Source: Psammoneis japonica
Taxonomy: Eukaryota
NCBI GenBank assembly: GCA_008632985.1
Contig: QPGO01000166.1
Coordinates: 124,001 to 162,867, forward strand
Reading direction: 5' to 3'
Length of the DNA stretch: 38,867 nucleotides
In this document: positions 1-38,867 of the stretch, one piece after another
How the letters are laid out: the number at the start of each line of letters is the position of its first letter
How positions within the stretch are numbered: position 1 is the stretch's first letter
Program-made: the position numbers and the translations under genes
The notes under the pieces: generated by a model
Database searches by the model: none
What the model saw: only the letters and a program-made list of their open reading frames with translations
Told to the model about the DNA's origin: nothing

Positions 1-22
1 AACTCTGAGTGAATGAACACAT

Positions 23-28
23 AAAAAA
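23..28 (-). terminator. Pol III oligo-T terminator of the tRNA gene
   Basis: T6 immediately follows the discriminator base on the minus strand. Confidence 0.8.
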
Positions 29-196
29 TGACATCGGCAGGATTTGAACCTGCGCCAATTAAGAATACGACCTGAACGTACCGCCTGGATGGATTGGGTG
101 ACACGGGTCGAAATGATGTGAGAGAAGTGTGGAAAATGGCGGTAGGTGGTGTTCCCAGGATGCAGCACTGACCTTAGACCACTCGGCCACGATGTC
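29..196 (-). tRNA. tRNA-Leu(CAG), two exons (196-173 and 84-29) separated by an 88-nt insert in the D-stem
   Basis: Joined exons give an 80-nt cloverleaf: acceptor GACATCG/CGATGTC plus discriminator A, D-stem GCC/GGC, anticodon stem GTACG/CGTAT with loop TT-CAG-GT, long variable region, T-arm GCAGG-TTCAAAT-CCTGC. A-box TGGCCGAGTGG and B-box GGTTCAAATCC are intact. Confidence 0.93.
85..172 (-). other. GT-AG, spliceosomal-type intron inside the tRNA-Leu gene (about position 23/24)
   Basis: Minus strand reads AAG|GTCAGT ... TTCTCTCAC (126-118) ... CCATCCAG|GCG; removing it restores the D-stem exactly. Confidence 0.75.
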
Positions 197-220
197 TAGG
201 CATTTATGTGAATCTTTTGG

Positions 221-229
221 TATATAAAA
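221..229 (-). promoter_or_regulatory. TATA-like element 25-33 nt upstream of the tRNA
   Basis: TTTTATATA on the minus strand at the spacing typical of TATA-containing Pol III genes; it could instead serve the divergent gene at 356. Confidence 0.4.
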
Positions 230-355
230 TGTTTTTCTTTGTAGGGACTGGGAACTGAGAGGTCTGAATAAACTCCTCTGCAATGGCAGGTAGCAGCGCA
301 TTCGATACTCGAAGAGGACGTAAGGCCTTACATTACAGAAAGCAACACCAACACA

Positions 356-1207
356 ATGATATGGCGAAGACTTTTTCCCGCTGAAGGAGGAGGGGCTTTG
401 CGTCGATGGACCAGAGTAAAGAAAGATCTGATTGTGAAGGCACTCGACTCGGAGCATGTCTTGAAAGGTCCGATCACTATCTTCGATTTCGCGCAACATG
501 ACGATGCAGTCGATGCGGCCGCGGTAGATCATGGTCCAACCAAAGGAGGATGGCGAATTTCAGATGATGAAGTAATCGGAGGATTCTCGAGAGGGTCAAT
601 GTCACTGATTTATACACAGGAATGCTACAAGCGAGCAATGCGTGGAGAAAAGCCAGTTCCGATCAAGATCCAGGAGAAAACTGACCCACATTTTATACCC
701 TTTATTCGATGGAAGGGAAAGATTGATACTCGAATCGGAGAAAATAGTAGAGTGGCAAGGTCTGGCTTTTGTGCGATTCGATCGCCTGAATTTCCCATGG
801 GTGGTGCAGACCTCGAAAACAAGTACAATGCATTGGAATTACTGTGCAGAAGTGATGGGAGGGTTTACACGGTGAATCTAAAGGTATCGAGCTATTTTCC
901 AGATGACCTTTACCAGGCTATCATTTCCGTTCCTCCAACTCATCCAAACAAAAGTGAAATATGCGACAAAACTGGAGGAGAATTTGCGCAACTAGTCATG
1001 CCATTCCGAGATTTTCTTCTCACGGCGAACGGGCGAGTACGAGAAGTGCAACGCGAATTAGATGGCGGGGTTCGAATTGAACACATCGGCATTACTCTGA
1101 TGGATGGTGAGGACGGGGACTTTGAGTTTGATCTTGCCCGTGTCAGAGCAATCAATTACTATCACGGCGAAATTCTTGGAGAAGACGATGAAGATACTCC
1201 GTACTAG
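356..1207 (+). CDS. Complex I intermediate-associated protein 30 (CIA30/NDUFAF1) family protein
   Basis: Motifs [46 protein letters not shown] match the CIA30 domain; intact 283-aa ORF. Confidence 0.88.
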
Positions 1208-1371
1208 AGAGTCTCTCGACTGCAGTATCAATGACAACAGCGTGAGGTTTTCACTTTCTACAACATGTGGAGTATGCGTAAGGAGTAACAATACGACTTG
1301 AGCTCTTTGCGATAAGTTCAAGACATTTAAAGAGACTTGCTTTGTGGTGGAATCTACATATGTAGCCAACG

Positions 1372-4300
1372 TTATGCCCGCTTTCTATCAGGCGGACAAA
1401 ACGTAGTCTTAACCATAAAGGAGAGATCTGGGATCTGACCCATCAATCGCCTCGCTGCATCCGTAACCTGTGTTTCTTCAGATTCCCCCGCCTTATTTGA
1501 GTCTATTTTGCCAACTTTACTGGGCGTACGGTTTTCGATGGGCTTCTTTGCAGGTGGGAGTGCCACAATTGTCCCTCCTGCAGAGGACCCAGTCGCTGGA
1601 GAGGAGCGACTCCCCACTTTACGCGTAGTTTCATTTGCAGCATTTCCCGTATCGTTGTTTGATTGGTTTGACTTCCTTGAAGCCGGGATACTCGCCCGCG
1701 GTCCCCGTTCCGTGGCAGGCTTTTTCGCCGGTGAAACATTTGCGCTTCCACCACTATTTCGATTGGCTATCTTAATTGCAAAAACGTCCGGCACCGCAAG
1801 TCTCCGGGGAGTTTGCTCTTGTCGCCGTTTCACACCTTCTCGAAATTCAGCCTCGGAAGACGACAATAACCCACCAATTCGAAACGAGAATGGCGTGTAT
1901 GAATGAATGCAATTGTTGACGACAACAGCACTCAGAGCGTCCTCTTTTCCCGCGCCTAGGTCTAAATTGGACGCAAGTCCATCACGAGACCAACGACGAG
2001 CTCTGGTATCTCTGCAAGGAGGACACGAACCCTATGATAGGTGGAACAAAAGCAAGATATCAGCACAAAACTATCTTCACTGGAGACAAGCAAAGGAGTG
2101 AGTTCTGACACCACTCTTACCAGAATTCTGCTAACAGCAACTCGTTCCTGGGTGTTCTCATGTATGTCGTCGTCGCTTTCGTCTTCCATATCCCGACCGA
2201 AAACTTTGTCAAACACGAGCTGGGAATTGGCCAAGAAGGAGTCGCCACCGTTTGCTCCAGAAGGCGGAGGAACGTTCTCTAAGGGCTCCGAGCTGTGCCT
2301 TGTTGTTTGCTCCCTTGGAGTTACAGATTCGAAGTCTCCAAACTCCCCAAACTCCTCGTCGCCATCAACTTCCCCACCAACCTTGTCTTCGGTTGGGGAT
2401 GCAACGGCAACTTCGGGAGGTCCAGCATCTTTAATAGCGTCGCTAGGCACTTCGCTGGTCGGTTCACAAAAGGACCCAAACTCCCCAAATTCGTCCTCTT
2501 CTTCTTCGGACGTGCCTCGCAAGTCCCCTGCTTCATCTAGTTTCTTCTCGCCAATCGTGGGCGGTTGTCAGATTCCTTTGCCTCGGTAAAGGTACCAAAG
2601 TCGCCAAATTCATCTTCGTCGGTTTCATCAGCAGCGTTTGCGGTTCCCGTCCCGCTAACTTTATTTTCATCCGCCACGTCGGAACGGCTATCCATATATG
2701 TTTGTCAGTTTTCGACAACACTGTACCATCTTTGGAAGACGCGAATTCGCCGAACTCATTTTGGTGTTCCGAAGCATCTAAGGCTGGCTCCGAAAACGAC
2801 CCAAAGTCACCAAATTCATCTTCTTCTGGAGATTTTTGTGATGCGGGCGGCCCCGAGTTTTCGTTTGAGGCTCCAGCGCCGCTGACTTTACTACCGTCCA
2901 TAACATCGGAAATGCTATCGACAGTCTGGCCGTCAATTTTCGACAACACAAAACTCTCTTTCGGAGACTCGAATTCAACGAACTCATTTTGAGGTCCCGG
3001 AGCATCTAAGACTGGCTCCGGAAACGACCCAAAGTCTCCAAACTCATTTTCCCCGGAGATGAATCCGGTCCTGATTTAATCTGCTGAATCTCTCTTTCGC
3101 CCCACTCGTGGTTTTCTTCCTCACCTTGGTCGACTTTCTCGACAGAGCCTTCGTCGGGTTCCGTGTTGATGCCTTCCCCTGGCGCTGTGTCTTGAGCGAC
3201 ACCAAAGTGAAATTCACCATCGTCTGCAATCGGAGTGCTTTTAGCTGCATTTACATGTAGTGGCTGACCCGATTTTCTACCTTCAGTGCCTGTCAACGCA
3301 GCATTATTGGCTGAAGAGCCAACGAAGTCATGATCTGTCATTTCGTCATTATCAGTAGCAAGCTGTCCGAATCCTTCAATTGGCGCTGCTGAAGCGACTG
3401 TGTCTTCCACAGCGTCAGGAATGAATTGTGAAGTGGCTTTGTCTGCTACATCCGCCTCTTCCATCGTGCCAAAATCGCCGAATTCTTCGTTCGTCAATTC
3501 AGTGCCTCCGGCTTCATCTTTCGTCGCGTCAGTCTTTGCCTCCACTGCTTCGTCCCCTAAATCTTGAGTTTCCGTCACATGGCCGTCACCTGATGTGTCT
3601 AATCTGTCTTGGGCCAGATCAATATGCGAATCTGCTTCGAAGATTCTTCATTGTTGGAAAGTGACGAGCTAGCCTTGTCTGAAGTAAACTCGCCGAATTT
3701 GTCGCTAGTGTAGATTCGATATTTTGCATCGATGTAGAATCGTCCTCCGAGAGGTTGTGTGAAGCGATTTTGGATGCATTATTGATGCGTGCCTCTTCGA
3801 AAGTGCCAAACCCACCAAATGCTTCCTTTTCTTCTTCTCCGCTTTCTATCTTGGACTGGCCGCTGAATAAGTCATCTTGAAGGTCAATGCCCGACGTCGT
3901 CGCAACGTCTTGGGTTGCTGGAGGGACTTCACTCATCTCTGTTGAGAAGAAGTTGGCTGTTTTGGGTTGGCAAACATTTTCGGTTGACTGAGCAAACTCA
4001 ATTAATGGCGCTTCTCTGGGTGTCTCTCCCGCGGCGCATTCGTCTGATGTTACAGCGGCGGGTAACGCTGAAGTATCCACGTCGTTGGTATTTGGATCAG
4101 TTGTATTATTCTCTGTTCCAGTGTACTGCAAATCTCCAGCATCGTCGAGACTATCATCAATCGGTACGGGAGATCTATCGTCTGAAACCACCGGTGATGC
4201 GCACGTACCGCTGGTTTCTTCGAGGGAAGCGCTGCCTTCTTCCGGGAGGAGCTCCGATGCAATCTGAGGCGTCTCCGAGACACTTGGTGGTGAGGCATCT

Positions 4301-4958
4301 CCGCCGCTAGATTGGGCGGCCTTTAGTTCATCAAAGACATGATCGGTTTTGCTTTCGGCGTCATCGATAACAACGCCATTGACGTCGAGGAGGCTGTTCG
4401 CGGTTTCAGTTGCATCTGCCGGGTCGGGCGAGCCTGTCACAAAATCTCTGATACCTATCGTCTCAGTAATTCCTTCACCATCATTGAGAGTTTTGATTTC
4501 TGTAGTTTCCATCAAGACGCCATTGGAATTGATGGCGCTTGAGTCATAGCATTCGTCTTCACAATCAGGTTTCAGTGTGCCAGCACTTGGCGTTGTTGCG
4601 TCATGTTTGATGTTGTTGTGCTCCTTTTCTTCGCCTTCCTTATCAAAGAAAAGCTCTTCAGCGACATCCTTATTTTTCTCTATCTCCTTAACATCATGGT
4701 CTCTTCTGTTTTGGGAATGGAGATTGCATTCTCGTTCTCGCTGAATGCGATGATACCATGAGCAGGGCTGCCACTAGAAGACTCTGTCGCGTTGTTATGC
4801 GACGGATGTACCACCAGGCCTTCAGATGGAAAAGGATCTTCGCCATTGCCAATCTCCTTTATTTTTGCGTGATCGTTCTCAAGGTCATTGCCAGCATCAA
4901 GTGACCCGAGCTGGTGTGCTTCCGCGTTCTCTTCCGGTTGTGCTTCCATAGCTGTCAC
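1372..4958 (-). CDS. Large acidic aftiphilin-like protein with repeated [DE]FG[DE]F motifs; frame broken by several single-base indels
   Basis: Consecutive minus-strand ORFs of the same composition carry many EFGDFGxF/EFGEFGSF motifs (gamma-adaptin ear-binding type); C-terminal IPDLSFM resembles the aftiphilin C-terminus. Start not defined. Confidence 0.6.
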
Positions 4959-5329
4959 TTCTGTATCATTTCAATCTCCTTAGCGACTTAGAAATAAATC
5001 AGAAAGCGTTCGAAAATATATCCAGTTCTTAACGGCGATGACAATGGGTCCTTCTACTCTCTGGTTTCCAGTTGTTGTTCACCAGACTCAGATCATGGCG
5101 GCGGCTCATTGTGAAAGAGGAGTCAAAAGTCGCGGTCCACGTGCAGGCGACGCGTGTGAAAGACAGACCTTTACGTAGAAAATATACCAGCACCCACGAT
5201 CCGCCTGGCAAATCCGTCTGTGTCGCGTATCGCGTGTCACATCTTCTTTCGCAGAGAGACCATGAACAATACGACGCCTGTACAGTAATCGAAATCTAAT
5301 TCCATTGCGAGACTTGCAACCGAAGAAAG

Positions 5330-7860
5330 ATGAACAGTGGCTATTTTACACCCGGCAGCTCAGGAGCACGTTCAGGAATAGTCCAAGCAAGAAGCGTGCC
5401 GAGACCTGTTCAAACTTCCTCTCTCAAGGCTGAAAACGGAGGTCAAGATATCAACGTACCGCTTGTGCATAGAGCAGGCCAAGTAGGATGGGGTTTGAGT
5501 TCCTCCCCACCGAAACAGTCCAGCGAACAAGAATCTGTGAAGGAACAAGATCCCCAAGGAGCAAGCGAAAAACAAAGCGATTCCGTGGTCGATCGTCAAG
5601 ACGCAGGCTCACGGAATCATCACGCCGTGACAGATAAACCTTCTCGATTGGAGAACGCCAATAGGAATAGCAGCGACGAAGGCGTTTCTGGTCGATCAAA
5701 TAATGATGATGAGCGCTATTCACATCAGTATCGTCATCACAATGCTGAGAATATCCCGAGACAGGATCAAAGATATTATCAGCAGCGTTACCCAGCTCCA
5801 GAACAATCAAGATACCACGAGCGTTCTTTTCCGAGAGAAAATCGACGTTGGACTGATGGTTACCAGAGACGACGCACAGATGGATACGGGTACGTTTTAA
5901 TCGAGGTTTCATACATTTTGAAACGTGAAAAGAGTGTCATCATGTACTATGCTGCACACTGCACTCATTTCTCTCGTTTCCTCGTGCGGGTGCAGGGATG
6001 ACAGAGACTTCCGCCGTCATGATCTTTACAGTAATACTGATGTTGACGAAAGGTATCGATACGATCGACAATCTCGTGCATATTCTGATAGATATGGTAA
6101 GAAACAGTTCATGCGCTGAAAGAGTCCACTCTGGATACTGGATACCGCTCAATTCCTCTCATGTCCTTCTTCAGACAACAGCCCATCGCCTCGGTTTGGC
6201 AGTCGGCAGCCTTACAGCGCCGGCCAAAATGTGGTATGTTATCGGGCTATCATGTGCTGCTTTTTTTCTTTGGTAACAGAGAAATGTCATTGCCTGTCGT
6301 AGGAATAATTCTAACACTACCCTGTGTTGCTTGTTGCTTTGCCGTTGACAGCAGCCTCCGATGGCCCACGAAGCAGATGAACATGCGCAAATGGACGAAG
6401 ATGTGCAGAAGAAGGCTGACTTCCGACCAACTATTATGACAAGGAGTAGATCTGTACAGACAAGTGGCGAGTCCACACGTGAACCTGAGCATCATTCGGA
6501 GGAGACAGAAGAAACAGAGGAGGCCGACTGCACTGAAGATGTGACACAGAGCAACAATAGTGAGGTGAGCTTTCAAATACACGCAACGCTATTGAATTAT
6601 ACTGTATGATTTACGAAATCAAATCTGACCGGCGCTGTTATGTCTGACTGCTCAACAGGACGGTGCAGAAGATTCAACCCCGTACATCCAGAAGGTGAAT
6701 CTAGTCGAAGAAGAAGGGATAAACGAGGAAGAAAAGGAACGCAGGAGACAGGAAATGGTCATCGAACAGCAGCAAAACATCCTACGCCAAGTCAAGGCAG
6801 TCAGAGCATCGAAAGAATCAAGAAGAATAGACGCGGTGAGTCTTTCAAAACGTTTCCAAGAGCTGCTATGTTGCCCACAAAAGTTTTCACCATGCTTTTT
6901 GCATTCCGCTTATAGGAAGAGAATGCGCGTGAAAATAAACTCATCCGAACGCCAAATCGAAGACCGGCGGATGCTGACACGGATGAATCGAAGGCAGTGC
7001 GGGATGAGTATGCTCGAACTCGGCGTCCACGAACTAAAGGACTCCTTTATCGGCGTTTGCCTGACGGAAAAGTAGAGCGTGTAGGCCCAAATTCAGATCC
7101 CGACCCGAGTCTGGCGCAAGAAGACGAAGAAATGTCTGCTACACCCAAAACGTCAGAACCGGGAGAGCAAAAGGCAGCCCCGAAACCGCCACCGAAAAAC
7201 CCGTGGAAGATTGACCCCCCACTTGAAATCGCGCCTTCGCAAGCGGATCTGGAATCATTTCCGGACCTCGCATATGTGCACTCTGAGGCTTTTGAGCAAG
7301 CTAAATCACAAGGCACGAAGCAGCTCAACGAAATCGTGACAAGTCCGGGTAGTTCTCAGCCGGAAAGCGAGGACACTGACAAAGGTAAGCTTTGTTACGC
7401 GAAAAATTGTCTTTGGACTTTTCTTCGTTATCCTTCATCGAAACGTCTCCCTCTTGTTTCCTTTAAAAAAGCATCTGCAGATAAAACATCCACCAGCCGC
7501 GGAAGCAAAGACGTTGGCGACACCGTTGGCGAATCAAGTACGTCGCCTCCTTCCCCTTCTTCCCATCAACTCGAGAGTAGCAAAAATGATACAGACCGAA
7601 AGTCCCGTTATACCAAGAAACAAAGGCCTAAGGCAAAGACCAGCACCGGAAGTCCGCAAGATTCCTCCACGTTTCAAAAAGGCGGAAAGGGAAAATTCGG
7701 GAAACAAAAGAATCGCTACGGGAGAGTAGGAAAGGGCACAGGAGCGGCAGGAACAACATCGCACAAAAAGTCACCGCAGAGTCCCGACAAACCAGCTCAC
7801 AACGGCAAGAGAAAGGAAAGGAGAAAGAAAGCTGCCATAGCCGAGGTTCGCGAATCGTAG
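5330..7860 (+). CDS. Multi-exon hypothetical low-complexity, charged protein
   Basis: Donor sites near 5890, 6097, 6233, 6565, 6836 and 7385 with YAG acceptors link R/D/E/K-rich segments; stop at 7858-7860. No family recognised. Confidence 0.7.
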
Positions 7861-8259
7861 TGAGTCTATTGCACTCGGCAAACCTGATGATTGAGGCACG
7901 GGAGTTTAGAAATAAAGTTGTGGGCTGTGCACGGGGACGTGAAAGCCCACACAGGTATCCATACCGGTGCAAGAGCTTCGGCGTGGGTTTCCGTGTACGA
8001 TTTCTAAATGATCTATTAGAAGCGTTATTCCTGATGTATTGAAATATAATGTGCAGACGCCATCGCAGTACGTTGACGATGAATGTGTTGGACACAAGCC
8101 AGCTAGGTTACCAACGACTCCCTAACATTTTGCAGCGCCCCTAACGAACATGCTCAACATAACTGCCTCCTTGAACTTCTTCAAAAGATATCATATTGTT
8201 TTCCCAGCGTGACGCGGCACTACGGGTGGGTTTTAACTTCAACCCCCCTGATAATTCAA

Positions 8260-8733
8260 CTAACGAAACCGGAAAGTGATTCTCCCGCGAGTCAGATCGT
8301 ACGGACTCAATTCTATAGTGACTTTGTCTCCAACGAGAATCTTGACGAAATTTTTCCTAATTCTTCCACTGATGGTGGCAAGGACGGGTTCCTGTGTCTC
8401 GGGAGCTCCATCAATAGCACAGCGAAACATTGCATTTGGAAGACTCTCGAGCACGGTGGCCTCGACCTCGATGACATCATCCTTTTGTTTCTTCACCCTC
8501 TCGGTTTTATTTTTACGCTCGTTTCCTTTGGCACGAGCTGCTTTCTTTCCAAACAATGCGGTCACGGAAATACTTTGATACGATGTGGTCGATACAGGGA
8601 TGAAGTTGCAAGGGCTTGGCGCGCTTGACCGATTATTGCAGCGACCCACTTTGGGCAAGACAGAGAATCCACGCACTTCAGCCAATGGAAAAGCTACGAA
8701 AGCACAGAAAATCAGAATCAGTGATTTCATCAT
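8260..8733 (-). CDS. infA: Nuclear-encoded, plastid-targeted translation initiation factor IF-1
   Basis: C-terminal S1/IF-1 domain ([17 protein letters not shown]...[35 protein letters not shown]); N-terminal signal peptide ending VRG-F, then a Ser/Arg-rich transit peptide. Confidence 0.95.
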
Positions 8734-9101
8734 TGTCGATCCTCAGCGTCACAAAACAAGAAGCAATTGGAAGTGCACCACAGCGAACGCTCTCGTTAAC
8801 GATGTTTTCGCACCGCCACCCACCACCATCGATCCGTTCCCCCCAGAAACAGACGTCATTCAATCAATCATCGCAATTTGCGCGCGAAACGATGGATGGA
8901 ATCAAGCGACTAGACTTTTGTCGGAGGGAAGTTTTGATTCCACGTGGAGCGAGCGCTCAAGGGGGTACCGGGTAGGGGCCTGCAATGACAGCGACAAGGC
9001 AGGACTGGTTGGGTGTTCTCGTTGCGGTTGTTGAGTGCTCTTCATGGATAGCTCATAGATCGAAAGAATTGTGTGCTGGCTCACTTTTACACAAAGCCGA
9101 G

Positions 9102-9935
9102 ATGTTTGAAGACGTCACCTATCCCCAAGCGTCCGGCGTGCTCGTTCTCCTTCTGATCATTGCTGCGACGCTTGCCTATCTCAGTAATATGGCCGTGATG
9201 CTGCCAAAGCGAAAAAAGGATACTGCATGGACTGAGGAGTTGAAACAAAGTAAGGTCTCTTCCAAAGATAATGCAGAGGGACCACTGAAAACCATTTGGA
9301 ATTCTACGCTGGGGGCTGCGAGAGGAGAATCAGCTCAAGGGACGAGAGATAAACCTGTTGACAGACCCTTTGGATCCAGCTACTACTATGCACACAATAG
9401 CTCGAAAAGCAAAGGGGGGTATGCTGACGGACTGAAAATGGAGGACTACCAAATGAATAAACCACGCCTCTTGAGCCGAGGTGGCGTATCCGAGAAAATA
9501 AATGATCAAGACTCGATAACTGAGGCGGTCACAAAAAAGCCAAGCTCGAAGAGAGTTATAGAGAGCAACAACGAAAAGCTCGCTCTGAATGGAATTCCAA
9601 TCACGAAATATATGTGGGATGATTCTGGGGATTCGAAAACTGGACTTGCGACAATCAGAATAGACACCCTTCCCGGAAAAGCAACCTCAGCTCCTATTGC
9701 CTTGAAAGATGCAAGTGTCACGGATGTTTCTGCCAAGGTTGTTAAAAACGGATTGTTGGTAACCGTCAAGAGTGCATCTGACGAGTATTTTCTGCACTTG
9801 CCAACTCTTTACGGTGAAGTCGATGACGTGAAAGCAATCCTAAAACCAAAGCGTTTGCTAGTTAAGGTTTACAAGAAGAAAAGAGGTGGAGGGAAGAAGA
9901 CCAACCTGAACGCGTGGCCGCATCCCTATCGGTAG
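9102..9935 (+). CDS. Membrane-anchored CS/p23-like domain protein
   Basis: N-terminal hydrophobic helix, SSYYYAH motif, ITKYMWDD...LxxLYGEV...LLVKVYK pattern of CS domains. Start at ATG 9102 is inferred; the ORF opens at 8985. Confidence 0.65.
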   Translation: MFEDVTYPQASGVLVLLLIIAATLAYLSNMAVMLPKRKKDTAWTEELKQSKVSSKDNAEGPLKTIWNSTLGAARGESAQGTRDKPVDRPFGSSYYYAHNSSKSKGGYADGLKMEDYQMNKPRLLSRGGVSEKINDQDSITEAVTKKPSSKRVIESNNEKLALNGIPITKYMWDDSGDSKTGLATIRIDTLPGKATSAPIALKDASVTDVSAKVVKNGLLVTVKSASDEYFLHLPTLYGEVDDVKAILKPKRLLVKVYKKKRGGGKKTNLNAWPHPYR

Positions 9936-10260
9936 CATCGGGAAGTAATTTGCTACCCATAACATAGCGACGGGTCTATCTTTTGTAGTTTGGCCCTCGT
10001 CTTCTCTTCTCTGCTTGGGAGTTCTTTGGCGTCTACAGCATGTCGCAGCACCTTGTAGTGACACAATGAGCTGAAACCTGAAAGAGATGTAGATTGCAAG
10101 ACAAAGGAAAAAGCGAAGCTCGCGACACCAAAGAGAAGCATAAAAATAAGTCTTAGGAACTGTAGTAGTACGAGCGCAACAAGTCAACTGCGAATTTTGC
10201 CACTGCTTCGGTACGAGCAATTGACAGAGGCTGTCTCTTGTTCCAACGCCATTGGGAGAC

Positions 10261-12780
10261 GGAGTGCCACGTCTGCTCAAGTCCCACCGGGCAGCCTCAC
10301 ATTGCTGCTGTGCTTTTCAAAACATCCTCCATGGTGACTCCAACCCCAAACGACAATCAGTGCATTGCCTTGTCTTGAAGAACCCAGACTGTCAAGATGA
10401 ATGGTCAAACGCATCCACTTCTTGCTCACAACCAAGGTAAAATGAAAAATGACAATTCTGTCTGAGCACAAGAAGGTGAGAGCATGGTGCAAAAGAAACA
10501 GAAAAACACAATGCATGACACATGATTGTGCCAAGAACACACTTGCTCTGTCTTGACTCATCTCTGAGTGTTGTTTGTTGCGTGCAATGCCGCGCTGAAC
10601 AAGAGCCAGAAAACCTGTGCCAGTTGATTTGCTGTGGTCACATGGAGCACAGACTTGACTCAGCAGTGACATCACTCCAAAATCCATCTCAATCATTGCA
10701 AAAGCCACACTGGCACTTGCAGCGCAGACATCAAAATGCACAAATTAACACAGCCTGTGCTGAGCAGATCAGACAATGCTTGAGCACCCATGGCAGTGAG
10801 CACCTCGGCAAAGAGAAACACAAGCCATGCTTGCACATTGGCGCAGCATTGCTTGAGTTGATTGTCAGAACTGTGAGCAAATCAAAAGCCAAGCTGAGCT
10901 CATCATTGGGTGGCATGTCTTCCAGAAACATGCAAAGTCCACGGAATTTTGAGCTCTGTCACTTTCCGCAGCTGGCATGCTCTTGGTGCCTGGAAAATTT
11001 CTTCAATGTGCTGCAACTGGGTCGGATGATGTGGCAACTTTCAGATGTGTCAGAGCTGGCGCTGGCAACACAAATCTTCAAAGCAACAGTGGCAAGCCCA
11101 TCACAAGCATCGCGGTGAAATCTTTTTCTTTGTTGGCTGGTGCTTGGCTTGTGTGGTCCTGCAATGGTTGTGGCAACATCCAATCTTTGCAGACACACAC
11201 CAAGTGCAGAGATTTTTTGTTTCCAAACAGCTGATCATGGGTGCTCTGTTTGATTGTTGCAGCGTTGCCTTCTTTGTCCATCGCATGACTTTCCCGAACT
11301 CTGCGGTCACTCAATCTCTCTGCGAGTGCAATCAACACATTCTTAAAACCAATTTCTTTGGATTTCTCATGTGCAGCCTCAGCGAAAAATCCTGAGCCAC
11401 ATGTGCTGCACTTGCTGCTGTTGGCAAAGCCAGGATGGGCTTGTGTGCAGTCAAGATTTCCTTTTGTCTTTTGATTCTGTGTTGCTCAAGTTGAGTTGGA
11501 AGAGGCACAACTTCTTTCTTTTGGACCCTTTTGTGGGCTTGAAATGTCTTTCTGCAAACCAAAATGTGTTGACTCCAAGGCGCAAAAGTCTCAAATGCAC
11601 AGGACTTGTGCACCACCAAGCTCAGGTGGTCAGATGGCTTTCATGAGCTTTGTGTGCTGGTCTTTCACCATTGGGGACTCAGCTCAAGCAAAACTCTGTG
11701 TTTTTTGACAATGGACTTTTGCTGGAAATGCCGCTGGCTTTGAACTTTGAAACAACAGCAAGATCCCTTGCTTTTCCAGAGCAGCAGGCATGGAAAGAGG
11801 CTGGTTGGCGTGATTTGCTGGAGAATGAAAAAGCCACTGCTGCGTCAGTCTTCATGCTGAAACAACACGTTGCTTGCCTGCAGCACTCTGCTTTGATCTT
11901 CCTCATGATTTTTCACATTTTCTCAATTGTTCTGTTAAATCAGGTTGTGCCATGGTGGCAATCAAAATTGAAGGTGTGGTTAAAAAACATTGCAACAATG
12001 TTTGATGCCATGGCTTGAAGCACAACAGCAGTGCAGGCAGTGTCAACAAAGGTGTGAGAGCCGCGGCGGGATTCGAGATCATCAGCTGCTGCTGCTGTGC
12101 TTGGCTGTCAAGAAGCCCCCATGATCTTCTCATCACTGGGAAAGAAGCTGACATGTTCCTCATCAGAGCCCATGCTCTTTGTCTTGCAACTCGAGTGGCC
12201 CTGAGTTGCCAGCTTTGCACGTGGGAGAGAGCGCAAGTGTTGCATGTCGTCAGCCACAAAAAGGACCTTCTGACTTTAAAAGAGCAGGTGAAAACTGATG
12301 CTGCTGGCATTGCACTCAGCAGCTAGGATGCTGACTTCTCTGACAACAGGAAATGCATCACAGAAAGCTGCTCTGTTTCTTGCTCTCTCTCTCATCCGTG
12401 CGTGGATCACACAGCATGGAGCACACAGCACTGCCAAGCCACAAAAGCCAAACTTTTCCCAAACTCTGGATCCATTCAAAGCTCCCAAAACAACTTCACT
12501 AAAAGTGACAGGTGATGCCAGAACAAGAGTGGTGTCAACACTGGCAGGCTGGGCAGCTGCGGGCCCTGTCGCATCACACAGCTTTTTTGGCAGCTGCTCC
12601 TCTGCCCTTTTCCGGGGGGGGGGGGGGTTTCTTGAGAGAGATGGAGAGAAAACTTTCAAAATCTTTCTGCCTGAGAGTGCTCCTAACCCTCTAAGCCACC
12701 ACAATGTCTAGCCAGTCCTGTGTCCAGCAGCAAGTGGACACTCTCCATCCCACGGACTGTCCAAATGACAATGCATGAAG
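10261..12780. other. TpA/CpG-depleted hypermutated island 1 (decayed repeat or gene relic)
   Basis: About 8 TA dinucleotides in 10261-12660 by manual count; TG/CA excess; ORFs here are Cys/His-rich and lack Tyr. Confidence 0.85.
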
Positions 12781-13211
12781 AATGACATGCCTTCGCGCCC
12801 ATTGGTGGGTTTTGCGATGCCAAATCGCGCGGGAAAGAGGTGACATCGTCAATTTCAGACTTCCGAATGACGAAAGAATTAACAAAATAATCTATGAATA
12901 TTGGATAAAATTTTATTTATTGGAGTTGGCCACGTCAGTCGATGGACTTATGGAAGGGCTTCATGTCCTGGACCAATCAGAATCGATCATCTCGCTTCCA
13001 GCTGGTGTCAGCATCTTGGTGGCGCAGGAAAACGCCAATCGCCTATCGCGACACGAGGTAGGACAGCTTCCGACTTCTCCCGTCCCATGTCAGTCTTGTG
13101 TTGTGGTGTCGGCGTGGCCAATCGCTTCGGGATTGCGTTGGTAAAACTTCTGTACAAGACGAGAGCAGCAACTGCTCCCATAAACTTCCACAAAAATTGC
13201 GAAGGTCAAGA

Positions 13212-14240
13212 ATGACGATCGACAACACCCAGAGCACGAGATCACGACCAAGATCATGGAGGTCGTCGCTTCAGCTGTGCTTGTTTGCATACTTTGCTGT
13301 TGTCAGAATGACTGATGGTTTTGCACCAATAATGACGCCGGCAGCTGTACAGAAAAGTCTAGCGGGCAAAGACGCCTCTACTTTAGGTTATCGAGAGTCT
13401 AAGTCATCGCAGAAGGTATCTCGACAAACAATACGTCCCTCAACAGCTCTCTCGGTATGGTGGTTTGGGGGTACAGAAGAACCAGCTGACGACGGCGCCG
13501 ACTCGTGTGAGTTGGTGGCGGTAAGGATCGAGAGAACATCGGCAAACTCCAGGCGTATCGCGGGAGAGATTACCGTTCCTACCTCGTTTCAAGACGTGTG
13601 GGCCATACTTACAGATTACGATAGGCTATCTATCCACGTGCCGAACTTGGTTGAAAGTCGTAGGCTTCCTGCAAGATTGTCTGCAGGAGAGCAGGGCGAC
13701 GGGCAATACAAGTGTCGTCTCTATCAGAAGGGCGCACAAAAGATTGTAGGTTTCGAATTTGGTGCCAGCGTGACGATGGATATGGCAGAAAGTGTCTCAA
13801 GCTCACTTGAGAGAAAAATCGCTTTCAAATGTGTCGAAAGCCCTTTCTTTTCAGAATTTGATGGGGAATGGAAGGTAACAGAGGCTCTGGACGAAAACGG
13901 CGAACCGCAATGTACAGTTTCATATGTAGTGGATGTCCGTCCTCGAGGCCCTGTCCCTGTTGCAGCACTGGAGTGGCGTATCCGAGAGGATGTTCCAACG
14001 AACCTTCGCGCAGTAAAACGTGCTGCTTCAGAAGTCGGTCTTGAAGGTGTTCTTGCAGCGCGCCAACCACGTCGACGACCTGTTGCAGCAGTGCGAGACA
14101 ATTTACAAAGAAACGCCCAAGCGGTGCGAAAGTATGTTGGTCAAGCGGTCTCAAAGTCACAGACTCCCAGGTTGAGCCCAGTTGCAGTAGATGCGCAGAC
14201 CGAATGGGGTGACGATGAAACCATGGCGGCGTACCTATAA
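13212..14240 (+). CDS. Plastid-targeted START-like polyketide cyclase/dehydrase (SRPBCC) protein
   Basis: RRIAGEITV...VWAILTDYDRLSIHVPNLVES...FSEFDGEW...IREDVPTNLRAV; signal peptide ending TDG-FAP (ASAFAP-type). Confidence 0.85.
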   Translation: MTIDNTQSTRSRPRSWRSSLQLCLFAYFAVVRMTDGFAPIMTPAAVQKSLAGKDASTLGYRESKSSQKVSRQTIRPSTALSVWWFGGTEEPADDGADSCELVAVRIERTSANSRRIAGEITVPTSFQDVWAILTDYDRLSIHVPNLVESRRLPARLSAGEQGDGQYKCRLYQKGAQKIVGFEFGASVTMDMAESVSSSLERKIAFKCVESPFFSEFDGEWKVTEALDENGEPQCTVSYVVDVRPRGPVPVAALEWRIREDVPTNLRAVKRAASEVGLEGVLAARQPRRRPVAAVRDNLQRNAQAVRKYVGQAVSKSQTPRLSPVAVDAQTEWGDDETMAAYL

Positions 14241-14336
14241 AAATGTACTTATGCCACCCTAGAAAACGCTAAACATTTGAACAATGATAATTCATAGACA
14301 GAATCCGTTGTATTACAAATGCATACCCTCTAGGGT

Positions 14337-14924
14337 TTATCCGTCTTTGTCCGAGTCCGCCATGTACTTTCTTCGCAGATACTCAAGCTCCTCATCCTCG
14401 GACATGTTTCTTGTTGCGACAACGTCGGGATGTCGAGATGATGGTGGTTCGTAATCTATTCCAAGCCAATTTACCGCCTGCTGCCGTTTTCTTGGTGCCC
14501 ATATCCTCAAGCGAGACACAGCTTCCTCCACAGATTCGCATTCAAAGGCGTATAGCAGACCTTGGGAAGAAAGTTACAAGTCGTAATGAGATCAAGCAGA
14601 TACACCCTTTCTGCTTTGTTTTGTTTTGTCAAAGAACGTACCTGCACCTATCAAGCCAGCACCACCAACACTTAATATTGAGCCGAGCACCAACGCCCTA
14701 GACGCAAGCACGGGTCCCTCGGCCGCCGCCCGGCGCATTGCAATTTCGCAGCCTTTGTCTTCAATCATTGCGGTTTGTATTTGGTGCCGATATCCAGCGT
14801 ATGCGCCCACACATAATGGCAATGAAGAACCAATTAGAAATTGAGACAGGCTCAATGATAAAGGAAGGTCCTTGCTAGAACTATGATTCTGTTGAGACTC
14901 GTCTAATCGCTCTCTCGCCTTCAT
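14337..14924 (-). CDS. Small two-helix membrane protein, TMEM242/DUF1358-like; intron 14561-14641
   Basis: A GTACGT...CCAAG intron joins two ORFs in frame; GPVLASRALVLGSILSVGG resembles the TMEM242 LALRALGWGS motif. Confidence 0.6.
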
Positions 14925-15073
14925 GGTTCGTCGTTCGTCGTGATGTGAACTGTGTGAAGTTTTTTCAATATTTTGTGTGTTCGTTCGTCCGTCGGTCGAC
15001 TCCTCACCGTTCGTCGCGAGTTAGCTTTATGGCTGGTACTCTACTCTCTCTAAACTACACTTCTACTCTCTAG

Positions 15074-15076
<3 letters not shown>

Positions 15077-15112
<36 letters not shown>
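15077..15112. repeat. (AG)18 microsatellite within CTAC/CTAG/GTAG-rich quasi-palindromic flanks
   Basis: Directly visible. Confidence 0.95.
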
Positions 15113-15118
<6 letters not shown>

Positions 15119-15436
15119 CTAGAGAGTAGATAGCAGTTGCGACTAGTAGAGAGTCCTATCTAGTTAATGAGGCATCATCACCATTTCCATCTTGAAGCTC
15201 GATCCTTGTGTAGGCTTTTAACAATCACCATACAGATCAGCACAACTGCTCGTTTGATTACTCTCAAGTTCAGGCTTCGATGACAATAATCAACAGCAAT
15301 GTACTGTAGTAAACCATCCCTAGAGAATATTCCTTATTTTTTGTGAATGTCTGAACGATTGCAAGCAGCGCGCATCGGGAACACATTGCGTTTTCCCCTG
15401 CTATTGCGAAAATTTCATGTAAAGCCATCGATGTCG

Positions 15437-16630
15437 TCACGGAGGTTTTGGAAGTGTGGCAGGAGACTTGGCAAGTGGCACAGGAGTTTTCGCTCTATTC
15501 ACAGGAGCAGCAGCACCGGGTGACTCTGTTGGTTTCTTTTCGTGGTTGCCGGGTGTGGGAGATTTAGCAGCAGCGGCCGGCGATGGTGGAGTTTCACCAT
15601 TTTCGTTGGTTGCTTCGGCCATTTGCTCAGGGTCCTTCACATCCTCGTTATTGTCCTCTTCATCACTCTCTTCATCGTCTGAAGAAGCAAAGGGTGCAAC
15701 CCCGACGCCTAGTTTTCCCGTTAAGCGCACTCCCCAAGCTTCTAAAGGGCGTACCAAGTCTCTCAATAGCAGTGTGTAGCGAGCTTCGTCGTCTTCCTCC
15801 TCGTTGAGCGCTTCGCTGGCGTCTTCTCCTTCTTCTACTTCGCTATCGTCACCATAAATATCATCATAATAGGCTTCCTCTTCATCTAGCGAGTCCTCCG
15901 AGGCCTCATCGTCTACTTCATCGGCACTCTTGGCAGCAGGCTTCTTGTTTCCATTCTCGCCTCCGCTAGTTTCAGCCGTTTTCTTCTTTTTCTTTGATTT
16001 TGCTGGAGAAGTTGTTGCAGGTGCAGCTCCCGCTTTAGCAAGCTTGTTGGCAGCTTCAATAGCAGCAAGATTCGATTTTCGTCTTGCCTCCGCTCTAGCA
16101 AGCTTCCGTCGCTGCCGATCATCCGAGTCTTCTTTGTATTGTTTCAAGTGCCGTCTTCTCTTTCGTGAGTATTCTCTCTCCAACTCTGCCCCCTTGAGAC
16201 GTTGATCGCGACAAGCTACAGCTTGTTGCAGTACGGTTGCCAAAAACTGATCTGCGGATGCCGAAGCTACAGCCGACACTGTTTCGTCCAAGTACCCAAC
16301 CCCTTGCCTCTGCAGCATTCGCCGTGAGAGAGCAGTCGGGACAGTTGGACCACCTTCCTCTTCCGGAGACACATTGTCGTCCCGCCGTTGTATTTTATGC
16401 AAGAAGTTTTGTAGTTGCTTATCTTCTGCAAGCATGGCAGCCGCTGCAGCCTGCTGCGGAGTGGGTCGAACCGGAGGAGCATTGGTGGCAGCAGCCTGAG
16501 CGTTTGCTTTTCCCGATACGCCAGCAGCCGGTGCACTCGGAGACGGCGATGACACTGCAGGAGCTCCTGCAGCAGCAATAGGAGGCAATCCCATCTTCTC
16601 CCGCTGGATCTCAATCATTCGCTCGCTCAT
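15437..16630 (-). CDS. TAF10-like (TFIID 30 kDa) histone-fold protein with a large charged insertion
   Basis: PTVPTALSRRMLQRQGV...ASADQFLATVLQQA and RYTLLLRDLVRPLEAWGV match the two parts of the TAF10 histone fold. Confidence 0.7.
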   Translation of the reverse strand: MSERMIEIQREKMGLPPIAAAGAPAVSSPSPSAPAAGVSGKANAQAAATNAPPVRPTPQQAAAAAMLAEDKQLQNFLHKIQRRDDNVSPEEEGGPTVPTALSRRMLQRQGVGYLDETVSAVASASADQFLATVLQQAVACRDQRLKGAELEREYSRKRRRHLKQYKEDSDDRQRRKLARAEARRKSNLAAIEAANKLAKAGAAPATTSPAKSKKKKKTAETSGGENGNKKPAAKSADEVDDEASEDSLDEEEAYYDDIYGDDSEVEEGEDASEALNEEEDDEARYTLLLRDLVRPLEAWGVRLTGKLGVGVAPFASSDDEESDEEDNNEDVKDPEQMAEATNENGETPPSPAAAAKSPTPGNHEKKPTESPGAAAPVNRAKTPVPLAKSPATLPKPP

Positions 16631-17409
16631 GGTTGCTTTGTTTTGAGCTTTCCGATGTATATATTATATGTAATCTATCTTGAAGGAGCCTCGATTGAGC
16701 TGCTCAATCAACACTAGCCTTCAGTTGTAGCCCTCTCTATCTCGTCACCTTCATAATCTTACACTTTACACAAACACAGTTTTATTCCGATTCTAGGTTT
16801 TCTTTGAAGCTTCAACGAGCAAGTGGATTGCTTGCCTATCGTCGACGTGTAAATCAGCGACACTTCGGCGGCTTTGTACTTCCAATCCCAAATCCGATAG
16901 GTCGCGTGTCAATCGCCTCTTGGGTTAGCGCTTCCTTGGTCGACACTTTCCAGTGATTATAAGTACAGGGTAGCTCGGGAGAGTTAAAGCACAGGAAGGA
17001 AGAACTTTTTGCGATGAGACGAGACCCGGCAAGCAGCAAGCTGTGGCAATGGGCTCGGAGCTTTGCAGCAGTGCTTGGCCTTTCGTGCTTCGTGTGGTGG
17101 TGAAACGTGTGCGGCTTTTGTACGGTATCTTCAAGCGGGCTGGTGGAGGGAGTTTTTGCGCGCCAAAGTTCCATTTTAGATTATCCAGACCTGAGCACAT
17201 TATTTATAACATTACATCAGGAATCTACAAGAATGAAAATTTGGAAAAACTGGAGTGGGCGGAAGGACCACAGTTGGGACATGGAACAGGGCCCATCATG
17301 TTCTCCCGTCTTCCAACGTCATCTTGAATCGAAGTCGACTCCCCTTGTGCTACACCACAAATCTACCCCTTCTGCCAAGGCAGGGGCAAGGTGCAGAAGC
17401 AATCAATAA

Positions 17410-18969
17410 GAGCCAAAGAAAAAGATGCACAAGGCAGTCTGGTGGGGAGACTCGCTGTCCAAACAAAACAAGAAACAAGCAGAAGCCTCGAGAAAGGCAA
17501 CTTCCCCAACAAGAAGCACTCAAGCAAGCAAAAGCCATCAGGCCCTCTGCCTGTCTGTCTGTCTTGAGTTCACATGTTCTTCCCAGTTTGATGACAACCA
17601 CCATGTTGAAGTTGAGTGTGGCAACAACTGCGCCACTTTTCCACCCTCTCCATTGGCGGTGGCACGTGCCGCAGAGTGTCTTTTGTGGTGCTGCGGGAAA
17701 GACCACCACAAAGAAGAAAAGTGCTGACAGCAGCACCCCAGCTGGTTCTGTCCTTCCATTTGGTTGGGAAGAGAACAACTTTGCCAATTGCACATGCTGT
17801 CGTCTGCTGTGCCCAACAACATCCTGGTTTTTGCCACCACCCTCTCGCACACGAACAAGCAAAAATGTGCACACACACTGGTTGTGTGCTCCATCAACAC
17901 CTGATGACATTCACCACAGTGCCAGCAATGCTTGGAGGCTTCTTGGCCCCAACTTTGACACAGCGAACATGTGCCATGATTTGTGACGGATGTTTTGTGA
18001 AAGATGTTTGTCACAATCACGACAGACATTCAAGCCATTTGAGTTTTAGCTGGATGATTTGGCTTCTCAATCTCCACAATGAGCACAGGTTTCTTGGCCC
18101 TGTGGTCTCATTGCGGCATGCACCCACCATGATTTGCAATGATTGTTTTGCAAAGGACACTTGCACAATGCCCACGGCGGACACTCAAACCTTCTTTGTT
18201 CCTGCCAGACAGTGTCTCAACCCTGCAAAGAAAAAAGCTTGATTCCCATGCACACACACACACAGCTGCAAAAGCAGGGAAGACAAATGCGCACTTGTCT
18301 TTGGAAAGTTGTCAGATTTTGCTGATCATCGGCACCATTGCCAAACTGAAAACTTGGGCTGGCACACACAATTTTGTGTGGGCACTCACTGAGCTGGGTG
18401 CACAGGCAAAATGAGCATCGCTTGATGAACACAATGTCTCAAATTTTGCACCCAAGCAAACCACAAAGCAAACTGACAAGGATGCTGTGCAGAAGAGCAA
18501 GCAGCAACAAGCAGAGCAAGGTCAGCAACAATGCCATCTTGGAGCCCCTGGGTGCTTTGCTCACCACCTCCTCTGTCAAAACAATCAAGAACATGCCCAG
18601 CTCCTGCTCTGCTGCCAGCCCCACCCTGGACATGCAAAGCTTCTTTCCAACACCCATCAGCACACACTGCCTGCATTCATGCCCAGCTGTTTCCATCTGG
18701 ACTGCTCCCTGCTGCTGCAGAGCCGATTGGTCCAAAGCCACTTTGTGCACTTTGCACTCCCATTGTGCCTCTTGTTCCCCACACACAATGGGGATCACAA
18801 AGCCTCAGTCTTGCCATCACCAAAGCACTCTCTGACCAACTTCTCAAGAACTGCATGCCCAACTTGCTGCTCCACCTCTGAGGGGGGGTCCCTGCCCACA
18901 TGACACCGCAGCCGGCCGTTTCACCCTGCTGCACCACCAGGTGCCCTGAGAGAGAGCAGCGGGCCCTCA
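17410..18969. other. TpA/CpG-depleted hypermutated island 2
   Basis: One TA (TTAG, ~18047) seen in about 1560 bp; TA-rich sequence resumes abruptly at 18970. Confidence 0.88.
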
Positions 18970-19240
18970 TAGTCTACAGTAGAGTCTATTTCATGAGCTC
19001 CAGCTAGAAGATCCACGTAAAATTGAATAAAAAAGAGCTCGATGTTACATTGATAATTGGATGAACAGATGCACATTTGTCATGTAGACTGAAATGTGCT
19101 TATGACACACTGGCAGGAGCAAACATGCTGTAGCAAAGACATTGCAAAAAAGTTGTGTAACGTTTAGCTGGCTGCCCCAAGCATAAGACCCGCACACCAC
19201 ATCCACACCAAAAGAAATGGTGTACTCATTGCACCAGAAG

Positions 19241-21116
19241 TCATAGCTTCCCCGGGACTATCAGTAGAACCTCGAGTTGGACTAATGGTAGGAGCCCGAG
19301 TTGGACCACAGTAGCTCTACTATCTCCTGCAAAGGCCTGGACCACGTCCACGAGCTGTCGACTGCCAGCGATCGATTCTGCCAAGTCCTGAAACTCCGGC
19401 GTGACCTCATCAATCTGTTGGACCGTCACGACAGTGCGCGGAAAGCGCTGCATTGATACGAATCAGCAAAATTTTGACACTTTGTCCTGCACGAACCAAA
19501 AGTTGTCAATTGTGGAAGTGGAAAAATGCTCGTAGTAACATTGGGTGCGTCCAGTATGAGCATGGCACTTCCGCGCAAAGTGGACTCGTCCAACGCCTCA
19601 AAAATTTGCATAGATCGACGAGGATTCGTTTCAGCGGGAGTATCCGTCAAGAAGGATGGGCCCCAAAATAAGTCACCTGGTTCGACGGTAGCCGGTGCAA
19701 AGTAGCCCAAGAAGTGAACGGATCGGTCCTCGACAAACTCGTAGCTGCACAGAATGACCTTTATCGTTTCATCGATTGATCCCCTTCGAGCTTGTCCAAT
19801 GTTAATGCTAGTGACTGGGCGTCCGTAAAACCTCCATCTACGACTCTCGTGCCCCCAAAGTGAGGCGCCAACTCATTGAGTTCCGGGAGGGTCTCGTAGA
19901 CGGAACCGAGGGTAGTTTGCAGGAGATTTCCGATGAAAGAGGCTGTGGCTTTTTCTACTTGTTCAAGCAACTCAAGGATGACGGAATGGCTCCGCGCATA
20001 AAGAGATGGTGCACCAGGGAGAAGGCGGAGTATGTAGCCGAGGTGGCCGAAGCAAGTTGCGCAATTCTCGGATTCGGAGAAAAGTTAACGATTGGTGTCC
20101 CACTTTGCGTCGTCTGCTTCGTCAATCGAGTAATATTCGTTACTTTTCCGAGGTTGATGGGTGGATACAAGTAGTATTCAGACCAATCCGTCAGGTTGTA
20201 GTTGCTCGGTGCCTGGTAGGTCCGAGTGACAAAGGGCAGTCCCCCCTCGTCTACCGCGTATTCGTAGTAGCTCTGATCACCGTAATGACGTGCTGGAAAG
20301 CGATGGGATGCGAGTAGACTTGAGTGGGATCATTGCTTGGTCCGGCTGTTACTAGTTCTTGTCCGAGCCGAGCAACGGGCAACGAGGACAGCTGAACGTG
20401 AATCTATGCATTTCGAAAAGGTGCGGTTAGGCTGTCCGCGTCCGCCAGGTGATCGATTAAACCGGGGTCCCCGTAGAAGGTCGACGTTGTATTGAGCATG
20501 GACTCTACAAAAGAATTCCAGCTGAAGCCAAAGGGGGGCAGGAGGTTGCAAAATCAAAGAGAAACTGAAACGACTCGTCCAACGAAGCAGGGAGAGAAAA
20601 AATCTGCGAACAGCGAGGATCCGTCACATCCGGAGAGAGAATCTCGCGATAAGCTTCCATCCACCCACCATCGAAGGATCGCACCATTGATGGATCAAAT
20701 CGAGAGGACCCGATCGAGGAAAGATTCGGAGTGAGCCGCTTGTATCGAGAACCAACTCCCACCCGAGTTTGAAGACATGGCATCGAACTTGGTTGACACT
20801 CGAGAGATGAGACCAGCTTGATAAAACGTCGACATGAAACCATAAGATGCTGTCATTGCTCTCCAACCTCCACCAGGGTTGGCGTATATTAAGACGGAAG
20901 CATCATCATCACCACGAGAAACATACAAAAGCGGGGATAACAGGATAAGCGCTGCAAATCCAGTGTTGCTTCGGAAGATCCACCCTCGCCTGTATCCAAA
21001 CTTCTTCAATATCTTTGCCCTTGCGCCGGGTAGCGATGCTGAAGCTTTGGTGTCTGAGTCGAAGCAAAGCCACGGAGCGTGAGTTTCAGTATTTCTGATT
21101 GACGCGAACCCATCAT
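19241..21116 (-). pseudogene. Patatin/lysophospholipase-like gene with many frameshifts (pseudogene or assembly errors)
   Basis: PGGGWRAM oxyanion motif, SSNSGGSW nucleophile elbow and VDGGFTD catalytic Asp motif lie in successive different frames; N-terminal hydrophobic anchor. Start uncertain. Confidence 0.7.
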
Positions 21117-21282
21117 AGAGTCGACAGAAACGAAAAATTGGCGTGCATTAGCATCGTTGGAGGCAACGCAAGTCACGTTCCGCATTTTGAGTACAAAACA
21201 CCTACCCCGGCTGTTCTTTCAAGCTTTCTTTACTGCTGTTCATTTTCATCTCGGTGAAGTATAAAACGTCACGATTTGGCCC

Positions 21283-21390
21283 ATTTCCCAGTGTGCAGTC
21301 AATTTGATCTGGCTCGCATCAAATGCACGATTTGCTCAATTTCCCAGCATACTCTCAATTTGATCTTGCTCGTATCAAATACACCATGTG
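21283..21390 (+). repeat. Diverged tandem duplication, 56-bp period, two copies
   Basis: atttcccagtgtgcagtcaatttgatctggctcgcatcaaatgcac versus atttcccagcatactctcaatttgatcttgctcgtatcaaatacac. Confidence 0.9.
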
Positions 21391-22260
21391 TCGTCGACTG
21401 CTGCAAACAAGTGAACTTGTCCAAGTTCAGAATGTTCATTGTCTTTACCTCCTTGCAGACAAAATAGAGCATTCCATTCGTCACGCCAAACCCAATGACA
21501 GGTTTTGTTTTGGGGACGCAATGCCAGATGCTCAATGGTGCCTGCACCATGAAGCATTTGCCACGGGTCTCGGCAGTTTGGCGTCATGGGTGTAAAGCGC
21601 CAAAGAGCCCCACTTTGCGATCTTCTGTCGCGAAGAATCGAGGCAAGGCCTCGTCTCGAACATCACAGGCAAACGATTCAAAAACGCCGACGCTAAAGGA
21701 AGTCCCTTGAGCCCCTCGCCTTCCAAATGGATCCACCTGATGTATGACACCGTAGCCATGCTCTTCACACGAGACCCAAGAATTCCAGGGCGTCGGTCCA
21801 CCGCCTGTTTAAAAAAAAACAAAGGCAAAACAAGCGTTGCGTAGCCGAAAAAAGAAACGTACCACATCTACCACATCATCCACGGGGCCCCACCTGCTGT
21901 CTGTCTGAAGGAACAGATGAAAGATATAATCTGTTGCAAAGCTCTACTAGGAAAGCTACAGTAGCTAATTGCTGGATGTACAGTTATAAGCAAGAGAGAT
22001 ACTTCGTAGCTGCTGTGCCAGTGCCATTCAAATCATTAATTCGTTTCTGCACTGCTGGTAACACCTTAGGTAGACAGCTATGTACCTAGACCCACAGGTA
22101 AGTTAGATGGAAAAAGGAGCACGCAGGCAATGTCAAGAACAAGAACGTCAAGCTATTCGATCTATGGTTTTCGTGTAGGAACTTCGAATGCTTCCAAATT
22201 CGAACTTTGAAACCGCACCTTTCAATTCTTGAAAAGATTCGAAATCGATTCTTGATCGAA

Positions 22261-23366
22261 TCATCGTGTTTTTTTCTGCTGCACGGACTGGATCACTCGT
22301 TTGGCTAGCTTTTTGTACTTCCTTTTCATTTCCTTTGCTGCTAAATGAAAGTCGTTTGTCGGGTCCGAATTGTAAAGTAAGGCGTTTTTCAGCATAAGAT
22401 CAATATCAGCAAAGAAGGCTTGAAGAGTCTGGTATTCCATTCCGTCAACTTTCTTCTGAATTAGGGTGAGATTCATGGGGGTTTCAACAACGTCGAAATA
22501 ATCAGGTGCACCCATAGCGGCACAGTTTTCTCGATCAATGGGGATTCGAAATGGGTTTGTCCCCTGCAAATTATCAAATTCCATGCCCCATAAGACTCGA
22601 AAGATAGGTTCATAGAGTCGGTGCAATGCCTGCCGAGGAGTTTCCACCATGCGAGAAAGCCGCAGTTCCTCTTCTCGTTCAGCCTCCACCTAGCGCGTTC
22701 TTCCTCTTCTCGACGTCTTCGTGCGGACTCTCTTTCTCGTGCTCGCTGAATAGCCCGTTGCCCTTCGATATCGTTTTTTCTGGCAATCTCTTCTTGGCTT
22801 AATCCATACGAAGCCACGGTCCCAGTCTTGGCTTTTGTGGCTTTCTTCTTTGCCTTCTTCTTCTCTCGAGCTAGCAGTCCCAAGGCCATGCCTTCCATCC
22901 TTCGCTTTCGCGCTGCTTCGTCCATGCCATTGCGACGAGGCAAGGATGCCAAAGTCGCAGCCAGCAGAGCTTCCTGTTCATGCTGCTTGTGCTCACGCAA
23001 AGTAAGAGCGGCTCGCAATGCTTCTTCTTCAATCTTTTCTCTTGACGAAACTCGATCCCACGGGTCTCCACCTTGCGTGCTCTGCATAAAACTTTCCACA
23101 CTTTCTCGCAATCTAGCGCCCACGTTCTTGTATAGCTTGTCACGGACCAATTCGGGTTTTCTTTGAGCCACGATACCCTTCATCAGAAAATGTTTGTACG
23201 TTGGTTCGAGAGGTTCTCGACGAGTAAGCTGCTGCAGCGATTCACGGAGTTGTTTCTTCAGCAATTCCTCATCAGGTTCGTTGTTTTTCGAAGCAGATGT
23301 CACGGTCGACTCGACGGCATTATTGTTTGTTGCCTTATCTCCTGCAGGGGTCGGTCCGGAAGACAT
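22261..23366 (-). CDS. Bromodomain protein; one frameshift near 22690
   Basis: NPFRIPID...APDYFDVVETPMNL...DIDLMLKNALLYN; the coiled-coil N-terminal part joins if one G is restored (GCT AGG GTG GAG). Confidence 0.88.
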
Positions 23367-23609
23367 GGTGAAGTACAAATCGGTAAAAGTGTAGGATATA
23401 ATACAAATATAATAAGGCCCTCTCTCAGTTGGCGGTGCACGAGGGACGAGGAACGCATGAATACGCATGTATGCCGCATGTCGCCACAACACCCCTGATT
23501 ACAGACAGACTCTAGAAAGAAATCTGTCAATCAAGCTAACTTGACGACTCTAGCTTGCGCAAGCAAACTCATTAGTCTACGTACTGTACCTGGTAGGCCC
23601 TCTAGCCCA

Positions 23610-24527
23610 TTACTTCTGTTTCTTATCTATGGTAGCCTGACGTTTCTGATCCCATTCATCTAATTCGGCAACAAGTTCAGGATCCATCGTCACCGGTCCG
23701 ATGTTCGAGCCATCATTGTCATTCGAGACGCCGAACTTCTGGATGTTGGCACCTCGGTTGTCATTTTCTTCCAGGCGTCTTGTGATGGCTCTCGTGATAT
23801 CGCCAAATTCATAGTTGTCATTGCTATCCTTGCCGGCAAACTTGAGAATGCTTCGTTTTGTAATGTCTCCCACCTGGTATTTGGCGTCGCCGGTTAGAGC
23901 CTCCTTGAATCGTTGGTCAACAGACACAGACAAAGCCTCCAACAGCCTGCCGCCAACATCCTGCGCCAGAGACACATTCAACATGTCAAGCAGCAGCTTG
24001 GCTGGTAATGCAGAAGCTACGGGACTGATACCGACTCCAAATGAAGCCAACACTCTGCACAAAAGCAGGATGTCTTCTAGCTTGTAGTCGCCGGATCCAA
24101 CCCTTCTCAGAATTTCTTTGCTGACGTCTCCGAATTCGTATTCTTCGTTCCCAGTGAATTTATTCACTCTCTCCTTTATTTTAGAATCGGCAAACCGACT
24201 GAGATCTCCAAATTGGTACTCATCTTTCCCCGTCAAGTCGTTCACCGCGGATTTCGCTCGTTTGTCCAGCCATCTGCTTAGGTCACCAAATTCGTACTCA
24301 TCCTTTCCCGTCAGTTTATTGATAAAAGATTTTGAGAAATCTCCAAATTTGTACTTTTTCGACTCCCGGCCGCTGTCCTTCTTGTTGTGGAGTGTGACCT
24401 GCCCGCGACTTTGGATCGTAGCACGGCTTACAAAACCCCACGTAACGGAGAGACAGAGAGCGCCTAAAACAAGAAGAAATGCCCCACAACAGCCAAATCG
24501 TGCCATTTTCTTGATGCGCCGTGCCAT
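23610..24527 (-). CDS. Probably plastid-targeted protein with tandem GxxxYxFGD[LIV][ST] repeats
   Basis: Signal peptide ending TWG-F; six clear and one degenerate YxFGD repeat. Confidence 0.8.
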   Translation of the reverse strand: MARRIKKMARFGCCGAFLLVLGALCLSVTWGFVSRATIQSRGQVTLHNKKDSGRESKKYKFGDFSKSFINKLTGKDEYEFGDLSRWLDKRAKSAVNDLTGKDEYQFGDLSRFADSKIKERVNKFTGNEEYEFGDVSKEILRRVGSGDYKLEDILLLCRVLASFGVGISPVASALPAKLLLDMLNVSLAQDVGGRLLEALSVSVDQRFKEALTGDAKYQVGDITKRSILKFAGKDSNDNYEFGDITRAITRRLEENDNRGANIQKFGVSNDNDGSNIGPVTMDPELVAELDEWDQKRQATIDKKQK

Positions 24528-24859
24528 GACTCACTGACCACTACAAGGCATCTTGACGGAACAACTACACTACAGCTACTCTAGAGCTACTAATACCGGT
24601 AGAGAATAGAGAGTGGAAAGAGCGGAATACAGCAATTGCAGCAACTCTTATACACTGTGCCGGCAGGGGGCGGCAGGATCTTGACTTCTGACTTCATGAT
24701 GGCTTTCCGGGTTACGAAGAAATCCGTCTTTGTCTCCCCCTTCGTCCCGCCGCCGCTGTTCATGCCGGTGCGGCAGCAGTCCAGCTGCCCCCGACGACGA
24801 CTCGCACAGTCAGTGTGGCCTCACTCTATGGCAAGAGAGCCTGCTGGTAAGACTGTAAG

Positions 24860-27480
24860 CCGGGCATGCGCTTTGGTTGGGATGCCATTCACTCCTTTTT
24901 TCTTTTTTTGTTTGTGCAAAACTGTCCAACACACAACTGCTGCAAAAGTGCTTCAAACCACAGAGCATGTTGAGCCACAGCATGGTTGGTGCAAACTGAC
25001 AGACAGCAGAGCCCCCCGACCAGTTTCTGCCACTTTTCAGCTCAGTCAAGAGTCACACACAAACATTGAGAGGTTGTGGGGCTTGGGACTTTGGGCACAC
25101 TGGGGTGTGGTGTGTGTGTGGCTGTGTTGCGGGGGGTGGGGGGGGGGGGGGTCTTTTTTTCCCAGCAAATGCGCCGCGTGGGGACACTCTGCACACAATT
25201 GCAAGACACTCAGCTCCTGCTCAAGGGCACTTTTGCAATGCACTTGCAACACACAGATCTCATGTGCCCTCTTTCATAAAAAAAAATGCCCCATTGTGTC
25301 CAAAGGCCTGGCTGGCGGGCAGTGAAGAAAGAGATGGCTGCTTTTGAAAATGAGGTGGGATGTCATCCAACAATGCCGGTGGCACTGAAAAGACAAAAGC
25401 AAAAAGAGATTAAAATGTTTTTGTTTTGCGTCATTGGAGCAAGACAATCTCTCTTTGAAAAATGGCATTTGACAGCACCACTTCCCGGGCTGTTTGTGTG
25501 CTCAAATTTGGGCACTGCTTCAGCTGATGTGCTCTGGGGGCAACCCTCAGCCACCAAACACAGTCATTTGCCTTTTTGAATGTGAAAATGAGATTCAATG
25601 CCACCCCCATGCAAGAGACTCACATGATCTGCAATGCTGTGCTGCAGCTCTTTCCACAAATGTGGTGCCGCACAAAGTGCCAGCTCTTTGAAGCAACAAA
25701 GTCGCGCAAAGTTTTTTGACTTTGAAACTTTGAGAAGTCAGTGCAGGACCTTTGACTCTCCCACTTTTTTTGTCAATTTCAACCCACAGTGCATTGTTGA
25801 TTGTTCAAGGACAATTTGGCCACAAAGCTGCAATCCATGTGTCGCCACAAACTCCCAATTGAAAGCAACAGGGTTACAAAGAAATGGCACACAAGTGTTG
25901 GTCTTTTTGCTGCAAAGCACCCCCAAGTGGGTGCAACTTCCACTCAAAAGAAAAACATGGCAACACCACTGTCAGTGTGTGGTCTGAGAGAGATGGAAGC
26001 TGTGAATTCTCACAAGGAGAAAATTGACCAGATGAGAGACTGGAAGCATGCCCCCTCCAAGGGGTTTGGTGTTCAACCAGTGGGGGAAACCAGGTTGTTA
26101 AAGAAGATGACATGAGATGATGTAAAAAAGAGGCAGGAAACACTGGCCAAAAAAAGGGTCAGTTTTGGCCAGTGTGAGGCAAAACACCGCCACTCAACAT
26201 TTGGCAGAGTGGGGGCTCATTTTAGTTTTTGACTGGAAGCACCCTTCAAATGTGTGCCATTTTTTTCATTTCAGGTCATTTCCTTCTGACAAGAGCATGC
26301 CGGTCATTTGTCTTTTGCTCACTTCACATCATGTGGTCTGTGAGCAAAAACATGCCACAAATGATTGCAAGCATCCACAGCAGAAATTTTTCAAATTTTT
26401 GACAGGGAGTTTTGCACACCACTCACATTTTGAAATGTGGGGTTGAGTGCAGAGCTCATGATGCATTCATTTTCTGGTCCTTGGGCCCAAACTTCAACAC
26501 CATGTGCTGACAACAAGGTTTCATAAATTGTCCCCCCCCCCCAAAAAAGGCTGTTGAGTCTCACATCGCAATCCTGGACAATCTCTCCCTTGCTTTCTGG
26601 CACATCAAGCTCCCCCCTGCTCTGCATGTGGTCATCTTTCTGCTGCTGTCACATTGCTTGGAGGTGTGAGAAATTGGGTCGTTTTTGACAAATGCCAAAG
26701 TCTGTGGTTTGGCAGCTGTGCTCCTGTCTCACATTTTTTGCACTGCTCCTCTTGAACCACAAGTTCTGAGTGCTGCAGCTTTTGTTTGCTGTTGTGGCAT
26801 GGCAGCTGTGGCTTCAGTCCAAAAGAAAGCAACAAACCTGCCACTTCAATGTGCTGTCTCATCATTCCGATGGCTCCAGAGAGCCAGAAACACTCACCTG
26901 CTCTGCTCTCTGCTGCTTGAGTTGACAAAGAACATTTTTTTCCTCCCCAGCATTGGGCCCCTCCTGTTGTGCAGAACAGCTGTGTTTTCCACCTGTCTTT
27001 TCCTCTTGTCCAGGCAGCTGGCCTGCAAAAACTTGTTCGCTGCCACTGCACAAACAAAGATGGCTCTGCTGAGTGTGGCGCGGCGCCACCTGGCCAACAC
27101 CACAGCCACAAGAAGCATGGGCAATGACTGGAGCACAAGATTTTGAATGTGCAGATGGCAACCATGCAAAATGCAATGTTGCACCTTCTCATTTGTTAGC
27201 TGCCAATGCAGCCGTCAGGTTGGCAGAAGAAGAAGCACAATCTGGGAGACATGGCGGCAAAAACGATGCTGATTGAATGCTCTCTCTTCCAGAGAGCTGC
27301 TCTGGTCTCAAGTGCAAGTCAGTTGCAGACATTTATTTTCTTCAGTTGTCATTTAAAAATTTGACAGCAACACATTTTTGTGTGTGGAAAGACTGGTCAC
27401 AACAATCTTCTGCTGGTGCATTGTCATTCGTTCCCCGGTGCCGGTGCCGCAGACACTGCCACACAAGCAAGTGTGCGATC
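24860..27480. other. TpA/CpG-depleted hypermutated island 3
   Basis: About 8 TA in 24860-27330, all in TTA or TAA context; TG/CA excess. Confidence 0.85.
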
Positions 27481-27487
27481 GACTTAT

Positions 27488-27693
27488 TCACCCCTGACCA
27501 GAAATGAACTTGCTGCATTTCATTATTTTGTAGGTACACTTATGTTCATGTGTAATATATATAATATAAAACGTAGATTTTCAGCATAAAGGAAAAAATA
27601 TATAACATTATGTACTGAATATGACATATTATATCTGATTGATAGTAGTTAGTGGGGTTTGGGGTTCAATAACATCTCACTGGTCAGGGGTGA
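27488..27693. mobile_element. 206-bp AT-rich element bounded by 14-bp perfect inverted repeats (MITE-like)
   Basis: TCACCCCTGACCAG (27488-27501) and CTGGTCAGGGGTGA (27680-27693); no clear target-site duplication. Confidence 0.5.
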
Positions 27694-27792
27694 CATCCCA
27701 ATCTGGAATCAATCTTCGAATCATCAACTAGGGTCTAAACATAAACATTCACCTCTCATGTCGGAGTTATCGTAGTTGCCGTCCTTGTTGCG

Positions 27793-29271
27793 ATGACGAA
27801 AGCCCTCGTAATTCGACGGCTGTACAGGTCTCTTCTTCAATCTTCAAAGCTTTTCACGTACCCCTCTAGAGATGCTGCAGTTTTGTCTTGTCTCTTACAT
27901 CGTACAGGGATGGATGACGGTGTGAAGGACTGGAACGCACTTGTTGCGCCGTATCGTCGAGAAAAGTCAAAGGAGCGAACAGAAGATGATGACAACCCGT
28001 TGCCCCGGGCTCTTGCTCGGGATTTATCGAGAAGTTACGCAGAATTAAAAGAAGAATTCAACTTGCAAGAATCATGGAAACATTCCATGGCACCAGATGA
28101 TGAAAGTCGCACACCGCATCGCATCCTGTTTCGACGATTGCTACGAGAAGTCGTCGCCGGAAGTCCTGATGGCACAACTCAAATGCCACACCCTTCCTCT
28201 ATCGATACCAAGCAATTGCGCAAAATTATCCGTCGTGAGTTTCGTTCAGAGAAGGATTCAATCTCTAGGACTTTTGATGAGTCCGTTCGTCACCAAGTGG
28301 CCTTTGATGCTCTGAGAGCTTTGAATCAAAAGCTAGCTTGGGCTGAGTCTTTGGGCTTTTCTACGACCGAGGACGTGAGTGTGAGAGAATTAAGAAATGA
28401 CCGTCAAAAGGCTAAGGGCGTTAGGGCACTTCCATTGGAGCCTCCGTCTTCCTATTTGCAACCCGGTTGTTATCTTGTTGCGCATCCACTCCTATCGGGC
28501 TTCTTCAGTCGGACAGTGATTTGTTTACTCGAACACACTGATGTGAAGGAAGAGGGGGGACGTATGGCATAGTTGTGAATAGAGTTGGGGTGAGTCCCAT
28601 AAGTGGTCGAGATTGTACCCTGAGGGACGTAGTTCGCGCTGATTCATTTCCCAGACAGCTCGTGAAAGCTTTTGGTGACAGTTCAGTACGCGAGGGAGGT
28701 CCTGTCCACATGTCGCTGCAAATGATGCATGCCTGCACGTCAGAACAAGAAAAACCGCTTGGCGTTGGCGGCACTGCATTGCCCACAGCAGCCAGTCCAG
28801 TTCGAGATGCGGAAACAGAGCGTTCCATCTACTTTCAAGGGGATATCGCACGAGCGGCAGAAGTCGTAGTGAACGGCGAGATGGATCGAGGTATGTGTGC
28901 CTGACGGCTTGTTCTCTTTGGTATCATTTGCGATCTATTACCCTGCTCATACCACGTGGACATTATCCGATAAAGATGATGTGTCATTCTATGTTGGTGC
29001 CAGTTGTTGGGAGATAAATCAGCTCGAGAGTGAAATAAAGAGAGGCTTCTGGTTCCCTTGCACAGGACCTCCTGAAATTGCTTTGACTGGCGTATGCAGG
29101 CACGAAGTTCCAGACCTGGGAGAAGGTGGCAGCAATGTAGATCTCCCAAAATCGGACTTGTGGCTTTCCATGATTTGCGCACTCGGACAGAACGATGCGA
29201 CTCTGGCCCATTTACTGTTCGAAGCAGACATGTATGACGACGAGAACGGCGGACCGTGTGATCTACTGTAG
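27793..29271 (+). CDS. DUF179/AlgH/YqgE-domain protein; frameshift in the G-run near 28555; intron 28891-28975
   Basis: LVAHPLLSGFFSRTVICLLEH, (GTYGIVV)N, GGPV, FYVGASCW..QLESEIKRGFW are DUF179 hallmarks. Confidence 0.85.
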
Positions 29272-29554
29272 TTTTCATTGTCGTAGCTTGTAGTTATGTT
29301 GCATCCATCGTTATCTGTGTTGTGACCCTCGGGATAGCCCGCTAACGACACACTTAAGACGTTTCCGCGTCTGGTCCTTCGTATGGATCGCAACGAAATA
29401 CGACAGTGCTGCGAATGCCCGATGCTGGTGCATTATCTAAAACGTTCCTGAAGGCGAAAATAGGATTGCCATTGCCACCCTATCCCGTATTGGTGAAGAT
29501 TAAGTACATGGTGGACCGTGACCCACCTTGTGCGGGTACTTTGCAATCTCGAGA

Positions 29555-31298
29555 CTCAATGCCAATGTACCGTCGCTACTGAGTGCCTCCTTTCATGTTG
29601 TCCATGCATGCGTACACATTTTCTGATAAAGCGTACGAACAATATTTAGATGCTGAGTGAAGAATGGTGAATACGAATAAGTCAAGTACAGTGGAAAGGA
29701 AAGGAAAGAAAATACGGTCCATTCAAGATTCAAAAAACATACCTTGATGAGACAAACTCCAGCTTCAAGAAAGAGCTTTGCAACCCGCAAAGTTAGCGAA
29801 GCCTCAAGTAACTGTCAGGTCGCCAGTCGCGTTGTCTCCAGAGTAGTTGTTACGTGAACATCCCTATAACGGTTCCAACTGAGAATCCGAATGCAGCAAT
29901 CTTCTCAATGCCAATGTACCGTCGCTACTGAGTGCCTCCTTTCATGTTGTCCATGCATGCGTACACATTCTGATAAAGCGTACAATCGATTTTAGATGCT
30001 GAGTGAAAAATGGTGAATACGAGTAAGTGAAGTACAGTGGAAAGGAAAGGAAAGGAAATACGGTCCATTCAAGATTCAAAAAACATACCTTGATGAGACA
30101 AACTCCAGCGTCAAGAGAGAGCTTTGCAACTCGCAAAGTTAGCGAAGCCTCAAGTAACTGTCAGGTCGCCAGTCACGTTGTCTCTAGAGTAGCACGTTGT
30201 CTCTAGAGTAGTTGTTACGTGAACATCCCTATAACGGTTCCAACTGAGAATCCGAATGCAGCTATCTTCCTCAATGCCAATGTTCCGTCGCTGCTGAGTG
30301 CCTCCTTTCATGTTGTCCATGCATGCGTACACATTCTGATAAAGCGTACGAACGATTTTAGATGCTGAGTGAAAAATGGTGAATGCGGTAAGTGAAGTAC
30401 AGTGGAAAGGAAAGGAAAGAAAATACGGTCCATTCGAGATTCAAAAAACATACCTTGATGAGACAAACTCCAGCGTCAAGAGAGAGCTTTGCAACCCGCA
30501 AAGTTAGCGAAGCCTCAAGTAACAGTCAGGTCGCCAGTCACGTTGTCTCTAGAGTAGTTGTTACGTGAACATCCCTATAACGGTTCCAACTGAGAATCCG
30601 AATGCAGCTATCTTCCTCAATGCCAATGTTCCGTCGCTGCTGAGTGCCTCCTTTCATGTTGTCCATGCATGCGTACACATTCTGATAAAGCGTACGAACA
30701 ATATTTAGATGCTGAGTGAAGAATGGTGAATACGAATAAGTCAAGTACAGTGGAAAGGAAAGGAAAGAAAATACGGTCCATTCAAGATTCAAAAAACATA
30801 CCTTGATGAGACAAACTCAAGCTTCAAGAAAGAGCTTTGCAACCCGCAAAGTTAGCGAAGCCTCAAGTAACTGCGCCATCCACGTTGTCTCCATAGTAGT
30901 TGTTACGTGAACATCCATATAACGGTTCCAACTCAGAATCCGTATGCGGCTATCTTCTCAATGCCAATGTACCGTCGCTACTGAGTGCCTCCTTTCATGT
31001 TGTTCATGCATGCGTCCACATTCTGATAAAGCGTATGAACGATAGTTAGATGCTGAGTGAAGAATGGTGAATAATACGAGTAAGTGACGTACATAAGGAA
31101 AGGAAAGAAAATACGGTCCACTCAAGATTCAAAAAACAACCTTGATGAGACAAACTCCAGCGTCAAGAAAGAGCTTTGCAACCCGCAAAGTTAGCGAAGC
31201 CTCAAGTAACTGCGCCAGTCACGTTGTCTCCAGAGTAGTTGTTACGTAAACATCCCTATAACGGTTCCAACTGAGAATCCGAATGCAGCTATCTTCTC
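29555..31298. repeat. Tandem array of five ~341-366-bp units containing the 3' coding end and downstream region of the gene at 31242-32240
   Basis: Units start at 29555, 29904, 30270, 30616 and 30957; the last unit runs into the CDS. Confidence 0.95.
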
Positions 31299-32240
31299 CT
31301 CGTCTACAGCAGCTTCATAAAGACTCTCGAGCCACTCAAAGTTCATTTTCCCTCTTGCCCGTTTATGAAATCGAGCAAACGCTTTGAACATTTCCGAACT
31401 ACTATCGCGCTGGTCATCTATCCAATCCAGTATCGTTTCACCCTGCTCTCCAATTAATCCAAGAAAACTCAACGTTTCCAAGACAAAGAAACTCAACAAG
31501 ACGGATCTCACCATGAAGGTGGTGAGCTGAATTATCGACTGACCAAACACAGCTCCAGCGGATACGCTTATCGCAAATTTGCTCTTGCCACCAAATTTCT
31601 TGAATAAACGCAAGGAATCCATGCTTCGATTGATCAAAAACGAAGAGGTCTTTTGCAGCACCCGTTCTTGCGTGCCTCCCCCAAACCTCTCGGAGCTGCG
31701 CATTACAGAAATGATTCCCTTTCCTCTTCCGCTACCAAACACACCAAGTCGAGCTAACAGATCGGTAGAAACGAATACCACTCCAACGACTGTGAGAGCT
31801 CTCACCGAATGTCGTTTACCGAACGAAGCTAGTTTTCCGAGCAGTTCGTCTAGGATCTCGTAGCGATTGCAATAGAATTCCCATGCCATTTCAAAGGGTT
31901 CAAGCGGGTCCCAAAAATCCAGCACGTTTCGGCGAACAAGCGAGCGACGGGCTACTGTCGTGGTAGCGAGTATAGATCTGTGCAAGGGAAATCTTCTCTT
32001 CAACAACGAATTGGCATTGAGCAACACTCCTACAGGAGCTTCATGATGGTGCCGCAAAGTTGATGACGCGAAGGAAGCTCTCCCAAGATCCGCAAGAGAT
32101 AGGACGGATTGCTCGCCAGTACTTTCAAAGGAAATAGAAATGGCATCAAGGCCGTCCAGGCCATTATCCTCGTAAATCTGGAACACGGTTGCGTCGTCAT
32201 TGCCTCTCTTGTCTATCTCACGCACCATCGAGCACATCAT
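31242..32240 (-). CDS. Membrane protein with a FUN14-like C-terminal region; start uncertain
   Basis: 332-aa ORF; ISVSAGAVFG...FFVLETLSFLGLI...AFGFSVGTVIG resembles the FUN14 helix pattern. Confidence 0.55.
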   Translation of the reverse strand: MMCSMVREIDKRGNDDATVFQIYEDNGLDGLDAISISFESTGEQSVLSLADLGRASFASSTLRHHHEAPVGVLLNANSLLKRRFPLHRSILATTTVARRSLVRRNVLDFWDPLEPFEMAWEFYCNRYEILDELLGKLASFGKRHSVRALTVVGVVFVSTDLLARLGVFGSGRGKGIISVMRSSERFGGGTQERVLQKTSSFLINRSMDSLRLFKKFGGKSKFAISVSAGAVFGQSIIQLTTFMVRSVLLSFFVLETLSFLGLIGEQGETILDWIDDQRDSSSEMFKAFARFHKRARGKMNFEWLESLYEAAVDEEKIAAFGFSVGTVIGMFT

Positions 32241-32500
32241 ACATCATTGAGGATCTATCTCTGGAATCTGGAATCTGTTGCTCGCATTGGCTGTAGGCTG
32301 CGTATCGTCGCACGAAAAACTGCGCCATACTAATGCAACGTACTTGATACTTACGAAATCTATGGTAAAGATCAACGTATGTACTTTACTGATGTAGATT
32401 CTACGGTGACTTCTGCATTCAAACGCCACCGCCTCCGCAGAAGACCGAAAAGCAACGCGGCGGTCATTGCGGTGTCGATCTCCAAAGTCCGCAAGTCACC

Positions 32501-33455
32501 ATGAGCATGAACATCTTTCGCCTTTGCGGCGACATGTCACATGTCTTCAGTATCATTGTACTGTTACTTCGGCTTCGAGTTGCGAAAAACGCGCAGGGTA
32601 AGAAACAGAAACAGTGTTCGTCATATCACCAATTAGTCCAATGTGCTGTCGGGTTCTGCAGCTGTTGATGATTTGGTACTACTCTCCATTTCGGATTCAC
32701 TCTCTCACTTGCTATCCCACGTTTCATTTCGTCATACTATACTCTAGGTATTTCGGTTCGGACTCATGAGCTGTTCCTCTTGGTTTTTGTGACTCGCTAC
32801 TTGGATCTGTTTACGACGTACTACTCTCTGTACAACTCGTGCATGAAAATACTTTACATTGGATCCACCGCCAGCATCATTTACGCTATTAAATTCATGG
32901 AACCCATCTGCTCAACGTATGATAAGGCTCAGGATACATTCTTGCACTGGAAGTTTGCTGCTGCTCCTTGTGCGGTTATTGCCCTTATTACACATCTCAT
33001 TGGCAGCGGCTTCAAGGGCTTCGACGTTATGGAATTGTTGTGGACGTTTTCCATTTATCTCGAGTCAATTGCTATTCTTCCGCAATTGATTGTCCTTCAG
33101 CGTTATCGCGAGGTGGAAAACCTTACAGGGAACTACATATTCTTTATGGGCGCGTATCGGGCTCTTTACATTCTCAATTGGATCTACCGAGCACACACGG
33201 AACCCCATTACAGGCACCACTTTGTTGTGTACTTTTGTGGTGTGTTGCAGACGCTGCTATATGTTGACTTCTTTTACTACTACGTCAAGAGGTAAGTGTT
33301 GACTTTTCTTTCTGATAGGTCGTGCCCGGTCTGATTACAGTACGATGAAAATCTTGTTTTTTAACCGACCGTTGATGTTTTGCTCCGTCTCTTCGTTCTT
33401 TCACAGCAAAGCAAAGGGTGGAAAATTCAGCTTGCCGACCGCTGGTACAAATTGA
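32501..33455 (+). CDS. ERD2: ER lumen protein-retaining (KDEL/HDEL) receptor; introns 32598-32747 and 33292-33406
   Basis: MNIFRLCGDMSH, GIS.RTHEL, RYLDLF, WTFSIYLESIAILPQL, YRALYILNWIYR, QTLLYVDFFYYY. Confidence 0.97.
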
Positions 33456-33705
33456 AACAGTCGAAACGCGTAACTGTAACATCATATCTAGAATGGGAAT
33501 TCGATAGAAGCTCGTCACCACAAGCTAGTGTACGCTAATTGATTCTATCCAGTTGCGTTGTGCATCTTCTTGAACGCCTTTCTATGTCATTAATTGAACT
33601 ACATTCATAACCATGCGGTACAATCAGCGCGAGAATAAAGTAGCGGTAGACGTTCCTTTTCGAAGCGGAAAAGCCAATTTGGCTGAAGCCAGCATTGGAC
33701 TAGGT

Positions 33706-34499
33706 CTACCTCATTCGCCCTGCTCCGCGTGCCCCTCGTTTAGCCTGACTTTCCTGGATTGAACGCTTCTGGCTTTTACTCAAGACATTGCTTGCTTCGG
33801 CCTGAAACAACGCCTTCATACCTTTTTCGTCTGTAGGGATAGGCTTACCACTCAACTTTTGCGCTCGCAGTACCTTGTGCATTATTTCTGTGCCTCTAAA
33901 CTGCTTGATCAGAATGTTAATATCTTCCACTGACACGTTTGTATTGAGACTGATTTTGAGCTGTTACAAACAGACATCATCTAGGCGGTGAGAGAATGAA
34001 GGCTACAACGCCGTCGCGACATATGAGTGGCCTTGCCCTTTCTTCGTACCTTTTCTTTTCGGCCCATCTCCTCTAAGTCCTGCACCGTGGCATTTTCTCC
34101 AACTTCATCGAGCATAGATTGGACCGCATTCTTGGCATCTTCCACTTGCTTCGCCTGTTGCGTGTTGCTGACACCCGGAATCTTGGACCGCCATCCCGTT
34201 GGAACTGATTGCTCAATCTCCCCCAGGAAGTTGCGGAGCGTCCACACTTCTGTGTTTGCCATTTTCTCCATTTGCTCGGCGTATTTTTCGGCCTGCTTTC
34301 TTTTCTCTCGATTCTCCAGGCTTCCCTTGACTCGATCAAAAATTCCTTCCGAAAATGGTCGCGCGCTTAATGATTGATTCTGCAAGCACAATGTTGGAGT
34401 CGGAGCCTGAAAGTTTCGAGATCCAACCGCGTAGGAGCAGTACTTGTTTCGTAAAACATATCTGACTACATGCGCACGAGACGCATAGTGCGAAAACAT
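33706..34499 (-). CDS. Mitochondrion-targeted stand-alone Ffh/SRP54 M-domain-like protein (MAP67-like); intron 33961-34049
   Basis: Arg/Ser-rich presequence ending RPFS; WTLRNFLGEI, KIPG and SVEDINILIKQF resemble the Ffh M domain; no GTPase domain. Confidence 0.65.
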
Positions 34500-34813
34500 T
34501 CTGGAAGCGATTGTGCGACTTGAAGCCGAGGTTATGGAAGAGTGGGAGGCGATCGTCGAACGACACAAGAGGAGGAAGGTTGCGTGATAGACAAGAGTGA
34601 AGAGAGGGGAATAAGGGAACCACGCAAGTCGCCAGTCTGGAGTCTCGAAGTCGCAAGTCGCCGGCTCCTACCCGCCAGCCATCAAACTTCCCTCCGACAT
34701 CCGACGGACAACGGACAGGCGATCCCTATTTTGCAAATTTCGACTTTCACAATGATGTGCCAATGCAATCACCCCTGGTGACAACACATTGGCTGCAGCG
34801 TTCCTGAAACCGA

Positions 34814-36021
34814 ATGCTTATGAGTAGACACAACGTATTCCCACTCGTTTTCATGAGCTTTTGGTGGTTGGTTGGTTTAACCGCTACCTACGCAATGATG
34901 GAAAGCACTGATCCGACGAAGCGGGCTGTTCCGCTCATTGACATGACGCCGTTTGTGACTGCGTCTCGGCATGAAGAACGACTTGCGGTAGCACAGAAAA
35001 TCGGGAAAGCTTGCGTCGAAATCGGGTTCTTTGGTGTCGTAAATCATGGTGTCAGTGAAAACATAATATCAGAAGCGTGGAATGCTACGCGGCATTTTTT
35101 TGACCTGCCTTTGGAAGAAAAACAGCTCTCAGCAAGTAACAACACGAATGAATATCCTTATGGCTACGAGAAGAGTGAATCGTTATCTGTAGGAAAGGCG
35201 TTGGATGCGTCAAAAGAATCCTTGGCTTTACCTCCAGATCTCAAAGAGACGTATGCTATTGGACCCGAGGACGAGCGGAGTGGGATGCCACCACGACAAT
35301 TCCCTCCAAGACCAGTGGAGATGAAGAGGGCGTACGAACAGTACTACAGTGCAATGGAAGAGTTGTCGCGGAGTCTACTTCGGGCGTTTGCTATGGCCCT
35401 TGATCTTCCTGAGCATTGGTTTGAAGACAAGATGGATCATCACATGTGTGCTTTGCGAGCATTGAACTATCCCTCACTTTCAACCGACCCGTTGCCCGGG
35501 CAACTGCGAGCGGGGTCACATACAGACTACGGGGCTCTAACAATACTCAAGAGTGGCGGACCCGGACTACAGCTGACAAAAGACAATAGAGTTGAGCAGA
35601 ACTGGGTAGATGTGCCACACATTCAAGATGCTTTCGTCATCAACATTGGCGATCTTATGCAGCGATGGACAAACAGTAAGTACGAGTTGTACGGACGCTA
35701 TCGTTTTCTGCCCATTTGGCTTTCATGTAAACTGGAATGTCCTTGAACTCATTTCATGCTTTTTCCAATTCTCCAATAGATAAATGGGTCTCGACGCTCC
35801 ATCGAGTTGTAGTTCCGCCGGGCGATGGCCGAAAGAGCCGTCGTCAGTCTCTAGCATTCTTTGTCAACATCAATGGCGATGCCAAAGTGGTGCCAATTGA
35901 AACTTGCGTAGATGACGACCACCCACCGCATTACGAAGCAATAAGCGCAAAGGATCATCTCATGTCAAAGCATCTCGCATCAATGGGAATCGTTACAGAT
36001 GAAGCCCGTGACGAACTTTGA
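34814..36021 (+). CDS. 2OG-Fe(II) dioxygenase, isopenicillin N synthase-like, with signal peptide and C-terminal RDEL; intron 35676-35779
   Basis: VPLID, GFFGVVNHG, HTD, NIGDLMQRWTN, LHRV and RQS motifs. Confidence 0.92.
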
Positions 36022-36056
36022 TTCATAGACCCATTGTTTTCCCTGACCCCCTTTTT

Positions 36057-37150
36057 TCATTCCATTTGGTCCTCGGAGAGGAAATGAACTGGAACATAGT
36101 ACGTAAAGAAACCAATCCTTGCCGGATTGAAAACCACGTGTAACACTAGCATCTCATTCTCAGTCATGCACAACAGAGAAGACCCAATTGTTCTCATGGA
36201 CGACTGCCACTGCAGGCAAGAACTGAATTTTTTCGTATCCACTTTTAGAGTACATTGTGCTGGTTGTTGCGCACATGCCTCTTCGGACGCTTTACAATCC
36301 TCAAACCGAGGAATGAGTTTGCTGAAGAATGTACGAATGGAAGCCCCCTCACTGTCGGTTCTAATAGTCAACTCTCCAGCCATTGATCCTTCAAGATACA
36401 CTAGATAATGACGACAATTGCGCCAAGCCGTTGTCAGTTTCAACAGTACGCTATTTCGATCACAGATGGCGTACACTTACCATGAGGGCTTATGGATTTG
36501 AGTCGTTCCACCACGGTTCGTAAAGGCCTTTCTGCAGGAAGCTCGAGCTGTACGTCGGGCATGCCAATTTTCGGCGGAAGATGATACTGCATATCAGAGT
36601 CTCGCATGATACGAACAGGAATTGCATGATGAACTTCGACCAATCCTCCAGCACAGGCTGCGTCGATACAAAGGCAAGGTAGCCCTCCATTTCTCTTTGC
36701 CAGCTTGACCACCGTTAGGGATGAAGCCATTGACGACAGCGGCGCTCCTCCATCTCCGGTGCTGCTGTTGTGAAGGCTTTGGACACCTTTGCGTTGCTGG
36801 TTACCGTCCGAGCTACCAGATAGAACGCTCTGTAGCGCCGTTCGTAACTGCGAGAGATCAATCTCAAAGACAATGACATTGTTTGCTGCGCTCTCGATTC
36901 TGTGCTCGAGAAAAATACCGTCGCGTGTTGTAAGCTCAGCGAAGCAAGCAATCCCATCTCCATCGCCTCCACCACGGGTTGATAGTCTGACATGTTGAGG
37001 ATCCAGACGAAGCACCGTTCCTCCACCGACAACGCCGGGGATCACACCTCCCGTCGTTCCGCCAGTTTCGTTTGCCAGTCGAGAGATTGGACCAATCAGT
37101 GAGTACAGCAATTGCACGTGCTCTGATGCCAGCTTCGCCTTGAACCTCAT
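36057..37150 (-). CDS. HUS1: 9-1-1 checkpoint clamp subunit Hus1; intron 36401-36480
   Basis: MRFKAKL, FLEHRIES, VKLAKR..LPCL, VHHAIPVRI, LRTVVERLKSIS, VDTKKF, YYVP. Confidence 0.9.
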
Positions 37151-37439
37151 ACTTTGGTCTACTAAAGATTATCGCACTCAAGAAAAAGTGTGCTTCATTG
37201 ACAGTTGGCTGTCATCTGGTACTCGTATGCAGAAGCGGTGTTGTCGTTGCCAATGCCATGCCGGCCGATGTGGATTGTGGACGGTCTCTGCTCCATTTTT
37301 TTGTTGTTGAACGAACTCGAACGAGAACCGGCCGGCTTGTCAAGTCGCGCGCAAGCGCGAATGGACCGAAATGGGAACAAGGCGGACCGAATCGCAGATT
37401 CCCTGCCATCGCCTCTAGAGAGGCTTGGCTACAACCCCG

Positions 37440-38867
37440 ATGACATGACACAGTGAAAGCCACCGAATGACCGCAACAATCAGTGCACGAACATGTCCTA
37501 TGTGTGGAACACACAGGAGCACATGTGCTCGTGTGGTGCTGCTGAGACAGTGGGGCCAGGAAACAGGAGGGAACAAATCTGCGGGTCCAATTCCGTCCAT
37601 TTTGTTCCCCAACATTGTGTGAACAGAGGGCTGGGCTGGGTGGGAATTTTCAGCATTGTCGGCCCATGTTGGGTTGACACAAAACTGATCTTGTCATCAC
37701 CAGCAGTCCGCCAAACACAATGAGGGGGGGGGAACTGGGGCGGCCTGTCGTCATCATCCGTGGCTCATCTGTCTGCCTCCTGCTGTGCGCTGCTGTTGCA
37801 CAGTGACTCTGCCAAGAGCACAGCTGCCCACACCATGGACACACAATTAAACAACAGGACAGGTGGGGCTGCGTGGGCTCCGCCGCAGGCTTCAACAATT
37901 CGTCCTCGTTCAATCAGCGTCGGATTGTCAGTTGCCGGCCGGCCTCCCATTTCCAGCATGATTGTACATCGGCTGCGGGGACTTCGAGTTTTTGCATGCT
38001 AAATTTTACGGGGCAGAGCTTTTTCAATGCATCGATCCAAATCTGCACCACGCACCGTGTTGCATCTTTTCAAAAATCAACATCTGTCAGTGTTGTCGAT
38101 GCCACCCACACGTTCCAAGGCATGTCGCAATGGCACATGTCTGCTTTGTCTTGCTCCTCTTGTTCTTGTCAATTTGTCTTGATCTGCTGTTCTCTTCTTT
38201 GATGCATGCTCTTTTGTAGCTTGTTCAGATTTGACCATGAGCTCCGCTCTGAACGCTGCTTTTGCACTCCCCTTCGCTCTACGATCTGCAGTTCGCTTTC
38301 TGCATTTTTGGTGTTCGACTTTGGCTCGGGCATGGACAACCTTTTTCACAAGATTCTTCCACATGTACTTCAGTGATGCAATGGTCAATCGTTTGCTGCC
38401 ATTCTCTTGGGCTGTTTTCAAGAAGGAGCGTCGCAAAGCCTTTGTTCTCCTTGTGAACAATGGTGCTCACGCAATCGTCGTCCAATGTCGCTTTGTTGTG
38501 AAAGATTCTCATGCTGTCTGAGAATTCTGTCATGTCTTCAAGGGCTTCAATGGATCTCCAATTCTTCTCTTTTGCCATTTTCTGCCGCGTGAAAGCTTCT
38601 TCCGAAGAGAAAACATTGCCCAACCAAAGAATCGAATGACCTTGCCGTTCGCGTCGTCCTTCTTTGGCCATGCATCGGCAAAGTCTTTCTTCTGCATGCT
38701 TCGTTTGGATGCCAAGAAATCAGCCATTGACCCCCTTGCCCACACCAACAGATGCCGAGAAAGAGCCAAGACCAACTGGGCAATGCTTGCCCCAGCTTCC
38801 CTCATTGAGTTTGGCAGTGGAAGAATCCAAGATCTGAGATGCTTGTCGGGGTCTTGCTCTTGCAAGT
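37440..38867 (-). other. Partially TpA-depleted island 4 carrying a decaying minus-strand coding relic; runs off the window end
   Basis: About 8 TA in 1430 bp and more CpG retained than in islands 1-3; frameshifted protein-like segments (VIRFFGWAMFSL, KKVVHARAK). Confidence 0.7.

Follow-up and report, generated by a model that had tools for sequence, protein, structure and literature searches.

Results

A tRNA-Leu gene interrupted in its D arm

The window, by which we mean the whole 38,867-nt stretch of DNA analysed here, is nuclear diatom DNA: its Pfam domains are CIA30, TAF10, bromodomain, KDEL receptor, 2OG oxygenase and Hus1, and the closest named relatives of the Hus1 protein are those of Odontella aurita, at 65% identity, and of Trieres chinensis, at 63%. 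The search for Hus1 homologues returned no protein from the genome to which the window belongs. Near one end lies a solitary tRNA gene on the minus strand, divergent from the CIA30 gene (likely start codon at 356), and the 160 bp between the two genes would form a promoter region common to both. One reading frame, at 59-559 on the minus strand, runs across the locus and by eye seems to be spurious.

The tRNA gene is in two pieces, both on the minus strand. Exon 1 (196-173, 24 nt) corresponds to tRNA positions 1-23 and comprises the 5' acceptor strand, U8, the 5' strand of the D stem and the D loop, and exon 2 (84-29, 56 nt) corresponds to positions 24-73, with the anticodon CAG at 74-72 and the discriminator A at 29. 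Between them is an 88-nt insert with spliceosomal-type signals (172-85, minus strand) that begins with GTCAGT and ends with CCATCCAG. The junctions between exons and insert carry a 3-nt repeat, AGG, so that four cut registers yield an identical mature RNA, and only one of the four is GT-AG. So placed, the insert separates tRNA positions 23 and 24 and interrupts the D stem in its 3' strand, away from the canonical 37/38 site.

When the 88 nt are removed by script, ARAGORN calls an 80-nt tRNA-Leu(CAG) from exons 196-173 and 84-29, with the joined junction reading from TCTAAG in exon 1 to GCGGTACG in exon 2. In the restored molecule the acceptor stem consists of seven Watson-Crick pairs and the D stem of 3 bp; there are also a 5-bp anticodon stem that includes one G-U pair, an anticodon loop of sequence UUCAGGU, a 5-bp T stem with the loop UUCAAAU, and a discriminator A; the core positions of tRNA-Leu are present (G18G19, U33, G37, T54-C56 and A73). 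Its variable region is 11 nt long and unpaired in the ARAGORN drawing, which counts against reading this as a working gene. A paralogous contig described below shares that region, with three differences over 42 nt, and the unpaired 11-nt form may therefore be normal in Psammoneis japonica.

The signals for transcription by RNA polymerase III can all be read on the minus strand. The A box, TGGCCGAGTGG, is at 189-179 inside exon 1, the B box, GGTTCAAATCC, is at 50-40 inside exon 2, and a T6 run that would serve as terminator follows directly after the discriminator (28-23). An earlier note on this DNA, made from the letters alone, had claimed both that excision would give a cloverleaf and that the two boxes and the terminator are intact, and on each count it was right. 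We also find a TATA-like element, TTTTATATA, at 229-221, 25-33 nt upstream of tRNA position 1 (about -30), which we take from plant and fission-yeast tRNA genes to be an upstream promoter element for RNA polymerase III (or II). The distance from A box to B box, start to start, is 139 nt, as against 51 nt without the insert. As for the codon to be read, CTG makes up 31 of the 186 leucine codons in the eight reading frames of the window that have Pfam or homology support.

The same note had supposed that standard tRNA scanners would probably miss such a gene, and two of them do so when unaided: ARAGORN reports zero tRNAs in the intact 38,867-nt window, and a comparison of the window with Rfam at gathering thresholds gives zero matches. 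It is only when the threshold is relaxed that the Rfam tRNA model aligns to 188-29, at 18 bits (the gathering score is 29), treating 85 nt as an insertion into the D loop.

The insert has the signals of an mRNA intron

The insert is bounded by the junctions AAG|GTCAGT and CAG|G. The canonical 5' splice-site consensus is MAG|GURAGU, and the candidate 5' splice site (GTCAGT at 172-167, preceded by exonic AAG) agrees with this consensus at seven of nine places; the C at +3 is off-consensus. The candidate branch site, CTCAC at 122-118, is the sole yTnAy in the insert; its A, at 119, lies 34 nt short of the 3' end. The insert closes with a C-rich tract ending in CAG (101-85), there is no internal AG in its last 83 nt, and the pyrimidine fraction over -20 to -4 is 0.65. 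Both the 5' splice site and the 3' end are the same in the two haplotypes that we describe below. The insert also contains a run of four T residues (136-133, minus strand; five in the second haplotype), a possible premature stop for RNA polymerase III, which is absent from the earlier note.

How often such a combination might be expected was assessed over all 76,958 88-mers of the window, counting both strands. GT..AG occurs at the ends of 263 of them, eight of which match GTAAGT at five or more of six positions, and a well-placed yTnAy followed by an AG-free tract is found in 18. Just one of the 76,958 combines all features: GT..AG, a terminal YAG, agreement with GTAAGT at five or more of six positions, and an AG-free stretch behind a yTnAy that stands 15-45 nt from the end. 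The resemblance of the insert to an intron is thus not due to chance; it is mRNA-intron-like far beyond what chance would supply.

Two mRNA introns could be fixed in the window for comparison. One interrupts the Hus1 gene (36480-36401, placed by tblastn with three homologues); it is 80 nt long, with ATG|GTAAGT at its 5' end, CTGAC 33 nt from its 3' end and a terminal TAG. The other (34049-33961, placed by frame continuity only) is 89 nt long and has AAG|GTACGA and, 28 nt from its end, CTCAC. The 88-nt insert is similar to both in length and in signals, although two introns are too few for a profile. Two attempts to list further introns by continuity of open reading frames were too noisy to use, the second of them returning 1,081 candidates in 93 clusters.

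The earlier note's description of the gene proved accurate wherever it could be verified. That the insert occupies 172-85 and starts AAG|GTCAGT, and that it holds the 9-mer TTCTCTCAC with its A 34 nt before the 3' end, was verified, as was the recurrence of this 9-mer in the intron at 34049-33961, with the A 28 nt from that 3' end; the shared 9-mer is a chance-level match (blastn E=9), however, and gives no evidence that the two sequences are related. The note's statement that the insert has a length in the range of mRNA introns agrees with the two that could be fixed (80 and 89 nt). By blastn, there is no second copy of the insert in the 38.9-kb window.

A possible spliceosomal route to tRNA-Leu(CAG)

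From these features we propose, with a probability that we would put at roughly one half, that the locus is a live nuclear tRNA-Leu(CAG) gene whose D arm is split by a U2-type (GT-AG) intron and that this intron is removed by the spliceosome. The earlier note had drawn the same inference, which the sequence supports in part. The gene would be transcribed from its own promoter, with the A box, the B box, the TATA-like element at -30 and the T6 terminator, and polymerase III would have to read through the internal T4/T5 run; alternatively, transcription might start with polymerase II in the 160-bp promoter region common with the divergent CIA30 gene. In the precursor, U1 would pair with AAG|GUCAGU and U2 with the CUCAC branch site around the A at 119, and the intron would be released as a lariat by cleavage at CAG|G. 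RNase P, RNase Z and CCA addition would then complete an 80-nt tRNA that reads CUG. As to origin, an mRNA-type intron may have been reverse-spliced or transposed into the AAG|G of the D arm, and because this sequence resembles a proto-splice site, reverse splicing or intron transposition seems the likeliest source. The wider proposition, that a diatom lineage keeps at least one nuclear tRNA-Leu gene that needs the spliceosome for its maturation, we advance tentatively, at slightly less than even odds.

Haplotype variation and the possibility of a dead gene

The alternative that survives best, though we judge it unlikely, accepts that a genuine intron sequence was inserted, by reverse splicing, by transposition or in an introner-like manner, and holds that the gene is dead or barely productive: its transcripts would stop at the internal T run or stay unspliced, and CUG would be read by another leucine tRNA. 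The intron-like signals would then be equally well explained through origin alone. Much of what counts against a working gene speaks for this reading, namely the T4/T5 run, which could stop polymerase III before exon 2 is reached, the non-consensus C at +3, and the displacement of the A and B boxes to a spacing of 139 nt. To these may be added that transcripts of polymerase III are commonly regarded as poor substrates for the spliceosome, that tRNA-Leu(UAG) could read CUG and so make a tRNA-Leu(CAG) gene dispensable, and that two other contigs with Leu-type tRNA ends, considered in the next section, indicate other Leu genes. According to the available text of a 2026 preprint, Alu, which is transcribed by polymerase III, cannot be followed with reporters that depend on the spliceosome.

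The pattern of variation is hard to reconcile with a dead gene. Among sequencing runs, the stretch occurs in only three, all of DNA and all from one sample, probably the window's own. Their contigs were aligned to positions 1-400, and two of these contigs (record 4 of run X1, at a depth of 27.6 where the window-identical version has 33, and record 10 of run X2) carry a second version of 72-184. This second haplotype differs by 11 substitutions, all of which fall at 102-154, that is, within insert positions 19-71, the central 53 nt. There are zero differences in the 80 exon nucleotides, in the first 18 and last 17 nt of the insert, and in the branch 9-mer (118-126); exon 2 lies inside a single contig (1-101) that shows no differences. 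One of the substitutions turns the T4 run of the insert into T5. Both haplotypes probably come from the sample from which the window was assembled, and they are therefore not independent of it.

The contrast between 11 differences in the 88 nt of the insert and none in the 80 nt of the exons is significant (Fisher p=0.0008), as is the confinement of all 11 to the central 53 of 88 nt (p=0.0024) and their avoidance of the 26 signal positions (p=0.016). Such clustering in the centre, with the exons and the intron ends spared, is unexpected if the gene is dead, and so is the fact that promoter, terminator and tRNA core positions are all intact. The 5' flank has 4 SNPs and 3 indels in 204 nt, and the insert is more variable than this flank (p=0.0005 on SNPs); measured against the flank rate alone, however, the zero exon differences are not significant (p=0.06-0.2), a point that the dead-gene reading can claim for itself. 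Active tRNA genes are reported to keep their mature sequence conserved while their introns and flanks vary to an unusual degree, which has been attributed to transcription-associated mutagenesis (PMC6130373, in its available text). An insert more variable than its flank, beside invariant exons, fits an actively transcribed tRNA gene of this kind, as we propose here. The cluster of differences could also have come from a gene-conversion tract copied from a diverged paralogous intron.

Paralogous loci

Of the 12 contigs aligned to the region, which divide into identity classes of 8/1/3/0, those not described individually are at least 99% alike on their aligned parts. Two others appear to be paralogous. 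The first matches 23-64 (with the three differences noted above) and 172-196 only, and we read it as an uninterrupted Leu-type gene with a different anticodon arm, the match reaching as far as 172 because the first G of the insert equals G24. The second, at a depth of 47.8, matches exactly 29-58 and 166-196, the latter being exon 1 plus the first seven nucleotides of the insert. Read from these matches, the joints of 58 to 166 and 64 to 172 are paralogous Leu-type tRNA genes, and since both contigs have Leu-type tRNA ends around an unlike anticodon arm, other Leu genes exist. A joint that skips exactly the 88 nt is found in none of the contigs, which can show presence but not absence.

The contigs of the locus itself end at 195 and begin at 167, presumably because, in a graph of 31-mers, the 31-mer formed by exon 1 and GTCAGTG is shared with another locus. 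There would thus be at least one further locus at which the same exon 1 and GTCAGTG are followed by unlike sequence. We favour the view that this is another Leu gene with an intron, whose 5' splice site has been conserved, although it could be an uninterrupted tRNA that reads GTCAGTG at positions 24-30 by chance; the shared 31-mer hints at a small gene family.

The second of these possibilities is also the starting point of a different account of the whole locus, which we regard as improbable. It supposes that the 5' 31 nt (exon 1 and GTCAGTG) came from an uninterrupted tRNA paralogue whose positions 25-31 read that way by chance, that filler sequence joined them to a Leu(CAG) gene's 3' part, and that GT..AG is in part a coincidence. 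The second of the two contigs, with its depth of 47.8 on exactly 166-196 and 29-58, is what such a rearrangement would predict, the contig ends at 195 and 167 are those expected from a 31-mer common to another locus, and the contig table gives no length between the two matches of that contig. Against this, the donor would have to be a Leu-type tRNA with U25 and C26, whereas the gene here has C25 and G26 and the match of the other paralogue stops at 172; only seven nucleotides are common beyond exon 1; and a rearrangement does not account for the intron-typical length of the insert, its branch site, its AG-free tract and terminal CAG, or the conservation of its 3' end.

Relatives were also sought beyond the sample. 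A scan of metagenomes with the anticodon loop and T arm found 19 loci, of which ARAGORN calls an uninterrupted tRNA-Leu(CAG) in 18 and nothing in the remaining one (L019). The 18 have D arms and acceptor stems unlike those of the gene described here and are read as prokaryotic, and there is no diatom relative among the 19 loci. Exact scans with a 38-nt stretch of exon 2, and likewise with the D arm joined to a GTNNGT junction, gave 0 matches in the genome-contig collection and 0 in the viral-contig collection.

Chance insertion and other kinds of intron

A random insertion into a tRNA pseudogene, with GT at its start and AG at its end by accident, is very improbable. It can appeal to the choice of a single locus from a very large scan and to the 263 window 88-mers that have GT..AG at their ends, but it runs against the single occurrence of the full signal set in the window and against the conservation of exons and insert ends between the haplotypes.

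The structure of the insert was considered with self-splicing and endonuclease-cleaved introns in mind. Its minimum free energy is -5.8 kcal/mol (z=+1.25), and 187 of 200 shuffled sequences fold at least as well; RNAalifold finds no intron structure common to the two haplotypes. The sole pairing of note, in which 10 nt of the insert (positions 26-35) pair with the 3' junction, was rejected as a functional element because four of the 11 haplotype differences break it. Among the Rfam matches in positions 1-300 at E values up to 10, which are three in number (tRNA, Plastid-ycf2 and a CRISPR repeat), there is no intron family, and an insert of only 88 nt that folds no better than its shuffles does not show the catalytic fold of a group I or group II intron. 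The earlier note had named a bulge-helix-bulge (BHB) fold as one feature that would speak against the spliceosome, and it was looked for at the junctions in four registers: of the 4 pairs of the central helix, registers -2, -1, 0 and +1 allow 1, 1, 0 and 1, so that a BHB is absent from all of them. Five relaxed BHB-like arrangements occur elsewhere in the precursor, none of which restores a tRNA, and they show how easily such matches arise.

That the insert is a non-canonical tRNA intron cut by the tRNA splicing endonuclease and resealed by a ligase is therefore scarcely credible, given a BHB central helix of 0-1 of 4 pairs in every tRNA-restoring register, relaxed matches that restore no tRNA, and an insert that is less structured than its shuffles and has no fold common to its haplotypes. 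An insert of 88 nt is also long for an endonuclease-type tRNA intron, while the part of the diatom genome that is of red-algal ancestry counts on the other side. So do the D-arm intron sites that are known in Cyanidioschyzon, Chondrus and the Guillardia nucleomorph (PMC13578239, in its available text).

Discussion

Introns of mRNA type are known in non-coding RNA genes, and it is under this heading that we file the present case, as the first in a tRNA. In the reported examples, the U6 gene of S. pombe is transcribed by polymerase III and its intron is removed by the spliceosome, and spliceosomal introns occur also in U1, U2 and U5 snRNA genes and in ascomycete rRNA genes (PMC5855946). These precedents make it feasible that the precursor of a tRNA-Leu could be spliced in the same way. 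In such fungal genes only the splice signals are conserved, and reverse splicing is the standard proposal for their origin (PMC5855946). The fungal U6 introns resemble the insert described here in that a small, highly conserved non-coding RNA gene is host to a GT-AG intron that is short and has a branch site. The host here, unlike U6, is a tRNA, which is not known to touch the spliceosome's active site, and which has a dedicated intron system of its own; the list of non-coding RNA genes with spliceosomal introns, in the available text of that source, contains no tRNA (PMC5855946).

A further parallel is an artificial one, which differs in that the natural intron of the anticodon loop was exchanged for the introduced one, whereas the insert here is natural and lies in the D arm. 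Koehrer, Vogel and Domdey are said to have described, in EMBO J in 1990, an engineered yeast pre-tRNA with a pre-mRNA intron that was spliced via the pre-mRNA pathway. Like the precursor that we propose, it would be a polymerase III pre-tRNA with an mRNA-type intron, and it would show that such splicing is feasible.

The interrupted nuclear tRNA genes of photosynthetic eukaryotes are described as being of three kinds only, with canonical introns at 37/38, with BHB-like ectopic introns, or permuted (PMC13578239, in its available text). The ectopic introns are those of Cyanidioschyzon merolae, Chondrus crispus and the Guillardia theta nucleomorph, and the permuted genes those of Ostreococcus and Bigelowiella (PMC13578239). 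The gene described here is like the ectopic algal cases in being a nuclear tRNA gene that is interrupted outside 37/38 and missed by standard scanners, but their junctions are BHB-like, whereas the insert has no BHB and has instead GT-AG ends, a branch site and an AG-free tract. Among diatoms, PlantRNA records introns in the Phaeodactylum tRNA genes for eight amino acids, and leucine is missing from the list in the figure legend (PMC3531208).

In textbooks and current reviews, spliceosomal and tRNA introns figure as systems that have no relation to each other and that work on different classes of transcript (PMC12530127; PMC13578239), and in 2025 the three nuclear intron types were termed 'completely unrelated' (PMC12530127), as far as the available text of these sources extends. 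In our search of the literature, mostly open-access articles taken without their supplements, a naturally occurring tRNA gene with a spliceosomal intron did not turn up, which agrees with the earlier note, to which no description of such a case was known.

Another question relates to where the insert came from. Introners are transposon-derived spliceosomal introns that are reported from Micromonas, stramenopiles, dinoflagellates and fungi (PMC11282704, in its available text). The insert is introner-like in being short, in supplying its own splice signals and in the AGG repeat at its junctions, which resembles a 3-nt target-site duplication, although the same repeat is also expected of any intron in an AG|G site. 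Unlike introners, it has no terminal inverted repeats at its ends and no second copy in the 38.9-kb window.

If the proposed spliceosomal reading is correct, the polymerase III/tRNA pathway would meet the pre-mRNA splicing pathway in a natural gene, and polymerase III genes with mRNA-type introns would extend beyond U6. Such a gene would offer a clean in vivo test of the splicing of a polymerase III transcript outside the spliceosome's own RNAs, and it would bear on the birth of introns, one conceivable route being the reverse splicing of an intron into the AG|G sites of abundant RNAs. Some of the apparent gaps in algal tRNA sets may arise because genes of this kind would be invisible to scanners; since ARAGORN and Rfam both fail on this one, it would expose a blind spot in tRNA annotation. 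Even if the gene is dead, it would still be a dated case in which an intron-like sequence was inserted into a non-coding gene.

Haplotype variation within the insert

The two haplotypes of the tRNA-Leu(CAG) locus, the one in the window and the one found in DNA contigs of the probable source sample, diverge far more within the interior of the insert than in the adjacent intergenic flank: 11 of the 53 nt at 102-154 differ, compared with 4 SNPs and 3 indels over the 204 nt at 197-400. Such an excess of variability in the insert interior fits either a conversion tract or, if the tRNA gene is active, mutagenesis associated with its transcription.

The insert also contains a 10-nt stretch, its positions 26-35 (138-147), that is 90% complementary to the segment spanning the 3' junction and the first nucleotides of exon 2 (76-85). 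Because four of the 11 haplotype differences are located in this insert arm, the pairing is probably not maintained.

One contig of the source sample, at a depth of 47.8, matches 166-196 exactly, a segment that covers exon 1 and runs 7 nt into the insert, and separately matches 29-58; the source-sample contigs that belong to the tRNA-Leu(CAG) locus itself end or start at 195 and 167. The depth-47.8 contig may represent another tRNA-Leu gene interrupted by an intron in the same place.

Neighbouring genes and unrelated matches

A CIA30-domain gene (356-1207, plus strand; Pfam E=8e-20) lies in divergent orientation to the tRNA gene. Its likely start codon is only ~160 nt from tRNA position 1, so the two genes have a common promoter region. 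Beyond it, on the minus strand, five long reading frames in different frames overlap end to end (1375-4773); none of them matches Pfam, no GT-AG intron of usual length fits convincingly between them, and the overlaps may reflect assembly frameshifts or unusual introns. The Hus1 checkpoint gene, also on the minus strand, has an 80-nt GT-AG intron (36401-36480; GTAAGT, CTGAC, TAG) at a point that falls between residues 240 and 241 in the Trieres homologue.

Rfam also gives a weak match to 'Plastid-ycf2 5UTR' (28-91, plus strand; 16.9 bits against a gathering score of 65.7), which is spurious, being the antisense of tRNA exon 2. Three loci from the metagenome scan (L009, L011 and L018) are unrelated to the diatom gene, having been picked up solely through the common T arm; their contigs, probably prokaryotic, carry tRNA-Leu(TAG) and tRNA-Leu(CAG) in tandem, ~55-56 nt apart.

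Follow-up and report, generated by a model that had tools for sequence, protein, structure and literature searches.

To our knowledge, before 2026 no genome defence other than fungal RIP was known to act by hypermutating chromosomal DNA in place. RIP is triggered by duplication and converts CpA to TpA, which makes TA and lowers GC. A second kind of such defence, with the opposite chemistry, emerges from those parts of a preprint on the rhizarian Bigelowiella natans that are drawn on here. The B. natans genome is reported to hold 124 clusters with a depletion of TpA and an enrichment of CpA+TpG (Mettrop et al. 2026, 10.64898/2026.01.13.699255). In mutation-accumulation lines, two integrated viral regions are reported to have gained 231 new mutations, of which 230 were A>G/T>C, each of these at TpA, and the local mutation rate was raised about 1000-fold (10.64898/2026.01.13.699255). 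The preprint proposes adenine deamination in DNA as the source of this signature and asks if editing of this sort occurs widely among eukaryotes (10.64898/2026.01.13.699255). It was the sole paper on TpA-specific hypermutation found in our literature search, and for diatoms the search returned no description of islands erased of TpA.

We analysed a window of 38,867 bases from the diatom Psammoneis japonica (contig QPGO01000166.1), for which a sequence-only reading had described discrete islands of TpA loss that it could match to no described system. That last claim no longer holds, since the B. natans preprint describes how integrated viral DNA is hypermutated by A>G/T>C changes specific to TpA. 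We found the likeness to be close. [quoted passage not shown] We therefore interpret the islands as a diatom member of the B. natans-type process, one that adds an extended motif and a parallel loss of CpG.

Four islands of near-complete TA loss

Expected dinucleotide counts were derived from base composition, and observed/expected ratios (o/e) were computed at the island coordinates of the sequence-only reading. The approximate edges were then set by the positions of TA:

10213..12880, no strand assigned: island 1, non-coding, TA almost absent, CG-poor
17408..18970, no strand assigned: island 2, the most complete TA loss, with TA-free gaps of 640 and 923 bases
24857..27334, no strand assigned: island 3, TA/CG loss, no Pfam match at cut-off
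37417..38867, no strand assigned: island 4, truncated by the window end, TA nearly gone, CG moderately reduced

Island 1 (10261-12780) contained 11 TA against 168.9 expected (o/e 0.07; the reading had estimated about 8) and 41 CG against 146.4 (0.28), with CA at 1.70 and TG at 1.79. A single TA was left in island 2 (17410-18969) against 92.2 expected (0.01), where CG stood at 0.24 and TG at 2.04. Island 3 (24860-27480) retained 10 TA of 177.9 (0.06), with CG at 0.21 and TG/CA at 1.7-1.8, and island 4 (37440-38867) retained 8 of 85.9 (0.09) together with 57 CG of 90.5 (0.63). Outside the islands the window held 1219 TA against 2074 expected (0.59), and CG, CA and TG were at 1.00, 1.11 and 1.10, respectively. 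From the host's own TA density, 324 TA would be expected in the four islands and 30 were counted (Poisson p ~1e-98). The longest TA-free gaps inside the islands measured 923, 673, 640, 598 and 592 bases, compared with at most 167 bases outside. Across the islands TA therefore ranged from 0.01 to 0.09, CG from 0.21 to 0.63 and TG/CA from 1.5 to 2.0. These counts bear out the earlier description of near-total TA loss, less complete CpG loss and abundant TG/CA, recurring in three further blocks that together make up about a fifth of the window (8,160 of 38,867 bases, 21%). One detail needed correction, as the right edge proposed for island 3 (27480) overshot by about 150 bases.

The islands have sharp edges, and the adjoining non-coding DNA has normal composition. 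Island 1 lies between a 316-codon open reading frame (ORF) without a Pfam match and a gene with a START/polyketide-cyclase domain; island 4 adjoins a Hus1 gene. Five proteins from the flanks had no exact match in the collection searched, and named homologues placed the sequence among diatoms. The clustered TpA depletion with CpA+TpG gain seen in B. natans is thus reproduced here (TA 0.01-0.09 and TG/CA 1.5-2.0 in the islands; 0.59 and 1.1 in the rest). Several differences were also evident. The host is a diatom (Stramenopiles) and not a rhizarian, and the loss is near saturation, in contrast to a Rho of 0.45 given in the preprint for an active NCLDV region. The blocks are 1.5-2.7 kb long and without recognisable origin, compared with 25-186 kb of recognisable virus in the B. 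natans account. Furthermore, CpG is co-depleted in the islands, and the main text of the preprint makes no mention of CpG.

Transition-only exchange of TA and CG in place

Pyrimidine-purine (YR) steps had a summed frequency of 0.231-0.244 within islands, compared with 0.236 for the remainder of the window. This unchanged total indicates that TA and CG were exchanged for TG/CA, with no other route of loss, and the compositional change of the islands is by transitions only. When TA and CG were converted to TG/CA in host DNA by simulation, TG/CA reached 1.78, compared with the ~1.7 seen in the islands. TG and CA counts were near equal, and a runs test on their order gave z values of -0.2 to -2.05, on a par with host DNA, showing that the two products are randomly interleaved without strand-coordinated runs. 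In island 4, TA (0.09) is far ahead of CG (0.63), so that TA loss is no side effect of CpG decay; since TA is nearly gone there yet CG only moderately reduced, island 4 is probably the youngest. These findings uphold the earlier proposal of a process distinct from 5mC deamination, as TA falls more than CG. They also confirm that its direction is opposite to that of RIP, TA being destroyed and CA/TG raised (o/e 0.05 and 1.7).

The islands share with RIP a transition-only outcome, a dinucleotide context, the in-place ruin of what would be selfish DNA, and sharply bounded odd blocks. They differ from it in that TA is destroyed (TA 0.05, CA/TG 1.7) and GC content is unchanged (0.49 in the islands, 0.48 outside). 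The duplication trigger of RIP was also lacking. A tandem array in the window, five units of 346 bases with 91% matches, had a normal composition (TA 0.69, CG 0.96), and we conclude from this untouched array that repeats as such are not targeted. Blastn of the islands against each other and against the window gave self-matches only, island 1 was single-copy except at its left edge, and a repeat search of the islands detected no repeat family and no inverted repeat.

Blastn in purine/pyrimidine (RY) coding returned nothing from the islands above the shuffle maximum except one old duplication, which was detectable only in this coding:

17917..18213, + strand: tandem duplication in island 2 (copies 17917-18058 and 18068-18213)

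The duplication scored 152 bits, compared with at most 85 in five shuffles. Its alignment of 147 columns comprised 85 identities, 43 transitions, 13 transversions and 6 gaps. Among the 31 aligned YR steps, 10 showed CA in one copy and TG in the other, 16 were concordant and 5 kept CG in at least one copy. CA therefore faced TG at 10 of 26 aligned TG/CA steps, where independent transitions would give ~1.6 (p ~1e-6), indicating that the loss happened after the duplication, in place. At non-YR sites the copies differed by 19 transitions in 79 sites, compared with 13 transversions overall; because these transitions are many, a more general transition excess may contribute to the islands.

A further comparison came from repeat copies elsewhere in the genome, recovered in read-derived contigs:

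10197..10384, no strand assigned: dispersed repeat at the left edge of island 1, with further genomic copies in read-derived contigs

Five further contigs, four from run X1 and one from run X2, matched 10226-10384 with 6-13 differences, and a 55-base core of the repeat had a depth of 580, compared with 63 for single-copy DNA. The other copies carried TA where the window has CA (one listed site and two in a loose-end consensus), and TG at two further sites where the window has CA. The B. natans pattern of A>G/T>C at TpA is thus matched here by composition (30 of 324 TA) and by paralogue differences, in place of direct mutation calls. Taken with the transition-only exchange and the random interleaving of TG and CA, the paralogue differences at those steps substantiate the claim that TpA was converted to TpG/CpA on both strands. 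The polarity of the change is read from ~190 bases of paralogous contigs and the one 147-column duplication, because no unmutated ancestor was found.

These comparisons also bear on the idea that the islands arrived as foreign DNA whose TA and CG were scarce from the outset, for example from selection against nuclease or sensor words. The searches described below, which found no homologues of the islands (Pfam, viral_contigs, HMMER and Atlas), would agree with such a history. We nevertheless consider it improbable, as one signature is shared by five mutually unrelated sequences (the four islands and a metagenome locus, L058), the purine/pyrimidine make-up is host-like, and the edges are sharp against normal flanking non-coding DNA. 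Moreover, the island duplicates and the same-genome paralogues differ exactly at former TA/CG steps, and one paralogue keeps TA.

The sequence-only reading had named disagreement between reads and assembly as a sign of a base-calling artefact. We found agreement. A read-derived k-mer contig of depth 63 spanned 9001-12601 unbroken, passing from normal flank into island 1 with one difference in 3.6 kb; run X2 covered the flanking ORFs and the repeat core, and not the island body, a gap that we do not take as a sign of silence. The three runs listed with the sequence, with no RNA run among them, come from one sample and one study, perhaps the source of the assembly, and are not independent; their platform is not recorded, which leaves some room for modified DNA having been misread so that TA and CG were miscalled as TG/CA. 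Strand-specific misreading, however, would yield all-TG or all-CA haplotypes, and random interleaving was seen; the B. natans mutations, in the account given there, were called from Illumina data against the lines' own ancestor (10.64898/2026.01.13.699255). Since the read-derived contigs agree with the assembly and an unrelated metagenome assembly has the same signature, such an artefact can be set aside with only a trace of doubt.

Sequence context and candidate chemistry

The 30 remaining TA were unevenly distributed among contexts. Against expected counts that presume the islands once had host-like word frequencies (another ancestral composition would shift the hazards and the model comparison), 8 TTAA were seen for 10.4 expected (sparing, p ~8e-6), whereas retention was 0.30 for CTAA/TTAG, 0.12 for CTAG, 0.10 for GTAA/TTAC and 0.04 for ATAA/TTAT; ATAC/GTAT (0 of 43.6) and ATAT (0 of 18.3) had vanished. 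Retention fitted the product of per-strand survivals set by the third base (A ~0.88, G 0.35, C 0.15 and T 0.05), so that the order of erasure by 3' neighbour is TAT > TAC > TAG >> TAA, and the palindrome TTAA survives because TA followed by A is almost immune. A model that places the changed pair next to the third base outperformed the alternative under either baseline, by 30-33 log-likelihood units, and was also preferred in each of the four islands singly (2.4-7.5 units). This model shifts AT, GC, GA/TC and AA/TT in the directions observed and accounts for only about half of the GC-step excess and AT-step deficit. The changed pair is accordingly the A:T of TpA beside the 3' neighbour. The third-base rule and the sparing of TTAA are further points of difference from B. 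natans, as the main text of the preprint gives no trinucleotide context.

Our preferred reading, which we hold with moderate confidence, is that non-coding blocks were changed in place by a locally targeted process that turns the A:T of TpA into G:C and recognises a three-base word. The islands would be non-coding DNA between housekeeping genes, probably mobile or foreign in origin, on which a locally targeted mutation acts in place. Either strand would be hit independently, giving TG or CA from TA. The word would be 5'-T-A*-B-3' with A changed to G, the changed pair touching the third base, and TA followed by T is erased fastest, then C, then G, with TA followed by A almost immune. The slower decay of CpG to TG/CA would most likely reflect deamination of methylated cytosine in the same, presumably silenced, blocks. 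For the TpA step itself, the likeliest chemistry would be that an enzyme deaminates adenine in DNA and that the resulting hypoxanthine is then read as G.

The context data also decide the case of ordinary slow decay, in which old junk DNA is subject to CpG methylation together with either GC-biased gene conversion or an overall AT-to-GC bias. Methylated DNA is known to lose CpG to TG/CA, and transposon methylation is reported for diatoms (PMC9998398), so 5mC deamination explains the CG part (CG 0.21-0.63). It cannot touch TA, however, and TA has been lost faster and more completely than CG, which leaves 5mC decay a place only as a second, parallel process. Under a general AT>GC drive, AA/TT and AT should become depleted and TTAA should not escape; the islands are enriched in AA (1.35) and TT (1.27) compared with the rest of the window (1.16 and 1.13), at unchanged GC content. 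GC-biased gene conversion is context-free and raises GC, and was rejected because GC is 0.49 versus 0.48 and the effect is confined to TA, with TTAA left intact. Slow decay is thus refuted for TA and stands for the CpG part only; as an account of the islands we judge it very unlikely.

A more serious competitor to adenine deamination, although still an unlikely one in our judgement, is that the thymine of TpA is modified (for example by TET/JBP-type hydroxylation) or that the DNA is resynthesised by an error-prone polymerase, with mispairing to G producing T>C. Every compositional result fits this route equally well, because A:T>G:C on one strand is indistinguishable from T>C on the other. A dinoflagellate TET/JBP homologue is reported to make 5hmU, which is repeat-enriched and linked to transposon silencing, and the SAR group takes in dinoflagellates, chlorarachniophytes and diatoms alike; against this, the part of that report drawn on here gives neither a TpA preference nor a mutagenic outcome for 5hmU (PMC11572971). 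The polymerase variant fares worse in the composition. Mutagenesis at the WA motif (A>G at TA and AA) is a signature of polymerase eta in antibody hypermutation. A process of this type should deplete AA/TT as well, and it was rejected given their enrichment and the sparing of TA followed by A.

Returning to adenine deamination, the short context and the A>G outcome of adenine editors are features that the islands share with known deaminases of defence or editing (APOBEC/AID on DNA, ADAR and ADAT/TadA on RNA, and fungal editors). ADAT/TadA-type and fungal editing typically act on an A that has T or U immediately 5' of it. The T directly 5' of the changed A in the islands is compatible with ADAT2/TadA and is not specific to that family. 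In several tRNA substrates of ADAT2/3, A follows the edited base, and the third-base preference found here (T > C > G >> A) has no obvious match in those contexts. We know of no nucleic-acid deaminase with this +1 preference, nor of any natural eukaryotic enzyme established as deaminating adenine in double-stranded chromosomal DNA. For fungal Tad2-Tad3 mRNA editing, the account used here describes U at -1. No deaminase domain was detected among the 13 + 59 host ORFs of the window. Very-short-patch repair in Escherichia coli offers a parallel. Its T:G-mismatch bias turns TA-containing words into CA/TG words, and CTAG is scarce. It differs in acting genome-wide on one tetranucleotide at a low rate, unlike the local, near-complete erasure of almost all TA seen here.

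Origin of the islands and occurrence beyond the window

We searched 142 stop-to-stop pieces of at least 45 aa against Pfam (E up to 0.1), and none reached the cut-off, including the 42 ORF pieces of island 1. Twelve of the 142 had one weak match each, all far below the cut-offs; among these, an APOBEC1 match (14.1 bits versus a cut-off of 27, E 0.056) was at chance level for 142 queries. Four comparisons of island ORFs with viral_contigs gave no relatives, and a phmmer search of an island ORF against 1.84 billion representatives gave no true homologue, its two matches being repeat proteins aligned spuriously through short repeated words. An Atlas search with an island ORF gave no usable match. 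Scanning the window for Rfam families and tRNAs gave no match, and the RNA fold of the island-2 duplication was no better than that of shuffles (z -0.49). The purine/pyrimidine codon signal of the islands looks non-coding, with a codon-pattern score of 3.7 (68 windows) compared with 4.1 for other non-genic DNA (240) and 8.7 for genes (78), a score that separates the classes poorly. With regard to a foreign source, what these tests returned was the dispersed repeat at the left edge of island 1, no Pfam match among the 142 pieces, and no relatives in viral_contigs, HMMER or Atlas.

The survey was extended to 29 metagenome loci of at least 3 kb (251 kb in all) around homologues of a gene neighbouring an island. 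The same signature was present in one of the 29, L058, a contig from another organism. In its bases 1-1050, TA was at 0.07-0.23, CG at 0.18-0.5 and TG+CA at 1.65-1.9, and the rest of the contig was normal. TA followed by A was spared again (retention 0.73 versus 0.13-0.23), and this island did not resemble the window, whether compared in ACGT or in RY coding. Three other low-TA loci (L008, L027 and L049) were normal in CG and TG/CA, showing that they are a different thing.

Collectively, the same footprint as in B. natans is found near completion in a diatom, a different and ecologically dominant lineage, and on a second, unrelated contig, which partly answers how widespread such editing is. 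Its three-base specificity (TAT > TAC > TAG >> TAA, with TTAA immune) and the position of the changed pair are features that would have to be reproduced by any deaminase or modifying enzyme put forward as a candidate. We tentatively suggest that a TpA-editing defence could be common to SAR (Rhizaria, from the mutation-accumulation lines, Stramenopiles, from this diatom and a second relative in a metagenome, and possibly beyond), with one 5'-T-A-B-3' enzyme that spares TTAA and rapidly erases invaders to an unrecognisable single-copy residue; the CpG loss might then be due to this machinery working on cytosine as well, in place of slow spontaneous 5mC decay. At a per-TpA rate like the ~1e-5 per generation computed from figures in the B. 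natans preprint, the islands would be perhaps only ~3e5 generations old.

The end state is a set of short, single-copy, annotation-free blocks between genes. Such blocks would be missed by repeat- or homology-based annotation of transposons or viruses and are easily found by a TA/TG+CA scan. Because islands make up one fifth of the window, it may be necessary to re-examine the intergenic DNA of diatoms and how many past invasions are estimated from it.

As a separate observation, all five G or C homopolymers of at least 7 bases in the window fall in islands:

12614..12627, + strand: G14 run inside island 1, where read-derived contigs break
18882-18888: G or C homopolymer
25138-25151: G or C homopolymer
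26532-26542: G or C homopolymer
37724-37732: G or C homopolymer

TA-depleted islands among housekeeping genes

Sliding-window counts revealed four blocks in which the observed/expected ratio (o/e, from base composition) was 0.00-0.13 for TA, 0.08-0.42 for CG and 1.5-1.96 for TG+CA, compared with 0.3-0.86 for TA and about 1 for CG in the rest of the window (host DNA). Their edges were placed from TA positions:

about 10213-12880: island 1
about 17408-18970: island 2
about 24857-27334: island 3
about 37417-38867: island 4, truncated at the window end

The islands, each 1.5-2.7 kb, total 8,160 bases (21% of the window) and have a G+C content of 0.49, against 0.48 outside. Within the limits set by the sequence-only reading (10261-12780, 17410-18969, 24860-27480 and 37440-38867), TA occurred 11, 1, 10 and 8 times in islands 1 to 4, where base composition predicts 169, 92, 178 and 86, and CG o/e was 0.28, 0.24, 0.21 and 0.63. 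The combined 30 TA compare with 324 expected from the host's own TA density, bearing out the TA-poor islands of that reading. The longest TA-free gaps (923, 673, 640, 598 and 592 bases) were all in islands, the longest elsewhere being 167 bases. The TA depletion is genuine and greatly exceeds what chance would give.

The islands are interspersed among ordinary eukaryotic housekeeping genes, and the flanking ORFs encode CIA30, eIF-1A, a START/polyketide-cyclase-domain protein, TAF10, a bromodomain protein, a KDEL receptor, a 2OG-Fe(II) oxygenase (DIOX_N type) and Hus1. The START-domain protein had 705 homologues at E ≤ 1e-5, and those with an organism name were all from diatoms (Mayamaea, Epithemia, Extubocellulus, Synedropsis, Helicotheca and Attheya); this places the window in the nuclear DNA of a diatom. 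The best full-length matches had 54-63% identity, the few higher ones (up to 73%) spanning only half of the query, so the searched collection includes no close sequenced relative. DNA of normal composition also contained a 56-base tandem duplication at 21270-21384 (81% matches) and an (AG)20 microsatellite at 15072-15112. Six copies of a 42-base unit at 2460-3831, 62-100% identical to the reference copy, lie within minus-strand ORFs at 1965-4773; these look like a protein with internal repeats and had no Pfam match.

None of 142 ORF pieces from the islands reached the Pfam cut-off, and no relatives of island ORFs were found in four viral-contig scans, a single exhaustive phmmer search and a single Atlas search. 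Codon patterns in purine/pyrimidine coding survive transitions; those of the islands look non-coding, by a score that separates genes poorly. The window has five G or C homopolymers of at least 7 bases, and every one fell inside an island (12614-12627, 18882-18888, 25138-25151, 26532-26542 and 37724-37732), two of them being G14, and CCCC/GGGG was the second most enriched 4-mer there. This excess is not accounted for by the conversion of TA and CG modelled below.

Transition-only change in place

Pyrimidine-purine (YR) steps, namely TA, CG, TG and CA, had a combined share of 0.231-0.244 among island steps and of 0.236 among those of the host DNA, and the remaining three purine/pyrimidine step classes were likewise the same in both. 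Viewed as purines and pyrimidines alone, the islands are unremarkable. When TA and CG in host DNA were randomly converted to TG or CA in a simulation, TG/CA o/e became 1.78-1.79, compared with 1.69-1.73 seen in the islands; transition-only exchange of TA and CG for TG and CA accounts for the island numbers. TG and CA were roughly equal in number within islands and their order was as random as that in host DNA (runs-test z -0.2 to -2.05 in islands, +0.6 to -2.7 in host DNA), and therefore the events were single, independent and on either strand, not strand-coordinated bursts.

Islands matched neither one another nor the rest of the window by blastn. Two-letter purine/pyrimidine coding uncovered a tandem duplication in island 2, with copies at 17917-18058 and 18068-18213, that scored 152 bits against at most 85 in five shuffles. 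Realignment of the copies over 147 columns gave 85 identities, 43 transitions, 13 transversions and 6 gaps. Of 31 aligned YR steps, 10 paired CA with TG between the copies, 16 were concordant and 5 still had CG in at least one copy. A CA/TG difference requires two adjacent transitions; the frequency of transitions elsewhere in the alignment predicts about 1.6 in 26 (p about 1e-6). To judge from this alignment, such differences are what would be expected if an ancestral TA or CG had been resolved separately in each copy. Outside YR steps, the duplicates (17917-18213) differed by 19 transitions in 79 sites, the transversions being 13 overall, and a transition bias broader than YR steps may act in the islands.

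Contigs were also built from the reads of two sequencing runs, X1 and X2. One X1 contig covered 9001-12601 in one piece at depth 63 with one difference from the window, and a second covered 12642-14000 with zero differences, the gap between them coinciding with a G14 run; these reads come from one sample, possibly the assembly's own source, and show that the assembly equals its reads, not an independent confirmation of it. Other contigs of the same genome aligned at 10226-10384 with 6-13 differences, and one of them, a 55-base core at 10226-10280, is a high-copy element with no tRNA or Rfam match; its depth was 580 in X1, where single-copy DNA has about 63, and 1349 in X2, where neighbouring genes have 4-10. 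Island 1 therefore begins, at its left edge, with a member of a dispersed repeat family; its body was single-copy at 80% likeness or more among X1 contigs. Of the differences listed in 10261-10352, 8 of 13 were transitions. At 10285 the window has CA and another copy TA, and at 10323/10324 and 10341/10342 the window has CA and another copy TG; from their equal depths, both letters of each pair probably belong to one contig. Two further TA, at places where the window has CA, occurred in a different copy's loose-end consensus.

Several known processes were rejected. Repeat-induced point mutation (RIP) creates TA, and here TA is erased. CpG decay alone fails in island 4, where TA (0.09) is far ahead of CG (0.63). 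Within the window, a homology trigger was rejected on a tandem array at 29555-31298 (five 346-base units, 91% matches), repeated DNA that escapes the TA-erasing process with normal TA (o/e 0.69; CG 0.96).

A three-base motif

Counts of N-TA-N in the islands were compared with host density.

Retention of TA in islands by flanking bases
TTAA: 8 seen, 10.4 expected
CTAA/TTAG: 0.30
CTAG: 0.12
GTAA/TTAC: 0.10
GTAC: 0.07
CTAC/GTAG: 0.06
ATAA/TTAT: 0.04
ATAG/CTAT: 0.02
ATAC/GTAT: 0 seen, 43.6 expected
ATAT: 0 seen, 18.3 expected

Retention was approximated by multiplying two survival factors, one for each strand and each depending on the base that follows TA 3' on its own strand (A about 0.88, G about 0.35, C about 0.15, T about 0.05). 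For TTAA, the mean retention would give 0.96 occurrences, and 8 were seen (p about 8e-6). Per-strand hazards estimated by maximum likelihood from all N-YR-N counts were 0.06 for A, 1.04 for G, 1.8 for C and 3.4 for T. In the preferred model, the changed base pair adjoins the neighbour that discriminates (5'-T-A*-B, A>G, equivalent to 5'-V-T*-A, T>C, on the opposite strand). Its log-likelihood exceeded that of the alternative by 29.9 units when all host DNA served as ancestor, by 32.9 when the ancestor was limited to non-coding host DNA, and by 7.5, 6.5, 6.3 and 2.4 in the islands taken singly. Forward simulation with this model shifted four other steps in the observed directions, whereas the alternative shifted AT wrongly and left AA, GA and TT almost static.

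Step o/e in host, simulated and island DNA
AT: host 0.91, simulated 0.83, islands 0.76
GC: host 1.04, simulated 1.17, islands 1.30
GA: host 1.16, simulated 1.04, islands 0.90
AA: host 1.16, simulated 1.26, islands 1.35

About half of these deviations were left over and may reflect the ancestral composition of the islands. The motif of erasure is TAT > TAC > TAG >> TAA, with TTAA immune and the changed pair adjoining the third base. CpG loss had its own weaker context, with retention of 0.17 in TCGA and 0.18 in ACGT, compared with 0.69 in GCGC and 0.70 in CCGC. A general AT-to-GC drive and WA-motif polymerase error were both rejected on the enrichment of AA/TT and the sparing of TA followed by A. 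A route through thymine modification may instead be at work, and would give an identical footprint; a dinoflagellate TET/JBP homologue is described as placing 5hmU on repeats, with a link to transposon silencing (PMC11572971).

A second occurrence and a measured precedent

The START-domain protein was aligned with 28 homologues, and the alignment was used to fetch 80 metagenome loci (325 kb), 29 of them at least 3 kb long (251 kb). Among these 29, the signature occurred in one, L058 (4,540 bases), and no block with it was found in the other 28. The START-domain protein of L058 is 51% identical to the window's, and L058 therefore belongs to another organism. From base 1 to about 1050, o/e was 0.07-0.23 for TA, 0.18-0.5 for CG and 1.65-1.9 for TG+CA; beyond this the locus was normal (TA 0.3-1.4). 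This island, with no similarity to the window, had 15 TA against 54 expected, 15 CG against 49 and an unaltered YR frequency. TA retention was 0.73 before A and 0.13-0.23 before the other three bases, and TTAA was seen 3 times against 1.5 expected. A misreading artefact was rejected: TG and CA are interleaved rather than strand-phased, read contigs match the assembly, and L058, from an unrelated assembly, is alike. Bases 3601-4200 of L058 (TG+CA o/e about 1.5, TA 0.51, CG 0.5) may be a partly converted block. A few short metagenome or metatranscriptome loci had TA o/e of 0-0.2 with normal CG and TG/CA (L049 101-800, L008 301-1100, L027 201-900), a different kind of scarcity that probably stems from codon usage in coding sequence.

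A literature search found no report of TpA-erased islands in diatoms. The sequence-only reading had known of no described match for its process, a claim now overtaken by TpA hypermutation in Bigelowiella natans (Mettrop et al., bioRxiv 10.64898/2026.01.13.699255). According to the main text of this preprint, the mutation rate of two integrated viral regions in mutation-accumulation lines is about 1000 times that of the remaining genome; of 231 changes, 230 are A>G or T>C and all lie at TpA, and the process is present in only some lines. The genome has 124 clusters of 1-kb windows showing TpA depletion together with CpA+TpG enrichment, with mostly unannotated genes, and reverse transcriptase and DDE endonuclease domains are over-represented in coding sequences low in TpA; the enzyme its authors propose is an ADAT2-like adenine deaminase that acts on DNA. 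The two cases share TpA-directed A:T>G:C change and TpA-depleted, CpA/TpG-enriched blocks, and we file the diatom islands under this newly described kind. The sequence-only reading's proposal of a TpA-directed process that changes A:T>G:C and is distinct from CpG decay is supported, both by evidence from within the window and by this precedent measured in another alga. The main text of the preprint makes no mention of diatoms, CpG, trinucleotide context or TTAA. What the islands add is the diatom lineage with a second metagenomic case, a near-complete end state of TA erasure, parallel CpG loss and an explicit motif. From the preprint's figures of 211 mutations, 6,169 TpA and 3,132 generations we computed a rate of about 1e-5 per TpA per generation; extrapolated across lineages, 97% TA loss at such a rate would take roughly 3e5 generations.

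What the first reader, a model, noticed from the sequence alone, without database searches (positions are those of the whole stretch)
24860..27330. Surviving TpA sites are almost all in TTA/TAA context
Seen: in the cores of islands 1-3, 16 of 17 TA sites I found are TTA or TAA (TTAA x7, TTAG x3, ATAA x2, GTAA x2, CTAA, TTAC); the exception is one CTAG. GTAC, ATAT, GTAT and ATAC are absent. Inference: a strand-symmetric flanking preference points to an enzymatic or structure-dependent mutator rather than general GC-biased drift, since A-runs, T-runs and AT steps persist.
Basis: partly seen in the sequence, partly recalled or inferred. Interest (0 to 1): 0.7.

Follow-up and report, generated by a model that had tools for sequence, protein, structure and literature searches.

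The report
Flank code of a TpA-erasing mutator
In the repeat DNA of this diatom-like genome almost every TA step has been rewritten to TG or CA, and the few TAs that survive do so because the neighbouring bases slow the change in a graded, predictable way (fastest for TA followed by C or T, slowest for TA followed by A), a fingerprint that can be used to find the unknown A-to-G mutator.

Summary
The count is exact: 17 TA sites in three island cores, 16 in TTA/TAA (8 of 8 inside the given coordinates), beyond chance (p=8e-4 against island composition). The rule is overstated: in 232 kb of held-out islands it is 576 of 814 (71%, background 38%), and a yes/no TTA/TAA rule fits poorly. The real rule is graded. 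Copia copies caught at different stages show TA>TG/CA directly (1079 A>G, 14 A>T, 0 A>C at TA), on both strands, unclustered and ahead of CpG loss. Per-strand rates are TAA 1, TAG ~1.6, TAT/TAC ~3; an A at +2 or T at -3 halves the rate on both strands (second family). These rates predict island survival (Spearman 0.99 over 10 classes) and rank all 17 window survivors below the median. Best reading: a repeat-targeted adenine-to-guanine mutator acting on chromosomal DNA, like the TpA hypermutation of Bigelowiella natans (2026 preprint); enzyme unknown. This scan noted the phenomenon and a TAY preference before on other DNA of this genome.

The parts
24858..27333 (.). Island 3 core: TpA-erased, CpG-poor, TG/CA-rich decayed repeat DNA
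   Evidence: 24860-27330 holds TA 8, CG 27, TG 269, CA 268 at 48% G+C; context-blind two-state model calls 24857-27484; no Pfam family in 9 open frames or in six frames of 26100-27301 read with X at stops
25277..25278 (.). Surviving TA, hexamer CATAAA
   Evidence: predicted rate at 14th percentile of background TA
25411..25412 (.). Surviving TA, hexamer ATTAAA
   Evidence: 6th percentile
25875..25876 (.). Surviving TA, hexamer GTTACA; not a TA in run X1 (one more base), so an assembly error or an allele
   Evidence: 26th percentile
26099..26100 (.). Surviving TA, hexamer GTTAAA
   Evidence: 5th percentile
26123..26124 (.). Surviving TA, hexamer TGTAAA
   Evidence: 3rd percentile
26223..26224 (.). 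Surviving TA, hexamer TTTAGT
   Evidence: 9th percentile
26524..26525 (.). Surviving TA, hexamer CATAAA
   Evidence: 14th percentile
27197..27198 (.). Surviving TA, hexamer GTTAGC
   Evidence: 47th percentile
26559..26868 (.). Segment of an old interspersed repeat family; 16 other places at 67-77% identity, all in TA-depleted DNA
10213..12683 (.). Island 1 core (8 of the 17 TA); part of it matches TA-normal relatives on other contigs, which polarise the change
   Evidence: of 20 TA in relative L073, 15 read TG/CA/CG here and 1 stays TA; reverse change 1 of 82
17410..18969 (.). Island 2 core (1 of the 17 TA)
37227..38867 (.). Island 4: TA-depleted with much CpG kept (younger stage); runs to the contig end
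   Evidence: of 34 TA in relative L068, 28 read TG/CA here, reverse 0 of 104
23610..24530 (-). Open frame (306 aa) with normal TA and CG, left neighbour of island 3
   Evidence: no Pfam family
27745..28572 (+). Open frame (275 aa) with normal TA and CG, right neighbour of island 3
   Evidence: no Pfam family

Best explanation
A mutator aimed at repeat/transposon DNA converts the A of 5'-TA-3' to G in chromosomal DNA, one site at a time and on either strand, so TA becomes TG or CA and then is no longer a target. SHOWN: the direction, the restriction to TpA, both strands, independence between copies, and graded flank effects: own-strand +1 base C~T (about 3) > G (1.1-1.6) > A (1); A at +2 or T at -3 slows both strands about twofold; best site roughly R-A-T-A-Y-Y, worst N-T-T-A-A-A. 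Survivors are the sites whose summed two-strand rate is lowest, which is why they look like TTA/TAA. CpG decay is a separate, slower process. INFERRED: the chemistry is deamination of adenine to hypoxanthine by a TadA/ADAT-like enzyme, fixed as G at replication; the outer flanks act on the duplex (binding or opening) and the +1 base on the catalytic step; the process is a host defence against mobile DNA. Probability of the shown part about 0.93, of direct adenine deamination about 0.6.
For: Direction and purity: 8 low-divergence Copia copies, per strand at TA: A>G 1079 of 3926, A>T 14, A>C 0; A>G elsewhere AA 79/6438, CA 69/7295, GA 30/7503; CG>CA 137/5815. One copy: 126 of 183 TA converted, 13 of 344 CG, transversions 0.03%. 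Both strands, no runs: neighbouring hits share a strand in 0.49-0.54 of pairs. Independence: same product in two copies median 0.59 over 132 pairs. Strand choice follows the +1 base: at A/C sites the C-followed A is hit at 28 of 30 decided sites, at A/T 17 of 19, at C/G 35 of 38. Rates from copies predict survival in held-out islands: Spearman 0.988 over 10 classes; eight hexamer bins fall monotonically from 0.387 to 0.005; 17 of 17 window survivors lie below the median predicted rate. Second family (12 copies, 143 sites): +1 C 3.75, G 1.1, T 3.3; outer flanks 2.0-4.0; no strand bias, 0.95 (0.77-1.13). Precedent: TpA-only A:T>G:C hypermutation in B. natans (10.64898/2026.01.13.699255); TadA-derived ABE7.10 favours 5' YAY (PMC10188366 passage). 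An ADAT2-like gene exists in the genome (L122).
Against: No enzyme activity, inosine or de novo mutation was seen. The deaminase set looks ordinary: 9 PF00383 matches (dCMP-deaminase-like, RibD-like, guanine-deaminase-like by my reading of the sequences, one TadA-like, one ADAT2-like) and 4 PF02137 matches at 2 loci, with no expansion or fusion seen; ADAT2 is a universal tRNA enzyme. ABE7.10 accepts 5' C, whereas CA here is hit at 0.95% against 27.5% for TA. Sequence alone cannot say whether the A or its partner T carries the lesion. The four-rate model still misfits held-out islands (deviance 23.6 on 6 df, p=6e-4). Exact symmetry of the outer flanks is not shown (second family: free fit better by 30 log units, bootstrap ratio for T 0.35-1.01). 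First family shows a mild strand bias, 1.21 (1.05-1.44). About a third of TA in heavily mutated copies are new (63 of 175 stand opposite non-TA in the TA-normal copy), so survivors in old islands mix ancestral and re-created sites.
Confidence: 0.6

Rival explanations
1. Two steps: a DNA methyltransferase (or other writer) reading the duplex hexamer marks adenine at TpA in silenced DNA, and the marked base (such as N6-methyladenine) is then deaminated or miscopied.
For: Outer flanks act on both strands about equally while the +1 base is strand-specific (own/other ratio C 3.6, T 2.3; outer 0.78-0.94), as a duplex reader followed by a strand-specific step would give; parallels 5mC decay at CpG.
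Against: No adenine methyltransferase was searched for; no modification data; TA>CG double changes are rare (3 of 183), which fits either model.
Confidence: 0.13
2. The lesion is on T: thymine in TpA of repeats is oxidised or otherwise modified and pairs with G, giving T>C (recalled: 5-hydroxymethyl/5-formyluracil chemistry).
For: A:T>G:C at a palindromic TA cannot be assigned to A or T from sequence; transitions only.
Against: Tet_JBP (PF12851) gave no match in the genome, although the control rang nowhere, so absence is not shown; the 5'-T-A-Y-3' reading matches a known adenine deaminase preference.
Confidence: 0.11
3. An error-prone polymerase (Pol eta/iota type) fills repair patches in heterochromatin and inserts G after a primer-end T (recalled: WA hotspot).
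For: A>G at AA (1.2%) and CA (0.95%) is above GA (0.4%) and above non-CpG G>A (0.18-0.48%) in the same copies; regional spread along elements.
Against: TA is hit 22-fold more than AA and 98.7% of changes at TA are transitions; recalled Pol eta spectra have AA close to TA and many transversions; hits are not strand-clustered.
Confidence: 0.09
4. Editing of retroelement RNA or cDNA before insertion (ADAR- or APOBEC-like), inherited by daughter copies.
For: The clearest series is in LTR retrotransposons; two copies share all 94 conversions, so mutated copies can be copied.
Against: Each copy carries TG and CA in near-equal numbers and without strand runs; copies are mostly independent; ADAR's optimum 5'-UAG (PMC10661471 passage) is a slow context here; non-retroelement-looking islands show the same change.
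Confidence: 0.03
5. GC-biased drift or gene conversion, base composition, selection for TTAA target sites, or an assembly artefact.
For: Islands are rich in A- and T-runs, which raises the chance share of TTA/TAA to 56%; one of the 8 sites is not confirmed in run X1.
Against: Uniform survival is rejected (deviance 1022); G+C changes by 1.5 points only; other A:T pairs are hit 22- to 69-fold less; TTAA inside Copia bodies survives without any insertion (23 of 83 site-copy pairs; 24 of 34); X1 contigs carry the depletion.
Confidence: 0.02

Closest known systems
TpA hypermutation of integrated viral and other foreign DNA in Bigelowiella natans (Mettrop et al., bioRxiv 10.64898/2026.01.13.699255; read parts 1-4 of 5, supplements closed)
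   Same: A:T>G:C transitions only, at TpA, giving TpG and CpA; regional; clusters low in TpA and high in CpA+TpG; enriched for transposon domains; ADAT2 proposed.
   Different: Different supergroup (named relatives of the ADAT2-like protein here are diatoms); here near-complete erasure (island/background TA 0.09) over 113 of 200 kb of arbitrary stretches, against 124 clusters there; the main text has no occurrence of 'flank', 'context', 'trinucleotide' or 'diatom', so the graded flank rule is not reported there; no de novo rate measured here.
Repeat-induced point mutation (RIP) of Neurospora and other fungi
   Same: Repeat-targeted, dinucleotide-specific transition mutagenesis that scars transposons with sharp borders; diatoms carry RID-related DNMT4 (PMC9998398 passages).
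   Different: RIP is C>T (preprint text; CpA>TpA recalled) and creates TpA; this process removes TpA by A>G. Dependence on homology pairing or sex not tested.
TadA/ADAT2 deaminases and the evolved ABE7.10 DNA editor
   Same: A>G with 5' T and 3' pyrimidine favoured, runs of A disfavoured (5' YAY favoured, 5' AAA disfavoured; PMC10188366 passage).
   Different: ABE7.10 also takes 5' C; it is engineered and works on Cas9-opened single strands (recalled); here both strands of native chromatin are hit and outer flanks act on both strands.
ADAR / APOBEC3 editing of retroelements
   Same: Deamination-type hypermutation of mobile elements with a flank preference.
   Different: Those leave one-strand, clustered changes; here both strands, unclustered, and the ADAR optimum UAG is slow.

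Membership tests
B. natans-type TpA hypermutation | Changes are almost only A:T>G:C transitions | tested here: met
   1079 A>G, 14 A>T, 0 A>C at TA in 8 copies
B. natans-type TpA hypermutation | Restricted to TpA, giving both TpG and CpA | tested here: met
   27.5% per strand at TA vs 0.4-1.2% at GA, CA, AA; TG 1232, CA 1369
B. natans-type TpA hypermutation | Confined to regions of foreign or mobile DNA, leaving TpA-poor, CpA+TpG-rich clusters | tested here: met
   Islands with TA 0.09, CA 1.54, TG 1.57 of background; Copia copies affected; Pfam-named genes of the window lie outside islands
B. natans-type TpA hypermutation | De novo rate about 1000-fold above the genome, active in only some lines | not testable with these tools
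   Needs mutation-accumulation lines; copies at very different stages with few other changes are compatible
B. natans-type TpA hypermutation | Same flank preference as the B. natans mutations | not testable with these tools
B. natans-type TpA hypermutation | ADAT2 homologue present as candidate enzyme | tested here: inconclusive
   ADAT2-like exon L122 with HAE and PC motifs; the N residue named in the preprint and any DNA activity were not tested
RIP (fungal) | C:G>T:A transitions as the main change | tested here: not met
   CG>CA 2.4% and other G>A 0.18-0.48% against TA>TG 27.5%
RIP (fungal) | RID/DNMT4-type methyltransferase required | tested here: inconclusive
   27 PF00145 matches, one beside a chromodomain exon (L154); no phylogeny, no function
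RIP (fungal) | Triggered by duplicated sequence during the sexual cycle | not testable with these tools
   TA-normal multi-copy families exist, so repetition alone is not enough
ADAR/APOBEC retroelement editing | Changes on one strand, in runs | tested here: not met
   Adjacent hits share a strand in 260/493, 411/766, 539/1096 pairs
TadA/ABE7.10-like deaminase signature | 5' T and 3' pyrimidine favoured, 3' A disfavoured | tested here: met
   +1 rates A 1, G 1.56, T 3.11, C 3.27; A 1, G 1.11, T 3.28, C 3.75
TadA/ABE7.10-like deaminase signature | 5' C also accepted | tested here: not met
   CA A>G 69 of 7295

The most novel reading that the evidence does not exclude
Diatoms have a natural adenine editor for double-stranded chromosomal DNA: a host complex that reads a near-palindromic six-base site around TpA, deaminates one adenine, nucleates in the 5' third of young LTR retrotransposons and spreads along them, and has rewritten about half of this genome. 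With B. natans in another supergroup, it would be a second, A-to-G arm of eukaryotic genome defence beside RIP and APOBEC.
Probability: 0.3. Interest if true: 0.92.

Novelty: new variant of a known kind. Interest (0 to 1): 0.7.

Why it matters
A targeted A>G DNA mutator has been described once, in a 2026 preprint on a chlorarachniophyte, without an enzyme and without flank data. A quantitative six-base signature, derived from polarised copies and able to predict survival genome-wide, is what is needed to test candidate enzymes in vitro, to ask whether the B. natans and diatom processes are the same, and to tell single- from double-strand chemistry. It also means stop codons and Tyr codons are systematically erased in old diatom repeats, which affects transposon dating and gene calling; and a natural DNA adenine deaminase would matter for base editing.

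Tried and rejected
Binary rules: TTA|TAA (deviance 601) and YTAR (376) both fail against four graded rates (24). A-tract stiffness alone: rejected, because an A at +2 or T at -3 also protects CTAG and CTAC cores (0.36 vs 0.035; 0.34 vs 0.024). Identity of the island-3 repeat: no Pfam family, no preferred reading frame among copies, no convincing terminal repeats, and none of its 16 relatives is TA-normal over the match, so island 3 itself could not be polarised; islands 1 and 4 and Copia families were used instead. Enzyme hunt: PF00383, PF02137, PF12851, PF00145 searches of the genome gave no expanded or fused deaminase; PF12851 found nothing but its control rang nowhere. Expression: no RNA holder listed; run X2 shows intron-like joints and no cover over islands 1-3, which is a blank and not used as evidence. 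Literature: five searches found no paper on TpA erasure in diatoms; passages of PMC9399415, PMC11500981 and 10.1101/2025.11.02.686105 were irrelevant; PMC7884421 seen as a listing only. A filter dropped most 5' sites of the Copia element and first misled me into thinking the reference copy was part-mutated; corrected.

Full report
1. Observation. The window has four stretches where TpA nearly vanishes while G+C stays near 48%. A two-state model that sees only whether a step is TA places them at 10213-12683, 17408-18969, 24857-27484 and 37227-38866. Eight lie within 24860-27330, all TTA/TAA. GTAC, ATAT, GTAT and ATAC are absent. 16 of 17 is unlikely against the window's other TA (38%; p=2e-6) and against island composition (56%; p=8e-4). 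A contig of public run X1 covers 21411-27254 with 13 other letters and 16 gaps, so the depletion is real; it does not carry the TA at 25875. X1 may be the sample behind the assembly.

2. Held-out test. I fetched 39 stretches of the same genome: 19 beside the window or around relatives of island 3, and 20 at round-number places on 7 large contigs. Of the latter, about 113 of 200 kb are island; this is not a random sample of all contigs. Islands, trimmed by 100 bases at each edge, total 232 kb with 814 TA. TTA/TAA make up 576 of 814 (71%; background 2499 of 6521, 38%), YTAR 458 of 814, RTAY 30 of 814 (background 30%). Survival relative to background runs from TTAA 0.62 through CTAA 0.27, CTAG 0.11, GTAA 0.09, CTAC 0.07, ATAA 0.07 to GTAC 0.016, ATAC 0.008, ATAT 0.003. 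Uniform survival has deviance 1022 (9 df), the binary TTA|TAA rule 601, binary YTAR 376, and four additive per-strand terms 23.6 (6 df, still p=6e-4). At the depth of the window's cores the share is 182 of 218, and 16 of 17 is then unremarkable (p=0.2). AA and TT are unchanged (0.99, 1.02), AT is 0.85, G+C 49.1% against 47.6%.

3. Direction, seen directly. Island 3 is old repeat DNA: 16 relatives at 67-77% identity, all TA-depleted over the match, no protein family. Islands 1 and 4 have TA-normal relatives: 15 of 20 TA of L073 read TG, CA or CG in island 1 with 1 reverse change in 82; 28 of 34 TA of L068 read TG or CA in island 4 with 0 reverse in 104. A 6.6-kb Copia-type LTR element (RVT_2, gag-pre-integrase) gave 20 copies at 79-99% identity. 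Copy L134 has converted 126 of 183 filtered TA (64 TG, 62 CA) while losing 13 of 344 CG, with 0.03% transversions. In 8 low-divergence copies, at positions where two TA-normal copies agree, A in TA went to G in 1079 of 3926 strand-sites, to T in 14, to C in 0; A>G was 79/6438 after A, 69/7295 after C, 30/7503 after G; CG>CA was 137/5815. A second pair gave 73 TG, 75 CA and 25 kept of 183 TA. Neighbouring conversions share a strand no more than by chance (0.49-0.54). Copies are mostly independent: the same product at shared sites has median 0.59 over 132 pairs; one pair shares all 94 and counts as one history (both were left in the fits, and intervals come from resampling sites).

4. The flank code. 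With 258 sites and 4349 site-copy observations, the product (TG or CA) tells which strand's A was hit. Where the two As have different 3' neighbours, the A before a pyrimidine wins: C over A at 28 of 30 decided sites, T over A 17 of 19, C over G 35 of 38, G over A 13 of 15; C over T 22 of 31 and T over G 20 of 29 are weaker. A joint fit of survival and direction gives +1: A 1, G 1.56, T 3.11, C 3.27; +2: A 1, G 1.52, T 2.05, C 2.25; -2: A 1, others 0.72-0.75; -3: A 1, G 0.89, C 0.62, T 0.39. The inner flank is strand-specific (own/other ratio 3.6 for C, 2.3 for T), whereas the outer pair acts on both strands about equally (0.94, 0.89, 0.78; intervals reach 1). A second family of 12 copies, all part-converted and with CG intact (212-226 per copy), repeats this: 143 sites kept, 131 columns dropped (120 with a CG in some copy); +1 C 3.75, G 1.11, T 3.28; outer terms 2.0-4.0; strand bias 0.95 (0.77-1.13). 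There the strictly symmetric outer model fits worse than the free one, and sites were ascertained from polymorphism, so exact symmetry is not established. The first family has a mild strand bias of 1.21 (1.05-1.44).

5. Closing the loop. Rates taken only from the Copia copies rank the ten NTAN classes of the held-out islands with Spearman 0.988. Across eight hexamer bins survival falls steadily from 0.387 to 0.005, and all 17 window survivors fall below the median predicted rate, 11 of them at or below the 9th percentile. NTTAAA is barely depleted at all (0.74-1.38). The survivors are therefore the sites with the lowest summed rate on two strands. About a third of TA in heavily mutated copies are newly made (63 of 175), so old islands are a balance of loss and re-creation, weighted to slow contexts.

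6. Mechanism. Shown: targeted, TpA-restricted, transition-only, two-stranded, unclustered, flank-graded change of chromosomal repeat DNA, ahead of CpG decay. Inferred: adenine deamination. It explains the purity, and the 5'-T-A-Y-3' preference matches the TadA-derived ABE7.10 (5' YAY favoured, 5' AAA disfavoured; PMC10188366, passage), though ABE7.10 also takes 5' C. The two-strand action of the outer flanks suggests a duplex step. The genome has an ADAT2-like gene (L122) whose named relatives are diatom proteins (Skeletonema, Thalassiosira; best unnamed hits 66-71%), which is also my basis for calling the organism diatom-like, and a TadA-like gene (L119); the deaminase set shows no expansion. 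That is a candidate list, not evidence of activity. A prior adenine mark, a T-side lesion and an error-prone polymerase remain open at about 0.1 each; their known properties are recalled, not looked up. RNA/cDNA editing and GC drift are excluded by the strand and context data.

7. Known systems. The closest is the TpA hypermutation of integrated viral DNA in Bigelowiella natans (bioRxiv 10.64898/2026.01.13.699255; parts 1-4 of 5 read; supplements closed, and Table S2 may hold flank data that bear on novelty). Three defining features are met here; rate and shared flanks could not be tested. It works like RIP in aim but fails RIP's defining C>T test; diatom DNMT4 is RID-related (PMC9998398, passages) and a chromodomain exon sits beside one methylase domain here, with no link shown. 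ADAR's UAG optimum (PMC10661471, passage) is a slow site here. Searches found no paper on this in diatoms; the library lacks most subscription papers.

8. Relation to earlier notes of this scan. Notes on other pieces of this genome already report the TpA islands, the preprint, and TAY, YTAR, TTA/TAA and TARA versions of the flank rule. They were leads; I tested the rules here.

9. Verdict. Observation confirmed; interpretation partly supported. New variant of a kind known from one preprint. Interest 0.70; most novel reading probability 0.3, interest 0.92.

Noticed in passing
L126-L145 (Copia family, 6.6 kb): TA loss starts about 0.5-3 kb from the element's 5' end and fades toward the 3' end and both LTRs, independently in many copies (for example L129: 12/12, 23/24, 12/14, 22/24, 13/19, 5/21 ... 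0/27, 0/22 per 500 bases). Suggests a sequence- or promoter-defined nucleation site with polar spreading.
   Followed up: partly
L132 and L135: Two Copia copies share the same product at all 94 commonly converted sites but differ in how far conversion has gone, so a part-mutated copy was duplicated and mutation went on afterwards.
   Followed up: no
L111, L115, L165-L174: A large Copia family at 95-96% mutual identity in which all 12 copies examined are TA-depleted (23-60 TA per 3.3 kb) yet keep their CG (212-226); several of these copies have long open frames.
   Followed up: partly
L151, L152, L153, L157, L160: Several C5 DNA-methyltransferase copies lie inside TA-depleted islands, some with stops; possibly carried by mobile elements.
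   Followed up: no
L154:1231-3508: A chromodomain exon upstream of a C5-methylase domain, like the chromodomain-bearing diatom DNMT4 described in PMC9998398.
   Followed up: no
window 26696-26697 and 26705-26706: Run X1 reads TG for CA and CA for TG at two nearby steps, the pattern expected if two haplotypes converted the same TA or CG on opposite strands; an assembly error is not excluded.
   Followed up: partly
window 29555-31298: Tandem array with a period near 350 bases, about 91% identical copies, with normal TA and CG: repetition alone does not attract the mutator.
   Followed up: no
window 10200-11200; L073-L086: The start of island 1 matches a multi-copy, TA-normal family clustered on one contig, so island 1 includes a decayed stray copy of it.
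   Followed up: partly
window 27488-27501 and 27680-27693: Perfect 14-base inverted repeat flanking an AT-rich stretch just right of island 3; possibly a small non-autonomous element.
   Followed up: no
8 low-divergence Copia copies: A>G at AA (1.2%) and CA (0.95%) is above non-CpG G>A (0.18-0.48%), a possible weak off-target activity of the same process.
   Followed up: partly
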